64,000 bases of DNA from positions 149,233 to 213,232 of the forward strand of contig JAUVNS010000009.1 of assembly GCA_030599585.1 (NCBI GenBank). The letters run 5' to 3'. The position numbers and the translations under genes are program-made. This document shows positions 1-64,000 of this stretch, piece by piece; the stretch's first letter is position 1, and the number at the start of each line of letters is the position of its first letter. Origin of the DNA: Promethearchaeota archaeon (GTDB lineage: Archaea; Asgardarchaeota; Lokiarchaeia; Sigyniarchaeales; SOKP01). The notes under the pieces are model-generated. The model had not been told where the DNA came from. It searched no databases and saw only the letters and a list, made by a program, of their open reading frames with translations.

Positions 1-444
1 GAGAATTACAAAATATATTTCAATCATAATTGTAATTTCGTTACCTAGGAACAGTATATAAAGAAAAAATTAGAATTTGGTTAATTCTGGAAAATAAAAA
101 CTTTTATTATCAAGAAAAACGAATATCAATAATCATTTATCCATAAAATCTGTTAATTTTCGAAGTTTTACCAAACTTATTTAATAATTTGCATACTAGT
201 ATTTTCAAATAAAAGTAATGAAAAGAAAATACCAAAGAGAGATGAAATCTTCACTAATTCTGTCGATTTAGATGAAATAAACTTAATATAGAGCAAACAT
301 TTTAGAATCCTACTCATTCTCAGCAAAAATATATTTAATTGCCTTACTTGATGACAACTCAAGATTTATCGTGGCAGCCGAATACATTAAAGACCAAAAG
401 AGATTAAATATGTTAAAAATTTGAAATTAACGATTAGATAAGTC

Positions 445-921
445 TTAATTTTTAACCTTGTATTTTTTCAACCTCACGAGCCAATATACACTAGCAATAA
501 TGGAGACCAAAATTAATATAATGACTAGATTACCGAGTACGATGTACAATTGACCAGGTATAGACCAATAGATTATTGAAATAGCAAATCCTATAAATAC
601 TATAAAGATACTGTTTATTAATACGATTATTTGATGAGCCAGCACGTGTTTGTTCCCTAGTTTTGCACGATAAATCAATACACACCCTTCAACTAAAAAA
701 CAAATAACAATCAAAAAGTCAGTATAAATTAACAAGGTTCCCGAAATATATGGTAAATCTCTCCACAACCTTAAAAATCCCGAAAAAATAAATATGATAC
801 CTAGTACTAATGTGCTAATCGGTTTTATAAACGGTTTTAATGGTTCTCCTGTTCCAGATGAAATGGGTAATTCCAACTTTATTTTTTTTTTTTCCAGTTT
901 TATTTCACCACTATAATACAC
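445..921 (-). CDS. Hypothetical integral membrane protein (about 4 TM helices)
   Basis: 158-aa ORF with four long hydrophobic stretches; start codon uncertain. Confidence 0.6.
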   Translation of the reverse strand: MYYSGEIKLEKKKIKLELPISSGTGEPLKPFIKPISTLVLGIIFIFSGFLRLWRDLPYISGTLLIYTDFLIVICFLVEGCVLIYRAKLGNKHVLAHQIIVLINSIFIVFIGFAISIIYWSIPGQLYIVLGNLVIILILVSIIASVYWLVRLKKYKVKN

Positions 922-1059
922 TTTATTACAGTATTTAAATGTTTCTGTAAAGGGATTAATTGGTGGCCACTCAGGACCTCGATCTTGATAATATTTTGAA
1001 TTAACAATTTGATTAAAAAAAAAATGAATTTATTAAGCTTTTTCTTAAGCCATACTTTA

Positions 1060-1520
1060 CTATATTGAGTGCCATATCCAATCGTGTTGGAATTCTCTAT
1101 AAATAAGATACATTAATACGCCGTAATCAATAGCAGGCCAAAAAAGGAAATTGTACACAGCAGATCCAGAAGAGGCATATCCATGTATATACGAGCCTAT
1201 TGGAGGCCACCCAAAGAACTCAAAAGACATCCAAGCGCCACCACTAGGATGATAATCCCCACTAATAGTTAGACAGGTCCAAATATTCCAAATTGTAAGA
1301 CCTATTATTACACTAAATATTGGATTTAGAGTGACAGTCCAGCCTAAAATAATCAAGATAAGTTGTAAAATATTTTCAAAAGTAACTATAGTACTCCATT
1401 CATACGCAGAAAATTTAATATGGAAGACAACGGAAGAAGCTATTAGCCATCCAAACCATCCAAATGTATTCCTTAATTCTATTTTAGTATAAACTAATGG
1501 TATAATTTGCTCCGGGTTTT
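1060..1520 (-). pseudogene. 3' remnant of a Trp/Gly-rich hydrophobic protein
   Basis: The frame of ORF 1060..1356 stays open upstream to about 1520 (…ELRNTFGWFGWLIASSVVFHIKF…) with no ATG; the 5' part is disrupted near the tandem duplication. Confidence 0.45.
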
Positions 1521-1570
1521 TCTATAAATTTCAAAGAAATTTTCATTGAAATCAGACTTTTATTTAGTAC

Positions 1571-1813
1571 CTAAGAGGTAAATGATTTCAACACTCTGTA
1601 GAGAGGAAATACTAATGGCATAAGATATATCAGAATATCTATAGGTGTTAATAAACCGGAATTTGCTAGAATGAATATTCCAACTATCAGAATATCTCTA
1701 AGAGGTAAATGATTTCAACACTCTGTAGAGAGGAAATACTAATGGCATAAGATATATCAGAATATCTATAGGTGTTAATAAACCGGAATTTGCTAGAATG
1801 AATATTCCAACTA
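1571..1813. repeat. 116-bp exact direct repeat (1571-1686 and 1698-1813) with an 11-bp spacer
   Basis: Identical text ctaagaggtaaatg…gaatattccaacta occurs twice, period 127 bp. Confidence 0.95.
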
Positions 1814-2370
1814 GATTTTTCAACAAAAATGGTATGCTTTCCTTGCACTTGGATGTACATACCCTTCTGGGCTAGCGGGGATTCCACCTGCCCCAGCACC
1901 TGGCAGTGGTTTCTCCCCATGTTTCTTTTTCATATGTTCTTCATATTGTTTCCTTAAATCTTCGTCCATAGGGGTGTCGCTAGGATAAGAAGTCCAATAA
2001 TCCAACCAATATTTCAAACTTTTCTTACCTGCTTTAAGACTATCTCATAAAAAATAGGAATAATCTTAAGTTGTATATAATCGTTGTAAACGATTGTGAA
2101 AAATTGGATTTGGGATTACTAAGAAGAATTAGAAAAAATTGTAGTTTGAAGAAAATTCATTTCTTTGGTACTTGTAATGAGAAGTTAAGAAGAAAATGTC
2201 TTGAATTTTTTAATTTTTGTCAAGATCCGATTTACCTCAGTAGATTTACTTTAAATCAATTAGAAGATATAGGTAATTACTATACAGACAAAGCTGAATT
2301 CAATCAAATTAGTAAAGGCTCTTTTTTCTGAGTTTCCTCCTAAGTCGGCATTTTCGTGAACTATAACGGG

Positions 2371-2766
2371 TTAAGTATTAATTTCCATTGCTGTTTTATC
2401 TTGCGATTCTGCAGCTTCAGATTGAAGCTCTGAGTATGTTGGTATCCATTTTAGATCTACAGGTGCTATTTCAATTGTCAATTCCGCTGTTTTGTAATCT
2501 TTATTACTCTCAGCACTGTAAACAACGATTGCTATGAATGGACTCTCCTTGAGATAAATTGCTGTCAGCTCAAGATTTTTTGGTACTTCATTTGGCAAAT
2601 AAATTGATAGATTATAGTTTTTTGCTGTTTCTAACATCATTTCTAATGAGACTTCACTGGATGTTCCGTAAATATCAGGTGGTTTTAAAAAATTTGAGGG
2701 TGTTGACGAAATAGAACAAGAAATAACAAAAAATTGGAATATAAAATTCAATAATAAATCTGACAA
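2371..2766 (-). pseudogene. Fragment of a hypothetical exported protein
   Basis: Protein-like core (PPDIYG…IYLPNEVPKNLELTAIY…LTIEIAP) with poor start and abrupt end. Confidence 0.4.
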
Positions 2767-2859
2767 AACATTTATTAACTAACATTGAATCTTACAAATT
2801 AGTCAAATTATTTTTGACATTTTTATAAAAAAAAAGACATACACTAAGAAGGTGAAATT

Positions 2860-4293
2860 TTGAATTTAAAAAATAGTTTAAGTCGTAAAACAATTGCTCT
2901 TTTCATTATAGCTGCTTTTTTACTACCGTCATTCAGTTTAATAACAATGGTTGCTGCTGAAGAACAAACATATCAAAATATAACTGTAGACACAGCTAAT
3001 TATATGATAGAACATGAAAATAAATATCCGAACCTTTTTATTTTAGATGTTAGAGATACAATCGAATTTAACTTAGGTCATTTATTCGATTCTATTCTAA
3101 TACCCCTCAATGGACTTGAAGCAAGAATCGGTGAACTTGAAGATTATAAGACTTCTGAGATAATAATTTACTGTAAATCTGGTTATCGAAGTCAACAAGC
3201 AAGTGAAATTTTAGGTGAATATGGTTTTACAAAAATATATAATATACTTGGTGGCATTTTAGCATGGATTGATGCTGATTATCCAATTTGGACAACTTCA
3301 CACCATATTACAGTAGATGAAATTACCGATACAAAATTTGAATTACTAATAGAACCACAGCTTTTGTATTATTCAGGTTGTTATTCTTGTGATGAGAATT
3401 ATGAATGTCCAAGTCAAAGTGAATCAATAAGTATAACTTCTGAGGTGTTAGAACAAGGAGAAAATTATTTAAAAACTATCACGTACTATGATTTTAATGG
3501 AACGGTCTATGAGTCTATTCATACTACTACTTTATTATGGAGTTATGACAAAGTTACAAATGACATCAATAAGACTATCTATTTCACATCAACAGAAATT
3601 ATGTCAGAAAATTCTCTTTTCCAATTTTATCAGTTAGATTATTTTATAGATCACCAGAATTACAAGTTGACAATTCATACCACCCTTGAACCTGAACCTC
3701 AAAATTTAGACACTTATAGTGTTGCTTTTAGCACTATAAAGTATGTTCCTGTCAACGGAAACCCTATAACTTCAATGGAATTTATTAAATTCAACATGTC
3801 CGTTACATTATCACAACAATACGACATTTTAGCTGATATCGCGGAAGAAATGGCAGAGATTTATAAAAAATCAGATGATCAAGACATAATGACGCTTCAC
3901 GAAGGTTATATTAATATAGGGGATGAATTTAGCTCTCTTTCCGAATTAGTAAAAGAACAACTTGCAGCATATGATTATCACATCCTTAAAAGTTATGCAG
4001 CTTTGGCAGATGCTTTTATACCTAATGGCGGTGGTGGTGGTGATCCTCCTCCACCTTGTACACCAGATCCGTTTTGCCTTGTAGTATGTAATTTCATTCT
4101 TGATCTTGGTTGTGCTCTTGGAGTGGCGGTTATTTGTATATATGTATGTGCTATTCCGTGCGCAATTCCTCCTCTTTGGCCGGCTTGTGTTGTTTGTACA
4201 ATTGCGTGTGTTGCTATCGGATTTACTTTATGCTACCTTATTGGGGTTTATGGTGTTAGCCCGGGTTGTGAATGGTTATGTTGTCAAGTATAA
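2860..4293 (+). CDS. Secreted rhodanese-domain protein with C-terminal Cys-rich halocin-C8-like domain
   Basis: N-terminal signal peptide (…ITMVAA|EE); rhodanese motifs ILDVRD…EF..GH, IIIYCKSGYRS, LGGILAW; GGGGG-DPPPP linker then a hydrophobic tail of about 80 aa with 14 Cys; AGGTGA RBS upstream. Confidence 0.8.
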   Translation: MNLKNSLSRKTIALFIIAAFLLPSFSLITMVAAEEQTYQNITVDTANYMIEHENKYPNLFILDVRDTIEFNLGHLFDSILIPLNGLEARIGELEDYKTSEIIIYCKSGYRSQQASEILGEYGFTKIYNILGGILAWIDADYPIWTTSHHITVDEITDTKFELLIEPQLLYYSGCYSCDENYECPSQSESISITSEVLEQGENYLKTITYYDFNGTVYESIHTTTLLWSYDKVTNDINKTIYFTSTEIMSENSLFQFYQLDYFIDHQNYKLTIHTTLEPEPQNLDTYSVAFSTIKYVPVNGNPITSMEFIKFNMSVTLSQQYDILADIAEEMAEIYKKSDDQDIMTLHEGYINIGDEFSSLSELVKEQLAAYDYHILKSYAALADAFIPNGGGGGDPPPPCTPDPFCLVVCNFILDLGCALGVAVICIYVCAIPCAIPPLWPACVVCTIACVAIGFTLCYLIGVYGVSPGCEWLCCQV

Positions 4294-4475
4294 TAAAATC
4301 AAAGAATAATAAATACAAGGAAAAGGAAATTTTATACAAAATTTTTTTTTTTTTTAATAATATATAATTTACTCTTGATCTCTGTTAATTTCCATAAAGA
4401 ATTGTTTTAACTCAAAAAAATTAAAGTAAAATCAAAAATTTCTACCATAAAACATAAAATAAAGGAGGTTAGGAA

Positions 4476-4673
4476 ATGAAAAAGTATAAAAAAGTTAATG
4501 CTATGGTTGGATTAGTAGGTTTACCAATTGCTATCATTACTGGGTTGATTTTCGATTTAATATTAGAAAGAGATCTACTAGAGGGTCTTATTTTCTCAAT
4601 ATCATTTGGATTAGTATTTGTTATTACTTGGATGGTGGCGGCTACTATCTGGAAAGGAAAAAAAGAAAATTAA
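4476..4673 (+). CDS. Small 2-TM membrane protein, candidate immunity protein
   Basis: 65 aa, two hydrophobic helices, basic ends, strong AGGAGG RBS; directly downstream of the Cys-rich precursor. Confidence 0.7.
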   Translation: MKKYKKVNAMVGLVGLPIAIITGLIFDLILERDLLEGLIFSISFGLVFVITWMVAATIWKGKKEN

Positions 4674-4716
4674 ATTTTTATTATTAATGATTTAATTACT
4701 TTAAATTCAAATTAAT

Positions 4717-5493
4717 TTTAAATTCTTTGACTCTATAAAGAGACATCCTGAAAAAGCGAAGAAATGGGAGCTAAGAAAAAAAAGTATAGAAACTTATTGT
4801 AGTAAAAATGGATTGTTATACTTAGTAGTTACTGATGATGAGATATTTGGTAATAGACTCGACAATATTCAAATTTTTAGGAAGAATAAAATTGTCCCAG
4901 GGCTTTTACCAAAAGTTAAACCGATAATTCAATCAATTTTAAAAAGTAAGGGAAGGTTCTCTCGAATTGATCTTGCAATCGAAATTTCAAAAATTATTAA
5001 AAAGGATGTAAAAGAAATAATTCCTTCGATTGACCACCTTATTTACTTTGACTTTTTCTTATTAGATTTTAACACAAAAATAGCCGATAATACAAATCTT
5101 TCATTAAAAGGAAGGATTAAATCATTATTATATCCTTTAGATGAATATTTTATAAAATTGCAAAAGATTAATACAAAAAATAAGAAAACACTAAATTTAT
5201 CGTTAAATACTAATGAGAAAGAACCAGATGCAAATTCAAAGGACTTACGAGAATTTTATGCTTTACCAGAAAAAATACAATTAGAAATAAGAAGAAAAAT
5301 TCAATTTTTGAAAATTTTTGACTCTGAAGTCTTATCAACAGAAGACATTAATGATTTTGCAGGAAGTAATCAAATCAGTAAATCTTCATTATATTATTGG
5401 AAAAAAAATTACGACCAATATGGATGGACTGGGTTAATTCCAGATTATTCTAAAAAGGGAAGGATAAAATGTTTTATTAAGTGTCATGATTAA
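4717..5493 (+). pseudogene. Remnant of a fused TnsA-TnsB (Tn7-like transposase)
   Basis: In-frame KWELRKKSIETYCSKNGLLYLVVTDDEI…LDNI and IDHLI..F.LDF (TnsA-like), then ISKSSLYYWKKNYDQYGWTGLIPDYSKKGR (TnsB N-terminal HTH). No start and no DDE domain. Confidence 0.65.
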
Positions 5494-5766
5494 ATTTGAA
5501 TTTGTTGGATTTGACTTTAAACGTTTTATCTTTTCTGTTTTTAATAATTTACATTTTTATAAAAAGTTTTTCCTCTCAACTCTAGTTTATCCTAATCCTA
5601 ATGGACTATTAGATTGTCTTTATAACTTAACTTTTAATAGAGTTTTTCTATTAGTTAATCGGTAGAATTTATTTTTTTTCAAAAGTATCTGAATATTCTT
5701 TTCCAAAACAGATTACTTGAGTTAAATAATGGAGAATATCATAAAAATATTCCAAGTCCAAACAGG

Positions 5767-6411
5767 ATGCTGATCCACATGATTTCAATTGATGCTTTAA
5801 ATGCAAACAGATCACTCGATCTTGAAATAGTGTTCAATAATTTTGAAAATCATTTAAAACCACCTGGTTGCATTCTCGGTAGAGGAGTTGAGCGAAATTA
5901 TCATGGATTACTTGTATCTTGTGGTCCTGATCCATATTCGGATAACTACGTAGGATATGTTCAATTATACAGGAATGGAATGATAGAAGCTATTGACAGT
6001 TCTCTTTTAAAACCAACTACCCAACTTCATGGTAGGAGTTATTCTAAACCCGTAAAAAAACTTGGAATGTGGGATTTGGAAAAAAATATTATCCGTTCAT
6101 GCAAAATGTATCTAAATACTTTAAAGAAGATAGAAGTAAGTCTGCCTATTTATCTTTTTCTTTCATTTATTCATATGAGAGATTATAAGATTTCATTAGT
6201 TCCTTATGAAAATACATTTATCAGCAGAGACTCGGAATTAACTAAAAAAGATGAGATTCTACTTCAGAGGATAAAAATTGATGATTTTGAGGTTGATTTT
6301 GAAAAAAAATTAAAACCTTCTTTTGATATATTTTGGAATGCGTTTAATCAGCCAGGTTCAAGAAATTATGATAGGAATGGGAGATTTATTAAGGATATTT
6401 ACCAAAAATAA
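5767..6411 (+). pseudogene. C-terminal part of an AlbA_2/Schlafen-domain-associated protein
   Basis: YVQLYRNGMIEA and LKPSFDIFWNAFNQPGSRNYD.NG motifs, typical of the C-terminus of AlbA_2 proteins; the N-terminal domain is absent. Confidence 0.55.
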
Positions 6412-6455
6412 TTCAAGAGATATTTTATATACAAAAATCTATTGATAGTATAGAA

Positions 6456-6929
6456 GTGGATGATATTTCTTATCTATCTCTTGAAGAGAATGCTTTTAAG
6501 AATTTTCCAAAAACCCTATATCAATGTACTCGGCTTGAATCTCTAAATATGTCACCTAATGATATTACCACACTAAAAGATCAAGATGGTCATAATACTT
6601 TTGATAATTTAAGGAGGTTAGTAACAGTGGATCTGAGTTATAATTCGCTGCAGGATATCATTGATATCCGCCCCCTTAACAATTTAGAAAAATTAAATTT
6701 AAGTTATAATAAGATTTCGGATATTAGCAGTAATTTTTTAAACAATTTACCTAGCCATGAATTTCAATTGATTCTAAAAAATAATTCAATAACTACTCTT
6801 GATATTAACACATTTGGTAAAAAAAGTTGTAAGTTAACCCTATCGAGTGATATCACTTTTACTAACGATCAAGATAAAGCTAAATACAAAGAGCTCAAAA
6901 CAGCTGAACGGATAATCATACAATCGTGA
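6456..6929 (+). CDS. Leucine-rich repeat protein (probably N-terminally truncated)
   Basis: LxxLxLSxNxI repeats (LESLNMSPNDI, LVTVDLSYNSL, LEKLNLSYNKI). Confidence 0.7.
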   Translation: MDDISYLSLEENAFKNFPKTLYQCTRLESLNMSPNDITTLKDQDGHNTFDNLRRLVTVDLSYNSLQDIIDIRPLNNLEKLNLSYNKISDISSNFLNNLPSHEFQLILKNNSITTLDINTFGKKSCKLTLSSDITFTNDQDKAKYKELKTAERIIIQS

Positions 6930-6942
6930 AAAAAGATTTAGA

Positions 6943-7045
6943 ACGAGAGTCCATAAAAATTATTGCACCTTTATCGGTCTCTTTTCTTATCGGACGACCG
7001 GAAGCTTGGTTTGCTTGTTGCATAGCAGGATATAAATGCACAAAC
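6943..7045 (-). pseudogene. Fragment of XPD/Rad3-family helicase motif VI
   Basis: Minus strand translates to LYPAMQQANQASGRPIRKETDKGAIIFMDSR (QxxGRxIR…D.G…D.R); not in the ORF track. Confidence 0.75.
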
Positions 7046-7394
7046 ACCGCATAAAGAATTGAGCAAACTTAAGATATGTATAAGTAATGAATCTTTTTGC
7101 TTGCTCTGGGTCAACTATAATAAGAAAATTATCGCTAAGAAGTAACTCTAAGCTCTTACTTTTAACACCTTTCTACCACCCGATTCGACCAATTCTAAAG
7201 GATCGATCCAGTCAATGTGAACCGAAAAGAAAGATTGCTTTAAAGGAATTAAATTTAGTGGTATTTAAAGAAAAAAATTTTTCTTGTGAACAAATTCTTT
7301 TTACGAGAAGAGATTCATAAAATTCAACACATCGCAATACACGAGGAAAACAATTATATAAACTATAATGGAGAGAATTGGATTGAATATATTA

Positions 7395-7673
7395 CTAAAA
7401 GAACAGAATTGGAAGCACATTACATGTCTTTACATCTATTCCCGTTGCTTCGCTTGGAGTCTTTATCTTAAAATTAGAGCTTTTATTTACTTCATTAATT
7501 AATTCGATAATGGTGTCTATTTCCTCTTTATAATCTTTAAAAATTTTATCTTTCTTCTTTGGAAATTGGTACATTAAGAACCCAAGGATTTTTGGTTTGC
7601 ATATTGTCGCTTGTATTTTACTGATTTTCATACATAGACTCGTAATGCTCCGTCGATTTAAAATTAAGAGCAT
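7395..7673 (-). CDS. Hypothetical protein
   Basis: 92-aa ORF overlapping the end of 7618..8106. Confidence 0.35.
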   Translation of the reverse strand: MLLILNRRSITSLCMKISKIQATICKPKILGFLMYQFPKKKDKIFKDYKEEIDTIIELINEVNKSSNFKIKTPSEATGIDVKTCNVLPILFF

Positions 7674-8106
7674 TCAGCACTTCGAAAGCGCGAAATAGAG
7701 GACTGTTTTCCCATTTTTTCGTAACTTCCCTGCCATAAGGAGTTAAGAACGCCTTATGGGGTTCTATCGAATGGAGTTCGATGTCTTTAAAATCGACCAA
7801 GTTAAGCTCTTTAAAACGCTTGAGAGCGGTGTGCCAATTAGTTTTTACCCGATATATCGGGATTGGAAACTTCACGATCTCTTTAGGCGTCTCATAGGTA
7901 GATATTTTGTATAGAAGATACACCGTAGCGGGGTGCACGTTGATTAATTTTCTAAGGATGCTGACATTGTCTATTTCGTACAATTTACAAGGAAACAACT
8001 CGCTTTTGTCTAATATATCTTGAATTTCTCCGTTTTCGCTCTTTCCTACATCCATCACATCGTTTACTCTTTTCGTTTGTGTTTGGGGCATAAGACTCAG
8101 GCTCAT
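7618..8106 (-). CDS. Hypothetical protein, possible winged-helix
   Basis: ALKRFKELNLVD…FLTPYGREV resembles a wHTH wing. Confidence 0.55.
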   Translation of the reverse strand: MSLSLMPQTQTKRVNDVMDVGKSENGEIQDILDKSELFPCKLYEIDNVSILRKLINVHPATVYLLYKISTYETPKEIVKFPIPIYRVKTNWHTALKRFKELNLVDFKDIELHSIEPHKAFLTPYGREVTKKWENSPLFRAFEVLNALNFKSTEHYESMYENQ

Positions 8107-8275
8107 TTAATCGTAATGTTAACTTTGGTAACTGTTAATCGTATTTAAAAGAAAAATCAAAAATTTGCTTTTGTTCTAATAATATTTCTCAAAAACGAAT
8201 ATAAATGATTTAAATTAAATGCATTCATACTTCTCAGAAAAGGTGAACACCCTTCTTCCTTTATTTTATTTTTAG

Positions 8276-8283
8276 TTTAAATA
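8276..8283 (+). promoter_or_regulatory. Putative archaeal TATA box
   Basis: TTTAAATA 30 nt upstream of the ATG at 8313, consistent with a near-leaderless transcript. Confidence 0.4.
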
Positions 8284-8312
8284 TATACAACAATATGGGT
8301 AATTGAAGAACT

Positions 8313-9257
8313 ATGAATAACGAAATTATTATAATTATGGGATATCCCGCATCAGGGAAAACTGTTATTGCTAAAGAGTACGAAAAGCAAGGGTTTCGCA
8401 GAATAAATAGAGATAACCTTGGTGGATCTTTGGGCGATTTAGTTAAGCATGTAGAACGCCAATATTCAGAAAACGGCACAACTCTGTTCGTTCTGGATAA
8501 CACCTACCCGACGGTAGAATCCCGACAGTCAATTATCAAATGGGCCCACGACAACGATTTCAAGATAAATTGTAAGCACATTACCATTGAAGTAGGAGAC
8601 GCCTTGTATAATGCTTCTAAGCGGTTGATCGACACCTACGGTAAGCTTTTAAATCCGGAAGAGATAAAAAAGACCAAAGAGGTGGGAGTGTACCCTCCGG
8701 TAGTTATCTACAAGTATCGCAAGACGGTTCAGACTCCAAAAAAAGAAGAGGGATTTCACAGCGTAGAAAAGATAAAGTTTAAGCGAATAATTGATAAAAC
8801 GGAGTATAAAAACAAAGCTATTATTTTAGATTACGACGGAACTCTTAGAAAAACAAAATCGGGAGAGAGATACCCATCCACACCTGAAGATATTGAGATA
8901 CTTCCTAACCGAGCCCAAGTTTTGAAAGATTATCAAAATAGGGGGTACCTCTTATTAGGAGTGTCAAACCAATCCTTTGTTGCAAAAGGCGATTTCACTT
9001 TAGAAGAGTTAATTGAATGCTTTGACAACACCCATAAGCTATTAGGGATCGATTTCGAGTATGCGTTTTGTCCTCACTCTGCGTTTCCTCAGATTTGTTA
9101 TTGCAGGAAGCCGATGCCTGGAATCGGAGTAGAATTTATCGAAAGATATAAACTCGATCCTTCCCAGTGTATCATGGTTGGCGATATGAAAGTCGACAAC
9201 ACCTTTGCTAACCGTTGTGGGTTTCAGTTCGTTCACGCAGACGAGTTTTTTAGATAG
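8313..9257 (+). CDS. Polynucleotide kinase/phosphatase-like protein (P-loop kinase + HAD-IIIA phosphatase)
   Basis: GYPASGKT Walker A, RINRD, VLDNT; then LDYDGTL, VSNQ, CPH…CYCRKPMPG, MVGD…D. Confidence 0.85.
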   Translation: MNNEIIIIMGYPASGKTVIAKEYEKQGFRRINRDNLGGSLGDLVKHVERQYSENGTTLFVLDNTYPTVESRQSIIKWAHDNDFKINCKHITIEVGDALYNASKRLIDTYGKLLNPEEIKKTKEVGVYPPVVIYKYRKTVQTPKKEEGFHSVEKIKFKRIIDKTEYKNKAIILDYDGTLRKTKSGERYPSTPEDIEILPNRAQVLKDYQNRGYLLLGVSNQSFVAKGDFTLEELIECFDNTHKLLGIDFEYAFCPHSAFPQICYCRKPMPGIGVEFIERYKLDPSQCIMVGDMKVDNTFANRCGFQFVHADEFFR

Positions 9258-9449
9258 TAAATTACATAAATGCTATCTGGAAAATTCAATTTTTTTTGAA
9301 GAATAACACTGTTATTTTATGCAAAAACATTAAAAAACTCCAATATCGTTTAATCAGAATTAAGCGATGTTTATATATCTCGGGAATCTTAAATAAAGAA
9401 ATTCGTTGGACTCCGACGTGAAGGTCCTACATGAAGTAATTCGGCTACG

Positions 9450-9809
9450 TTAAACTTGTCGTAAAATCTGGTTTTTTCTATATGGATCGTAATTGAAGAG
9501 AAAAGGATTTAATTCCTCGCAAATTAACCTGTATAACGTATCGATCTCCTCTTGGAATTGATCTTTTTCGGGAGAATCAGCTCTTCGCCTGTAATAATCC
9601 CGAATTGTGTATGCAAATACGAGTACAATTTTAGTGTCTCGAAAATCAGGGTTTATTTTTGATTTCGCCGTTTTTAATAGTTGTTCCTTAGCTTCTAATA
9701 CTTGTGCCTCACCGATAAAAGTGTCTTTTAGCTCGTCTTTCTCTTTTTCCACTTTATCTATCATTTCTTTAATTTTTTTTCTATATTCATCGTTACCTTT
9801 TTTTTCCAT
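9450..9809 (-). CDS. Hypothetical coiled-coil protein
   Basis: 119-aa ORF, ATG start, charged helical composition. Confidence 0.6.
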   Translation of the reverse strand: MEKKGNDEYRKKIKEMIDKVEKEKDELKDTFIGEAQVLEAKEQLLKTAKSKINPDFRDTKIVLVFAYTIRDYYRRRADSPEKDQFQEEIDTLYRLICEELNPFLFNYDPYRKNQILRQV

Positions 9810-10042
9810 AATTGTCCCTTTCTTCTTTATTATCTACTTTTTTAAAGAGCATGCTCGTTTTATGCTTTATCGGTTTTAAAAAACCTAACGAATTATTGAA
9901 GTAAAATCTAGTAAGAAATACACCCATTCTGAAATAATTTGGATCTTTTTTTTATAACCTTACCAAGTTTTAAAAACTAAGTTATCTATTTACAATATTG
10001 TAAATTCTTTTTTAATGCGAAATTTAGAAAAGGTAATTTAAT

Positions 10043-11179
10043 GTGAATAAACCAACAAAAAAAGATATTATTCCCCTCATCACAACTGCGTTATTTACTG
10101 TGTGGATTATATTTTGGTCGGTTGCGATAATTATTGGTGAAATTCCTCTTAACTTTGAAAGTATTTTCTACTTCATCCTCCCAGTACCTTGGATTGTCCT
10201 TATGGTGATCGTGTGGGTTAATTGGAAAAACATAAGTAGCAAAATACTCAATCCCGAATATGGAAAATCTTTTTTTGATCCGCTCTATATTAAAGAAGGG
10301 CTTGTGAGACTATTCCAGATCGTGTTAGTCTTTATCGTGTTTATTTATTATATTACTATTGATATAAACAATCCAAGTCCTGATTCTATTATTCCGACAG
10401 GGCTTTTGGTTGTTGTAAATGCAATTTTAGGGTATTTCGGTTTTACTCAATCGGACATTCTTCCTAAAGAATATGTTATCGAGAGTCTTAATGTTGATGT
10501 TCCCAGTAATAAAAAACTCTTATCCTCGCTTCCAGTTGTAAAAGACGCGTTTTATCAATTCGAGGTACGATTTTATGATACGCTTAAAGCTATCGAACAA
10601 TTAATTCAAAAATCTTCTTTGACAGTAAATGCAGCAATAGAAAACATTGAACAGAGATTAGATGACATCGAAAAAATTGTAAATAATGTTCCATATTACA
10701 CTTTTTCCCGAGATAAGTTCGAAAAATATAATTATCTCGTCTTGATTGTACTACTAGCTGTTATAAATATCATTTTGCAACCTGTTTTTGGCGTTCCGAC
10801 GTTTATAGCCCTCCCAACCTTCTCTATCTTCGGTATTTTGATTGGAGTTTCAGCTCGTAATAAAATAAATGGGAATATCTCAAATAATTTAGTAGAAGAT
10901 ATCAATGCGCTGAAAAAAGAATTACAATTTTATAAGAAAAATTTGGAAGATATAACAACATATACTTCTGAATTGTTAGAAGATTTGAAACAACTATATG
11001 AAGCATTTATGAAGAGTAATTTTCTAGAGTTCTTACCGGCAAACTACTCCCCGTTTCTTTCCATCGGATTTGTCTCGTTTCTTTCGCTCTTTATTTTCCT
11101 TCTTCCATTAACTCTACATGATGTTATTTTTACTACGATGCAGTGGTTTGTAATATATTACTTTACTACCAAACAATAA
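10043..11179 (+). CDS. Multi-pass membrane protein with coiled-coil loops
   Basis: 378 aa, about 7-8 hydrophobic segments separated by two heptad-like stretches. Confidence 0.75.
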   Translation: MNKPTKKDIIPLITTALFTVWIIFWSVAIIIGEIPLNFESIFYFILPVPWIVLMVIVWVNWKNISSKILNPEYGKSFFDPLYIKEGLVRLFQIVLVFIVFIYYITIDINNPSPDSIIPTGLLVVVNAILGYFGFTQSDILPKEYVIESLNVDVPSNKKLLSSLPVVKDAFYQFEVRFYDTLKAIEQLIQKSSLTVNAAIENIEQRLDDIEKIVNNVPYYTFSRDKFEKYNYLVLIVLLAVINIILQPVFGVPTFIALPTFSIFGILIGVSARNKINGNISNNLVEDINALKKELQFYKKNLEDITTYTSELLEDLKQLYEAFMKSNFLEFLPANYSPFLSIGFVSFLSLFIFLLPLTLHDVIFTTMQWFVIYYFTTKQ

Positions 11180-11312
11180 TTAAATCGTTATTTCCCCAAT
11201 CTAAGCGGTCTTTTCCATCGTCGAAATAAAGACCTAAATACGAAAAAGTAATTTTCCATCATTAGCGAAGTTTCTCTACATAAATGTAAATTAAAATAAA
11301 AAATGAGATTAG

Positions 11313-13199
11313 ATGTTCGAAAAGGAATTAGCGAAAATAAAGGCAGAAAGGAGTAAGAAAAAGCCTCAAAAGAAAAAAAAGCAGAAAAAGTCGAGGGAAC
11401 CACCCAAACCGAAAGAAATTGTAACTAAAAAGAAAAAGGACCGAAGTAAGACGCAAAAAAAAAGAGAAGAAAGAATAGCTAAAAGAAAAGAAATTGAGGA
11501 AATTAAAAAAGAAAAAGAAATTGAACCAATTTCTGCTCTGGAACCTGAAGAAGAGGAGAAAATCTTCGTAGAAGATGAAACTGATGAGCTAGATGAAGCA
11601 GCAGCAGTTCAAAAAATAACAACGAAAGAGCCTTTAAGTGAAACAATTGAAGGTTCGGAAGAACAAGAAGAACAAGAAGAAATAACAGATATGGTAATAC
11701 CTCAAGACTCTGAGACAAAGAAAGAGGCACCAGATGTACCTCCTATAGAGCCTTCAGAAGAGGTCGCAGAAAAGCGAGAAAAAGATGAAGAGATAACACA
11801 AGTAGATGAGAAGCTAATAAAAACGCCTAAAAAACCTACAGAAGAGATAAAAGAAAAGTCCACTGAAGAATTAAAAGAAAAAATTATTAGAATTCCAGAA
11901 AGACGTCGAAAAAGAAAGAGGAAGGAAATACCTGAGACCAAAATGGAAGAGAGAGAAGTTTTAAGAAGACATAAAATGGTACTTCAAGAAAATAAAAACT
12001 TAACCATAAAGGAATTTGTGGAAAAACTTAAGCTTGCTCCTAATGATCCTTCATATTTGAAATCCATATCACCCGAAGACGCAGTACACATTCTTGTCAT
12101 AATCGGTCTACATTCATTTCCTTTCGGTCCAGTTTTGCGTAGATCCGTAATGGAGAAAATAGGTAAGGATCCTCGGGAGATAACATTTCAAAAGTTGCTA
12201 GATTCGATTACTGCAATTAATGTGGACGAAATTAAGGATAAGAAATTGTTGACGGTGATTAGAAATGTCTATAATAAAATAAACTTGAGAACTATAGCAG
12301 ATCCTTATCAATCTGACCTCCAGTTAAAAAACCATCCTGTTTTCCAAAAATTTATCAAAAAATCTCGGCATATCAAAATAGCAAAATTAATTGGTGTTCC
12401 GGAGGAGGGTTTAAGGAGGTTGTCTGATAAAATCCCCGAAGAAAAGACATTTATCGGCTCGGAAAATGAACAGATTAGGGATGAAGTTCAAATTAATTTA
12501 GAACTAATCCAAGAGATCAAAGAGACAATGTCTATCATGAAACGACTTGAAGTCAAACCTAAATTAGCTGTGATCCTATCTAAAAAATTTAAGCAAGATG
12601 ATTTGACTTCACTTAGTGTTGAGGAAATTAAAGCTGCAATAGAAAAGTCTCCAATAAAAGTTCAAGAATCTGAATATCCTAACGAGAAATTAAAAAAGAT
12701 TCAAACTCTTCTTGAGATCCAAAATCCTAATATCGCATATTTATATAAGGTTATCGCTGAGCTAGACCTGCAATCCGCTTTAAAAATGTATATTAGTGAA
12801 TACAAAATAAAATCAATAGCTGACTTCAATAAAATAGTCGTAGAAAACAATGAAAAAAAGACAATATTCGACATCATTTCTGCTAAAGTTGATTCTAAAC
12901 AAAAAGTTGAAGATTTAAAAGTATATTTAAGATTATCTAGAATTTCAAAAAATTTTGAACTTAATAAAGCTTTAATCGAGAATAACTTCACCTCCTATTA
13001 CAAGATAACTCAGATTCCTCTATTTGAATTTCAAAATAAGTTCATAAATAAAGCTTCGAAAAACGAATTGAAGGAGATTTATTACAGAATTCAAAGGAAT
13101 TTCGCGAAATCCGTAACGCGAAGGTCTTTAAGAACTTTATCTCCTCAAAATCGGCAGTTTGATTATCTTGTTAATAAATTAACTTCAAAAAAAAAATGA
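11313..13199 (+). CDS. Putative detached N-terminal part of the Tc toxin A subunit, with a K/E-rich disordered leader
   Basis: C-terminal YLRLSRI…ALIENNFTSYYKITQIPLFEF resembles the helical motif that precedes SPAAYL in TcA proteins; 18 bp upstream of tcA. Confidence 0.6.
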   Translation: MFEKELAKIKAERSKKKPQKKKKQKKSREPPKPKEIVTKKKKDRSKTQKKREERIAKRKEIEEIKKEKEIEPISALEPEEEEKIFVEDETDELDEAAAVQKITTKEPLSETIEGSEEQEEQEEITDMVIPQDSETKKEAPDVPPIEPSEEVAEKREKDEEITQVDEKLIKTPKKPTEEIKEKSTEELKEKIIRIPERRRKRKRKEIPETKMEEREVLRRHKMVLQENKNLTIKEFVEKLKLAPNDPSYLKSISPEDAVHILVIIGLHSFPFGPVLRRSVMEKIGKDPREITFQKLLDSITAINVDEIKDKKLLTVIRNVYNKINLRTIADPYQSDLQLKNHPVFQKFIKKSRHIKIAKLIGVPEEGLRRLSDKIPEEKTFIGSENEQIRDEVQINLELIQEIKETMSIMKRLEVKPKLAVILSKKFKQDDLTSLSVEEIKAAIEKSPIKVQESEYPNEKLKKIQTLLEIQNPNIAYLYKVIAELDLQSALKMYISEYKIKSIADFNKIVVENNEKKTIFDIISAKVDSKQKVEDLKVYLRLSRISKNFELNKALIENNFTSYYKITQIPLFEFQNKFINKASKNELKEIYYRIQRNFAKSVTRRSLRTLSPQNRQFDYLVNKLTSKKK

Positions 13200-13217
13200 A
13201 TAAAAATGTGATAAAAG

Positions 13218-16200
13218 ATGAGTATATATAATCATAAATGTAAGCGATGTGAAGCCGTATATAGTCCAGCCGCTTATTTGTTAGCTCTTACGCGCTATAT
13301 TGATCACTACTTTTCTACGGGAAAAAGTACGAAGGATATGGTTTATTTATTTAATCGTATGCAGAGAAAATATTTACTTGATATGCCAATTACTTGTGAG
13401 GAGATTCAAAAAAAAAATGCGCAACCTAAGATTGCCATAAAAGTACTTCTCAATTATATAAAAGATAAAACTAGTATTTCGAGTGATGAAGAAGTTTTCG
13501 AAATTCTTAGTAATTCAGTGAATCCTTCTTCTTATTCGTACTATAGTTTGCTATTTGATGAATACTTACATGTCTTAGGAACTAGCTTGAGAGAAATTCA
13601 TTCGATCACTATAAAACCAGATAGTGTTACCGGAAACACCCTAGCCGAGATTCTAAGTATATCGGTAAACGAGTTATCACTCATAACTGAAAAATCAGAT
13701 ATTCTAAGAATTCAGGAGGTTTTATTGGAGGACATTGACGAAACCTCCGTGTCAGACGCGGCGGGAAATAGAGCTTACTTTCAGAAATTATTCTCCTTTA
13801 GAGAGGAAGACGAGGAATTTAAAGACATTTTACATTTATTCGAAGGAAATAATGCTACTCTATTTGATTTTTTTATGAATTCTCAATTTATTGGGGTAGC
13901 TGGTGATTTGTCATTAGTAAATTTTCAAGTATTCCAAACAATTTTTCAAGTTTTCAATTTACAAAAGGCTTTAGAGATCGATATTATCGAACTAATTATC
14001 CTCCTTCATCAAATGGGTATAAGTGAGTTCTCGTTTGAATCATTAGGGAAGATCCACAAATACATGTTAATGATTACAGAACTTAGATTTTTACCTAGCG
14101 AACTCCTTAGATTGCGTACAGATAATAATATGTTGGTGATTCTTTCTAATCGACTAAATCTAAGAAAAAAAACCCTTGAAAAGGTGAGCTTGATAGAAGG
14201 GCTTACCGATTTAACTCAAATTCCAACATTATACGAAATTTGGGAGATTCTAAAAAAAGCTGAACTATTAGATTTATCTCAAGAGAGCCTATTACAGTTA
14301 AAGTTCTCGTTAGTGGATCCTAGAGTTGAACCGTTAGGGGAAGTACTAGGATATTCAGAAGAAGAAGTTGTAAAGGTGCTCAACACAGGAACTTTAGAAG
14401 ATCTGGTTGAGATGCTTTCAACTTCTGAAAGGGATCTGAACATTCTTTTTAATCTGGGAATTTGTGACAAGATTAATAACGATTTACTAATCGATAGTCT
14501 ATCAGCGTTAAGGAAAGGAGGATGGACCTCATTAGATCTTTTGTATCGACCAATCAGGGTTGCTAAAACCATAGGACTAAATTTATCTGAGTTAATATTT
14601 ATTATGGATCTATTTGAGCCGTTTGGTAAAGATCCGAACGATATCGAATATAGAGAAATACTCCATGTATTGGAGGTTTCTCGTTTTGTTAAGGGTATTG
14701 GATTGAATCTTATGGATGTTGTAGATCTATGTGCCCTATACAAGAGCATCAACCAAAATGAACTCTTAGCGCTATTAGGAGTTGATGAACAATGGTGGGA
14801 GGAATATATGGAAAACAGATCTCTACGCGTTGAAAAGTTAGCTGAGGCTTTAAATTATCCTGAATTGAAATTAGGGTATCTTGTGGAACAATTTAGCAAA
14901 ATTGAGGTTAACGAAGTTTTATCCGCGGAATCCGATACTAAGAAAATCCATGTAAAAAACGATTTACTTCGCGTGTATCAACCTGGGAGATGGAGAATCA
15001 TCGTTATTTCAAATAAAGAGATTAAGAAAGATTATACTGTCACTGGTTGCAGTACATCTTTAGGCGATACAACGGGAGCAAAGTATTTTACTGTCGAGGA
15101 AGAACCTGTTGGATTAAAAGAGGGAGATTTCATTAAAATTTTAAACGAAAACAGAAATTATCGATGGTTATTATCGCAAAATTCACGGAATGTGGTGAAA
15201 AGGACATATATTTTAACGAGATGGATTCAACTTGTTCAAGGACTTAAAGTTGATATTGAGATGGTGTATCCTGACCTTTTCAACCATGATCAGACGATTG
15301 ACGGAACTTATTCGTTTGATAATTTCTTTATGGTTTGTTTCATAGCAGTTGGAGTTTCAAAGGTAAAAAAGGCAATTGGTTCACTTAATTGGACAGATAT
15401 CAACGAGATTGCTCATATTACTACTCTTGAACAAGTTAAGAAAATATTTGGATCAGTTTTATTAGCAAGATATTTAAATATTGATTTTACTAAACTTATA
15501 GATTGGAATCTATGGGAAATAGATATTAGATTGGAGAAAGTTAACAAATTAAAGGATTTCCTCAGATTAAGATTAGAAGAAGTTCAATTTGAAACCGAAC
15601 TTGAAAAAGTAGAGGAAAGAATGCTTGAAAGAACTCGAGACGCTCTTTTATATTATGCAATATCCCCAAATCTCCCTTGCGAAGAAAAAGATTTCCCTCA
15701 AACGGTGGAAGCCCTTTCTAATGAATTACTAATTGACCAAAGAGTGTCAAAAAATGTTTTTACTAATGAAATTCTTCAAGCTATCGAATCTCTTCAAACT
15801 TATACAATTAGAATGCAAACTGGACAAGAAAATATGAACGATTTGCGTGAATCACATTTCCTCCATTTTGTAAATTCTCTAATAACCATCGATGATTTAA
15901 TCGAGGGAATTATAAGTGATCCGGAAATTGAAGATAATACTTTAGGTTATGTGATAAATTCTACTGAAGCGGATTTTATTAAAACTGCTCGACAAAATGA
16001 GGGAGGGGCTTTTACAGACATCGATCAAATTATTCAGATTGAAGGGTTGGATGAAGGTAGGATAGATGATATAATTGATGCATTGCAGTATACATTTCGG
16101 ACGGTCCACGCTCCTTTAACGCGAAAGGGTTGGTGGGAAAGCATGGAGAGAGACTGGAAATGGATGCGACGATATGTTCTTTGGGAAGCAGCCCAAAAAG

Positions 16201-19200
16201 TGTTTCTTTTCCCAGAAAATTATTTAATGCCAGAATTAAGGGATAATAAATCCCCCTTTTTTGAAGAATTCGAAGAGGAATTAAGTCAGGGAGAAGTTAC
16301 CCAAGACATAGCAGAAAAAGCTATATCAGGATATATTGATAGCATTCACCCCCTTAGTTCTATATCCGTTTCAGGATCTCTTTATGATGCTGATAAAAAA
16401 TTACTACATATATTTTCTCGTAGTCATATAGGAGATAAAGAAACTTATCATAGAACTTTTCAGAATCAATCTATTTGGAGTCCTTGGATAAAATTTCCTA
16501 CGGAAATCAATTCCGATCATTTATATCCATATCTTGCGCATAACCGAGTTTACATTTTCTGGATTGAGACTGAAGTTAAAGAAGATGAAATAATTAATTA
16601 TAAACACACTTTATGTTTCACTTATTCATTGGATTTGAAAGAGTGGTCCAAAAAAAAAACATTTGAGATAATCGATCCTGATTCTGAGGAGGATTTATTT
16701 ACTATTGTAGAATTTCCATGGGTAGGAATCTATAGTGCTGAATCAACTGGTGATATCAATATTTACATAAATATCTCAGCTCCATTCCCGGATTGGGATC
16801 CAGAAATCTTAGATATCTATTTTGATACTTCATTTCTTAGAAGATTAATAGTGACCTGTCAGGATAGAATGGATTTCATTCCTCTAGATTACCCAGGTCA
16901 GGAACGAACCTTCAGCAAAGCAGATTGGACTTTTGATTTTCCAGAAGGTATGAATGATTTTTCTTATCTCATGAGGTTTTTTTATAAGGATACGGCTAGT
17001 TCCAGAGCAATATTAGGTTATATAGACACCAATTATGCAATGATACCATTTTGGGAAAAACACGAACATGGTAGAGCCACGATGTCAGAATACAAGGATA
17101 AAAACCTTGTAAATTTGCTTTTTATTAAGGATTCACAATTAAATCTTATTTCATGTGAAAGGCAAAAATTTAACCCTCCAGTTATTTTTGAAGATTATTT
17201 CGAGGGTATAGATTTGAATCCAAGATGGAGAGCTTTTCCAAAGCAGGGTGTGATTAATTTGACTAATGAGACTTTACGCCTTGGAAATACTGGAATTTGC
17301 GATTGGTGGAGATTTTTAATTAATGAAGTTGTTGGTCAAGAAGACTGTTTGGTAATAATAGGATATCTATTTGGTATACCAATACCCTGGCCTGGTAAAT
17401 GCGATGTTTATGGTGATGTAGAATATAGAATATATAATGCACCCTATGTAATAACTCCAATTCCTATTGAGTACGAAAATAAATGGGGTGTTAAAGTTGA
17501 GATTACTCATCCGGTTACGGTACATAATCAAAACCATTACGGATTGATGCTTTATGATCATGATGGAAATGTTTGGTTTTTTGGACACTATGCTTCTACC
17601 TTGAAACAGGTAAGGATTGAAAAACTTGTGAATCACATACCTACACATAATGTAGCTTCTGTATTAATGCCTCTTGTTGGCAAAAAATTTAACCACTTGC
17701 GGATTGAAAAGCGAGGAGATACTTACTATTTTGATTATAGCCGAGACGGAGAGAGCTGGAAAAATTTGTACAGTACCAGTAATCTTGGATTTGAAGCTAC
17801 CCACATCGGATTGTTTAAAAAAAATTGGGGGAGTTCTTCACAGACAAAATGGGTTCACTTTGACAATTTTTCGATATACGAAATCGTTCCATTAGCCGAT
17901 ATGTCATTAGTAAATTTAGATTACAAAAAAGTTTTGAATATTGACTCAACATTTAAAATCGATGACGCAATTGCAATAGGGAACAACTCATACTTCTTTT
18001 GCTCCGATCAATTTCGTAGTTTTATGTTAATAGTCCATCTGGAAGATAACGGCATAAATCTTAAACCACAGATCTCCATTAGCCAACTTAATTACAGTAA
18101 ACATTGTATTCTCAAAGATAAACTGTTCCGTGAGGGAATAGACCAATTATACAATCCAGATCTTCAAATTGAAGAAATTAGCCAACCCTATACCAAACTT
18201 TACAATTTCTCTAAAGAAGAAAATCCTCTTATCGGTGATGAAAGCATCCTCCCAGGTTTAACGCTAGAGTTTCACGGACCTAATAAACTTTACAACTGGG
18301 AAATATTTTTCCACATTCCCTATTTTATTGCTGAAGGTCTAAAACAAAATAGGAAGTTTGAACAAGCTGTAGAATGGTATCAATATATTTTCAATCCGTT
18401 TATTAAACCCGATTCTACAAATACCGATAAGGAAGAGTATTTCAAGGAAGTACAGTGGAAATTTAAACCATTTAGAGTAGAAATGGATGAACCGTTCTCT
18501 ACCTACTTATACGATCCGGAGGATATAGATAATTGGCGAAAAGATCCATTTAATCCTCATGCTTTAGCTAGAGTAAGACCGAATACGTACCAAAAGTCTA
18601 TTTTACTTTCTTATATTGAAAACCTTCTAGAATGGGCAGATCAAGACTTTACGCGCGATACACAAGAATCTATAAATGCAGCACGAATCCGATATTTATT
18701 CGTAGAACGCCTGTTAGATCTCTCGGAATTCGAAGAAGAAATACCGTTTGGTTTAGTATCTCGGACCCTAAGAAAAATGAATGAGTTTTCAATCGAATTT
18801 GAAGAGGAGACCTCTGACTCGAATTCAGAGTATAATGGCGATAATACTGAAAATCAATTATTAATTGGTACTCTACCTGAAGAGTGGATAGATCCCATCG
18901 AAATAATAATCGATCCTTATAGTTTGGAAGCGATGCTAATAAGTCTTCAAGTTGGGTGCATTCCTGAAAATCCCATCTTTAAATCTTTGTTATTTCAATT
19001 GCAATCTAATATACAAAAAATAAGGACCGGGCGAAATATTGCTGGAGTTAAGCGCCTTCTTCCTTTATTCGAAGCCTCGATTGATCCTATGTCTGCAATA
19101 ACTGCTGTGGCTTCAGGTTTGAGCCTTGATAACTTAAATTTTTCTTCAGCATCAAATATTGGACCCTATCGTTTCGTATTTTTGATCGAACGTGCTAAAC

Positions 19201-21146
19201 ATCTCGCCAATTTAGTTATTCAAGCAGGAAATGCTCTACTTTCAGCAATCGAGAAAAAAGTAGCTGAAGAATTAACGTATTTGAAGGCGAAACAGGAACT
19301 CAAACTAGCTCGAGCAAATGTTCACCTTAGAAAGCTGGGAGTTATCGAAGCCAAGGATAGTCTAAAACTCGCAGAAAAGCAAACTGAAAAAGCTGATTTT
19401 ATGCAACAACATTACAGTCAATTAATTCAGAATGGTCAAAATCAATATGAAACTCTCACATTAAACTTCCTTAGTTCATCCATAATGATGATGCAAATTT
19501 CACAGGGATTTCAGACCGCAGCAGCATTTGCTTCACTTATTCCTTCGTTTACTTTCGGTACTGAAATTTCAACTTCATATGGGGGTTCTAATATAGCCGG
19601 TTATTTAGGCGGAATAGCTGGTATGTTCTCAACTCAAGCGGGTATACAATCAACCAGATCCTCAATTGCTAGTATGAATGCGCATTTTCAAAGAAGATCT
19701 GAGGAATGGACATTTCAAAAAGACATGGCAGCAAAAGAAAAGTCAATTTCACTACAAGGTGAAGTTATAGCAGACGATAAGGTAAGAATTGCTGAGATGG
19801 AACAAGACATTGCTGAAATGCAAGCGGAGTTTGCAGATGCAACGCTTGAGTTCCTTAAAGAAAAATTCACTAATAGAGAGCTATATAAATGGATGGTAAA
19901 AACGCTTTCAAAAATTTTGTATGGTTTTTATAATCTTGCTTATACCACAGCTCGAATGGCTCAAGCAACTATGGAATTTGAGAGAAATGAAACGTACGAT
20001 TATATTTCGTATGGCTACTGGGAATCGGAGAAAAAAGGATTGCTTTCGGGAGATCAATTGCTTTTGGACATCAATAGAATGGATGACGCATATATAAACA
20101 ATAATGTGCGAAAACTTGAGATTACAAAACACATTTCTCTCTCTCAAATGGCCCCTGAGGCAATAATCCAGCTACGCACTTATGGAAAGGCTATATTTAC
20201 TACTCCAATGTCGTGGTATGATCGCGATTTTCCAGGACACTTCCAGAGAATTATAAAAAGTGTAAAATTTTCTCTGTTAGCTCTTGTAGGACCAGGGACG
20301 AGTGTAAATGCTACATTGTCTACAATAAGTGCTTCTAAGGTAGTAATTAATCCAAATGAAGATCCAGTGTTTGTACCTAGAATACAGAGTGTCGCTCTCT
20401 CTGGAGCATCAAACTCTACAGGACTTTTTGATTTAAACTATAAAGACGAACGATATCTACCTTTCGAAGGCTCTGGTGTGGCTGTCACATGGGAAATAGA
20501 AATGCCAAAAGCTTCAAATAGATTTGACTTTGACACAATAATAGACGCTATATTAACTATTGATTACACTGCTCTTTCTGATTTGGATTATAAACAACAA
20601 ATCATCGAAGAACTTGGAACAGAATGGAGAAGTATGCTTCCAATTTCCGTCCGGAACGCATTTCCAGATGCATGGTATAATTTTCATAATCCAATATTGA
20701 ATAATTCGGAAAATACCGCAGAACCTTACTCTTTGGTTTTCGAGGTTCCACGAACAATGTTTCCTCCTAATGAAGAAGAGCACAGATTGGAAAGTGTAAG
20801 TATTTATCTTAGTCTAGATAATCTTGAAATACAAATCCCATTAAAGATCAAATATACATCTGAGAAAGGACAAACCGTTAGGATGTCAAGAAACACAGGA
20901 ACCGATGGGACTCTATTCCTTGGTACAAACTTTAACAGATTCTCACCTTTTGGAAAATGGGAAATTACAATAGACATAAATCGAGCACCTGAAGTTTTAT
21001 GGGCTCGGGACAGAAATGGAAATCATATCGTGGCTCAAATTGAGGATCAAGATATAATAGTTCCACAATTAAACACGGAGAGAATATTAAACCTCCTAAT
21101 TGCATTTAATTACAAAGCTGAATTAGATTGGGGACCTCAAGATTAA
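13218..21146 (+). CDS. Tc (ABC) toxin complex A subunit (TcdA/TcaB-like)
   Basis: CKRCEAVYSPAAYL (VRP1-like); LLID…QAIESLQTY; W.WM..Y.LWEA..KVFLFPENYLMPELRDNKSPFF; YNWEIFFHIP; PFNPHALARVR; YRF..L.ERAK; RRSEEW; GLLSGDQL; RKLEITKHISL; DRDFPGH..R.IKSV; YLPFEGSG. Confidence 0.93.
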   Translation: MSIYNHKCKRCEAVYSPAAYLLALTRYIDHYFSTGKSTKDMVYLFNRMQRKYLLDMPITCEEIQKKNAQPKIAIKVLLNYIKDKTSISSDEEVFEILSNSVNPSSYSYYSLLFDEYLHVLGTSLREIHSITIKPDSVTGNTLAEILSISVNELSLITEKSDILRIQEVLLEDIDETSVSDAAGNRAYFQKLFSFREEDEEFKDILHLFEGNNATLFDFFMNSQFIGVAGDLSLVNFQVFQTIFQVFNLQKALEIDIIELIILLHQMGISEFSFESLGKIHKYMLMITELRFLPSELLRLRTDNNMLVILSNRLNLRKKTLEKVSLIEGLTDLTQIPTLYEIWEILKKAELLDLSQESLLQLKFSLVDPRVEPLGEVLGYSEEEVVKVLNTGTLEDLVEMLSTSERDLNILFNLGICDKINNDLLIDSLSALRKGGWTSLDLLYRPIRVAKTIGLNLSELIFIMDLFEPFGKDPNDIEYREILHVLEVSRFVKGIGLNLMDVVDLCALYKSINQNELLALLGVDEQWWEEYMENRSLRVEKLAEALNYPELKLGYLVEQFSKIEVNEVLSAESDTKKIHVKNDLLRVYQPGRWRIIVISNKEIKKDYTVTGCSTSLGDTTGAKYFTVEEEPVGLKEGDFIKILNENRNYRWLLSQNSRNVVKRTYILTRWIQLVQGLKVDIEMVYPDLFNHDQTIDGTYSFDNFFMVCFIAVGVSKVKKAIGSLNWTDINEIAHITTLEQVKKIFGSVLLARYLNIDFTKLIDWNLWEIDIRLEKVNKLKDFLRLRLEEVQFETELEKVEERMLERTRDALLYYAISPNLPCEEKDFPQTVEALSNELLIDQRVSKNVFTNEILQAIESLQTYTIRMQTGQENMNDLRESHFLHFVNSLITIDDLIEGIISDPEIEDNTLGYVINSTEADFIKTARQNEGGAFTDIDQIIQIEGLDEGRIDDIIDALQYTFRTVHAPLTRKGWWESMERDWKWMRRYVLWEAAQKVFLFPENYLMPELRDNKSPFFEEFEEELSQGEVTQDIAEKAISGYIDSIHPLSSISVSGSLYDADKKLLHIFSRSHIGDKETYHRTFQNQSIWSPWIKFPTEINSDHLYPYLAHNRVYIFWIETEVKEDEIINYKHTLCFTYSLDLKEWSKKKTFEIIDPDSEEDLFTIVEFPWVGIYSAESTGDINIYINISAPFPDWDPEILDIYFDTSFLRRLIVTCQDRMDFIPLDYPGQERTFSKADWTFDFPEGMNDFSYLMRFFYKDTASSRAILGYIDTNYAMIPFWEKHEHGRATMSEYKDKNLVNLLFIKDSQLNLISCERQKFNPPVIFEDYFEGIDLNPRWRAFPKQGVINLTNETLRLGNTGICDWWRFLINEVVGQEDCLVIIGYLFGIPIPWPGKCDVYGDVEYRIYNAPYVITPIPIEYENKWGVKVEITHPVTVHNQNHYGLMLYDHDGNVWFFGHYASTLKQVRIEKLVNHIPTHNVASVLMPLVGKKFNHLRIEKRGDTYYFDYSRDGESWKNLYSTSNLGFEATHIGLFKKNWGSSSQTKWVHFDNFSIYEIVPLADMSLVNLDYKKVLNIDSTFKIDDAIAIGNNSYFFCSDQFRSFMLIVHLEDNGINLKPQISISQLNYSKHCILKDKLFREGIDQLYNPDLQIEEISQPYTKLYNFSKEENPLIGDESILPGLTLEFHGPNKLYNWEIFFHIPYFIAEGLKQNRKFEQAVEWYQYIFNPFIKPDSTNTDKEEYFKEVQWKFKPFRVEMDEPFSTYLYDPEDIDNWRKDPFNPHALARVRPNTYQKSILLSYIENLLEWADQDFTRDTQESINAARIRYLFVERLLDLSEFEEEIPFGLVSRTLRKMNEFSIEFEEETSDSNSEYNGDNTENQLLIGTLPEEWIDPIEIIIDPYSLEAMLISLQVGCIPENPIFKSLLFQLQSNIQKIRTGRNIAGVKRLLPLFEASIDPMSAITAVASGLSLDNLNFSSASNIGPYRFVFLIERAKHLANLVIQAGNALLSAIEKKVAEELTYLKAKQELKLARANVHLRKLGVIEAKDSLKLAEKQTEKADFMQQHYSQLIQNGQNQYETLTLNFLSSSIMMMQISQGFQTAAAFASLIPSFTFGTEISTSYGGSNIAGYLGGIAGMFSTQAGIQSTRSSIASMNAHFQRRSEEWTFQKDMAAKEKSISLQGEVIADDKVRIAEMEQDIAEMQAEFADATLEFLKEKFTNRELYKWMVKTLSKILYGFYNLAYTTARMAQATMEFERNETYDYISYGYWESEKKGLLSGDQLLLDINRMDDAYINNNVRKLEITKHISLSQMAPEAIIQLRTYGKAIFTTPMSWYDRDFPGHFQRIIKSVKFSLLALVGPGTSVNATLSTISASKVVINPNEDPVFVPRIQSVALSGASNSTGLFDLNYKDERYLPFEGSGVAVTWEIEMPKASNRFDFDTIIDAILTIDYTALSDLDYKQQIIEELGTEWRSMLPISVRNAFPDAWYNFHNPILNNSENTAEPYSLVFEVPRTMFPPNEEEHRLESVSIYLSLDNLEIQIPLKIKYTSEKGQTVRMSRNTGTDGTLFLGTNFNRFSPFGKWEITIDINRAPEVLWARDRNGNHIVAQIEDQDIIVPQLNTERILNLLIAFNYKAELDWGPQD

Positions 21147-21172
21147 AGAGTACCAATCGGAGTTGATATATA

Positions 21173-32033: not shown

Positions 32034-32447
32034 CCGAAGGACTACAAGAGTTAGGACCAAATAAATATCTTATAGGAATTGAAAAAACAAAAACAGCAGA
32101 ATGGATTTAATTTTTTATTTTTCTTTTTTTTTAACAACGAAACATTTGTCTTCATTAATGAATTTCGTGCCAATTACCTCAAATCCAATTTCTTTAAATA
32201 TTTTTTTGGCAGCTAAGAAATTGTACGCGATTTTCTCAGTAGCATTTGAAGACATCATCAATTAACAAAATGAATAGAATCATATTTAAACATATCGCTA
32301 AAATCACCCAAAAACTAATGAAAAAGGGAAAATTTTAACTGATTCATTGATCTTGATACAAATTTATAATTCTCAATAATTACTGATAATTCTTGGTAAT
32401 TTATTATAATTTCAAATAAAAATAATACAAAAAAAGTGTGAAACTAA

Positions 32448-32716
32448 TTGGATCCTGAAACCAAAAATTTATTAGAGAAACAAATAAAAATCTAAAATAT
32501 TGTTCTTCACAAATTGAGAATTACCCTTTAAAATACGATAAGTGTGCTTTGCAATGTTATAAAAATGTTGATAAGTTCATTGAACATGTTAAGAAGCATA
32601 ACCGAATGCCTTGTAATAATGAGTGGACAATAGATGAATATTATATAGTTCCCAAACCATCAAACATAGGCTCATCAAGTGCAAAAAGATTCTATCAGAT
32701 TTTTACAAAAACTTAA
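32448..32716 (+). pseudogene. Frameshifted small gene
   Basis: GTGTGA RBS + TTG (MDPETKNLLEKQIK); one extra A in the A5 run at about 32486-32490 would join it to LKYCSSQIENYP…FTKT*. Confidence 0.45.
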
Positions 32717-32874
32717 ATCTTTTAAAAACACAATAATTATATCAAAAGATAGGAAATTAAGGATTGACAATGAGCAGAATTAATTGGATTAAATGTAATA
32801 ATCACAGTTATATCCTATTGCGAGAGTATATAGTTGTTATTTTAATTTTATAATTAATTAAGAAAGGGAATTAA

Positions 32875-33663
32875 ATGTCAAATTGTCCTCGAATCAGCAG
32901 AATATGTGAAAATCATTCAACAATAATCCTAGATACAAATACACTTATTCATTATATGAAATATCTTTCTACAACAAAATACGAGGAAAGAAATTTTAGA
33001 GAGATTCTAAATGATTTTAGTCAATTGATTAGATTAATAAGTAATCAGTGTTCTTATGGAAGGTTATTTGCATCAGAATTAGTTTTAAATAGAGAATATA
33101 AAGGTACTTTTATTTATGAAGTTCGTTTTTTAAATAATTTAAGTAGAACCTATCAAAGGAGATTTACTGATTTGATAGAAACTAACTTAAAAATCCGTAG
33201 AATTCAACAAGACGAGTTAAGCGATTTAAGACCAATTGCTAATAATTTTTCTAGTCAGAGACATCTCTCACCCATCGACAATAGAGACTTATCACTATTA
33301 ATTGGAGCTTTAGAAGAAATAAATGAACATCCAAATTGGAGATTCTTAATTGTCACTGGTGATGATAGCTTTCGAAAGTTTGTTTCTTATGTTAAGGCTC
33401 AAAACCAAATAATTCTAGCTGGAACTACATTTAATACCTCTAACATTAATGGAGTCATTTTTCTAACCTATTTAACCCATTTATTTAAATGCTGTCAATA
33501 TAATGAACTGAAAGAATTTAGGATTGATATATTAATGAGAGAAATTTTTGGTAAAGAAGAACGAGTACAAAAGAGAAAATTAATAGAGTATAACAAATGG
33601 ATCTTTGAGGTTTATGGACCTGCTTTGCTTGAAAAACAATCTATTGGAGTGTGCACCAATTAA
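32875..33663 (+). CDS. PIN-domain-like ribonuclease
   Basis: IILDTN, E in VLNRE, D..D in IDNRDLSLL, IVTGDD..R: the PIN acidic tetrad. Confidence 0.7.
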   Translation: MSNCPRISRICENHSTIILDTNTLIHYMKYLSTTKYEERNFREILNDFSQLIRLISNQCSYGRLFASELVLNREYKGTFIYEVRFLNNLSRTYQRRFTDLIETNLKIRRIQQDELSDLRPIANNFSSQRHLSPIDNRDLSLLIGALEEINEHPNWRFLIVTGDDSFRKFVSYVKAQNQIILAGTTFNTSNINGVIFLTYLTHLFKCCQYNELKEFRIDILMREIFGKEERVQKRKLIEYNKWIFEVYGPALLEKQSIGVCTN

Positions 33664-33664
33664 A

Positions 33665-34423
33665 ATGAAGGAAAATCAAAAAGAATTCCCCGACGACTTG
33701 TTAAAAATTGAAGGTAAATTTGTTAATGATTATGATAAAATGAATTTATTTTTAGAATTTTTTGAAAAAATTAAAGAAATAATTTTTAAAAGACCAGAAA
33801 TCAGAATACAAGAAGTTGATTTTAAAACAAATTTGCCTGAGACGTCAAAAATGCTGCCTTTTACTTATAGCTTAGAAATTAATCAAAAACAATACCTACT
33901 TATAATTAATGATAATTCTCATCCTGTAATTACTAGAGAGGAATTGGAAGATTATCAAAATATTTTTACAATAAGTAAAAGTCAAGATGGTATTATTATT
34001 GTTTGGAATGATGAGAGATTATCCTCCATCAAAATATATAAAGATAATATTTATAGGCCCTTTCAAGATATAGTAGAGGATTTTGAAAATAAAATAGAAC
34101 CTTTAGAAACTAAGATTGTAAATGAGATTCATCTACGAAAACGTTTTATAACAGCTATCAAGGATCAATTAGAAGAAATTAAAATAGAAGAGGTTCCAGA
34201 TCCAGAGAAATCTTTTAAAAACGAATTACAAAATTCCTTTGATTATTTTCAAAATCGTCGGTTTAACGAACCAAAAAGGAAAATAATGCAGAATTTGATA
34301 TTTGATGATATTGCTTCTATAATTAAACTATTTTCTGAATACAATTCAGAGAAAATTGAAGAAAAACAACTTAGAGATAGACTTATAAAGATTATAATGG
34401 GAGAGGATGTAAAGATTGATTAA
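33665..34423 (+). CDS. Hypothetical protein, middle gene of the PIN-X-SMC operon
   Basis: ATG 1 bp after the PIN stop (preferred to TTG at 33605); overlaps the SMC gene by 8 bp. Confidence 0.75.
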   Translation: MKENQKEFPDDLLKIEGKFVNDYDKMNLFLEFFEKIKEIIFKRPEIRIQEVDFKTNLPETSKMLPFTYSLEINQKQYLLIINDNSHPVITREELEDYQNIFTISKSQDGIIIVWNDERLSSIKIYKDNIYRPFQDIVEDFENKIEPLETKIVNEIHLRKRFITAIKDQLEEIKIEEVPDPEKSFKNELQNSFDYFQNRRFNEPKRKIMQNLIFDDIASIIKLFSEYNSEKIEEKQLRDRLIKIIMGEDVKID

Positions 34424-36317
34424 TAAGCTTAGTATAAAGAATTGGAAATGCCATTCCGAATTGGATTTAAAATTTAAAAAGGGTGTTAATTTTATTATAG
34501 GTTATAACGGAATTGGAAAAACTTCTATTCTTGAAGCTATTGTTTTTAGTTTTGTTGGAAGAGTAAGAGGCAAGCAAAAAAAGCAGCTAAGAAAAATAGG
34601 AAGTGATGATGATACTCAAATATTACTTGAATTTACGCATGAAGAAAGAAAACATGAGATTAAAAGAGATTTTAATGGAAAGGCTTCAAATAATCTCAAA
34701 ATAGACGATCCTATTGAGGAATATAGTTCTGATGAGATTCTGGAACATATTCTCCAAATTTATAAAGTTAACCGAGCATTTTTTGAAAATATTTTCTATT
34801 CTCCTGAGGGAGAGATGTATGATTTTTTAAAATTAGATCAGAAAAATTTTGTCGAATTTTTGCAAAATTTAGTTGGTATCGGAAAAATAAATGAATTTAA
34901 GAACGTAGTGAATGATCTGAATAAACTTTACGATACGAAGAGGAAAGAAACTCAGAATTATCTTAAAGTTTTTAGAAAATTTGAAATTTCTGAAGAATTA
35001 GGGGACAAAATAGATATAAACCAAGATCTCAAGATTATAATAAAAAAATTAAGTGTAAATAATGAAATTACTCGAAATTTAAATAATGAATTGTCAAATT
35101 TAGGAAAGGAAAATGAGAACTTATACAGAGAAAACTACGATTACAGTAAAAAGCTTGAAGAATTAAAAGATATTTTCAGTAAAGAAAAGGATACTTTTTC
35201 AAAATTGGATTTAAAAGAATTTAGTCTCAAAGAGATACTTAATAATTTAAATATTTTTTATAATAGAGACAGGGGCCTAAAATCTAATCTAAAAAATTAT
35301 CGGGATTCTATAAAAGCGACCGAGGATTTAATTTCAGAAAAGAAAGCTAGTAAGAATGAGAAAACTAGGGTTGAAGTAATAATTAATAAATTAAAACATA
35401 ATTACGAGGAAGAAACACAAGTTTCTTGCCCACTCTGCAGAAAAAATCTAGAAAAAAAAGATTATATACAGATTTATAAAAACATTAATTTAGAAATTGA
35501 AGAATTAGAAAAATGGATTATGAAAAAACAAATTGAAGTTAAAAATTTAAGAAACCAGAGGCAGCAAACAAAGAGATCATGTCAAATTAATCAGAAAATA
35601 ATTAGATTAATAGAATCCATTCAAAATTTTGATAGGGATACAATTAAAGAAATGGATCAAAAGAATGTAAATCTTAATGAAAAAATTAATAGAATTGACC
35701 AAGAACTCAATATTTTAAATAATCAAAAGAGGGACCTTGAAAATAAAGAGAAGGCACTAAATCAAAGGCTTAGTGAGATTAAAGCTGCTGAAAGTATAAA
35801 AAACCAATTACAATATAAAGAACAACACCATAAAAATATCAAAGGATCATTGATTTGTGATATTATTAATGATGCTTTGAGCAGAGTTATGAAAGACCAA
35901 AGAAATTTTAACTTGGACGAAATTATAAGAGGGATTCAAAAGATCTGGAAAATATTTTTTCCCTATGAGGATCGAGAACTATTATTCGATGATAAATATT
36001 TACCTTATTTCGAAAAGGGAGGAGAAACTATTACATTTAATAATGCAAGTGCCGGAGAAAAGATGATTCTATTAATACTCATAAAAATAGCTCTTGCAAG
36101 AAAATATACAGCAATTCCATTTCTAATCTTTGATGAACCCTTAGAACACCTTAATTATGAAAACCGGATAAATATAATAAATTATCTAATAGATATATGC
36201 AGAAAAGGTCTTGTAAAACAACTTATTATCACTACTTTTGAAGAGTCTCTTACACGCCGATTTAGGAAAATGGAGGAAGTTAATGTGATATCATTACCAA
36301 GTTATTTAAAATATTAG
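34416..36317 (+). CDS. Rad50/SbcC-like SMC ATPase with Zn hook
   Basis: GYNGIGKTS Walker A, coiled coils, CPLC hook, ASAGEK signature, LIFDEP.EHL Walker B/D-loop. Confidence 0.9.
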   Translation: MINKLSIKNWKCHSELDLKFKKGVNFIIGYNGIGKTSILEAIVFSFVGRVRGKQKKQLRKIGSDDDTQILLEFTHEERKHEIKRDFNGKASNNLKIDDPIEEYSSDEILEHILQIYKVNRAFFENIFYSPEGEMYDFLKLDQKNFVEFLQNLVGIGKINEFKNVVNDLNKLYDTKRKETQNYLKVFRKFEISEELGDKIDINQDLKIIIKKLSVNNEITRNLNNELSNLGKENENLYRENYDYSKKLEELKDIFSKEKDTFSKLDLKEFSLKEILNNLNIFYNRDRGLKSNLKNYRDSIKATEDLISEKKASKNEKTRVEVIINKLKHNYEEETQVSCPLCRKNLEKKDYIQIYKNINLEIEELEKWIMKKQIEVKNLRNQRQQTKRSCQINQKIIRLIESIQNFDRDTIKEMDQKNVNLNEKINRIDQELNILNNQKRDLENKEKALNQRLSEIKAAESIKNQLQYKEQHHKNIKGSLICDIINDALSRVMKDQRNFNLDEIIRGIQKIWKIFFPYEDRELLFDDKYLPYFEKGGETITFNNASAGEKMILLILIKIALARKYTAIPFLIFDEPLEHLNYENRINIINYLIDICRKGLVKQLIITTFEESLTRRFRKMEEVNVISLPSYLKY

Positions 36318-36395
36318 ATCATTTAAAAGATAATTAAATGATCAGAATCGAACATGAAAAGTAATAAAAAAGAAAAAAAAGGGAAGTTAGATTAT

Positions 36396-36668
36396 TTAAA
36401 ATTTCCTCTCATCAGTCTCATTAATTAAGTCATAAATAATCTTGTTAGTTTTCTTTAAAGATCTTAGTTCAATAGAGACAAAGACAACAAGAAAAATTCC
36501 AGAGAGAACCTGAAGCACTATTAGAATCATGCTTATATCTCTCAATAGTATGGAGAGAATTGGGAGGGTAAGCTGTAAAGCAACAAAAAATAGGATATAA
36601 TAGAAAATACGCTTTAACCCATCTTCATTTAATTTTAATAAAGCATTAATCCGGGGTTTATTTAACAC
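36396..36668 (-). CDS. Small 2-TM membrane protein
   Basis: Two hydrophobic helices; AGGTG RBS. Confidence 0.6.
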   Translation of the reverse strand: MLNKPRINALLKLNEDGLKRIFYYILFFVALQLTLPILSILLRDISMILIVLQVLSGIFLVVFVSIELRSLKKTNKIIYDLINETDERKF

Positions 36669-36813
36669 AATTCATTAACACCTACTTTCAATTATATTCT
36701 CGTTCTGAGTCATTTTTAAACATTTTTGTTTGTAATTTTTGTATCTATATAATCATACTGACAAAATTTAAATCTTTACAAAAAAGAAAAAAATTAAGCT
36801 TTTCTAGACAAGA

Positions 36814-37752
36814 TTAGGATTTGAACAAATTAGAAAAGTTTTTCAACATTAATTTTAGTTCTTCTCTACTAATTTCATAATATATTTTATGTTTCAGACG
36901 ATTATACTTAAATTTAATGCTCCTTAAGAGTTTTACCTCATTCTTATCCATTAAACCAGCAATCTCTGCTCCTCTAATAAGATCGAAAGAAGGAGGTGTA
37001 CTACTCATTCCTAATTTATGTAGCAGCCAGAGTTCTATTATCCTTCCTAAGCTAAGTAATCCTGCTTCTGGGCATTGTTCCGAAATATCTTTTGTTTTGT
37101 CGAGCTGATCTTGTAAGTAATTTGGTTTGAGAATAAATTTCGGGGGTTTATGGAAAATTTCTTCCATACATATTTGTATCTCTATCTCCAATTTATTCCA
37201 TAGGAAATTAAACTGATTTTGTATTTGTCGTATCGCATCATTACAAATCCATTCTTCTATTTCCGATTCATCTTTTGTTTCTAAGATAACTTGCTCTAAC
37301 TTTCTATCCCTTCGGGAATAACTAATAGTTATACCTTCTTTATTATCTTCTATGATATAATCTCCATAAACCTCATCTGTACTCCACACATCTTCTTCTA
37401 ATAGAAAAATTATGGATTTCTTAGATATTCTCCTTTCATTAGTTTTCAATAACGGATAAAATGTATTATCAAACCAATAGGAATACTTATTAAAAAAATT
37501 CCAAATGTTCTGTAAATGGTCTCTTAATTCAACTAGTAAGTTTTTTGGCCATTGATATTTAGGATTCTTAAATCGAGGTTTCCCTACTTTAAAGTTATCT
37601 TTTATCCTTTCATTATAATCCATTTCTCTAATCTCGGGGATTTCAAGAAGTTGACCATGCAGCTTTTTATGTTTTTCTAGGAGAGTTTCCCCTTCCGATT
37701 TTAAATCCAAGGTAATCCTCTTAAATGACTTATCTGTATTATAATGATTCAC
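36814..37752 (-). CDS. Protein with C-terminal HEPN/DUF4145-like domain
   Basis: AGLLSLGRIIELWL…GLMD…LRSIKFKYNRLKH, a HEPN-like helical pattern with a variant (K/Y)NxxxH motif. Confidence 0.6.
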   Translation of the reverse strand: MNHYNTDKSFKRITLDLKSEGETLLEKHKKLHGQLLEIPEIREMDYNERIKDNFKVGKPRFKNPKYQWPKNLLVELRDHLQNIWNFFNKYSYWFDNTFYPLLKTNERRISKKSIIFLLEEDVWSTDEVYGDYIIEDNKEGITISYSRRDRKLEQVILETKDESEIEEWICNDAIRQIQNQFNFLWNKLEIEIQICMEEIFHKPPKFILKPNYLQDQLDKTKDISEQCPEAGLLSLGRIIELWLLHKLGMSSTPPSFDLIRGAEIAGLMDKNEVKLLRSIKFKYNRLKHKIYYEISREELKLMLKNFSNLFKS

Positions 37753-38122
37753 TATATCTTCGTGTATTTATCTGTGTTCTATATTCTGTTTCAGTAAGCA
37801 ATCTTAAATCACACTTAATTTCTTCCTTCCATATTTTTATTACATTCATGCTACTTCCTTTATCAGCATTAACTTTTAAAATTGTTTTCAATTTATCTAT
37901 CACTTCAGTATAAACCTTTTGTTTAGACGAATTTCCAAATATCCAAAAAATTACATCAAGATCACTCTTATCTTTGTGTTCTCCTGTTGTTCGAGAGCCC
38001 CATCTTGCAACACCCCTGACATTATATCCCGAATTAGTATAGAGAAAATTTTTTAGATTTTTATAAAAAGCGGAATACCTTTGTTCTTCTTCTCTTCTTA
38101 TAGACATAAATTCACCTTTCAT
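37739..38122 (-). CDS. Minimal Pol-beta-family nucleotidyltransferase
   Basis: WGSRTTG…SDLDVIF plus a third Asp in KCDLRL; overlaps the HEPN gene by 14 bp. Confidence 0.85.
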   Translation of the reverse strand: MKGEFMSIRREEEQRYSAFYKNLKNFLYTNSGYNVRGVARWGSRTTGEHKDKSDLDVIFWIFGNSSKQKVYTEVIDKLKTILKVNADKGSSMNVIKIWKEEIKCDLRLLTETEYRTQINTRRYSESL

Positions 38123-38364
38123 TATTATTGTGATTTTTGAACTTATACTACTAGTAGATAGGATGGTTTATTAATATTTCAACTTCAAAATCAGTAGCTT
38201 ATATATTGGAAAAAGGAGTAGGAAATCAATAAGAAAGGAAAATATGTAGTTATAATCCATGGTAATCTTGATTTAAACCTTTACACAAAAGAAAAAAATA
38301 TAAATCTATACGAAAAAAATCATTTTAAAAATGACTTTTATATGTATTTGAAACTATTATAAGA

Positions 38365-38562
38365 TTATCTTCTCTTATGTTTATAATAATATCTTTTAAA
38401 TATACTCTCAATAACATCGATATTTTTAAATATAGAACGAAAAGTATCGATTCTATCTTGATCCATAAAGTATTCTTGATTTGGGATTAGTTCATACCCT
38501 TCATCCACAATATTACTTAACAATTTTTTTACTTCATTCAATTTTCCAATATATTCTTCCAT
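38365..38562 (-). CDS. Small hypothetical protein
   Basis: 65 aa, AGGAG RBS, co-oriented with the ParB operon. Confidence 0.55.
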   Translation of the reverse strand: MEEYIGKLNEVKKLLSNIVDEGYELIPNQEYFMDQDRIDTFRSIFKNIDVIESIFKRYYYKHKRR

Positions 38563-38609
38563 TAGGAGACTCCTATAGTTGTAACTGTTTTAATAAAAAA
38601 TACTCTTTT

Positions 38610-39197
38610 TTATTCTTCTTCTTTATTTTCCAATCGATCCCCTATATATTGCTCTCGTTCTAATCCTAGTTTTTTAATTTCATCTAAATCTTCTTCAGAA
38701 ATCTCTAACTTTTTAATCATCGTATCAACAGTATCTAGTACTGACTCAGCAAATACAACTCCATTTAATTTCATTCCTCTATCACTCATTTCTTCTAATT
38801 TCGTAAAAAAACCAAATAATAAAGCCATAGTATATCGATTTAATAGAGCCTCATATTGAACAAAATTTTTAGGAGTGTAAAAAACCCCTTGATTGAAGAA
38901 CCCAAATGGTTTCTTTTCTAACCAACATTTCTCTAAAAATTTTTTGTATATTATCTCTTTTGATTCGAGAGGAAGCTCTGAAGGGATTTTAAAATTAAGC
39001 TCATTTATTGATTCTGCAACCCAAATATGAATATATCTGTAAAGTTGTTGTCTTTCATTAACATTAGAATAATTAAATCCCATCTTTTCATACACTTCGG
39101 CAGTAGGGATAGGAGTGTCTTTGAAACAACAAGTCTCCTTAAATTTATTCTTAAGAGCATCTATATCGAGTCTAGTTCTTCTAGTTCTTCGCTGCAT
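38610..39197 (-). CDS. Hypothetical protein, coupled to the ParB-like gene
   Basis: Overlaps the ParB stop; GAGGTGA RBS. Confidence 0.7.
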   Translation of the reverse strand: MQRRTRRTRLDIDALKNKFKETCCFKDTPIPTAEVYEKMGFNYSNVNERQQLYRYIHIWVAESINELNFKIPSELPLESKEIIYKKFLEKCWLEKKPFGFFNQGVFYTPKNFVQYEALLNRYTMALLFGFFTKLEEMSDRGMKLNGVVFAESVLDTVDTMIKKLEISEEDLDEIKKLGLEREQYIGDRLENKEEE

Positions 39198-40392
39198 CGA
39201 TTATTTCACCTCTTATTTTCAATTCTTTCTGTAAATGAATTAATGTTTCTTTCATAATTTTCAATAATCGGACTTTCGTTTGCTCTGGATATGAATCAGC
39301 TAATCTTACAGTCATTTTCATAATTACTTGTTTATATATCTGAGTGAATTGATTAATTATTTTCATATCTAAATCAATAGTTTTTACTTCTGGTTTCTTT
39401 TTCCCTGTGCCCACATCTACCATATAATCCTTAGTTAATTTTTGTTGTTCTTTCTGTTTTTTTAAGATTTTCACAGCTTCTTCTCTAAGTTCTAGTTTTG
39501 GAATCTCAGCAACATCCTTAGCATCCTCAACAGAAATCTCTTCTCTGGCTACTCCCTTTATCATATCTTCTGGTAATTCTGCTACTTCTTTTGCCTCTTT
39601 CACTGTTATCTTAGATTTTGGTTTTATAACTGCATTCTTTAATTCTTTTGGTAACGCTATTACTTCTTTTGCTTCTTTAACTGTAATTCTCTTTTCTTCA
39701 ATTGCTTTCTTAACTTCTGGTTCTTTTATTTCTAATTCATTGATAAATTCTTTTTCTTGAACTTTTTTATATACTGCTCCAACACTACTTTCTCCTTTCT
39801 TAGCTTTTTCCCAATCTTCTGCTATTTTCTCATCTTCTTTAGCGACTTGTTTGATTTTTTTTGCTTGTGAAAGTGTTCCTGTTGCTACTCTCACTTTTGG
39901 AGCAACAATATCCACTGAAGCTCCTTTAGAAAGTTTTTTAAGCTTTTCAGTTAAATCTTTTTTTTGGGATTCAGCGATCTTTCCAAATTTTCCATTTCCA
40001 TTTTCTCTCTGTGTTTCAGCAATTGCTTTACTTATTTCTTTCCTTCGTTCTTTAGCCAATTTCTCTTCTTCTTCAAGTAATAATAACCCAACTTCACTCT
40101 TCTGAGCTGTGTTTAAATGCCTTCTCATAATATTCTCAGAAATAACAAATTGTAATGGAGTCATTCCTGTATTTTCACTTGGTTTCCATTCTCTCACTTT
40201 TAATTCAATATTTAATTTTTTACATGCTCTATAACGGTTTCTTCCATCTAGAATTTTTCCTTCAAAAAGAATTGCAGGTTCAATTTGCCCAAACTGTCTA
40301 ATGTCGTCTACTAATGCGTCAAAATCTTCTCCTTCCAATAATGGAAGATATGAAGATATTTCGTGGAACAGATAAGTTTTTGGTTTACTCAT
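39181..40392 (-). CDS. ParB/Srx-domain protein with three internal helical repeats
   Basis: LVDDIRQFGQIEP…ILDGRNRYRAC…ISENIMRRHL; repeats ITVKEAKEVIALP / ITVKEAKEVAELP / ISVEDAKDVAEIP. Confidence 0.85.
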   Translation of the reverse strand: MSKPKTYLFHEISSYLPLLEGEDFDALVDDIRQFGQIEPAILFEGKILDGRNRYRACKKLNIELKVREWKPSENTGMTPLQFVISENIMRRHLNTAQKSEVGLLLLEEEEKLAKERRKEISKAIAETQRENGNGKFGKIAESQKKDLTEKLKKLSKGASVDIVAPKVRVATGTLSQAKKIKQVAKEDEKIAEDWEKAKKGESSVGAVYKKVQEKEFINELEIKEPEVKKAIEEKRITVKEAKEVIALPKELKNAVIKPKSKITVKEAKEVAELPEDMIKGVAREEISVEDAKDVAEIPKLELREEAVKILKKQKEQQKLTKDYMVDVGTGKKKPEVKTIDLDMKIINQFTQIYKQVIMKMTVRLADSYPEQTKVRLLKIMKETLIHLQKELKIRGEIIDAAKN

Positions 40393-40616
40393 TTTTATTC
40401 TCTATTCCTCCTTTATTATTATCTATTAATTTTAATAAGAATTCACGCCAAGTTTTATTTCCCTTTACTTTTGATAAAGCTTTATATTCTTTATCTTCTA
40501 ATGGAATATTTAATGTCTTCATAAGTATAAGATAGTTAGTAAGTTATTTAAATAAATAGCGTGTGATAATTAACTGAAAAATAAACATAACAAACTTCTA
40601 AGGTAATTAAAAAGCT

Positions 40617-40937
40617 ATGGAAAGTAAAGAAATTGGCCAAAGTCTTTCTCTTTACATGTGGCACGTAGGAAAAATTCTTACCGAGCTAATGATAGTGTCA
40701 AAGTCGACAGATTCTCCTATTATCGTGCAGACTTTTCAAGCAGCAGGACAACTTTTCGATAAACTTGGAGGTTGCATATACGGATCGGTTTCTTACGAAG
40801 ATATTTTTCCTAAATTAAACAAATTCATAGGATCGTTAGATTACAATGCTGACAAGAATTTTGCTTCCGTTTTAGACTACGCACACGATTTTAGCAAGGA
40901 TTTGCTGTTTTTTTTAGGAAAAAATAACTTAAAGTAA
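40617..40937 (+). CDS. Hypothetical protein
   Basis: 106-aa ORF, divergent from ParB, TTTAAATA upstream. Confidence 0.6.
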   Translation: MESKEIGQSLSLYMWHVGKILTELMIVSKSTDSPIIVQTFQAAGQLFDKLGGCIYGSVSYEDIFPKLNKFIGSLDYNADKNFASVLDYAHDFSKDLLFFLGKNNLK

Positions 40938-41599
40938 AATAGCGTAGAATCGGTATGAAAGGCTTTCAACGAAAAAAGGTTTACAATTTAAACTTGTTAC
41001 GCTTTAAAGTTTAAAAAAGAGATAACGGCGTGCTACTAATCTGGCTATGTGAAAAGGTTTAAATACTCGAAAAAGAAATTGTAAATGTAAGGAAAGATAA
41101 AATCTTAGCATTTTTTCGCTCGTAATTTTAAATTTTAAGCGAAAAAAATTAATAAAAAAAGAATTAAAGTAGGGAAAACTCAAACTATGACTCCTGTTGC
41201 CGTCCTGGATTTTTGTCTTTTGGTAGTGCGTTTTCTGCACTCATTTCGCCCTCCTAACCCTATTTTATTTCCGACCTTCTTATTAGGTCTTGGCTGGCAG
41301 GAGTTATCCTATCTTTTTTTATCAAAAAAATATTAACAATATGAAAAAAATTGATAATTTTTCTATCAATCGTAAAATTTGGCGGTTTAAGCCGTTTTTA
41401 TCGGTGGGTACCAAAGGGGTACGGACCGAACAACGCAATAAAAAGGATACTTTATTAACCTTTAACAACAAAGTATATTTTATCAAGATTATCTTTTGGA
41501 GAGAAAGTCTTTTCTCTTTTTAATTCTTCCAGAAAACATATAAAACATAAATCAGACTGCAAAAATATATATTTAGACGGTAAATCTTCAAGAATAATG

Positions 41600-44500
41600 T
41601 TACAATTTTATAATTTTTATTTTAAACATATTTTTATTTAGAATGAACATAGGAGTAAATTTAAAAAATTCATTTTGGTATTCTTTTGGAAATTGTTCTT
41701 GAAAATAAGTTTTGAATTCCTTCTTAAATTTATCCGATATTTGAATATATAATTCATCTGCATTCAAATCAATTACATGAAATAATGCGAGTGGAATTGT
41801 ATCAAGATGTTCTTTAAATCTTACCCTTTCATATGCTAGATTAATTTTGTAATAAAATTCTAAGATATCGACATTCTCCTCAAAATTTAATTCAAGGTCT
41901 AACCTTAGACTAAAATCTAAATCTAAATTGTCTCCAATAAAAAAACCACGCTCTTTTATAAAACTGATTATATGTTTTATAAGATGCTTATTCTCTATGT
42001 CAAGTTTGGCTCTAATTTGACCAACTTTTTTTTGTATTATGGAGTTAATCTCTGTTTTTATAGAGTCATAGATAAAACATTCTATACTCGAATCTTCTGG
42101 TTTCTCCTTAGTAAAAACTTCAAACTCATGAACCTTTTGCTTATATTTTGAATGTAAGATATTAAAAATACAGTTTAGAGCATATGTGCGACCTTCTATA
42201 CGGAGTTCTTTAACTTCTTTTAGTTTATTAAAAAGACTGCTTTGTAGTCTTTTTATCCAAAATTTATATATTTCAATGTTGTATTTACGGCATATTTCTT
42301 CAAACTCAGAAAAAAGTTCATTGTAATATATCAAGTTCCTAAAAGAGTGGAAAGGAAAGTGAAAATCTTCCCAGTTTCGATAAATTTCATGGATATCTTC
42401 TGAGTCACTATTCTTTATACTTTGTAGGAATGATCTTTCTTCATTAAGTAATTCATCGAGCACATATTTTTGGAGAAGAGAAATTTTTATGAAATAAAGT
42501 TCAGCTTTAATTTCCGAAGATACCAAGATTGGTTTTTTTTCCCGCATACTTTTAATTTCATAGCGAAAGATGTTTTTTGGAGAATTAAAAGACTGATTCA
42601 CAGCATTAAGATAGTAATAAATTATTTTGTATTTTTTAAGATTTCTAAATTCGGGAGAATACTGGAAACTTTTTCCTTCTGGAAAATTCTCTTCTAACTC
42701 TTTTTGGATATCTGTTAAATCAAACAGTTTTGTTAGACCAATATAATAGTATACAAAACTTAAAATATCTATTAAAGGATATTTTGACCTTAAATTTAAT
42801 TGTTGGATTTTTCTAAAAAAGATTATAACCTCTCTAAAAATTTGGTCAAGATTATCAAAATCTTGGTTAAGAAATTTCTTAATTATACATCTCCTAAAAC
42901 ACTCAGACTTTAAGAACCATATTCTTATTAAAGTCTCATAAAATTTCTCGGTTAGCATAAAATTATGATAAATTATAGTATAATCCTTTTCATCGAAAGG
43001 TTTGCGGAGAATTCTTAAATCTAATTTAGTTTTATTGATTCCAATAATGGATTTCTTAAAATCATTATTTTCCAGGTATTCTATATAAGGTCTCAGACCA
43101 TCATTAATGGAGTCATATTTCAATGTTATTGAACGTATGATGAATTCCAAATCATCATAAATCGTATAATAATTAGTTAAATCGAATACTCTTAATAAAT
43201 CCTTTAACTTGTTAAGAGTGTTATTAATAATTTGAAGAGTCTCTCTGTACATCCCCGCCTCCAGACTACTTTCGATATAGTGAAAATTAACATTTATAAA
43301 ATCTTTCTTCTTAGAATAGATTTCTTTAAAATAAGAGGTAGCGTTTGTACAGTCTTCTAGCTTTTGGTAACAACGGCCAATATAATACCATACACCATAA
43401 TATAGCTGATCATCGTTAAATAAATCTTTACTTGGATTTTTAGAAATTTTTATTAAAAGAGCTTTTGCCTTTTCGTATTTTTGATTATTATAAAAATTTA
43501 GTGCTTGCTGAATTTGTATTTTCTCTTTCTGGAAAATTTCATCTTTTTGTTCTGTTGATTCAATTAATTGTTTATCTGAAGAGATCTTTTGAGACATAAA
43601 ACCTTCCCTATATCTGTACTCTTTACCACCTCCTTGCCGCGTGCTTTCCCTTGATTCTAAATAATAAATCAAGTCCCATTGCTTAAAATAATTATAAATT
43701 GTCTGTATTGATCTTCCTTTTAGTTTATTCTTATACTCTTTAAAAAAGCTATTAATTGTTCTAAATCCCTCATTATCTTTAATAATGTTCTCCTCTTGCC
43801 TATCTTTTTGTAGCGCATCCTTAAAAAGGAGAGCAACATCTTCAACTGTAAGATCATTTTCTTTATATTCATTTACTTTTACTTTTTCCTCAATTTTTTC
43901 TTTCTCTAGCTCTAGCTCCTTTTCTTCAATTTTCAAAAATAATTCTTTTCCTTTTTCTATAAAAGTTTGGACCTCAAGAGAAAGACTTTTATACCATTCA
44001 TTAGGATTGAATATAGGAGTATTACTATGTTTATTTATAACTAATTCTACTTGATTAAGTTTAGACACTAAATCTTCAAATAAAAACAGAGGATTTTCAT
44101 TAATGATTTCAATTCCCGTTGTAATGAAAAAGTGAGGTAAGAATTTAACCCATTCATTATTGATATTGGAAGAATATTTTTCTTCCCTATATTCTTGCGT
44201 ATCAAAAAGGGAGAGCCTCTTAAAATTTAATAATATTAATTTGTTTAAAATTCTGTAGCAAAGAATAGAGCTACTATAATTCTCGTTAATAATACTTATA
44301 TCTAAAGTGTCAAAATATTCAGGCTCATCAATCCAAAATGAACAAATAATAAGAAGACCATAAGTTCCTGTTGTATATTCTTTTAATTTTAAATGTAAAT
44401 TGATATGAAGTAAATTATTTTCATAAATTAGAAAATTTAGATATTTTCCATAACGACCGTTAAAATAATCTTTAATCTTTGGTTCTTTAAACTCTAAAAA

Positions 44501-44866
44501 TCTTAAAATTTCGTTCCGAGACAAAGCCCCTGCTTCGTATCTTATCAACATACTTAGAGGAAAATTTTCTTTTATGAATTTTTTGGTCTCTTCTTCATTT
44601 TTAATATTTTGAAAAGTTTCAAGGTTTCTTCTCCAAGTAGTATAGCTTTTTTTAATGAATTTTTCAGCTAAAATATTATAGTCCTCACTATTTCCTAACA
44701 AATAAGACCATTGTCTTTTAATTTCATCTCCTAATTTCTCCTCATCAATTAATACTTGAACGTTATCCATAATTTTTTCTCTATCTTTATAGATATCATC
44801 TATAGAAAATAAAAAAAATAAAATCTGTTTAATAGGGTCATATTTATTGTGATAAATTTTTTCCAT
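41600..44866 (-). CDS. Large TPR-containing protein with central HTH-like segment
   Basis: 1088 aa; TPR-like ALNFYNNQKYEKAKALL and YYIGRCYQKLEDCTNATSYF; SIQTIYNYF…GGGKEYRY wHTH-like. Confidence 0.75.
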   Translation of the reverse strand: MEKIYHNKYDPIKQILFFLFSIDDIYKDREKIMDNVQVLIDEEKLGDEIKRQWSYLLGNSEDYNILAEKFIKKSYTTWRRNLETFQNIKNEEETKKFIKENFPLSMLIRYEAGALSRNEILRFLEFKEPKIKDYFNGRYGKYLNFLIYENNLLHINLHLKLKEYTTGTYGLLIICSFWIDEPEYFDTLDISIINENYSSSILCYRILNKLILLNFKRLSLFDTQEYREEKYSSNINNEWVKFLPHFFITTGIEIINENPLFLFEDLVSKLNQVELVINKHSNTPIFNPNEWYKSLSLEVQTFIEKGKELFLKIEEKELELEKEKIEEKVKVNEYKENDLTVEDVALLFKDALQKDRQEENIIKDNEGFRTINSFFKEYKNKLKGRSIQTIYNYFKQWDLIYYLESRESTRQGGGKEYRYREGFMSQKISSDKQLIESTEQKDEIFQKEKIQIQQALNFYNNQKYEKAKALLIKISKNPSKDLFNDDQLYYGVWYYIGRCYQKLEDCTNATSYFKEIYSKKKDFINVNFHYIESSLEAGMYRETLQIINNTLNKLKDLLRVFDLTNYYTIYDDLEFIIRSITLKYDSINDGLRPYIEYLENNDFKKSIIGINKTKLDLRILRKPFDEKDYTIIYHNFMLTEKFYETLIRIWFLKSECFRRCIIKKFLNQDFDNLDQIFREVIIFFRKIQQLNLRSKYPLIDILSFVYYYIGLTKLFDLTDIQKELEENFPEGKSFQYSPEFRNLKKYKIIYYYLNAVNQSFNSPKNIFRYEIKSMREKKPILVSSEIKAELYFIKISLLQKYVLDELLNEERSFLQSIKNSDSEDIHEIYRNWEDFHFPFHSFRNLIYYNELFSEFEEICRKYNIEIYKFWIKRLQSSLFNKLKEVKELRIEGRTYALNCIFNILHSKYKQKVHEFEVFTKEKPEDSSIECFIYDSIKTEINSIIQKKVGQIRAKLDIENKHLIKHIISFIKERGFFIGDNLDLDFSLRLDLELNFEENVDILEFYYKINLAYERVRFKEHLDTIPLALFHVIDLNADELYIQISDKFKKEFKTYFQEQFPKEYQNEFFKFTPMFILNKNMFKIKIIKL

Positions 44867-44907
44867 ATTATTTACCTTCCCTCTATATCTTACCTTTTGG
44901 TTTTTAT

Positions 44908-45330
44908 TTATTCAAGTATTAATTCTCCATTTATAAACATAAATGTCTTTCTATTTTCCCTTATCCACTCCTTTCCATAATCATCATAATGATCTTTACA
45001 AAGATCATTTGTTAAGAACTTGCATTTAAAAGCTTTAGCAATGTTTAAGAAAAATTTATCCGCTTTCCTACCCGCAGGTGCTTGATAGACAATCCCTTCT
45101 TCTACAAGTTCCTCATATTCTTGTTCATAATCCATTGAATGTCTGAATGGAGCATCTAATATTAGGTAAGGATCATAATTCTCTTCGAGCAAGGTGCTAT
45201 ACACTTTTCTAATATTTTTTACCTTAAAATTTCCTTCTTCATCACGATCTCTAAATAAAATATTTGCTAAATCAACAGTAATTTTCTCACGTAGAATGGA
45301 TTTGGATATAAAACTTTCTTTTTCAATCAT
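44908..45330 (-). CDS. NYN/Zc3h12a-like (PIN-fold) ribonuclease
   Basis: VDLANI, LDA, APAGRKADKFFL, LTNDL.KD; AGGTGA RBS favours the ATG at 45330. Confidence 0.8.
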   Translation of the reverse strand: MIEKESFISKSILREKITVDLANILFRDRDEEGNFKVKNIRKVYSTLLEENYDPYLILDAPFRHSMDYEQEYEELVEEGIVYQAPAGRKADKFFLNIAKAFKCKFLTNDLCKDHYDDYGKEWIRENRKTFMFINGELILE

Positions 45331-45566
45331 AATGATCACCTTTTTAGGTTTCTACTCTTAATATAGTTTAGTTTATATTTAAAATAATTTGTTTCGAAGT
45401 TTCAAGAAACATTTTTATCATTATTTTTAAACTTTAACCCTAAAAAGATCTAAGAAAATGGAATAAAAAATATGAAAATCAAAAAAAATAAAGTATTGAG
45501 AGTTTTATTCTCAAATATTGTTTGAGTGCTTACTCAAGCTATTACTAAAATTTTTCTGTAACACAT

Positions 45567-48500
45567 CTAAATTATCTTTTTTTTTTTTTCAGTAATTTTT
45601 TTACTAATGAATTCGATAAATTTACTAGGTGGAGTATTTGTTCCAAAAACCTCTACTATTCCTTCCATCTTTATTGCTCGTATATTTTCTTCTGGAATAA
45701 GACCACCAGCAACCACTAATACATCTTTTAATTTCTTTTCTCTATAGATTTTCATTATTTTGGGGATAATATCAATCTGTGATTCTGAAGCTATTAAAAT
45801 TCCAATTACATCAACATGCCTTTGGATAGCTGTATCTATTATCTGTATTGGTGTTTGTATTTGGTTTGAGTAAATAGCTTCCATACTTGCATCTTTTAAA
45901 GCTTCAATTACTACTTTTACACCTCTTTCATCTCTGGACGGTCCAGGTCTTATTATTAAAACCTGTGTCTTATCTTTAAATACATTTTTAATATCAAGAT
46001 AAATTTTTACATTAGGAAAAGATCTTAGAAGATTAGCATCAGTTATATCTGTATTTCGAATATCAAGTATTTCTAGGTTTTTACAAACTTTTAATATTTC
46101 CAGCACATTCATAATTCTTACATTTGTTCCTGCAAGGCGAAGAACCTGGAGATTTGGGCAATTCTCCAAGACTCTGATATCAAAAACTCTTGTCCCACTG
46201 AGATCAAGAATTTGGAGTTTAGCGCAAAACTTTAATGCATTTATATTAGACACTCCTGTATTATTAAGGTAGAGTTCTTGAAGGTTTTTGCAAGATTCCA
46301 ATGAACTAATATCAGATACATTTGTCCAGCCAAGGTCAAGGGTTTGTAGGCTCTTACAATCCTCCAAAATTTTAAAATCTTCCACATCTGTGTCTTCTAG
46401 GCGAAGAACCTGGAGATTATTTAAATGCTTTAAAACATTAAGATTAATAATCTTCGTTCTATTAAGAGAGAGTTTTTGAAGATCTTTAAAAGATGATAGA
46501 ACTCTAAACATAGATATCTTAGTCCTATTAAGATAGAGTTCTTGAAGGTTTTTACAAGGGTATAAAGAACTAATATCAGATACTTTTGTCCAATTGAGAT
46601 TAAGTACTTGGAGATTTTTACATGTCTTTAATGTTCTAACATTTTTTACAGGTATTCCCTCAAGGCTGAGAGATCTAAGCTTATTACAATCTTTTAAAAT
46701 TTCACATGAATCTTTAATAGATATCCACTTCCCAATTATTCGTGGACTACTATGAACAATAATCATCTCGCAAATCTCTTCAAGAATCGACCATTTCTTC
46801 CAATCAGTTTTCCACAATTTTTTTAGTGTATTTCCCCACCAAGCAATATGATGCACACTAACTGGCACATTGGGTCCTGATGCTCTCCCTTCACTAGGTA
46901 ATAGCAATATTTCACTCGAATCTTTTGGAGATTTACGCCATAAACTTATTATTTCAACTAGAAAATAAATAAATTCTTCTTTTTTACCTTCTTCTACAAA
47001 ATTCCACAATTTTCCTCCTGTCTCTTTTAACCGATCCCATTTCAACCTTTTTTTTCTATATAGCCATAACAACCCAGAATACAGATCTTCAGGACTTAAA
47101 CCTTTTTCTCCACTTACAGCATATCCCCAACTAAATAGTGTTAATAAAATTACTAAATCAGGAGTTTGTTCAATCGAGAGTTGCTTTTTAATTAAATTCT
47201 GAAGATTAACTATAACAGAAACAAAACTCCAGGGACTTTCAGATTTTTGGGCTAATGATAAATTGTCTATGTAAATAAATTTCTTTAAAGTAGTATTACT
47301 TAATCCTTTAAACCATTTAGTAAAACGGTCTACCCATTCAGTTTCCCAATAAGACCGATATTCATTTACTGTTATAATATGAATCTCTCTTGGCCATGGT
47401 CTGCTCTTTTCAGTTTCTGATGTTAATGTCTGTAAGAGTATAATGCTACTATGATTATTTCTAGCTATCAATATTGCTTTATTCCAAAAAAAATTATCCC
47501 TTTTAAGGTGATAATCATCCATTATCACCAAAATATTACTATTATGCAATAATTCAATAATTATTTCATAATCTTGATCATCAATCAATGTGAAGGGATC
47601 TGGAAAATAATATACTTTTTTATTCTTTAATGCAAATGCTAAAGCAACCCAGAGTACGAGACGGCTTTTTCCCCAACCAGAAGGTGCTGCTATTCCAATA
47701 GCGAAGTGCTCTTCAAGAGTACCTATAATTTTGTTGAAAAGGGGAACTGGAGGAGGTACACTAATTAGAGCATAGTCTAAATAACGTGATTGAAATAATC
47801 CTTTTGTACCCATTCTAATACTACTAAAAGCATTTTGCAGCCATTTAGATCCTTTAACAATCTTTTCAAGTTTAATTAATACAGGTAACCATCGCTTTGA
47901 CTCTATTAAAAAGTTATAAAAATTTTCATAATTAGAAAAGCCTATTTTCTTATTCCATTTTCCCTTCCAGTTATTAGACCACTTCAAAAGAAAGAGTGCG
48001 TGAAACTCCCTTTCCTTCAATGTTTTTAGCTTTTTTCTTTCAAAACTCTTTTTTTTTATACCGAAAGGTAATTCTATTGGCTCTCGTTTTATTCTATCCC
48101 ATTTTACTGATTTTATATAAGTTATAGGATAAAGAATCCCTGTCTCTAGATCTATATTATAAACATTAAATTGGCGAGGTATATAATCAATACCTACTTT
48201 TCTTTCAGTTTTTTTTGCAAATAAAGATCCTGCAGATATGCATTTAATTTTGCAAATTTCATCAGCCATGGAATCTGGATGATGAATATCACCTACAAGC
48301 GCTAAGACAACATTTCTTCTTCTAAGTTCATCTAACGCATGATCGTGATTATATGAAATTTCGTGTAATCTATGATGACATAACATTATTTTCGGTAAAT
48401 TCTCATCTTTTGAAAAATAATCATTAATTTTATTAAAGTAATTTTTAGAAATATTAACATTCTTACGAGATATTTTATTGAAAATATTTAGGCAACTATT

Positions 48501-48977
48501 AAATAAAAGAAGCTCAATCTTTTTATTCGTCAATTTATCATAAAAAATAGTTGAATCGAAAATCGAAAAAGTTTTGTTAATTATAAATTTGCTTTCAAAT
48601 CCATTTTCTTTACAAAAATTTACAAAATTATTAAATCTCTTTTCATTTTTATACCATTGAACATCGTGATTTCCAGGTAGTATTATCCATCTATTTTTAG
48701 GGATTGGTTTTAAACCTTTAAGGAAAATTTCTTCGATAATTGGTACAAATTCTTTTGATAAATTGTCATACTCTTCTTTTGACCCTGTACTGGCTAAATC
48801 TCCGGTTATTGCTATTATATCTATAGGAGATTTTAAATGAATATTATAAAATTCATTTTTTATGTCCATCAATATATCTTTATATTTTTCTTCCCAATTT
48901 TCAGAAAAACTGTCTTGTAAGTCAGGTTTTATTCCAAATTTACCTTCTTGAATATCAGAAAGATGTAATATTCGCAT
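45567..48977 (-). CDS. NLR-like protein: metallophosphoesterase - P-loop NTPase - 10 LRRs - degenerate B12-binding domain
   Basis: HLSDIQ, TGDL, PGNHD, HH, GDIH; APSGWGKSRL and LVIMDDYH; ten LRRs of about 22 aa; C-terminal domain co-linear with the methylmalonyl-CoA mutase cobalamin-binding subunit. Start at MRILHLSD preferred to 49031. Confidence 0.88.
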   Translation of the reverse strand: MRILHLSDIQEGKFGIKPDLQDSFSENWEEKYKDILMDIKNEFYNIHLKSPIDIIAITGDLASTGSKEEYDNLSKEFVPIIEEIFLKGLKPIPKNRWIILPGNHDVQWYKNEKRFNNFVNFCKENGFESKFIINKTFSIFDSTIFYDKLTNKKIELLLFNSCLNIFNKISRKNVNISKNYFNKINDYFSKDENLPKIMLCHHRLHEISYNHDHALDELRRRNVVLALVGDIHHPDSMADEICKIKCISAGSLFAKKTERKVGIDYIPRQFNVYNIDLETGILYPITYIKSVKWDRIKREPIELPFGIKKKSFERKKLKTLKEREFHALFLLKWSNNWKGKWNKKIGFSNYENFYNFLIESKRWLPVLIKLEKIVKGSKWLQNAFSSIRMGTKGLFQSRYLDYALISVPPPVPLFNKIIGTLEEHFAIGIAAPSGWGKSRLVLWVALAFALKNKKVYYFPDPFTLIDDQDYEIIIELLHNSNILVIMDDYHLKRDNFFWNKAILIARNNHSSIILLQTLTSETEKSRPWPREIHIITVNEYRSYWETEWVDRFTKWFKGLSNTTLKKFIYIDNLSLAQKSESPWSFVSVIVNLQNLIKKQLSIEQTPDLVILLTLFSWGYAVSGEKGLSPEDLYSGLLWLYRKKRLKWDRLKETGGKLWNFVEEGKKEEFIYFLVEIISLWRKSPKDSSEILLLPSEGRASGPNVPVSVHHIAWWGNTLKKLWKTDWKKWSILEEICEMIIVHSSPRIIGKWISIKDSCEILKDCNKLRSLSLEGIPVKNVRTLKTCKNLQVLNLNWTKVSDISSLYPCKNLQELYLNRTKISMFRVLSSFKDLQKLSLNRTKIINLNVLKHLNNLQVLRLEDTDVEDFKILEDCKSLQTLDLGWTNVSDISSLESCKNLQELYLNNTGVSNINALKFCAKLQILDLSGTRVFDIRVLENCPNLQVLRLAGTNVRIMNVLEILKVCKNLEILDIRNTDITDANLLRSFPNVKIYLDIKNVFKDKTQVLIIRPGPSRDERGVKVVIEALKDASMEAIYSNQIQTPIQIIDTAIQRHVDVIGILIASESQIDIIPKIMKIYREKKLKDVLVVAGGLIPEENIRAIKMEGIVEVFGTNTPPSKFIEFISKKITEKKKKII

Positions 48978-49548
48978 TATATTTTCTCTCTTTAATTTTA
49001 TGTATAAATTTCTTCCAGATATCCTTTGCATGAAATGGGCTTCCTCTTCGGAAACTCTTTACTTGAAGAATTTTTATCTTCACTTGTTATTTATTGAATT
49101 TTTTATCCATTTCTAACATAAAAATAATATCATCATTAAAATATCTATCAAGATTTATTTAGATAACCAAAAAAAAATACCATCATCCTAAAGTTACTAA
49201 ATGTAAATTAAATTCTAATGCACTTTTAACTTTTGATTGAAATAAATTGGATATTTATACAAGAAGATTATTATAATTTATTAGATATTACTCCTAATTG
49301 GAATTATCCCAATTCCAGATAATTGATGATATATAATCAATAGTTGGCTTAGGTCTCACTGAAGTACACCAGGAAACACTTCGGTCAGAAAAATTGTCCC
49401 ACAGGAAGTGGATGATCTTTGGAGTTAAAGGAGTGTCTTAAATATAATTTATGATAGATAATTAGTAATAATAAATTAGTTTAGAACTAAGGAGAAATCA
49501 TACTTATCATAGTTTTGGGGAATTTCAAATGAAAAAGCATTAATCTTC

Positions 49549-50145
49549 TTGAGATTAAAGAAAAAATTTCCCTCGATTAAGTTTGAGCTCAACGATTTTT
49601 TAACGGAGCGGTTTAAAAGCAAGTCCACGGCGGTACAAATCTTTTTAATTCAAGGAGGATTCCTCAGTTTTTTGGAAGACGATTGCGTTGAAGACATTTT
49701 CCAATACGTTGTAGATAAACAAGTGTTTTATTCCCTTGCAGGGTATTACAAGCGTTCGCAAAATTTAGTTTCGGAAATAAAAGCGTTAAACTCGCTCGTC
49801 CAGGCGGATTCAATAAACTACATTAACAACATGGCGTTAGCAAATAGATACCTAAAAAATAACGATGCCAAGAACGCGATTCTCGTGTTTAGAAAAATCC
49901 TGATGCTCTACCCTAACGACGAGAGGTCTCTATTTTTTCTCGCTCACCTGTATATGTTCGAAAGGAAGATAAGTAAAGCAAAAAAAACGCTCGGTCGCGT
50001 AAAAAATGCGGAGTTTAAATTCGCGAAATATAGAAACTTAAACGAGCTGGACCGCGGTATGTATAAAATATTAAAATTAAGAGAGTTTGACCGCGATAGC
50101 GATCCCCATTTTAGAGGGTGGGAAGAAGCATTTGAAGACTGGTAA
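49549..50145 (+). CDS. TPR-containing protein
   Basis: LANRYLKNNDAKNAILVFRKILMLYPNDERSLFFLAHLY, a TPR consensus. Confidence 0.7.
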   Translation: MRLKKKFPSIKFELNDFLTERFKSKSTAVQIFLIQGGFLSFLEDDCVEDIFQYVVDKQVFYSLAGYYKRSQNLVSEIKALNSLVQADSINYINNMALANRYLKNNDAKNAILVFRKILMLYPNDERSLFFLAHLYMFERKISKAKKTLGRVKNAEFKFAKYRNLNELDRGMYKILKLREFDRDSDPHFRGWEEAFEDW

Positions 50146-50214
50146 CTTGATTTTTGTAAATTATTTGTTTAATACTCATCTATTATTAATATAGATCGTT
50201 TAAGAACTACAACT

Positions 50215-50448
50215 ATGTCACAAGTTTCTCCCCAAAGAAATTGTATTGACTGCAAAAAATCCATCTCGTTCGACGAGTTTAGAGCGAACCACCCTCAATA
50301 TTCAAAAAAACGAGCCCTCCTCATTTGGAACGACAAATTATTCTCAATTTTTTGTCCCAAATGTTTCCTTAACGCTCCTGAGAAACCTTATAAAAAAAAT
50401 AAGTATAGCTATTTTGAATCCTATTTAAGCCGTCGAAGAGTAAATTAG
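50215..50448 (+). CDS. Small Zn-finger protein
   Basis: CIDC…CPKC. Confidence 0.7.
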   Translation: MSQVSPQRNCIDCKKSISFDEFRANHPQYSKKRALLIWNDKLFSIFCPKCFLNAPEKPYKKNKYSYFESYLSRRRVN

Positions 50449-50818
50449 CAGAAATTTTAACTTTTTCTTTAAATAAAGCTTCATATTATGATTATAGATT
50501 TTTCTTTTATAATCATAACAATGTTAACTATTTCTAAAAATCTTTTATTCAATAGTTAATTTTATGAAATTTAACATCATGTCATTTTTTTTCTATAATC
50601 AAAATTTGTTCGTTTTAAAAAATCATGAGATTCTTATAATATGAGATATCATTAATTTTTAGTGTTAGACTAGCATGAATTCCACCTAACCTTTTATTTA
50701 AATTCCTATCCTTGGAATACGGATTCGCGTAGTAAATTAATCTTTTTTGCTATTTTTTTAAAGATTTAAATAGATCAATATATATTTAATTATTGAATTA
50801 AATTGTGTGATTTAATCT

Positions 50819-51499
50819 ATGGTCGATACAGAAAATTTGAAATCTTGCCTAAAAAATAAAAAAAATACGAGTTTTATAAAAAAAATCTCTCACAATAATA
50901 AATGTGAATCAGGAAATTTTCGAGGAAATGGAAGCACGCAACCAAAAACGGAAATTTTGAATCTTGAATTTGATAATCCTTTATTAAAACTTCCCAGAGG
51001 TTCTGAAAACCTAAATTTAGGTTCCCGAAATAAAAGAAGAATTCCTAAAATACAAAATTATATAGAACCATATGTAAATAAGACATTTAAGACGAATAAA
51101 AAAACTCTAAAAGCTTTAAATGACCTTTCCGTGAGTATACACTCAGAAATGGATACAGAATTCTGTGTAGATGAAAATGGAAATGGTTCCAATTTTTCAT
51201 TTACAACAGATAATAATCCCAAATCTGTTTCGCCTGTAGATAAGAAATTACAATGTAACAAAACATTTAATGTACATACCCATCCTACTATTAAAGGAAA
51301 TCCTTTGACGGGGAAATCTGAGCTTTCAATGAATGATAAAGTCTATTATCTTACCAGGTTATATGATTCAAATGACAATTTAGCTTGTGGATGTGCAATA
51401 GGAGAGGACGATAGGAAAATTAATTGTCTCTGCAACATAAAAAAATTAATGAAAGATGAAAAAATTGATGAAATAAAAAATTTTGAAAAAAAAATCTAA
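50819..51499 (+). CDS. JAB/MPN-like metalloprotein
   Basis: E (DTEF) … HTHP … S..D (LSMND) motif. Confidence 0.55.
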   Translation: MVDTENLKSCLKNKKNTSFIKKISHNNKCESGNFRGNGSTQPKTEILNLEFDNPLLKLPRGSENLNLGSRNKRRIPKIQNYIEPYVNKTFKTNKKTLKALNDLSVSIHSEMDTEFCVDENGNGSNFSFTTDNNPKSVSPVDKKLQCNKTFNVHTHPTIKGNPLTGKSELSMNDKVYYLTRLYDSNDNLACGCAIGEDDRKINCLCNIKKLMKDEKIDEIKNFEKKI

Positions 51500-52539
51500 T
51501 TTAATGTCTTAAAGTTGTTATACGATTTTAAAGATCATTTCACTAAATATCTCTTGAATACCTGTAAAAAAATTATCTACTTTCTTTATAAATATTACTG
51601 GGAAATTTTTCTAAAAAGACTTCAAAAAGAACTTTTTTATATATAATAAAAAGATAACATTTTTTTTTTCGATTTTGAATAATAGCAAAAAAAAATTGCA
51701 ATGTTTATAAATGCATAGACCTAGTTGTGAAATTTAGTCAGGTATTTAAACATGTTTCTCACTTTTGCTTGCTCTTTTACGAATTTTTTGAGACGCATAA
51801 AAAATCAAGTAAATCTAACACTTTTATGAAATATCCTGAATATAATTGCAATAATGGTCAATTTTCTCAATTTTTATGTCTGTTTTATATTCAATAACTA
51901 ATAACCCAATTAACAACCCAATAATAAACGATATGATCAAAATATATACTCAAATTTCAATTACAGACACCGTGAAAATTGTAGCTAGTAAAGTAAATGA
52001 GCTCCCTAAAAATATGCTTCTAAATCCAATTATCCTGCCCATATGACTTGTTTTGTAATCCAGGGCTTTATTATATTCGTTTAGTAATAAATTGTCAATT
52101 GTAGAGATAAAATCACCTTAATTAATTTTATTTTTGAAAGCCAAATATTTAATGTTTTTGTAAACATCTCGCTTTTTTCAAAAATTTCTTTTTATGCTTT
52201 AGAGGAAACATCTATTGAATTAATTGAGAGAAAAAAATATAAAAAGTGATTCCTGCCAATAATCTTCAACTCAATTTACCCCAAACTTCGCGGTGTTATT
52301 TAACCGCAAAGGTGAAAATTTTAAAGTAAGGTAAATAAATTATAGGCAATTGAGTAATCGCCTTATATTGACAGGAACCTTGTATTTGTGCGAAAAACCA
52401 ATCAAAAAACTACCAATTTTTGTCGGTTATATAATCAAAAGAAAATTGTATTTATAAAAATTTAGGTATATAAATCTTGGCAAATTATAAATCTCGCAAT
52501 CTCGAATCTAATTTTAGACTGAGTTTACGTGTAACCAGT

Positions 52540-52685
52540 AAGTAAGGTAGGTAAACGCGCAAAGCTCTTATTTTACGCGATATACTAAGTTTCAAAGCTA
52601 TATATATCTGGTGTAATAAAGAGTGGTAAAATTTTTTATGGAAAGAAGAATCACTTCTCTTTTTAGTGTGCTGCCTACCTTACTT
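52540..52685 (+). ncRNA. Candidate structured RNA element
   Basis: A 14-bp helix (52540-52553 with 52672-52685, one G-U) is extended by CGCGC/GUGUG wobble pairs, in a 1.5-kb stretch with no long ORF. Confidence 0.3.
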
Positions 52686-53008
52686 GTCTTTCTGTAATGG
52701 TGCGAAAAACCCCCAAACTCCTCGTTATCGGATAGTAGAAGTAGCTAAAGATCACATTTAGTATGGTTTAAATAGATAGGTGAGGAATGATTAATAGTGA
52801 TTCTTAAAGACCTTCTATTGTTAGGGATTGCAGACAAAAGGCAATGTATGGTCCGGTTGTCTCTATTTTACTCCTTGTGAAGGCTTCTTGCAAAATTATT
52901 ACCATAAAAGATAATTTTTCCACAGGATAATTATGAATAAAGAATTAAATGGGGTAGTTGTATTTATAGCGTTTATTTTTGAAAGCAATATAGGCAAAAA
53001 TCCAAAGG

Positions 53009-53608
53009 GTGGCAGGCATAACGGAAAATAAAGACCAATTATTCATCAATAAACCGCCAAAAATGATTAATAGAGTGTTTATATTTTGGGACCACGCAAA
53101 CACTTTTCACAACTTACAAGAGTTAAGCGCACGAATCGATTACGATTTAGTCAAACTAAGGTTAGGTCGGAACTATCACGTAGTCGCTTCGATCATGTAC
53201 GTAGGTAAGCCGAGCTACGTATTCCCTAAAAAAGAGAAGTTTTTCAAAGCACTGGAGCACATTGGCTGGCTGATCTCTGAAAAACCGCTGAAAATCCTCC
53301 CCTCAGGTAAACTATCGCAGGAGGGAGTAGACGAGAAAATGTTCTTAGACATCTATGATTTAGCCAAGGACGACGCCTACGAAAAAGCGATAATCGTGAG
53401 CGGAGATAAGGTATTTGTCGAGGTAATCAGAGAACTAAAGAAAGCCAGCATTGAAGTAGACGTCTGGAGCTTCAGAAAGTCGCTTTCTCGGGCGTTGATC
53501 TGGGAAGCGGGTAAAGATCACATTTTCTTTCTCGACGACATCTTAGAAGAGATCAAACTCGGTCAGAAAATTAAAAAATTACCCATCGGTCAAGGATTAA
53601 ATTACTAA
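53009..53608 (+). CDS. NYN domain (LabA/DUF88) protein
   Basis: IFWDHAN, QEGVD, IVSGD..F, G/V.VWSF, F..LD motifs. Confidence 0.85.
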   Translation: MAGITENKDQLFINKPPKMINRVFIFWDHANTFHNLQELSARIDYDLVKLRLGRNYHVVASIMYVGKPSYVFPKKEKFFKALEHIGWLISEKPLKILPSGKLSQEGVDEKMFLDIYDLAKDDAYEKAIIVSGDKVFVEVIRELKKASIEVDVWSFRKSLSRALIWEAGKDHIFFLDDILEEIKLGQKIKKLPIGQGLNY

Positions 53609-53701
53609 AATTCATTCGTAACGTAATAAATCAGGTTCCAAACGATTCTCTATTTTTGGATTTGATTTTGGTTTTGATTTTGGTTGTTTTGGTTTTGGTC
53701 T

Positions 53702-53750
53702 TGAGGGAGAGAACGGCTCTTTTCTCTTCCCTCATCTTCCTTTTTTTTTT
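53702..53750 (+). terminator. Hairpin followed by T-tract
   Basis: TGAGGGAGAGAA…TTCTCTTCCCTCA then T10, downstream of the NYN gene. Confidence 0.4.
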
Positions 53751-54274
53751 CTAGTATCCAGAGATCGATTTGCGATCCAAATCAAAGTGAAAAAAAAAAC
53801 CGGGTTTAAATAGTTGCACTTAGAAACATAGGTAACTTTTTTTAGACTTTAATAGAGGATAAAGAGATGAATTGTACTCCTTATGTGTTCATAAAACCCA
53901 ATCTTATTCTATAAATCAATTCTCTCTTTATTTCTCTCGTTTTTTCTTTTCTAATCTATCCTATTCTACCTCGATATAATATGCATAAGGTCTTTCAAGA
54001 GAAATTAACGTTCGTAAACAGGATTTATTTTTTATTTTTCTTAATGACTAAGTTTTTTGAGAAAATCTCTACTTTTTTTAAACGTGAAGCTATCAGCGTG
54101 AAATCTTATTGAGTGGGGTCTTACTATATTGTTTCCTTTTGATTTTAAAAAATGGTAGCAGTTTAAATACCCGTGTTCTGAAAAAACTAACGTAGGTTTT
54201 TTACCTATTATTTGGGTATTCTATGAACCATTGGAATCGTGTTTTAAGCAATTAATTCACGAAAGGTTAATATT

Positions 54275-55093
54275 ATGGATTTAACAAGCGTTAAATATCA
54301 GGATAGTTGTATTTATATCGGTTTAGAAGGCTCTCAGGAGCGAGGAGGAAACAAGAAGTCCCTTGAGACGATTAAAAGCGTGTACGCAGTCTACAAAATA
54401 AAAGCGCACGGTAATTACGTCAGGGATACGATTCTTATTAGGAATAAAGATATTACGGTCATACGAGGAGAAAATGTCGTTAAGTTCGAGTTAAACCAGC
54501 TTCATAGACCGGAGGAATGCGAAATAGAAATCGTCTCCCTTAAAATCATCTATCTCGGGGGAAAAAGGGAAGAATTTGAGGTAAACGAATCTTATTCTTT
54601 TCTCGAAATCAGGTCGCTTCCCCCAATCGTGGCAAATAAGAGTAACTCGCTCAAAAAAAATAATAGAAATCTTCGCAAGAAAATTGCTCCTAATAGGATT
54701 TCCAAGAAAGTATTATCCATCAAAGAAGAAATTACGATATTTCCTCCTGAGACAAAAATAAGGATGGAACCAGAAGTTGTTGAAATACCTCTTAAGAAAG
54801 AAGAGAAGATCGTTCAAGACGAGATTACGGTAATAGAACCATCTACCCCGCCTTCAATTGTTGTATCGGAAGTTGAGGCTAAGATCGAGCGCAAACTAGA
54901 CGCGCAGACTAAAAAACTCGAGATGGATATAAAACAATTGTGCTACGAAACCATTGACGCTTTGCTTACTGCGTTACCTCGACCCGAATTTGCGGAGGAT
55001 TATAGTTCTTCGAACGCCATGGTACAATCTATTCACAAATATATCACCGTTGATTTATTACAAAAAGAACTAGGAGAGGGAGAATCGGCTTGA
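54275..55093 (+). CDS. Hypothetical protein, first gene of the replication operon
   Basis: 272 aa; overlaps the primase gene by 4 bp (TTGA). Confidence 0.75.
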   Translation: MDLTSVKYQDSCIYIGLEGSQERGGNKKSLETIKSVYAVYKIKAHGNYVRDTILIRNKDITVIRGENVVKFELNQLHRPEECEIEIVSLKIIYLGGKREEFEVNESYSFLEIRSLPPIVANKSNSLKKNNRNLRKKIAPNRISKKVLSIKEEITIFPPETKIRMEPEVVEIPLKKEEKIVQDEITVIEPSTPPSIVVSEVEAKIERKLDAQTKKLEMDIKQLCYETIDALLTALPRPEFAEDYSSSNAMVQSIHKYITVDLLQKELGEGESA

Positions 55094-57351
55094 ATTTCTA
55101 CGAAAATAGCCTGCAATATCTAATGAGCGACATGCTCGTTAACGCGTACGATTTTTCGATCGTAAAAGAAACAATTAAATCCGTAATGGAAAAACAACCT
55201 CGGGTGCCGTACGAGTTACTGCTTGTTATTATCGCAAAACCTCCTACGATCGAGAGTCCGTTGGTGCAACAGTTTTCTGAAGAAGGTAAAATAAAATCGT
55301 TTCAGAGAAAGGAAGTATGCCTAAAAATAAAGGACGCAATCAAAGGGGCTCTTAATAATTACTTGGAAAGCTCTTTAAACCGTTTCTCAAAAATAAAGGA
55401 TTGTTCTTCTATTAAAGTAAAAAGCAATACTCACGAGTTCAGGGTTTCAATACGCGTTCGAAATTTAGCTAATTTTTCTGCAAAGTTACTTTATTCCATC
55501 GCGAACCATTTTAACGTGAGCGTTCTGGGCTATTGCGATCAAGTAGAAGTAATTCTTTCAATTGCTCAAACGAAAGATTCGTCGCTCGAAATAATATTAA
55601 AACAAAACTTACCCGACCTCCTCGCTTCGTCGCTCTCCAAATTTGTTACTATGGACGACAAAGAAAAAGTGCTAGATTTTTTTAGGTGTCCTGAAGTAAA
55701 AGACATTTTATTTGCTCATTTCTTTCCACAAGGTTTGGAGAACGATCGCGTGCGTACGGAAATAACTTACGACACCCTTCGAGAAGACATTCCAGCTCAG
55801 AAACGGAGAACTGTTTTACTCCCTTCTGGTCATTACGAGAACTTGCACGACGCATTTACGCCCTACACTACACATCAGGAATTTTTAGAAATTATTGAAA
55901 TAAACGACATTCTAGGGTTCTATCCATCGGTAAGAACTACCAAAACCAAAGAAATAGTGACCGCAATGATCGATATCGACGTGTCTGGCTTCTTGAGAAC
56001 TGCTTTCTCGCCTTCGGTAGTCTGGGACTTGACTATATCGCTTACCGGGGAGATCGTGAAGAATTTAACTGGTTTTTTACGCCTTCCCAGACCGTTAGTA
56101 GCTTTTTCCGGGAGTAGAGGAGTTCATATCACATATAAGCTCGCCCCCGATTGCGTGAACGCCGATTTTAACTACGTCGACTTTTCGGAGCTTTACCTGT
56201 TGCCATCTCAGAAATCGCTCGCAAAAAATTCCAAATCGCTCGTTCACAACAAGTTTACGTTTATCCGAAGCGTAATGCAGGCAATTTTACTTTACACGGC
56301 GCACAACATATCTTGCGAAAAAATTCCTAAAATAATAAGAGATAGGTTAGGAATAGCAAGAATTATGGACTTGTTTATTTTATCGGTTTTTTCTCGAAAC
56401 AAGATCGGCGTTCTGCTGGACACTAGTAGCAATAACAGCTCTGTGTATCGCGTATTTTCTATTCACCCCGGAACTGGTTTAGTCTCCATCCCATTACTCG
56501 ATCCTGAAACGAAAAGAATTAATAAAGAACTTAAAACTTATTCAGCTCTGAAAGAAGCGAGCAAACCAGAAACCGTCGTAAGTAATTTAAGAGCCGGCAA
56601 GAAAGATTTGTATTCCCAATTTCCGCCCGAAATTACCAAACAACAGATTCAGTATTTACTGCGTCCCGACAAGCTTTTGCCTTACTTGTCCGTAATAGTT
56701 CGTTTTTCCGACCGATACGCGACGGAGAGAAGTCGGTGGTCCATGAAATTCTGGCTCGAAATGTACCAATTAAACAACTTTTACCACTATCTCGAGGCTA
56801 AAATGCTTTCAATCGAGCGGTCTGATAGGCGAATAGGAAAAACCTACCAAGAAATTATCGAGTTAGTGGAAAGTTCCGAGATCTCTACAAAGTATTTCGT
56901 ACGGGAATCGTTAGACGATTATTTCTTCAGAAACCTTAGTTTTAAAACGTTGAAAGCTCGCTTAGACGCCTATCACGACTTAAACTTTTACGCAAGCTTT
57001 AAGTTTACCGAAATTACGGAGTTAACTTGCGAAAGAATTGACGCTCTTTACTCTAACATTAGAGAGCGTAACATGTTTTTTCGTAAATTTGCTTCGTATT
57101 TTAACATCGCAACGGTCTTAGTAACTTACTATTCAAGAGATCGCTCTAAAATTGGACTTACCGTCAAAAAAGCCTTAACTACGCTACGGGAAGGTAGCAA
57201 AGCGTTATCCAAACAAATGCGGTCCATAATACTCGTCGATAAAGAAGATAAAAAGCTTAAGGTAAAGAAACAATTCGTGCAGGTTTGCTGCGTGTTTAAC
57301 GCACTATCAGAATTTATAAAGGAGTTGATCGATCTTACAAGATTCCAATAA
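55090..57351 (+). CDS. Archaeo-eukaryotic primase/primase-polymerase (AEP)
   Basis: Motif I MIDID, motif II FSGSRGVH, motif III LLD, followed by VYRVFSIHP.TG. Confidence 0.75.
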   Translation: MNFYENSLQYLMSDMLVNAYDFSIVKETIKSVMEKQPRVPYELLLVIIAKPPTIESPLVQQFSEEGKIKSFQRKEVCLKIKDAIKGALNNYLESSLNRFSKIKDCSSIKVKSNTHEFRVSIRVRNLANFSAKLLYSIANHFNVSVLGYCDQVEVILSIAQTKDSSLEIILKQNLPDLLASSLSKFVTMDDKEKVLDFFRCPEVKDILFAHFFPQGLENDRVRTEITYDTLREDIPAQKRRTVLLPSGHYENLHDAFTPYTTHQEFLEIIEINDILGFYPSVRTTKTKEIVTAMIDIDVSGFLRTAFSPSVVWDLTISLTGEIVKNLTGFLRLPRPLVAFSGSRGVHITYKLAPDCVNADFNYVDFSELYLLPSQKSLAKNSKSLVHNKFTFIRSVMQAILLYTAHNISCEKIPKIIRDRLGIARIMDLFILSVFSRNKIGVLLDTSSNNSSVYRVFSIHPGTGLVSIPLLDPETKRINKELKTYSALKEASKPETVVSNLRAGKKDLYSQFPPEITKQQIQYLLRPDKLLPYLSVIVRFSDRYATERSRWSMKFWLEMYQLNNFYHYLEAKMLSIERSDRRIGKTYQEIIELVESSEISTKYFVRESLDDYFFRNLSFKTLKARLDAYHDLNFYASFKFTEITELTCERIDALYSNIRERNMFFRKFASYFNIATVLVTYYSRDRSKIGLTVKKALTTLREGSKALSKQMRSIILVDKEDKKLKVKKQFVQVCCVFNALSEFIKELIDLTRFQ

Positions 57352-57376
57352 TAAAACAAATAAAAAAGAAAAAAAG

Positions 57377-58057
57377 GTGAGTACCACGAATAGTATAAGT
57401 AGTATCGTAAAAACAAAAGTAAAGACAAAAATTGAAGGATTTCAAAACTACGGAGCTCTCGGAATGAATTTTGGTCTCCGATCCGACCCAAAAGAGATTA
57501 ATCATTTAATAAACGCTATCAACGAAGTCGTTTCGAGGGCAAAAGAGGGGGACACGGTCAAGACAAGGCAGTTCGAGCTAAAAGGTAAATTTCCTCCTTA
57601 CAAATACGCTATTATAGACTTAGAAGGAGACCCTCCTAAATTCTTTGGGTTCGTTGTATCGAACCAAGTCTATCAAATTTTCGTAACAAAAACAAAATAC
57701 TTGCTGGACCTATACGAGACCGTCTGGAAAATATTAAACTTGTTAATCGATTTTTACTTGTTCACGTTTTCCAACCACGAAGCCCGGTTTTTTAAGAAAA
57801 TTTTACCGTTTAAGCTAAAAGAAGTGAACGACAAGACTTTTTTTAAGGTCTTAAAAATCGTAAACGTGCAAAAAAGGAACTTCGAAGGCTTAGTTCCGGC
57901 GTTATACAGCTTAAACGAGTGCTCCTACCACGATCCGTTGCTGAGAAACTCGAAAAATATCGAGCTCCACTTCAAAAACGGGGATTACTATCTTATTATG
58001 GAGCACAACAAGTCTTGTTTGCTCTCTACTTTAAAAATAGTTCAAAAAGATATTTAA
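57377..58057 (+). CDS. RNase H-fold (YprB/DnaQ-like) exonuclease-like protein
   Basis: IIDLEG (DxE) and C-terminal IMEHNKSCL, where the final acidic residue is replaced by Cys. Confidence 0.5.
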   Translation: MSTTNSISSIVKTKVKTKIEGFQNYGALGMNFGLRSDPKEINHLINAINEVVSRAKEGDTVKTRQFELKGKFPPYKYAIIDLEGDPPKFFGFVVSNQVYQIFVTKTKYLLDLYETVWKILNLLIDFYLFTFSNHEARFFKKILPFKLKEVNDKTFFKVLKIVNVQKRNFEGLVPALYSLNECSYHDPLLRNSKNIELHFKNGDYYLIMEHNKSCLLSTLKIVQKDI

Positions 58058-58114
58058 AATTACATTTACTGTGAGGTAAAAAAAAAGAACAAAAACAACA
58101 AGAGTAAAAATACC

Positions 58115-58951
58115 ATGATAGAAGAAGTGCCTTTGGAACAGCTTAAGATACGCGAAAATAGAATTCGAGTGGATATTGGGGATTTATCTAATTTGATGAG
58201 CTCTATGACTGCTGTAGGACAATTAAACCCCCTTACTATCGACGAAGATTATTATATTATAGAAGGCACAAGAAGATATTACTCCGCCAAAAACCTCGGG
58301 TGGAGTAAAATTAAGTGTGAAAGACGAATTGGGTTATCGGACTACAAAAAACTAATTATCGAGATAGACGAAAATTTACAGAGAAAAAACTTTAACCCTG
58401 CCGAAGAAGCGAAAGCATTAGCGTTGAAAAAAAGGGAGTATTTGAAAATTCACCCTGAATACAGACGCGGTGGAGATCGAAAGTCCGATAAGTATAAAAA
58501 AGCAAAAGAAAATCAAAATGCAAAATTTGCACTTGGGTTCGCAAAAACTCAAGCAAGAGAAATCGGCTCTTCAGAGAGAACAATAAAGACTAAAACGAAA
58601 ATCGGTGAATATATCCTCGACAAAAAGTTAAAAGATAAAACAGTGGACCAATTTAGTAAGCGCAAACTTTCCCAGCGAAAAGTACTAGAGGAGATCAAAG
58701 CAATTGAACAGGGGATTAAGAGCAAAGAAGAAGCGATTAAGTCCGCAAAAGCTCAGACTCAGACCGTACCTACTATAAAATCAGAAATTATTGTAGAACT
58801 CGAAGATGAGGAGGTAAAAAATTGTAAAGACTGTAAGCGAGGGCTCCACTTGAGATGTCCAAACTGCAAAGACGATTTCATTTCCTGCCAGTACTACAAA
58901 AATCCATATTTAAGAAGGATCAACTCGAAAGCTTGTGAAAATTACGAATAG
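58115..58951 (+). CDS. ParB N-terminal domain protein with C-terminal Zn finger
   Basis: GQLNPLTID…IEGTRRY.SA…EIDENLQRKNF; RGGDRKS; CKDC…CPNC…C…C. Confidence 0.85.
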   Translation: MIEEVPLEQLKIRENRIRVDIGDLSNLMSSMTAVGQLNPLTIDEDYYIIEGTRRYYSAKNLGWSKIKCERRIGLSDYKKLIIEIDENLQRKNFNPAEEAKALALKKREYLKIHPEYRRGGDRKSDKYKKAKENQNAKFALGFAKTQAREIGSSERTIKTKTKIGEYILDKKLKDKTVDQFSKRKLSQRKVLEEIKAIEQGIKSKEEAIKSAKAQTQTVPTIKSEIIVELEDEEVKNCKDCKRGLHLRCPNCKDDFISCQYYKNPYLRRINSKACENYE

Positions 58952-59281
58952 AGGTTGTACACAATAAAGAATAAGCGTATTTTATTTATATTTTTTTTTT
59001 AAAATCTTTTTATTTATTATAAGTGCGGAATTGAACCAATTGATAACATTTCTAAAGGGATTCTTTTTATCGAGTTTAGCTATAGTTTTCGGATCAAAAT
59101 AAGATTTGATAAGAATCTGCACAATCAAAGTGCAGCATTTCTAACAGGGACGGTAAGATATAACGATCTTTAGATTAAACCAATGCGATCCTTTAAAGAA
59201 ACCTAATGATTTTTTTCTAATATACAAATTTTTACAAAAAAATAGAATAGTAATATGATAATTAGTGAGTGAGAGAAAATT

Positions 59282-59842
59282 ATGGCTTTACCAAACAATT
59301 TGTCTCAAAATGGGTTTGGTATTAAGCTAGCCCCGTTGTCAATTAAGTTTTTAAATCTTATCAAAACTAACAACGATCAAGGAAAGCTAACTTACATTAA
59401 AGGCATTATGAATCACTTTAATTACAAAAAACACCAAGTTGTCTCAAAGTATTTAAATAAATTGGAAAACAAACAACTAATAGAAAGTCATTGGGAAGAG
59501 GGAAAACGAGTTATAGATATTACCACGAGAGGAGTGGATTTTATATACACCTTAGCGTATTCTTACCTTTCCGAGTCTGAGCAGATGTGGATTAAGAAAA
59601 TGAGAAGAGAGGAAAAAATAAAAGCTTCAAATGGAACAATACCACTAATCATCTCGGAGTTTACACAGAGTATGGTTCTGAATCAAGACGATCCTATCAA
59701 GGACGCAATTTTACGCGAATTTGGGAGCGAAAAAGTTTCAGAATCTAGTTTGGAGAACATCTGCGAGAAAATTCGTCAAATCCAACTTGAATCAAGCAGA
59801 GATTTTATTGAAAATTATCTTAACAAGAACGCCTTATTATGA
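59282..59842 (+). CDS. Winged-helix transcriptional regulator
   Basis: VSKYLNKLENKQLIES…RVIDITTRG (MarR-like). Confidence 0.75.
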   Translation: MALPNNLSQNGFGIKLAPLSIKFLNLIKTNNDQGKLTYIKGIMNHFNYKKHQVVSKYLNKLENKQLIESHWEEGKRVIDITTRGVDFIYTLAYSYLSESEQMWIKKMRREEKIKASNGTIPLIISEFTQSMVLNQDDPIKDAILREFGSEKVSESSLENICEKIRQIQLESSRDFIENYLNKNALL

Positions 59843-59903
59843 ATTATGAATCAGAACTCCATTTTCTTTTTAACTATCATTTCTTTATAATACAAATCAT
59901 TAA

Positions 59904-60664
59904 TATCAGCTACAATCGGATTTAGTTTGGGGTGAATTTTTTGTAATCGATGATTTAATTAATTTTTCAAAGCAATATAGTAAAGATATTGCACGAGAAA
60001 TAATTATCGGATCCTTAAGGAATGTCAGATTTATAGATATACCATATTCTAAGGAAAAATTAAAAATTGGGCAGTTTTATTGGCATAATGATTTTTTAAT
60101 CAACAGAAATTTAAAAAAAATACTTAAATTTGTTCAAAACGAATATACTAATTCGGATAGTCCCAAAAGGCAAAAATTCTCTTAGTAACGATGTTAAATA
60201 TCCTTAAAAATGCTGTAGATAACATTTATATTAAAAAATTTTCAAAAGAGATAATCTTTTGGTTGATCAAAGGAAAAGAGGAGCTATCAAGAGAAATAGT
60301 TGAAGATCATATTTTCGAATTTAAAAGAGGAGATATCTTAGATGCATCAACTTTTTCGCTTTCAGAAAGAATTGCAAAAATCTCGAATGGTTTGAGACCT
60401 AATTTGAATAATAATGGATTATCTATTTCAATTGTAGGATATGATGAAGATAGAAATCAGATAACACCGATTAATTTTAGTCACTACAGAGAGGAAGTAC
60501 GCCAAGAAATATATAATGGAATAAAGGAGGATTTATCAAATCAAGATTTAATAATTGGTATGTTCTTAATCAATACACAAGATGCAAATGAGGGACTGAT
60601 CTTTATTTTTGCCGTAGATACAAATTTTAGTGATAATATCAACTTTAATAATCTTTTTAGTTAA
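59904..60664 (+). pseudogene. Frameshifted protein ending in an AlbA_2/Schlafen-like domain
   Basis: Open frame 59904-60185 shifts into 60191..60664, which has EDHIFEFK…IAKISNG…IVGYDE. Confidence 0.5.
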
Positions 60665-60775
60665 AATTTTCAATCTGTTCGGAAAGATAATTGATTCAAC
60701 TCTAAAATAACTTAGATAATAATATATGATTCATAATAAAAGAATCGATATAAAAAAGAATGAATTTAAAAAAAA

Positions 60776-61699
60776 CTAGAATTTACGAGCTTTGCCATCT
60801 ATTATATCTTTGTACGGATTCCATTTATCGTAAAGCTGGATGTAATCGTTGTAATTGAGCTTGACATAACAATTGAAGTTCACATCGCTAATTTTATGGC
60901 ACAATAAGATCTTTCTATCTTCTTTTGGGCATCCCATTCGTTTTCTTAAGGTATTCAATGTTCTCCTAAAAGTATGACAAGAAATCCACTTTTCAATTTT
61001 CAAACGGATAACACAATTTCTAATATAATGATTGGTTGATCGGAGAGAATAGCGCTTCTTCTGGATGGACAGAAATAGTGCGTTAGAATCCGTTTCTATG
61101 ATCATCCTTTCCTTCATATAAATAGTTAAATACTGAACTAAACCTTCTGAAAAATAATAAATCTTTCTCCCTGTCTTTCCTTCCGTCTCTACATACCTTT
61201 TCTTAATATTCAAATTTTTACAATCTAAGTAGAGAAGCTCCCCAATTCTCATTCCTGTTTCCGCTAACAACCTAAAAAGAAGAAAATAGTTATAATTATT
61301 ATTGTACATGTAATCTAAGACCTTTTTCACTTCTTTCTTAGTCATAACAACATCTTTGTTAGATTTTGGTTTCTTATGAATCGGTTTCCATTGTATACTG
61401 TATCTGGGAATGACAATGACAAAATTATCGTAATATTCCATGATAAACTGTAAAAAACTGCGGAAGATCATCCATTTATTATGTTTGGTTTGCAGGCAGA
61501 TGGTATTCAAGTGGTTTAAGTAGTCAAAATAGTCAAGAACATCTCTTTTGGTTATATTAAATACTTCTCCGGTATAACCGAAAAATTTGGAACTGAAGAA
61601 ATATTGAAGACAGTATTTCCTCATGCTTTGAGATTGTTTGGAATGAGAAAATCGCTTCAAATAGCGATCTATGATTTCTTGATTGGTTATTCCTATCAT
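60776..61699 (-). CDS. Tyrosine recombinase/integrase
   Basis: Catalytic set: ETGMRIGE (R), EGKTG (K), HTFRR (H,R), LLCH (H), CYV (Y). Confidence 0.92.
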   Translation of the reverse strand: MIGITNQEIIDRYLKRFSHSKQSQSMRKYCLQYFFSSKFFGYTGEVFNITKRDVLDYFDYLNHLNTICLQTKHNKWMIFRSFLQFIMEYYDNFVIVIPRYSIQWKPIHKKPKSNKDVVMTKKEVKKVLDYMYNNNYNYFLLFRLLAETGMRIGELLYLDCKNLNIKKRYVETEGKTGRKIYYFSEGLVQYLTIYMKERMIIETDSNALFLSIQKKRYSLRSTNHYIRNCVIRLKIEKWISCHTFRRTLNTLRKRMGCPKEDRKILLCHKISDVNFNCYVKLNYNDYIQLYDKWNPYKDIIDGKARKF

Positions 61700-62214
61700 C
61701 TTAACGCAAACCTTCCCGTAGATGTGATTTTAAATAAATTCATGTCGGAAATGATTTTAAAGATAATGTCTTCCGCTACGTTAGTTTCTTCTTGAATCTG
61801 TCCTAGGGAGAGAGAATTGTGGTTCTCAAGCAACTGAATAATTGTTTCACGTTCCTTTGCCAATGAATTCGATTCAGCGAGTTTATGAAGATTTATTGCT
61901 ATTTCTTTCAGTTCTTCAAATGTATCTTCCCTTTTTAGCAGAGTATCTTGGTTCTTTAGGATTTCCCGGATATTTTTTGCAATTCGATTCATTTGGAGGG
62001 GATATAAGGAATTGTTATCAGTTGAAAGGAATAGTTCGGGATTCTCATGTCTCCTGATGTAGTCGAATACTATTCTTCTCATAAATTCGGAAGTGGTTTT
62101 GAAGTTCTCTTTATTGGCAAAATGTTTAATTTGCTTTTTTTCATTTGATGTAGCTGTAAATTGCACATATTTATAGGTGTATTTATTTTTACTTGGTTTT
62201 ATTTTTTCACTCAT
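61696..62214 (-). CDS. Ribbon-helix-helix regulator coupled to the integrase
   Basis: YVQF…EKKQIK.FA…TTSEFMRRIV (RHH) and a C-terminal wHTH-like tail; ATGA overlap with the integrase. Confidence 0.7.
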   Translation of the reverse strand: MSEKIKPSKNKYTYKYVQFTATSNEKKQIKHFANKENFKTTSEFMRRIVFDYIRRHENPELFLSTDNNSLYPLQMNRIAKNIREILKNQDTLLKREDTFEELKEIAINLHKLAESNSLAKERETIIQLLENHNSLSLGQIQEETNVAEDIIFKIISDMNLFKITSTGRFALR

Positions 62215-62446
62215 TCGTCTTTTTCACCGTTTTAAGAGACGCTAGGTTCAAGCCTTTTTAAATTTTATCCCAAATTTAATGAAAAAAAGATTTCATATCC
62301 TTTCATTTATGGTTAGAAAACGTAAAATATTGATTGGAGGGGGATGAATGAGAGTAACGAGAACTATTTAAGAAAACTGCATAACACCCAAATGTATTAA
62401 TGTCCCTTCTCTTTTTTAATTAATGGAAAAAGTATAGGCATATGAG

Positions 62447-62768
62447 TTATTTTCTGAGATTCTTCAAATAAGAGTTACTTTTTCCAAGTAGAATTTCGAC
62501 GCGTTTGACCATTTCGTGAGCGGCTTTATTGGTGAACGATAGTCCTCGTCTTTCCGGAACCAGCACCGGCAATAACTAGCATTGGCCCTTGAATGTTGTT
62601 CACAATTTCGAGCTGTTCTTCGTTTAAGTCCTCCTCGAAATCAACATCGTTGTATTCCTCAATTAATACTGGTTTTTCGACTTCTTCTAAAGATTTCGCG
62701 TAGTCTTCGTCGTAAAACTCAAAAACAAACTCTTCTTCGGAAGCCTCTTTTTTGTTTGTCATAAGCAA
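62447..62768 (-). pseudogene. uvrD: Truncated, internally deleted UvrD/PcrA helicase
   Basis: LNEEQ…GPMLVIAGAGSGKTRTI, then out of frame FTNKAAHEMVKRVEILLGK (motif Ia); homology ends at about 62480. Confidence 0.85.
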
Positions 62769-62787
62769 TTCTCTTGAATTTTCTTTG

Positions 62788-64000: not shown

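What the first reader, a model, noticed from the sequence alone, without database searches (positions are those of the whole stretch)
32875..36317. PIN - unknown - Rad50-like SMC operon: Lamassu-like architecture with an RNase effector
Seen: three translationally coupled genes (1-bp gap, 8-bp overlap), a short 633-aa Zn-hook SMC with a non-canonical ASAGE signature, and no Mre11/SbcD. Known: Lamassu defence systems are effector + small subunit + Rad50-like DNA-end sensor. Inference: an archaeal system in which DNA-end sensing unleashes a PIN RNase. I do not recall PIN among described Lamassu effectors.
Basis: partly seen in the sequence, partly recalled or inferred. Interest (0 to 1): 0.7.

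Follow-up and report, generated by a model that had tools for sequence, protein, structure and literature searches.

The report
PIN nuclease plus Rad50-like sensor cassette
A Loki-type Asgard archaeon carries a tightly packed three-gene cassette (a PIN nuclease, a small nuclease-fold adaptor and a shortened Rad50-like zinc-hook ATPase) that is laid out like the bacterial Lamassu anti-virus system, sits among defence genes, and belongs to a wider uncatalogued family also found in bacteria; its function is untested.

Summary
Three co-directional genes lie at 32875-36317 with a 1-nt gap and an 8-nt overlap. A (262 aa) has a PIN fold with its four acidic residues conserved. B (252 aa) has an Hjc-like nuclease fold without conserved catalytic residues. 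C (633 aa) is a Rad50-like ABC ATPase with a CPLC hook. No Mre11 is adjacent, but the genome has three herA-mre11-rad50 operons elsewhere.

The triplet is conserved. In 62 of 74 related loci (GC 0.24-0.61) a PIN homologue sits two genes upstream of the ATPase, always with B between. These include Promethearchaeota and an Anaerolineales MAG. It is patchy (9 of 400 Asgard genomes) and lies near pAgo, Mokosh, DISARM, BREX and RM genes.

Lamassu membership is not shown. A and B match no PADLOC model. The LmuB model hit is unspecific. The ATPase family is closest to archaeal Rad50 and forms its own clade. The effector is almost constant, not swappable. The Q-loop Gln and H-loop His are replaced family-wide.

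Best reading (about 0.55): an uncatalogued Lamassu-like abortive-infection system. RNA targeting and DNA-end sensing are inferred. This scan already flagged the same cassette in other Asgard genomes; the reach into bacteria is new here.

The parts
32875..33663 (+). Gene A, 262 aa: PIN-fold nuclease (residues about 12-210) plus a C-terminal three-helix extension (196-257).
   Evidence: AF2 pLDDT 84. VIA Z 10.6, rmsd 3.7, 142/142 aligned to PIN protein 1ye5; all top 50 matches are PIN proteins. Weak Pfam NYN hit, 18.1 bits, below the 24.2 cut-off.
32932..33363 (+). Span holding the codons of the PIN acidic quartet: D20 (32932-32934), E74 (33094-33096), D138 (33286-33288), D163 (33361-33363).
   Evidence: Conserved in 90, 88, 96 and 94% of 53 distinct family members. 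D20, D138 and D163 are invariant in close relatives.
33665..34423 (+). Gene B, 252 aa: middle component. N-terminal restriction-endonuclease/Hjc-like fold (about 25-160) and a C-terminal helical part. No conserved catalytic residues.
   Evidence: AF2 pLDDT 75. VIA wide search: Hjc 1gef Z 7.8, rmsd 3.6, 115/120 aligned; the list is dominated by PD-(D/E)xK-fold nucleases. Only W114 and L147 reach 75% conservation in 50 sequences. No Pfam, PADLOC or NCBIfam hit.
34416..36317 (+). Gene C, 633 aa: short Rad50-like coiled-coil ABC ATPase.
   Evidence: Pfam AAA_23 and SMC_N. NCBIfam Rad50 models hit far below their cut-offs. The family profile's best PDB hits are archaeal Rad50, 1.4e-52. It forms its own clade with SH-aLRT 100.
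34500..34526 (+). Walker A, G29-S37 (GYNGIGKTS).
   Evidence: G29, N31, G32, G34, K35 and T36 are invariant in 13 relatives.
34797..34814 (+). Q-loop equivalent YSPEGE (128-133). The Gln is replaced by an invariant Glu (E131).
   Evidence: The HMM alignment to M. jannaschii and P. furiosus Rad50 puts 'msEGd' over 'IKQGE' and 'IRQGQ'. E131 is invariant in 55 sequences.
35427..35438 (+). Zinc-hook motif C338-P-L-C341.
   Evidence: C338, P339 and C341 are invariant in 55 sequences.
36048..36062 (+). Signature motif S545-A-G-E-K549.
   Evidence: S545 and E548 are invariant. The wider consensus is LSGGEK.
36120..36155 (+). Walker B and D-loop, FLIFDEPLEHLN (569-580).
   Evidence: F569, D573, E574 and P575 are invariant in 55 sequences.
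36219..36242 (+). H-loop equivalent QLIITTFE (602-609). The switch His is replaced by Phe.
   Evidence: The HMM alignment puts 'QlIvTTfEesL' over P. furiosus Rad50 'QVILVSHDEEL'.

Best explanation
The three genes encode one complex that works as an accessory immune or abortive-infection module with the logic of Lamassu. C dimerises through its CPLC zinc hook. Its Rad50-type heads bind ATP and DNA, and so sense an abnormal DNA state such as free ends of invading or replicating foreign DNA. The Q-loop Gln and the H-loop His are replaced in the whole family, so ATP turnover is probably slow and the ATPase acts as a switch rather than a motor. B is a nuclease-fold protein without catalytic residues and serves as the structural adaptor between C and A. 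A is a PIN nuclease with an intact D-E-D-D site. It is held inactive on the complex through its C-terminal helices and is activated or released on sensing. It then cuts nucleic acid, most likely RNA to judge by its nearest structural relatives, which stops growth of the infected cell.

Shown here: the folds, the motifs, conservation of the triplet, its patchy distribution and its defence-gene neighbourhood. Inferred: complex formation (weak support only), the DNA trigger, the slow ATPase, the RNA target and the defence outcome.
For: Operon structure:
- The genes are tightly coupled.
- After one HMM iteration, B homologues fill 70 of 81 positions just upstream of the ATPase, and PIN homologues fill 62 of 74 positions two genes upstream. 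All 62 loci with A also have B. These loci have GC 0.24-0.61. Titled loci include Promethearchaeota, an uncultured archaeon and an Anaerolineales MAG.

Proteins:
- PIN fold with the catalytic quartet conserved.
- Rad50-like ATPase with a hook, but Q-loop Q to E and H-loop H to F.

Accessory character:
- 1 of 36 congeners carries it. 9 of 400 Asgard genomes and 2 of 90 high-quality ones carry it; one genome has two copies.
- The flanks are not syntenic in congeners.
- The genome already has three herA-mre11-rad50 operons.

Neighbours of about 45 loci:
- pAgo x3, Mokosh MkoA/MkoC x3, DISARM DrmMI x2, type IIG RM, BrxL, ZacA and Hhe.
- Piwi, Eco57I, MmeI, type I RM and ParB_N.
- PglZ, GmrSD and toxin-antitoxin clusters.

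Complex prediction of A against B plus C(150-500):
- Weak support. Score 0.57 (runs 0.57, 0.35, 0.59); best of 3 controls 0.00.
- The mark was reached by 58 of 80 solved complexes and 2 of 110 mismatched pairs. At 0.60 or under it was reached by only 7 of those 80 and by both mismatches that passed.
- The runs agree in at least 64% of contacts; partner pLDDT is at least 75.
- My own alignments and a three-chain job differ from the calibration.
Against: - No experiment exists for any member.
- A and B match no known defence family: PADLOC gives 0 hits.
- The window's immediate neighbours give no strong PADLOC hits apart from a minimal nucleotidyltransferase.
- Some relatives sit among housekeeping genes (L004).
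- The defence-neighbour tally has no matched control.
- The ATPase is closest to a DNA-repair protein.
- PIN-like domains include DNA flap nucleases, so an RNA target is not established.
- No family member was found on IMG/VR viral contigs, so carriage by mobile elements is not shown.
Confidence: 0.55

Rival explanations
1. It is a genuine, very divergent member of the Lamassu family (LmuA-LmuC-LmuB) that has picked up a PIN effector.
For: Same gene order and size classes. C has the length of a short LmuB, a single CxxC motif and a Walker B of the hhhhDE type allowed for short LmuB (PMC12663957). PADLOC LmuB model PDLC03859 aligns end to end, 80.5 bits.
Against: PDLC03859 rings in all 14 control genomes. 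It scores the Mre11-linked Rad50 paralogues of this genome higher (112, 103 and 80 bits against 78). No LmuA or LmuC model matches A or B, or their bacterial relatives. The family profile hits archaeal Rad50 at 1e-52 and SbcC at only 8e-17, with no LmuB among the 60 best PDB sequences, whereas Lamassu is derived from SbcCD (PMC12663957). The effector is nearly constant. A's C-terminal part has three helices, not the 5-6-helix bundle described for short LmuA.
Confidence: 0.12
2. It is a DNA-repair or recombination paralogue: a Rad50-like clamp that uses a PIN-like nuclease instead of Mre11 to process DNA ends or stalled forks.
For: Its nearest relatives are archaeal Rad50. The lineage multiplies Rad50 operons, with three herA-mre11-rad50 loci. 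One relative has a metallophosphoesterase gene in the effector position (L036). B has a Holliday-junction-resolvase-like fold. Some PIN-like domains are DNA nucleases (general knowledge).
Against: It is present in only 9 of 400 Asgard genomes, is not syntenic and lies near defence genes. The Q-loop and H-loop residues needed for normal Rad50 ATPase turnover are replaced. B lacks conserved catalytic residues. A's best structural matches are RNases of the VapC, HARP and Nob1/SMG6 kind, not FEN-type nucleases.
Confidence: 0.15
3. It is an addiction or stabilisation module of integrated mobile elements: a VapC-like PIN toxin neutralised by B and regulated by the ATPase. It would serve element maintenance rather than host defence.
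For: PIN toxins are classic toxin-antitoxin components. ParB_N-HTH genes lie divergently upstream in several relatives. The region has the lowest GC of the window, 0.25-0.26. The location varies between genomes.
Against: B and C are far larger than toxin-antitoxin partners. No integrase or replication gene is adjacent. No family member was found in IMG/VR. ParB is absent from this window's cassette and from many loci.
Confidence: 0.1

Closest known systems
Short type II Lamassu (LmuA-LmuC-LmuB; DdmABC; ABC-3C)
   Same: Order effector, middle component, SMC-like ATPase. ATPase of about 600 aa with a short coiled coil and a CxxC hook. Effector domain at the N-terminus with a helical C-terminal extension. 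ATPase motifs altered in a way that suggests slow hydrolysis. Accessory genes in defence islands.
   Different: No detectable sequence similarity of A to LmuA or of B to LmuC. The ATPase is nearer to archaeal Rad50 than to SbcC or LmuB. PIN is not among the described LmuA effectors. The effector is almost invariant instead of modular. B has a nuclease-like fold. Here the altered residues are the Q-loop Gln and H-loop His; in Lamassu it is the Walker B Glu.
Archaeal Rad50-Mre11 (with HerA and NurA)
   Same: Head-domain sequence (best PDB matches), zinc hook, antiparallel coiled coil, and a nuclease partner gene just upstream.
   Different: About 250 aa shorter. No Mre11, HerA or NurA. Q-loop Gln and H-loop His replaced. 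Separate clade. Patchy, not universal. The genome keeps three canonical operons elsewhere.
RloC (Rad50-like zinc-hook ATPase fused to an anticodon nuclease)
   Same: A Rad50-like sensor with a zinc hook coupled to a probable RNase as a suicide or defence output. The comparison rests on general knowledge and on the citation in PMC12663957.
   Different: RloC is one polypeptide with a HEPN-type tRNase. Here the nuclease is a separate PIN protein and a third, adaptor protein is needed. No sequence comparison with RloC was run.
VapC-type PIN toxins and HARP RNase P
   Same: Fold and acidic quartet of protein A (Z 9.5-10.6).
   Different: A carries extra helices inside the PIN domain and a conserved C-terminal extension (C207 in 98%, K254 in 88% of members). 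It has no small antitoxin partner.

Membership tests
Lamassu (LmuA-LmuC-LmuB) | SMC/Rad50-like ATPase of about 600-800 aa with a short coiled coil, Walker A, and Walker B hhhhD[QSTE] (short type) or hhhhDD (long type), with or without a CxxC hook | tested here: met
   633 aa, GYNGIGKTS, FLIFDE, one CPLC. The criteria are from PMC12663957. This feature does not tell LmuB apart from other short Rad50-like proteins.
Lamassu (LmuA-LmuC-LmuB) | The ATPase belongs to the LmuB clade rather than to Rad50 or SbcC | tested here: inconclusive
   PDLC03859 gives 80.5 bits, but it rings in 14 of 14 control genomes and scores Mre11-linked Rad50s higher. Other LmuB models give 43-48 bits. The best PDB matches are archaeal Rad50, with no LmuB among the 60 listed. 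No curated LmuB sequences were available for a tree.
Lamassu (LmuA-LmuC-LmuB) | Effector protein with a recognisable LmuA C-terminal docking domain | tested here: not met
   No PADLOC LmuA model matches A at E up to 1, nor four bacterial or archaeal relatives at E up to 0.01. The model shows three C-terminal helices, against the 5-6-helix bundle described for short LmuA.
Lamassu (LmuA-LmuC-LmuB) | Middle component related to LmuC | tested here: inconclusive
   No PADLOC LmuC match. No LmuC chain appears among the fold-search rows. LmuC is known to be too divergent for sequence methods (PMC12663957).
Lamassu (LmuA-LmuC-LmuB) | Gene order effector, middle component, ATPase in one operon | tested here: met
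Lamassu (LmuA-LmuC-LmuB) | Modular, swappable effector domains on a conserved core | tested here: not met
   All 62 loci with a recognisable position-2 protein carry PIN. One locus has a metallophosphoesterase plus a 185-aa protein instead.
Lamassu (LmuA-LmuC-LmuB) | Protects against phage or plasmids, dependent on the ATPase and the effector | not testable with these tools
Housekeeping Rad50-Mre11 | Adjacent Mre11/SbcD phosphoesterase gene | tested here: not met
   No Metallophos among the flanking ORFs. The paralogues on contigs C38, C12 and C22 have HerA and Metallophos genes upstream.
Housekeeping Rad50-Mre11 | Canonical Q-loop Gln and H-loop His | tested here: not met
   E131 and F608 align to the Gln and His of M. 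jannaschii and P. furiosus Rad50.
Housekeeping Rad50-Mre11 | Groups with Mre11-linked Rad50 in a tree and is broadly present in the lineage | tested here: not met
   Separate clade with SH-aLRT 100. Present in 9 of 400 Asgard genomes.
PIN domain superfamily (protein A) | PIN fold with four conserved acidic residues | tested here: met
   Z 10.6 over whole PIN chains. D20, E74, D138 and D163 are conserved in 88-96% of members. By sequence alone only NYN at 18.1 bits, below the 24.2 cut-off.
RloC | Nuclease fused to the zinc-hook ATPase in one polypeptide | tested here: not met
   C ends 25 residues after the H-loop equivalent. The nuclease is a separate gene.

The most novel reading that the evidence does not exclude
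This is an uncatalogued SMC-based immune system. It arose from archaeal-type Rad50 independently of the SbcCD-derived Lamassu and converged on the same three-part design. It uses a fixed PIN RNase as its killing arm, and it has spread between Asgard archaea and bacteria.
Probability: 0.4. Interest if true: 0.75.

Novelty: new variant of a known kind. Interest (0 to 1): 0.6.

Why it matters
If it is a defence system, DNA-repair clamps of the Rad50 type would have been turned into immune sensors at least twice, once from SbcCD (Lamassu) and once from archaeal-type Rad50. It would also add an RNA-directed or PIN-based output to SMC-based immunity.

The family is large enough to study: 371 clusters at 50% identity score E below 1e-30 with the ATPase profile, a count that also includes some canonical Rad50s. 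It occurs in bacteria with ordinary GC content, so it could be tested in E. coli even though the Asgard host cannot be. It would also fill a gap in Asgard defensome surveys, whose main texts do not mention Lamassu, Rad50 or SMC systems (PMC11291487, PMC13700489).

Tried and rejected
- The PADLOC LmuB hit as proof of Lamassu. Rejected after the same model rang in all 14 control genomes and scored true Mre11-linked Rad50s higher.
- Effector modularity. I expected swappable effectors after finding L036 (Metallophos). Iterated HMMs showed PIN in 62 of 62 informative loci.
- Sequence searches of A and B against Pfam, NCBIfam, PADLOC and PDB. Nothing significant came up beyond a weak NYN hit. The word-index homologue searches found only the family itself.
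- ESM Atlas look-ups. All scores were under 0.9, so they are leads only: DUF4935 and PIN_halo for A, PDDEXK_3 and MunI for B.
- LmuC or LmuB chains among fold or sequence matches in PDB. None was listed. This does not exclude them.
- Viral contigs. Only N-terminal head matches to other ATPases, and no family member.
- Flanking repeats as insertion scars. Only 79%-identical 29-nt AT-rich matches (32708 and 36763), probably chance.
- Empty-site reconstruction in congeners. The flanks have no syntenic counterpart, only scattered gene fragments and a short repeat.
- The protein downstream of the sister-clade ATPase in L037 against the PIN profile. No significant match.
- Krishnan et al. 2020 (ABC-3C classification) could not be read because it is not held.
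- No tRNA or Rfam family in the window.
Full report
**What is in the sequence**

Three co-directional ORFs fill 32875-36317.
- A runs 32875-33663 (262 aa).
- B starts at ATG 33665, one base after A's stop, and ends at 34423 (252 aa).
- C starts at TTG 34416, eight bases before B's stop, and ends at 36317 (633 aa).
- The N-termini of homologues support these starts.
- The cassette lies in the lowest-GC stretch of the window, 0.25-0.26. About 840 bp without a long ORF lie upstream, and a convergent small ORF lies downstream.
- The window has no tRNA or Rfam match.

**Protein A**

- By sequence there is only a sub-threshold NYN hit.
- An AlphaFold2 model from 13 relatives (pLDDT 84) matches PIN proteins over their whole length. 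The best is 1ye5 with Z 10.6, rmsd 3.7 and 142/142 aligned. All 50 best rows are PIN domains of the VapC, HARP, Nob1, SMG6 and Rrp44 kind.
- In 53 distinct family members D20, E74, D138 and D163 are kept in 88-96%. This is the PIN acidic quartet, so A is probably an active nuclease.
- Residues 196-257 form three helices. They hold a nearly universal Cys (C207, 98%) and K254 (88%).

**Protein B**

- B has no family hit.
- Its model (pLDDT 75) has an alpha-beta N-domain. The best matches are Holliday-junction resolvase Hjc (1gef, Z 7.8, rmsd 3.6, 115/120 aligned) and many other PD-(D/E)xK-fold nucleases.
- That Z is marginal by the tool's own note, but the rows are consistent in fold.
- Only W114 and L147 are conserved across 50 relatives. 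I therefore read B as a non-catalytic adaptor.

**Protein C**

- C has Walker A, a mid-coil CPLC, signature SAGEK and Walker B/D-loop FDEPLEHLN.
- The profile alignment to M. jannaschii and P. furiosus Rad50 shows two family-wide replacements. The Q-loop Gln is Glu (E131) and the H-loop His is Phe (F608).
- Both residues support hydrolysis in ABC ATPases (established knowledge). Slow turnover is my inference.

**Is it Rad50, LmuB or something else?**

- PADLOC's LmuB model PDLC03859 aligns end to end at 80.5 bits. The same model rings in all 14 control genomes. In this genome it scores three other proteins higher, at 112, 103 and 80 bits.
- Those three proteins lie in herA-mre11-rad50 operons. 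The LmuB hit is therefore not specific, and canonical Rad50-Mre11 exists elsewhere in three copies.
- A profile of 55 family ATPases hits archaeal Rad50 best in PDB (3aux 1.4e-52, 3qku 3.7e-44), then eukaryotic RAD50 (1e-38), then SbcC at only 8e-17. No LmuB chain is among the 60 rows shown.
- In a head-domain tree the family, including its bacterial relatives, forms a clade with SH-aLRT 100. This clade is apart from long Rad50-like proteins and from the genome's Mre11-linked Rad50s.
- I had no curated LmuB sequences, so the position relative to LmuB is untested.

**Conservation of the triplet**

- Close relatives (28-51% identity) all carry genes of about 260-305 aa and about 245-271 aa upstream of the ATPase.
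- An exhaustive profile search found 371 clusters at E below 1e-30. Most of the best 150 are 580-640 aa and align end to end.
- I took 81 loci from genome and metagenome scans and built HMMs of A and B. After one iteration, B homologues fill 70 of 81 positions just upstream of the ATPase. PIN homologues fill 62 of 74 positions two genes upstream. All 62 loci with A also have B.
- These loci span GC 0.24-0.61. Titled loci include Promethearchaeota MAGs, an uncultured archaeon chromosome and an Anaerolineales MAG.
- The family is thus not confined to Asgard archaea.
- One locus (L036) has a metallophosphoesterase plus a 185-aa protein in place of PIN, with B and C kept.
- High-GC actinobacterial relatives at 20-26% identity have other partners.

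**Accessory character and neighbourhood**

- The ATPase is found in 1 of 36 congeners. It is found in 9 of 400 Asgard genomes and 2 of 90 high-quality ones. One genome holds two copies.
- In the congener G028 the cassette has entirely different neighbours. The window's flanks have no syntenic counterpart in 41 congeners.
- I scanned 138 flanking proteins from about 45 loci. PADLOC at E up to 1e-15 gives pAgo x3, Mokosh MkoA/MkoC x3, DISARM DrmMI x2, type IIG RM, Hhe x2, BrxL and ZacA.
- Pfam on the same set gives ParB_N x4, Piwi, Eco57I and MmeI methylases, type I RM and NucS.
- This fits a defence island, but I ran no matched control.
- In the window itself the immediate neighbours are an LRR protein, unknowns and a minimal nucleotidyltransferase.
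- No family member was found in IMG/VR.

**Complex prediction**

- I tested A as the partner against B plus residues 150-500 of C. The verdict was weak support.
- The score was 0.57 (runs 0.57, 0.35, 0.59) and the best of three controls was 0.00.
- The mark was reached by 58 of 80 solved complexes and 2 of 110 mismatched pairs. At 0.60 or under it was reached by only 7 of those 80 and by both mismatches that passed.
- The runs agree in at least 64% of contacts, and the partner pLDDT is at least 75.
- The job differs from the calibration because it used my own alignments and three chains.
- The control that replaced the coiled-coil chain scored 0.00.

**Comparison with the literature**

- Lamassu comprises an LmuA effector with a C-terminal docking domain, LmuC, and an SMC-like LmuB of about 600 or about 800 aa with 0-2 CxxC motifs.
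- The listed effectors are Cap4, Mrr, PD-(D/E)xK, HNH, Sir2, protease, hydrolase, lipase, FMO, SMEK, TIR and amidase-type domains. PIN is not among them (PMC12663957; PMC10586767).
- Lamassu is proposed to derive from bacterial SbcCD. It was found in only seven archaeal genomes, none of them Asgard (PMC12663957).
- Two Asgard defensome papers do not mention Lamassu, Rad50 or SMC in their main text.
- Earlier notes of this scan had flagged the same cassette in other Asgard genomes and reached similar conclusions. They described it as rare and limited to Asgard archaea. My searches extend it to bacteria.

**Verdict**

- The cassette works most plausibly like Lamassu, with a Rad50-type sensor, an adaptor and a sequestered nuclease.
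- It fails or leaves open every specific Lamassu membership test I could run. It looks like a separate, Rad50-derived lineage with a fixed PIN effector.
- Function, trigger and substrate remain inferred.

Noticed in passing
G000 contigs C38 (L032 5045-10055), C12 (L033 2101-7111), C22 (L034 5113-11548): The genome carries three herA-mre11-rad50 operons with unusually short Rad50 proteins (693-701 aa). Two of the Rad50s are nearly identical to each other and one is divergent. The divergent operon has an extra 393-aa gene between herA and mre11.
   Followed up: partly
window about 30150-30235, also 30267-30308 and 30339-30431: A short sequence of about 80 nt recurs at 80-95% identity in many copies across most genomes of the genus, and elsewhere in this genome. 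It may be a MITE-like or regulatory repeat.
   Followed up: no
L002 1524-3995 (-), L007 1481-3952 (-), L023 5830-7958 (-): A ParB_N + HTH_ParB gene lies divergently upstream of the cassette in several relatives. It is 823 aa where whole. In G028 it is split into 368 aa plus 302 aa, and the second part carries TaqI_C and HhH domains. It is absent from this window. It could be a linked fourth component or a methylase-type neighbour.
   Followed up: partly
L036 3684-5988: A variant cassette in which a 343-aa metallophosphoesterase and a 185-aa unknown protein replace the PIN gene upstream of B and C.
   Followed up: partly
L039 3346-4250 and L042 3414-6911: One Promethearchaeota MAG (LW40_87) holds two copies of the cassette. 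In one copy the PIN gene is split into 180-aa and 116-aa pieces, probably by a frameshift or an assembly error.
   Followed up: no
L007 8816-13450 (-): A second SMC-like ATPase (627 aa, LmuB-model hit of 62.8 bits) sits with an 890-aa unknown partner 0.8-5 kb downstream of the cassette, next to a GmrSD gene. It may be another SMC-based system.
   Followed up: no
window 36814-38122 (-): A minimal nucleotidyltransferase (127 aa; Pfam NTP_transf_2 and Polbeta, PADLOC PDC-S09) overlaps a 312-aa unknown ORF by 14 nt. It may be an MNT-type toxin-antitoxin pair. The 312-aa gene has a 73%-identical paralogue on contig C35.
   Followed up: no
window 32884-32907 and 33490-33495: Protein A has cysteines at 4 and 11 near its N-terminus and at 206-207 in its C-terminal part. 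C4 is invariant in close relatives and C207 is kept in 98% of the wide family. A metal or disulphide site joining the two ends is possible.
   Followed up: no
L037 5780-8799: In a sister clade (Jordarchaeia/Freyarchaeota) the short zinc-hook ATPase is preceded by a 71-aa protein and followed by a 314-aa protein. This differs from the PIN-B order. The locus lies in an island of VapC and HicAB toxin-antitoxin genes.
   Followed up: partly

Follow-up and report, generated by a model that had tools for sequence, protein, structure and literature searches.

Receptors of the STAND/NLR type are a recurring solution for intracellular immunity. A gene on the minus strand of a Promethearchaeota contig raises the question whether a receptor of this design, joining a phosphoesterase, a P-loop NTPase and leucine-rich repeats (LRRs), exists in an archaeon, as an earlier note made from the letters alone had proposed. 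We analyzed the gene within its window, the 64,000-nt stretch of DNA in which it lies. The analysis leads us to regard it as probably a single-chain cytoplasmic STAND-type (NLR/Avs-like) conflict receptor of a small, Asgard-only family. The genome encodes an actin homolog (442 bits) and contains Snf7, confirming its Asgard origin and thereby a lineage related to eukaryotes.

Gene structure

All five parts described at first reading, the effector, helical region, P-loop NTPase, LRRs and an extra domain, are found in one intact frame (Table 1), and the motifs SDIQ, GD, GNHD, HH and GDIH, Walker A (APSGWGKS) and Walker B fall where they had been placed. The frame is open without interruption from 49031 to 45567, which corresponds to 1154 aa. 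An upstream ATG in the same frame, at 49031, would lengthen the protein by 18 residues found in no homolog. Translation from the ATG at 48977 begins with MRILHLSDIQ, and because the relatives P0005 and P0007 start with the identical sequence and a purine-rich stretch lies just upstream, 48977 is likely the true start. Residue numbers of Pfam and NCBIfam domains and of the Walker motifs refer to the 1154-aa frame.

Table 1. Features of the gene, in positions of the window
Feature	Position	Strand	Basis
Whole gene	45567..48977	-	1136 aa from ATG at 48977; stop 45567-45569
Calcineurin-like metallophosphoesterase, presumed effector	48072..48977	-	Pfam Metallophos, NCBIfam DS9_1 (partial), alignment, model
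Helical pre-NBD region	47757..48044	-	Alignments, model secondary structure
P-loop nucleotide-binding domain (NBD)	47370..47756	-	Alignments, model, motif parsing
Walker A, APSGWGKS (residues 449-456)	47664..47687	-	
Walker B, LVIMDD(YH) (LVIMDD, residues 501-506)	47514..47531	-	
Helical and winged-helix-like domains after the NBD	46707..47369	-	Alignment invariants; Avs5 alignments extend through the region
Ten LRRs, 22 residues each, presumed sensor	45996..46688	-	Pfam LRR_4 (E 2e-25); repeat parsing
B12-binding-like domain, acyl-CoA-mutase small-subunit type	45582..45971	-	TIGR00640; 4r3u_C alignment; paralog comparison

The two ends of the protein

The N-terminal domain matches Pfam Metallophos over residues 19-252 (E 3e-13, 50.9 bits against a cut-off of 21.5). 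It has the fold and the five motifs of the calcineurin-like superfamily (DxH / GD / GNH[DE] / H / GHxH), two of them as the variants DxQ and GDxH. In this form (HxSDIQ / GD / GNHD / HH / GDxH) the motifs are invariant in 15 aligned homologs, in agreement with the variant DIQ and GDIH noticed at first. The structural model (pLDDT 90.5) gives 170 PDB matches at E <= 1e-3, and the nearest folds are YydB, GpdQ, SMPDL3A/B, the purple acid phosphatases and Rv0805. Catalysis is not assured, because two canonical metal ligands are replaced, the motif I His by Gln and the motif V His by Asp. The NCBIfam model of the DS9_1 anti-phage phosphoesterase (NF053862) matches partially, over 216 residues (E 6e-13); with 48.5 bits against a cut-off of 420, and with the canonical His ligands absent, the domain does not fall within this DS-9A/Calcineurin-CE equivalog. 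The Gln and Asp appear to occupy the positions of DS-9A H209 and H462, the residues mutated in 10.64898/2026.01.15.699771.

The LRR region (Pfam LRR_4/LRR_8, residues 777-1009, E 2e-25) follows the consensus CxxLxxLxLxxTxVxDIxxLxx. Parsing yields nine strict repeats and a degenerate first one, in keeping with the ten repeats counted originally. Among PDB sequences, the repeats match Chlorobium Roco, internalins and PPP1R7/SDS22 best. The LRR sensor is thus present as proposed. The suggestion that such a sensor typifies plant and animal NLRs does not carry over, as the repeats are by sequence of the 22-residue internalin/Roco/SDS22 class rather than of the NLR classes, and LRR-bearing prokaryotic STANDs such as bNACHT16 are already known (10.1101/2022.07.19.500537).

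The domain that follows the LRRs, first described only as a terminal add-on, is a B12-binding domain of the methylmalonyl-CoA-mutase type. It belongs to TIGR00640, the mutase C-terminal domain (95.1 bits, cut-off 57.45), and matches Pfam B12-binding (PF02310) over residues 1035-1131 (E 5e-10, 39.7 bits against 32.1), and an alignment with HcmB (4r3u_C, E 3.6e-27) covers the last 130 residues from end to end. The cobalamin ligands are lost: GPSRDERG stands in place of GxDGHDRG, and LIASESQ in place of SxLSGxH, whereas 4r3u_C and the genome's own paralogs keep GLDGHDRG and SLLSG. Both the DxHxxG motif with its cobalt-ligating His and the SxL motif are therefore absent from the present protein. 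The same His and SxL are lost in the second fused copy, found in P0006, while the stand-alone genomic paralogs retain both. The fused copies are 32-35% identical to canonical host subunits and 28% identical to each other. With an identity of only 34-35%, the domain does not stem from a recent duplication of the mutase small subunit encoded in the same genome.

Family and gene neighborhoods

The family has 23 representatives among 1.84 billion proteins, and all named members are Asgard. It was seen in 13 genomes out of 400 from the phylum and, within the genus, in 1 of 41 other genomes. A search for related loci with a 12-row alignment returned one Hermodarchaeota locus and two bacterial matches confined to the P-loop, which were disregarded. 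Judging by these searches, the family appears to be small and restricted to Asgard archaea. Our literature search found no paper describing this Asgard phosphoesterase-NTPase-LRR family.

Variable N-terminal effectors and C-terminal repeat sensors, as expected of STAND proteins, are found across the family. The NTPase-LRR core carries an N-terminal Metallophos domain in the present protein (P0001) and in P0005, a TIR domain in P0047 and P0063 (P0066 is likewise TIR-NTPase-LRR), a trypsin-like protease (Trypsin_2) in P0051 and P0055, transmembrane helices in P0006 and a wHTH in P0008 and P0060. Some members have extra TPRs or a B12-like domain at the C-terminus. Identity is mosaic: the effector domain is 69% identical to that of P0005, compared with 38-48% for the core.

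The neighbors of family members include Lamassu-, CBASS- and Tn7-like genes. A full-length match to LmuB of Lamassu (E 3e-23) lies 9 kb from the gene, with MNT- and NYN-type genes close by, and the 20-kb stretch around it (30.8-50.8 kb of the window) has a GC content of 0.28 compared to 0.326 in the genome. Homologous loci adjoin Trypco1 and Tn7-like genes, and SAVED and SMODS genes. The locus of P0005, the closest full-length relative, is flanked by housekeeping genes, which counts against a role in defense. The NYN-like gene downstream and a 1088-aa gene can be dismissed as functional partners, as P0005 lacks both and a gap of 227 bp separates them from the ORF.

Function

We infer ligand, oligomerization, substrate and antiviral role, the last from architecture and neighborhood only; of the innate immune receptor first proposed, the effector/NTPase/LRR architecture stands, and the immune role keeps this conditional footing. 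If the protein works like the STANDs that have been characterized, the LRR solenoid, possibly together with the His-less B12-like domain, would bind a foreign (viral or mobile-element) protein or monitor the state of the host. Ligand binding could then free an ADP-locked NBD/helical/winged-helix switch, ATP at the Walker A/B site would drive oligomerization or filament formation, and the clustering would switch on the N-terminal calcineurin-like phosphoesterase. Once active, the enzyme may hydrolyze substrates of the nucleotide type (dNDP/dNTP, NAD+ or a cyclic nucleotide), with growth arrest or abortive infection as the consequence. This type of output seems the most likely because the phosphoesterase is nearest to the GpdQ/SMPDL3A/Rv0805 phosphodiesterases and to the metallophosphatases of DS-8 and DS-9. 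DS-8 (a metallophosphatase joined to a NACHT) and DS-9 are experimentally validated defenses that require their phosphatase residues (PMC13092281), and Calcineurin-CE converts dNDP to dNMP and cleaves NAD+ (10.64898/2026.01.15.699771).

It is possible, though unlikely, that the protein is a STAND switch without an antiviral role. It could be a metabolite or protein sensor, possibly of corrinoid or of corrinoid-enzyme state through its C-terminal domain, that controls a phosphodiesterase for cyclic-nucleotide or second-messenger turnover, or it could serve conflict between archaea or a programmed cell death that has nothing to do with viruses. Regulators are known among the STANDs, MalT for one, and the MalT structure 8bob is among the structural matches. 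B12-like domains typically belong to metabolic enzymes and sensors, the folds closest to that of the phosphoesterase are cyclic-nucleotide and glycerophosphodiester phosphodiesterases (Rv0805, GpdQ), and the housekeeping genes around P0005 fit this scenario as well. However, the cobalt-ligating His and SxL are lost in precisely the two fused copies, the swapped N-termini (TIR, trypsin-like protease, transmembrane helices) are typical death or defense effectors, and the distribution is extremely patchy, with defense and mobile-element genes in the neighborhoods. These observations argue against such a switch.

Class of the NTPase

Membership in the STAND class had at first been proposed from the architecture. 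The helical region before the NBD ends in the family-invariant W..AF.SIR..KGL......D....VPPP, directly before the first NBD helix. The G, K and S of Walker A and the second Asp of Walker B are invariant across the family, which provides the P-loop of a STAND NTPase, and the NBD model has a predicted five-stranded core with an invariant Thr on strand 4. The residue after this Thr is Lys or Arg in about half of the relatives, as read from the alignment, and Leu here, which counts against the proposed receptor. Invariant in the domains after the NBD are SPW.FV and a His of HHxAWW (residue 710 in 1136-aa numbering), the latter possibly the counterpart of the MHD His of NLRs.

The predicted structure of the NTPase (AlphaFold, pLDDT 88.6) was compared exhaustively with 48,161 PDB chains (VIA). 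The STAND filaments of Avs5/AVAST5 came first, with Z 12.1-13.4 over 286-304 residues; examples are 9nc9_D (Z 12.9, 295 aligned residues) and 9jap_A (Z 12.1, 286), both over model residues 8-455. Classical AAA+ proteins reached Z 11-12 over only about 190 residues. For the predicted NBD with its helical and winged-helix lid, solved STANDs are thus the nearest structural neighbors, by a margin over generic AAA+ ATPases of only about 1-1.5 Z units. In the ESM Atlas a SIR2-STAND cluster ranked first (TM 0.54, 339 residues), followed by nSTAND3 clusters. Foldseek gave no match of the model to the PDB better than E 2e-3.

Comparison with NACHT, NB-ARC and nSTAND, proposed earlier as a check, gave a split result, with faint but recurrent nSTAND signals and none from the other two. 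In the present protein nSTAND_NTPase5 matches residues 445-516 weakly (E 0.008, 16-19 bits where the cut-off is 34). Of 20 family members, 17 give weak matches to Pfam nSTAND5 and 12 match nSTAND3, and one member, P0050, scores 28.3 bits with nSTAND3, above the gathering threshold of 27.2. Aligned by hhalign with the nSTAND5-type NTPase of P0007, the family profile gave a weak signal (E 2e-4); with the nSTAND1-TIR-LRR protein P0040 there was none, and with the plant NB-ARC NLR P0021 the probability was 0.6%. Pfam NACHT (PF05729) and NB-ARC (PF00931) do not match the present protein, and neither is among the 25 families listed (of 31) for 20 family members at E <= 0.1. PADLOC (2023 version) has no system model for the protein, its sole match being PDC-S10 on the phosphoesterase domain (E 0.023). 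A homo-oligomer prediction with two NTPase modules and ATP scored 0.00, which the tool treats as no verdict, neither for nor against.

Quite improbably, the NTPase could instead be a divergent AAA+/ORC-like or other ASCE ATPase, placed on an LRR scaffold with a phosphoesterase, and the protein an ATP-driven remodeling or nucleic-acid-processing enzyme, such as an Mre11-like nuclease, in place of a receptor switch. Many AAA+ proteins (ClpB/ClpC, proteasomal Rpt subunits, DnaA) come close to the Z values of Avs5, PDB sequences searched with the family profile yielded no more than marginal matches (helicase, ABC and PH0952), and Mre11/SbcD appear among the fold matches of the phosphoesterase (E about 1e-6). 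Phosphodiesterases rank above Mre11, however, and the AAA+ matches stop at the NBD, whereas the STAND matches continue for about 100 residues into the helical domains. In addition, the Atlas neighbors are SIR2-STAND and nSTAND3 clusters, no protein-family signal other than nSTAND5/nSTAND3 is seen repeatedly among the members, and swapping of effector and repeat modules is a hallmark of STANDs. With this moderate independent support from structural neighbors (Avs5/nSTAND3) and module swapping, the NTPase is most probably STAND-class.

Integrity of the reading frame

The earlier note named an assembly chimera as an outcome that would undo its interpretation. Metallophos, NTPase and LRRs are contiguous in P0005 (ENA contig, 51 kb), NTPase, LRRs and B12-like domain in P0006, and NTPase and LRRs in more than 10 further homologs; since each domain junction is seen again in an independent assembly, the ORF is not a chimera. 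Although the source genome is a MAG with an estimated contamination of 8.9%, the window sits at a contig end, and the protein departs from the canonical residues at two catalytic-motif positions and at the B12 ligands, the idea of an artefact (a chimera or a decaying pseudogene joining unrelated pieces) has a negligible chance of being right and is effectively refuted already by the 1154 uninterrupted codons, the recurring junctions, the invariance of the variant phosphoesterase motifs and a tetranucleotide usage of the contig that agrees with the rest of the genome (r = 0.999).

Relation to known systems

The closest validated analog of this probable conflict receptor, likened by description only, is DS-8, a single-protein anti-phage system of E. 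coli found with DefensePredictor (PMC13092281). It too combines an N-terminal calcineurin-like metallophosphatase with a STAND NTPase in one polypeptide, and its defense needs both domains (PMC13092281). Its phosphatase is of the SMPDL3A/phosphodiesterase type, and SMPDL3A is also among the nearest folds of the present phosphoesterase. The NTPase of DS-8 is a NACHT, for which the present protein gives no signal, and the present protein differs further by its LRR sensor and B12-like domain, its variant ligands DxQ/GDxH and its archaeal origin. DS-9 (PUA-Calcineurin-CE-HAD; 10.64898/2026.01.15.699771) shares the class of calcineurin-like conflict effector, as reflected in the partial DS9_1 match, but has a PUA sensor and a HAD partner gene, both missing from the present locus, and DS-9A keeps the canonical D-x-H and H-x-H ligands that are altered here.

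Avs5 (AVAST type 5, SIR2-STAND; 9jap, 9nc9) comes closest in structure when the pre-NBD helices, the NBD and the helical domains are taken together. It also has an N-terminal nucleotide-metabolizing effector, but this is SIR2 rather than a phosphoesterase. Sequence identity is only 13-14%, the aligned parts include no LRR region, and no PADLOC Avs model matches the present protein.

The order effector, NTPase, LRR is common to the present protein, plant TNLs, animal NLRs and bNACHT16 (NACHT-LRR), and the plant TNL order TIR-NTPase-LRR is found in the relatives P0047, P0063 and P0066. Of the two features of a strict NLR (NACHT-LRR or NB-ARC-LRR), the present protein has the C-terminal LRRs and lacks the NACHT or NB-ARC. 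A specific tie to eukaryotic NLRs, as implied at first, finds no support. As the NTPase is not NACHT/NB-ARC and the LRRs are of internalin/Roco/SDS22 type, the likeness is best read as convergence, which seems more likely than shared ancestry. If so, the "NLR" design would have arisen independently once more, without NACHT/NB-ARC ancestry, in the archaeal lineage closest to eukaryotes, and this would bear on which parts of STAND/NLR immunity predate eukaryotes. It would also extend the metallophosphatase-STAND pairing newly validated in DS-8 to archaea. Asgard genomes are rich in LRR proteins of unassigned function (10.64898/2026.10.28.762692), and some of these LRRs would gain a concrete role, that of the sensor in a STAND family confined to Asgard archaea.

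The mutase-like domain invites a more daring speculation. The mutase small subunit (HcmB 4r3u_C, MCM 1req), of which it is a family relative, pairs with a mutase catalytic subunit, whereas here the domain is fused after the LRRs of a STAND protein and, as in P0006, has lost the His/Asp of DxHxxG and SxL. It is conceivable, if doubtful, that a STAND clade of Asgard archaea's own (Heimdall/Hod/Hermod/Loki) converged independently on the full logic of plant NLRs: an effector (TIR, protease or phosphoesterase), an NTPase switch, an LRR sensor and, in the present protein and in P0006, an integrated decoy. As such a decoy, a catalytically disabled copy of the host mutase's B12-binding subunit behind the LRRs would lure a viral factor directed at the host enzyme. 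The domain is a candidate case, within a prokaryotic receptor, of a host domain that has been integrated and is ligand-dead. The fused copies are nearer to the host subunits than to each other, a pattern that would fit two captures of the bait in separate events.

Gene model and domain content

The reading frame of the target is unbroken for 1154 codons on the minus strand, from 49031 to 45567. The proteins P0005 (the closest full-length relative) and P0007 (a homologue with the same phosphoesterase) have N-termini reading MRILHLSDIQEG, identical to the target sequence starting at 48977, and the ATG at this position has a purine-rich stretch upstream. Because of the shared start and the purine-rich stretch, the interval 45567-48977, encoding a protein of 1136 aa, is the best gene model, in agreement with the coordinates given in an earlier note on this DNA. 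Each of the elements listed in that note was recovered by domain searches: a Metallophos domain in the N-terminal part (Pfam E 3e-13), a P-loop region that nSTAND_NTPase5 matches weakly, below its cut-off (E 0.008), LRRs (LRR_4/LRR_8, E 2e-25), and, as the terminal add-on, a B12-binding domain (PF02310, E 5e-10; TIGR00640, 95 bits with a cut-off of 57). Direct parsing of the protein gave the phosphoesterase motifs SDIQ, GD, GNHD, HH and GDIH, the Walker A motif APSGWGKS, the Walker B motif LVIMDD, and ten LRRs of 22 residues each with the consensus CxxLxxLxLxxTxVxDIxxLxx.

The earlier note allowed for the frame being an assembly chimera. It is not chimeric, because all domain junctions recur in independent assemblies: the Metallophos-NTPase-LRR junctions in P0005, the NTPase-LRR-B12 junctions in P0006 (the other fusion with a B12-like domain), and the NTPase-LRR junction in a dozen others. 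The contig and the remainder of the genome (4.85 Mb in 52 contigs) agree in tetranucleotide usage with r = 0.999, and the genome encodes an actin homologue (442 bits) and two Snf7 proteins, which fits the identity of an Asgard archaeon.

Affiliation of the NTPase

By sequence profiles and a predicted structure, the NTPase most probably belongs to the STAND class as a divergent member, nearest to the Avs5, nSTAND3 and nSTAND5 groups. Alignments of 20 relatives and of the 12 closest share a set of invariant features, namely a motif before the P-loop that ends in VPPP, the sequence GWGKSR, the second Asp of hhhhDD with xH after it, a strand-4 Thr, an SPW.FV motif and the His of HHxAWW. The AlphaFold2 model built on the larger alignment is confident (pLDDT 88.6, pTM 0.87) and consists of an N-terminal helical bundle, a P-loop core of five strands and a long helical region. 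Foldseek returned only weak matches for this model. In an exhaustive VIA search of 48,161 PDB chains, the top rank was held by two Avs5/AVAST5 SIR2-STAND filament structures, 9nc9 (Z 12.9-13.4 over 295-304 residues) and 9jap (Z 12.1 over 286 residues), both covering model residues 8-455, whereas classical AAA+ proteins reached Z 11-12 over a core of about 190 residues. A SIR2-family cluster (TM 0.54 over 339 residues) headed the ESM Atlas search, followed by two nSTAND3 clusters. Weak nSTAND5 matches were present in 17 of 20 family members and nSTAND3 matches in 12 of 20, with one member, P0050, passing the nSTAND3 gathering score. The family profile aligned by hhalign to the nSTAND5-type NTPase of P0007 with E 2e-4, and gave no signal with either the plant NB-ARC protein P0021 or an nSTAND1 protein. 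The domain is neither NACHT nor NB-ARC. STAND membership, which had been deduced from architecture in the earlier note, is well supported by these comparisons but short of proven, because the margin over generic AAA+ proteins is modest.

A constant NTPase-LRR core with variable terminal modules

The NTPase family is very small: an exhaustive HMMER search with residues 320-780 among 1.84 billion representative proteins found only 23 relatives. Those named by taxon are all from Asgard archaea (Hodarchaeota, Hermodarchaeota, Heimdallarchaeota or Promethearchaeota). The distribution within the phylum is sparse, with the family profile positive in 13 of 400 genomes, in 3 of 134 of the same taxonomic family and in 1 of 41 other genomes of the same genus.

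The NTPase-LRR core is constant across members and the terminal modules vary. At the N-terminus we found Metallophos (target, P0005), TIR (P0047, P0063), a trypsin-like protease (P0051, P0055), wHTH (P0008, P0060) or transmembrane helices (P0006); additional C-terminal modules are TPRs in P0005, P0047 and P0051 and the B12-like domain in P0006. The target and P0005 form a mosaic, with 69% identity in the effector and only 38-48% in the NTPase and LRR regions. The phosphoesterase shared by these two proteins is further found joined to an nSTAND5 backbone in P0007 and, at the C-terminal end, in the large TPR-bearing proteins P0009 and P0071. The order TIR-NTPase-LRR of plant TNLs is present in P0047, P0063 and P0066; P0063 also carries a DUF7347 wHTH domain, and P0066, a partial match, is annotated as a TIR-domain protein of a Promethearchaeota MAG.

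Presumed phosphoesterase effector

The target carries all five metallophosphoesterase motifs in a variant form: the motif I His is replaced by Gln, and the first His of motif V by Asp. Across 15 homologues, with identities as low as 31%, neither these two residues nor any other ligand varies. This invariance indicates selection for a working, unusual active site and not decay. The phosphoesterase model (pLDDT 90.5) has as its nearest folds, in order, B. subtilis YydB, GpdQ, SMPDL3A/B, purple acid phosphatases and Rv0805, with Mre11/SbcD lower. The NCBIfam model for the DS-9 anti-phage phosphoesterase matched 216 residues with E 6e-13, far under its cut-off. The metallophosphatase-NACHT system DS-8 and the metallophosphatase plus HAD system DS-9 defend E. 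coli, and the phosphatase residues are required (PMC13092281). The enzyme Calcineurin-CE turns dNDP into dNMP and also cleaves NAD+ (10.64898/2026.01.15.699771). By analogy, we favor an effector output that would consist of nucleotide or cofactor depletion, or of cleavage of a signalling nucleotide.

LRRs and B12-like domain

The earlier note linked the LRR sensor to plant and animal NLRs. This link was not supported: the best matches of the target LRRs are the Chlorobium Roco LRR, Listeria internalins and PPP1R7/SDS22, and the repeats fall in the 22-residue class, which differs from the usual LRR classes of plant and animal NLRs.

Over its full length, the C-terminal segment of 130 residues aligns with the small subunit of 2-hydroxyisobutyryl-CoA mutase (E 3.6e-27), with GLDGHDRG changed to GPSRDERG and the SxL motif lost. 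In P0006, the His of the fused domain is missing through a different change (GLDEPDQG). The same genome as the target encodes two stand-alone B12-binding small subunits, 49% identical to each other, with DxHxxG and SxL intact. Each fused copy is 32-35% identical to the canonical subunits, compared to 28% between the fused copies. A cobalamin-independent role of the fused domain is therefore likely, possibly as an extra recognition surface or as an integrated decoy.

Comparison with known systems

In its likely function, the target resembles an Avs/NLR-type single-chain receptor. DS-8 is the nearest validated analogue by domain logic, and Avs5 provides the structures closest to the NTPase; the target matched none of the PADLOC systems. 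The NLR-like receptor proposed in the earlier note is not an NLR in the strict sense, because the protein has no NACHT or NB-ARC domain. Convergence is the best reading of its likeness to eukaryotic NLRs. A bacterial STAND protein with LRRs, bNACHT16, is already known (10.1101/2022.07.19.500537), and one report describes NLRs of the NACHT type from Asgard archaea (10.1101/2023.09.13.557551); a literature search found no description of this Asgard NTPase-LRR family in the searchable literature. What is new here is an Asgard-restricted, probable STAND clade that is constantly coupled to LRRs, with TIR, protease or phosphoesterase effectors and, in occasional members, a ligand-dead B12-like domain.

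Genomic neighborhood

Locations of the features discussed, in window coordinates unless a contig or locus is named
Feature	Location	Strand	Match or remark
Low-GC stretch (20 kb)	30.8-50.8 kb		GC 0.28; genome 0.326
Low-GC island, approximate extent	~30000-52000		GC 0.25-0.29; genome mean 0.326
LmuB-like ATPase with two upstream genes	32875-36317	+	Upstream genes: no PADLOC match
LmuB-like ATPase, 633 aa	34416-36317	+	PADLOC LmuB (Lamassu SMC-like), full length, E 3e-23
Small MNT-type nucleotidyltransferase and 312-aa gene	36814-38122	-	Pfam Polbeta/NTP_transf_2; PADLOC PDC-S09 E 2e-6; 312-aa gene: no family match
NYN-like RNase (143 aa) and 1088-aa protein	41600-45339	-	Zc3h12a/NYN-like, Pfam E 7e-11; 1088-aa protein: one weak TPR as sole family match
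Stand-alone NYN-domain protein	53009-53608	+	Pfam E 8e-18; PADLOC NYN E 9e-15
Mutase small subunit	C50:109499-109900		Stand-alone
Mutase small subunit	C22:163867-164259		Stand-alone
P0055 locus (Heimdallarchaeota)	L012:7632-14848		Trypsin-NTPase-LRR
SAVED and SMODS genes near P0053	L013:1027-4037		CBASS-like

The target sits in DNA of low GC content, which suggests an accessory island containing the target and defence-like neighbors. The LmuB-like ATPase lies 9 kb from the target. The MNT-type gene overlaps the start of the 312-aa gene, and the two look like a toxin-antitoxin or defence pair. The stand-alone NYN gene is positioned between the island and a primase-like operon, and the window ends with the contig.

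The gene of P0005 stands alone amid housekeeping genes, and therefore we regard the target as a single-gene unit. The NYN-like RNase and 1088-aa genes directly downstream, considered as parts of the same system, were rejected on the grounds that both are absent next to this closest homologue; the two are separated by 41 bp and may form a two-gene unit of their own.

Among the other homologues, P0055 is preceded by a Trypco1 gene with Tn7-like TnsA/TniB just upstream, and is followed by a second LRR protein of 1133 aa. The SAVED and SMODS genes lie 4 kb upstream of P0053.
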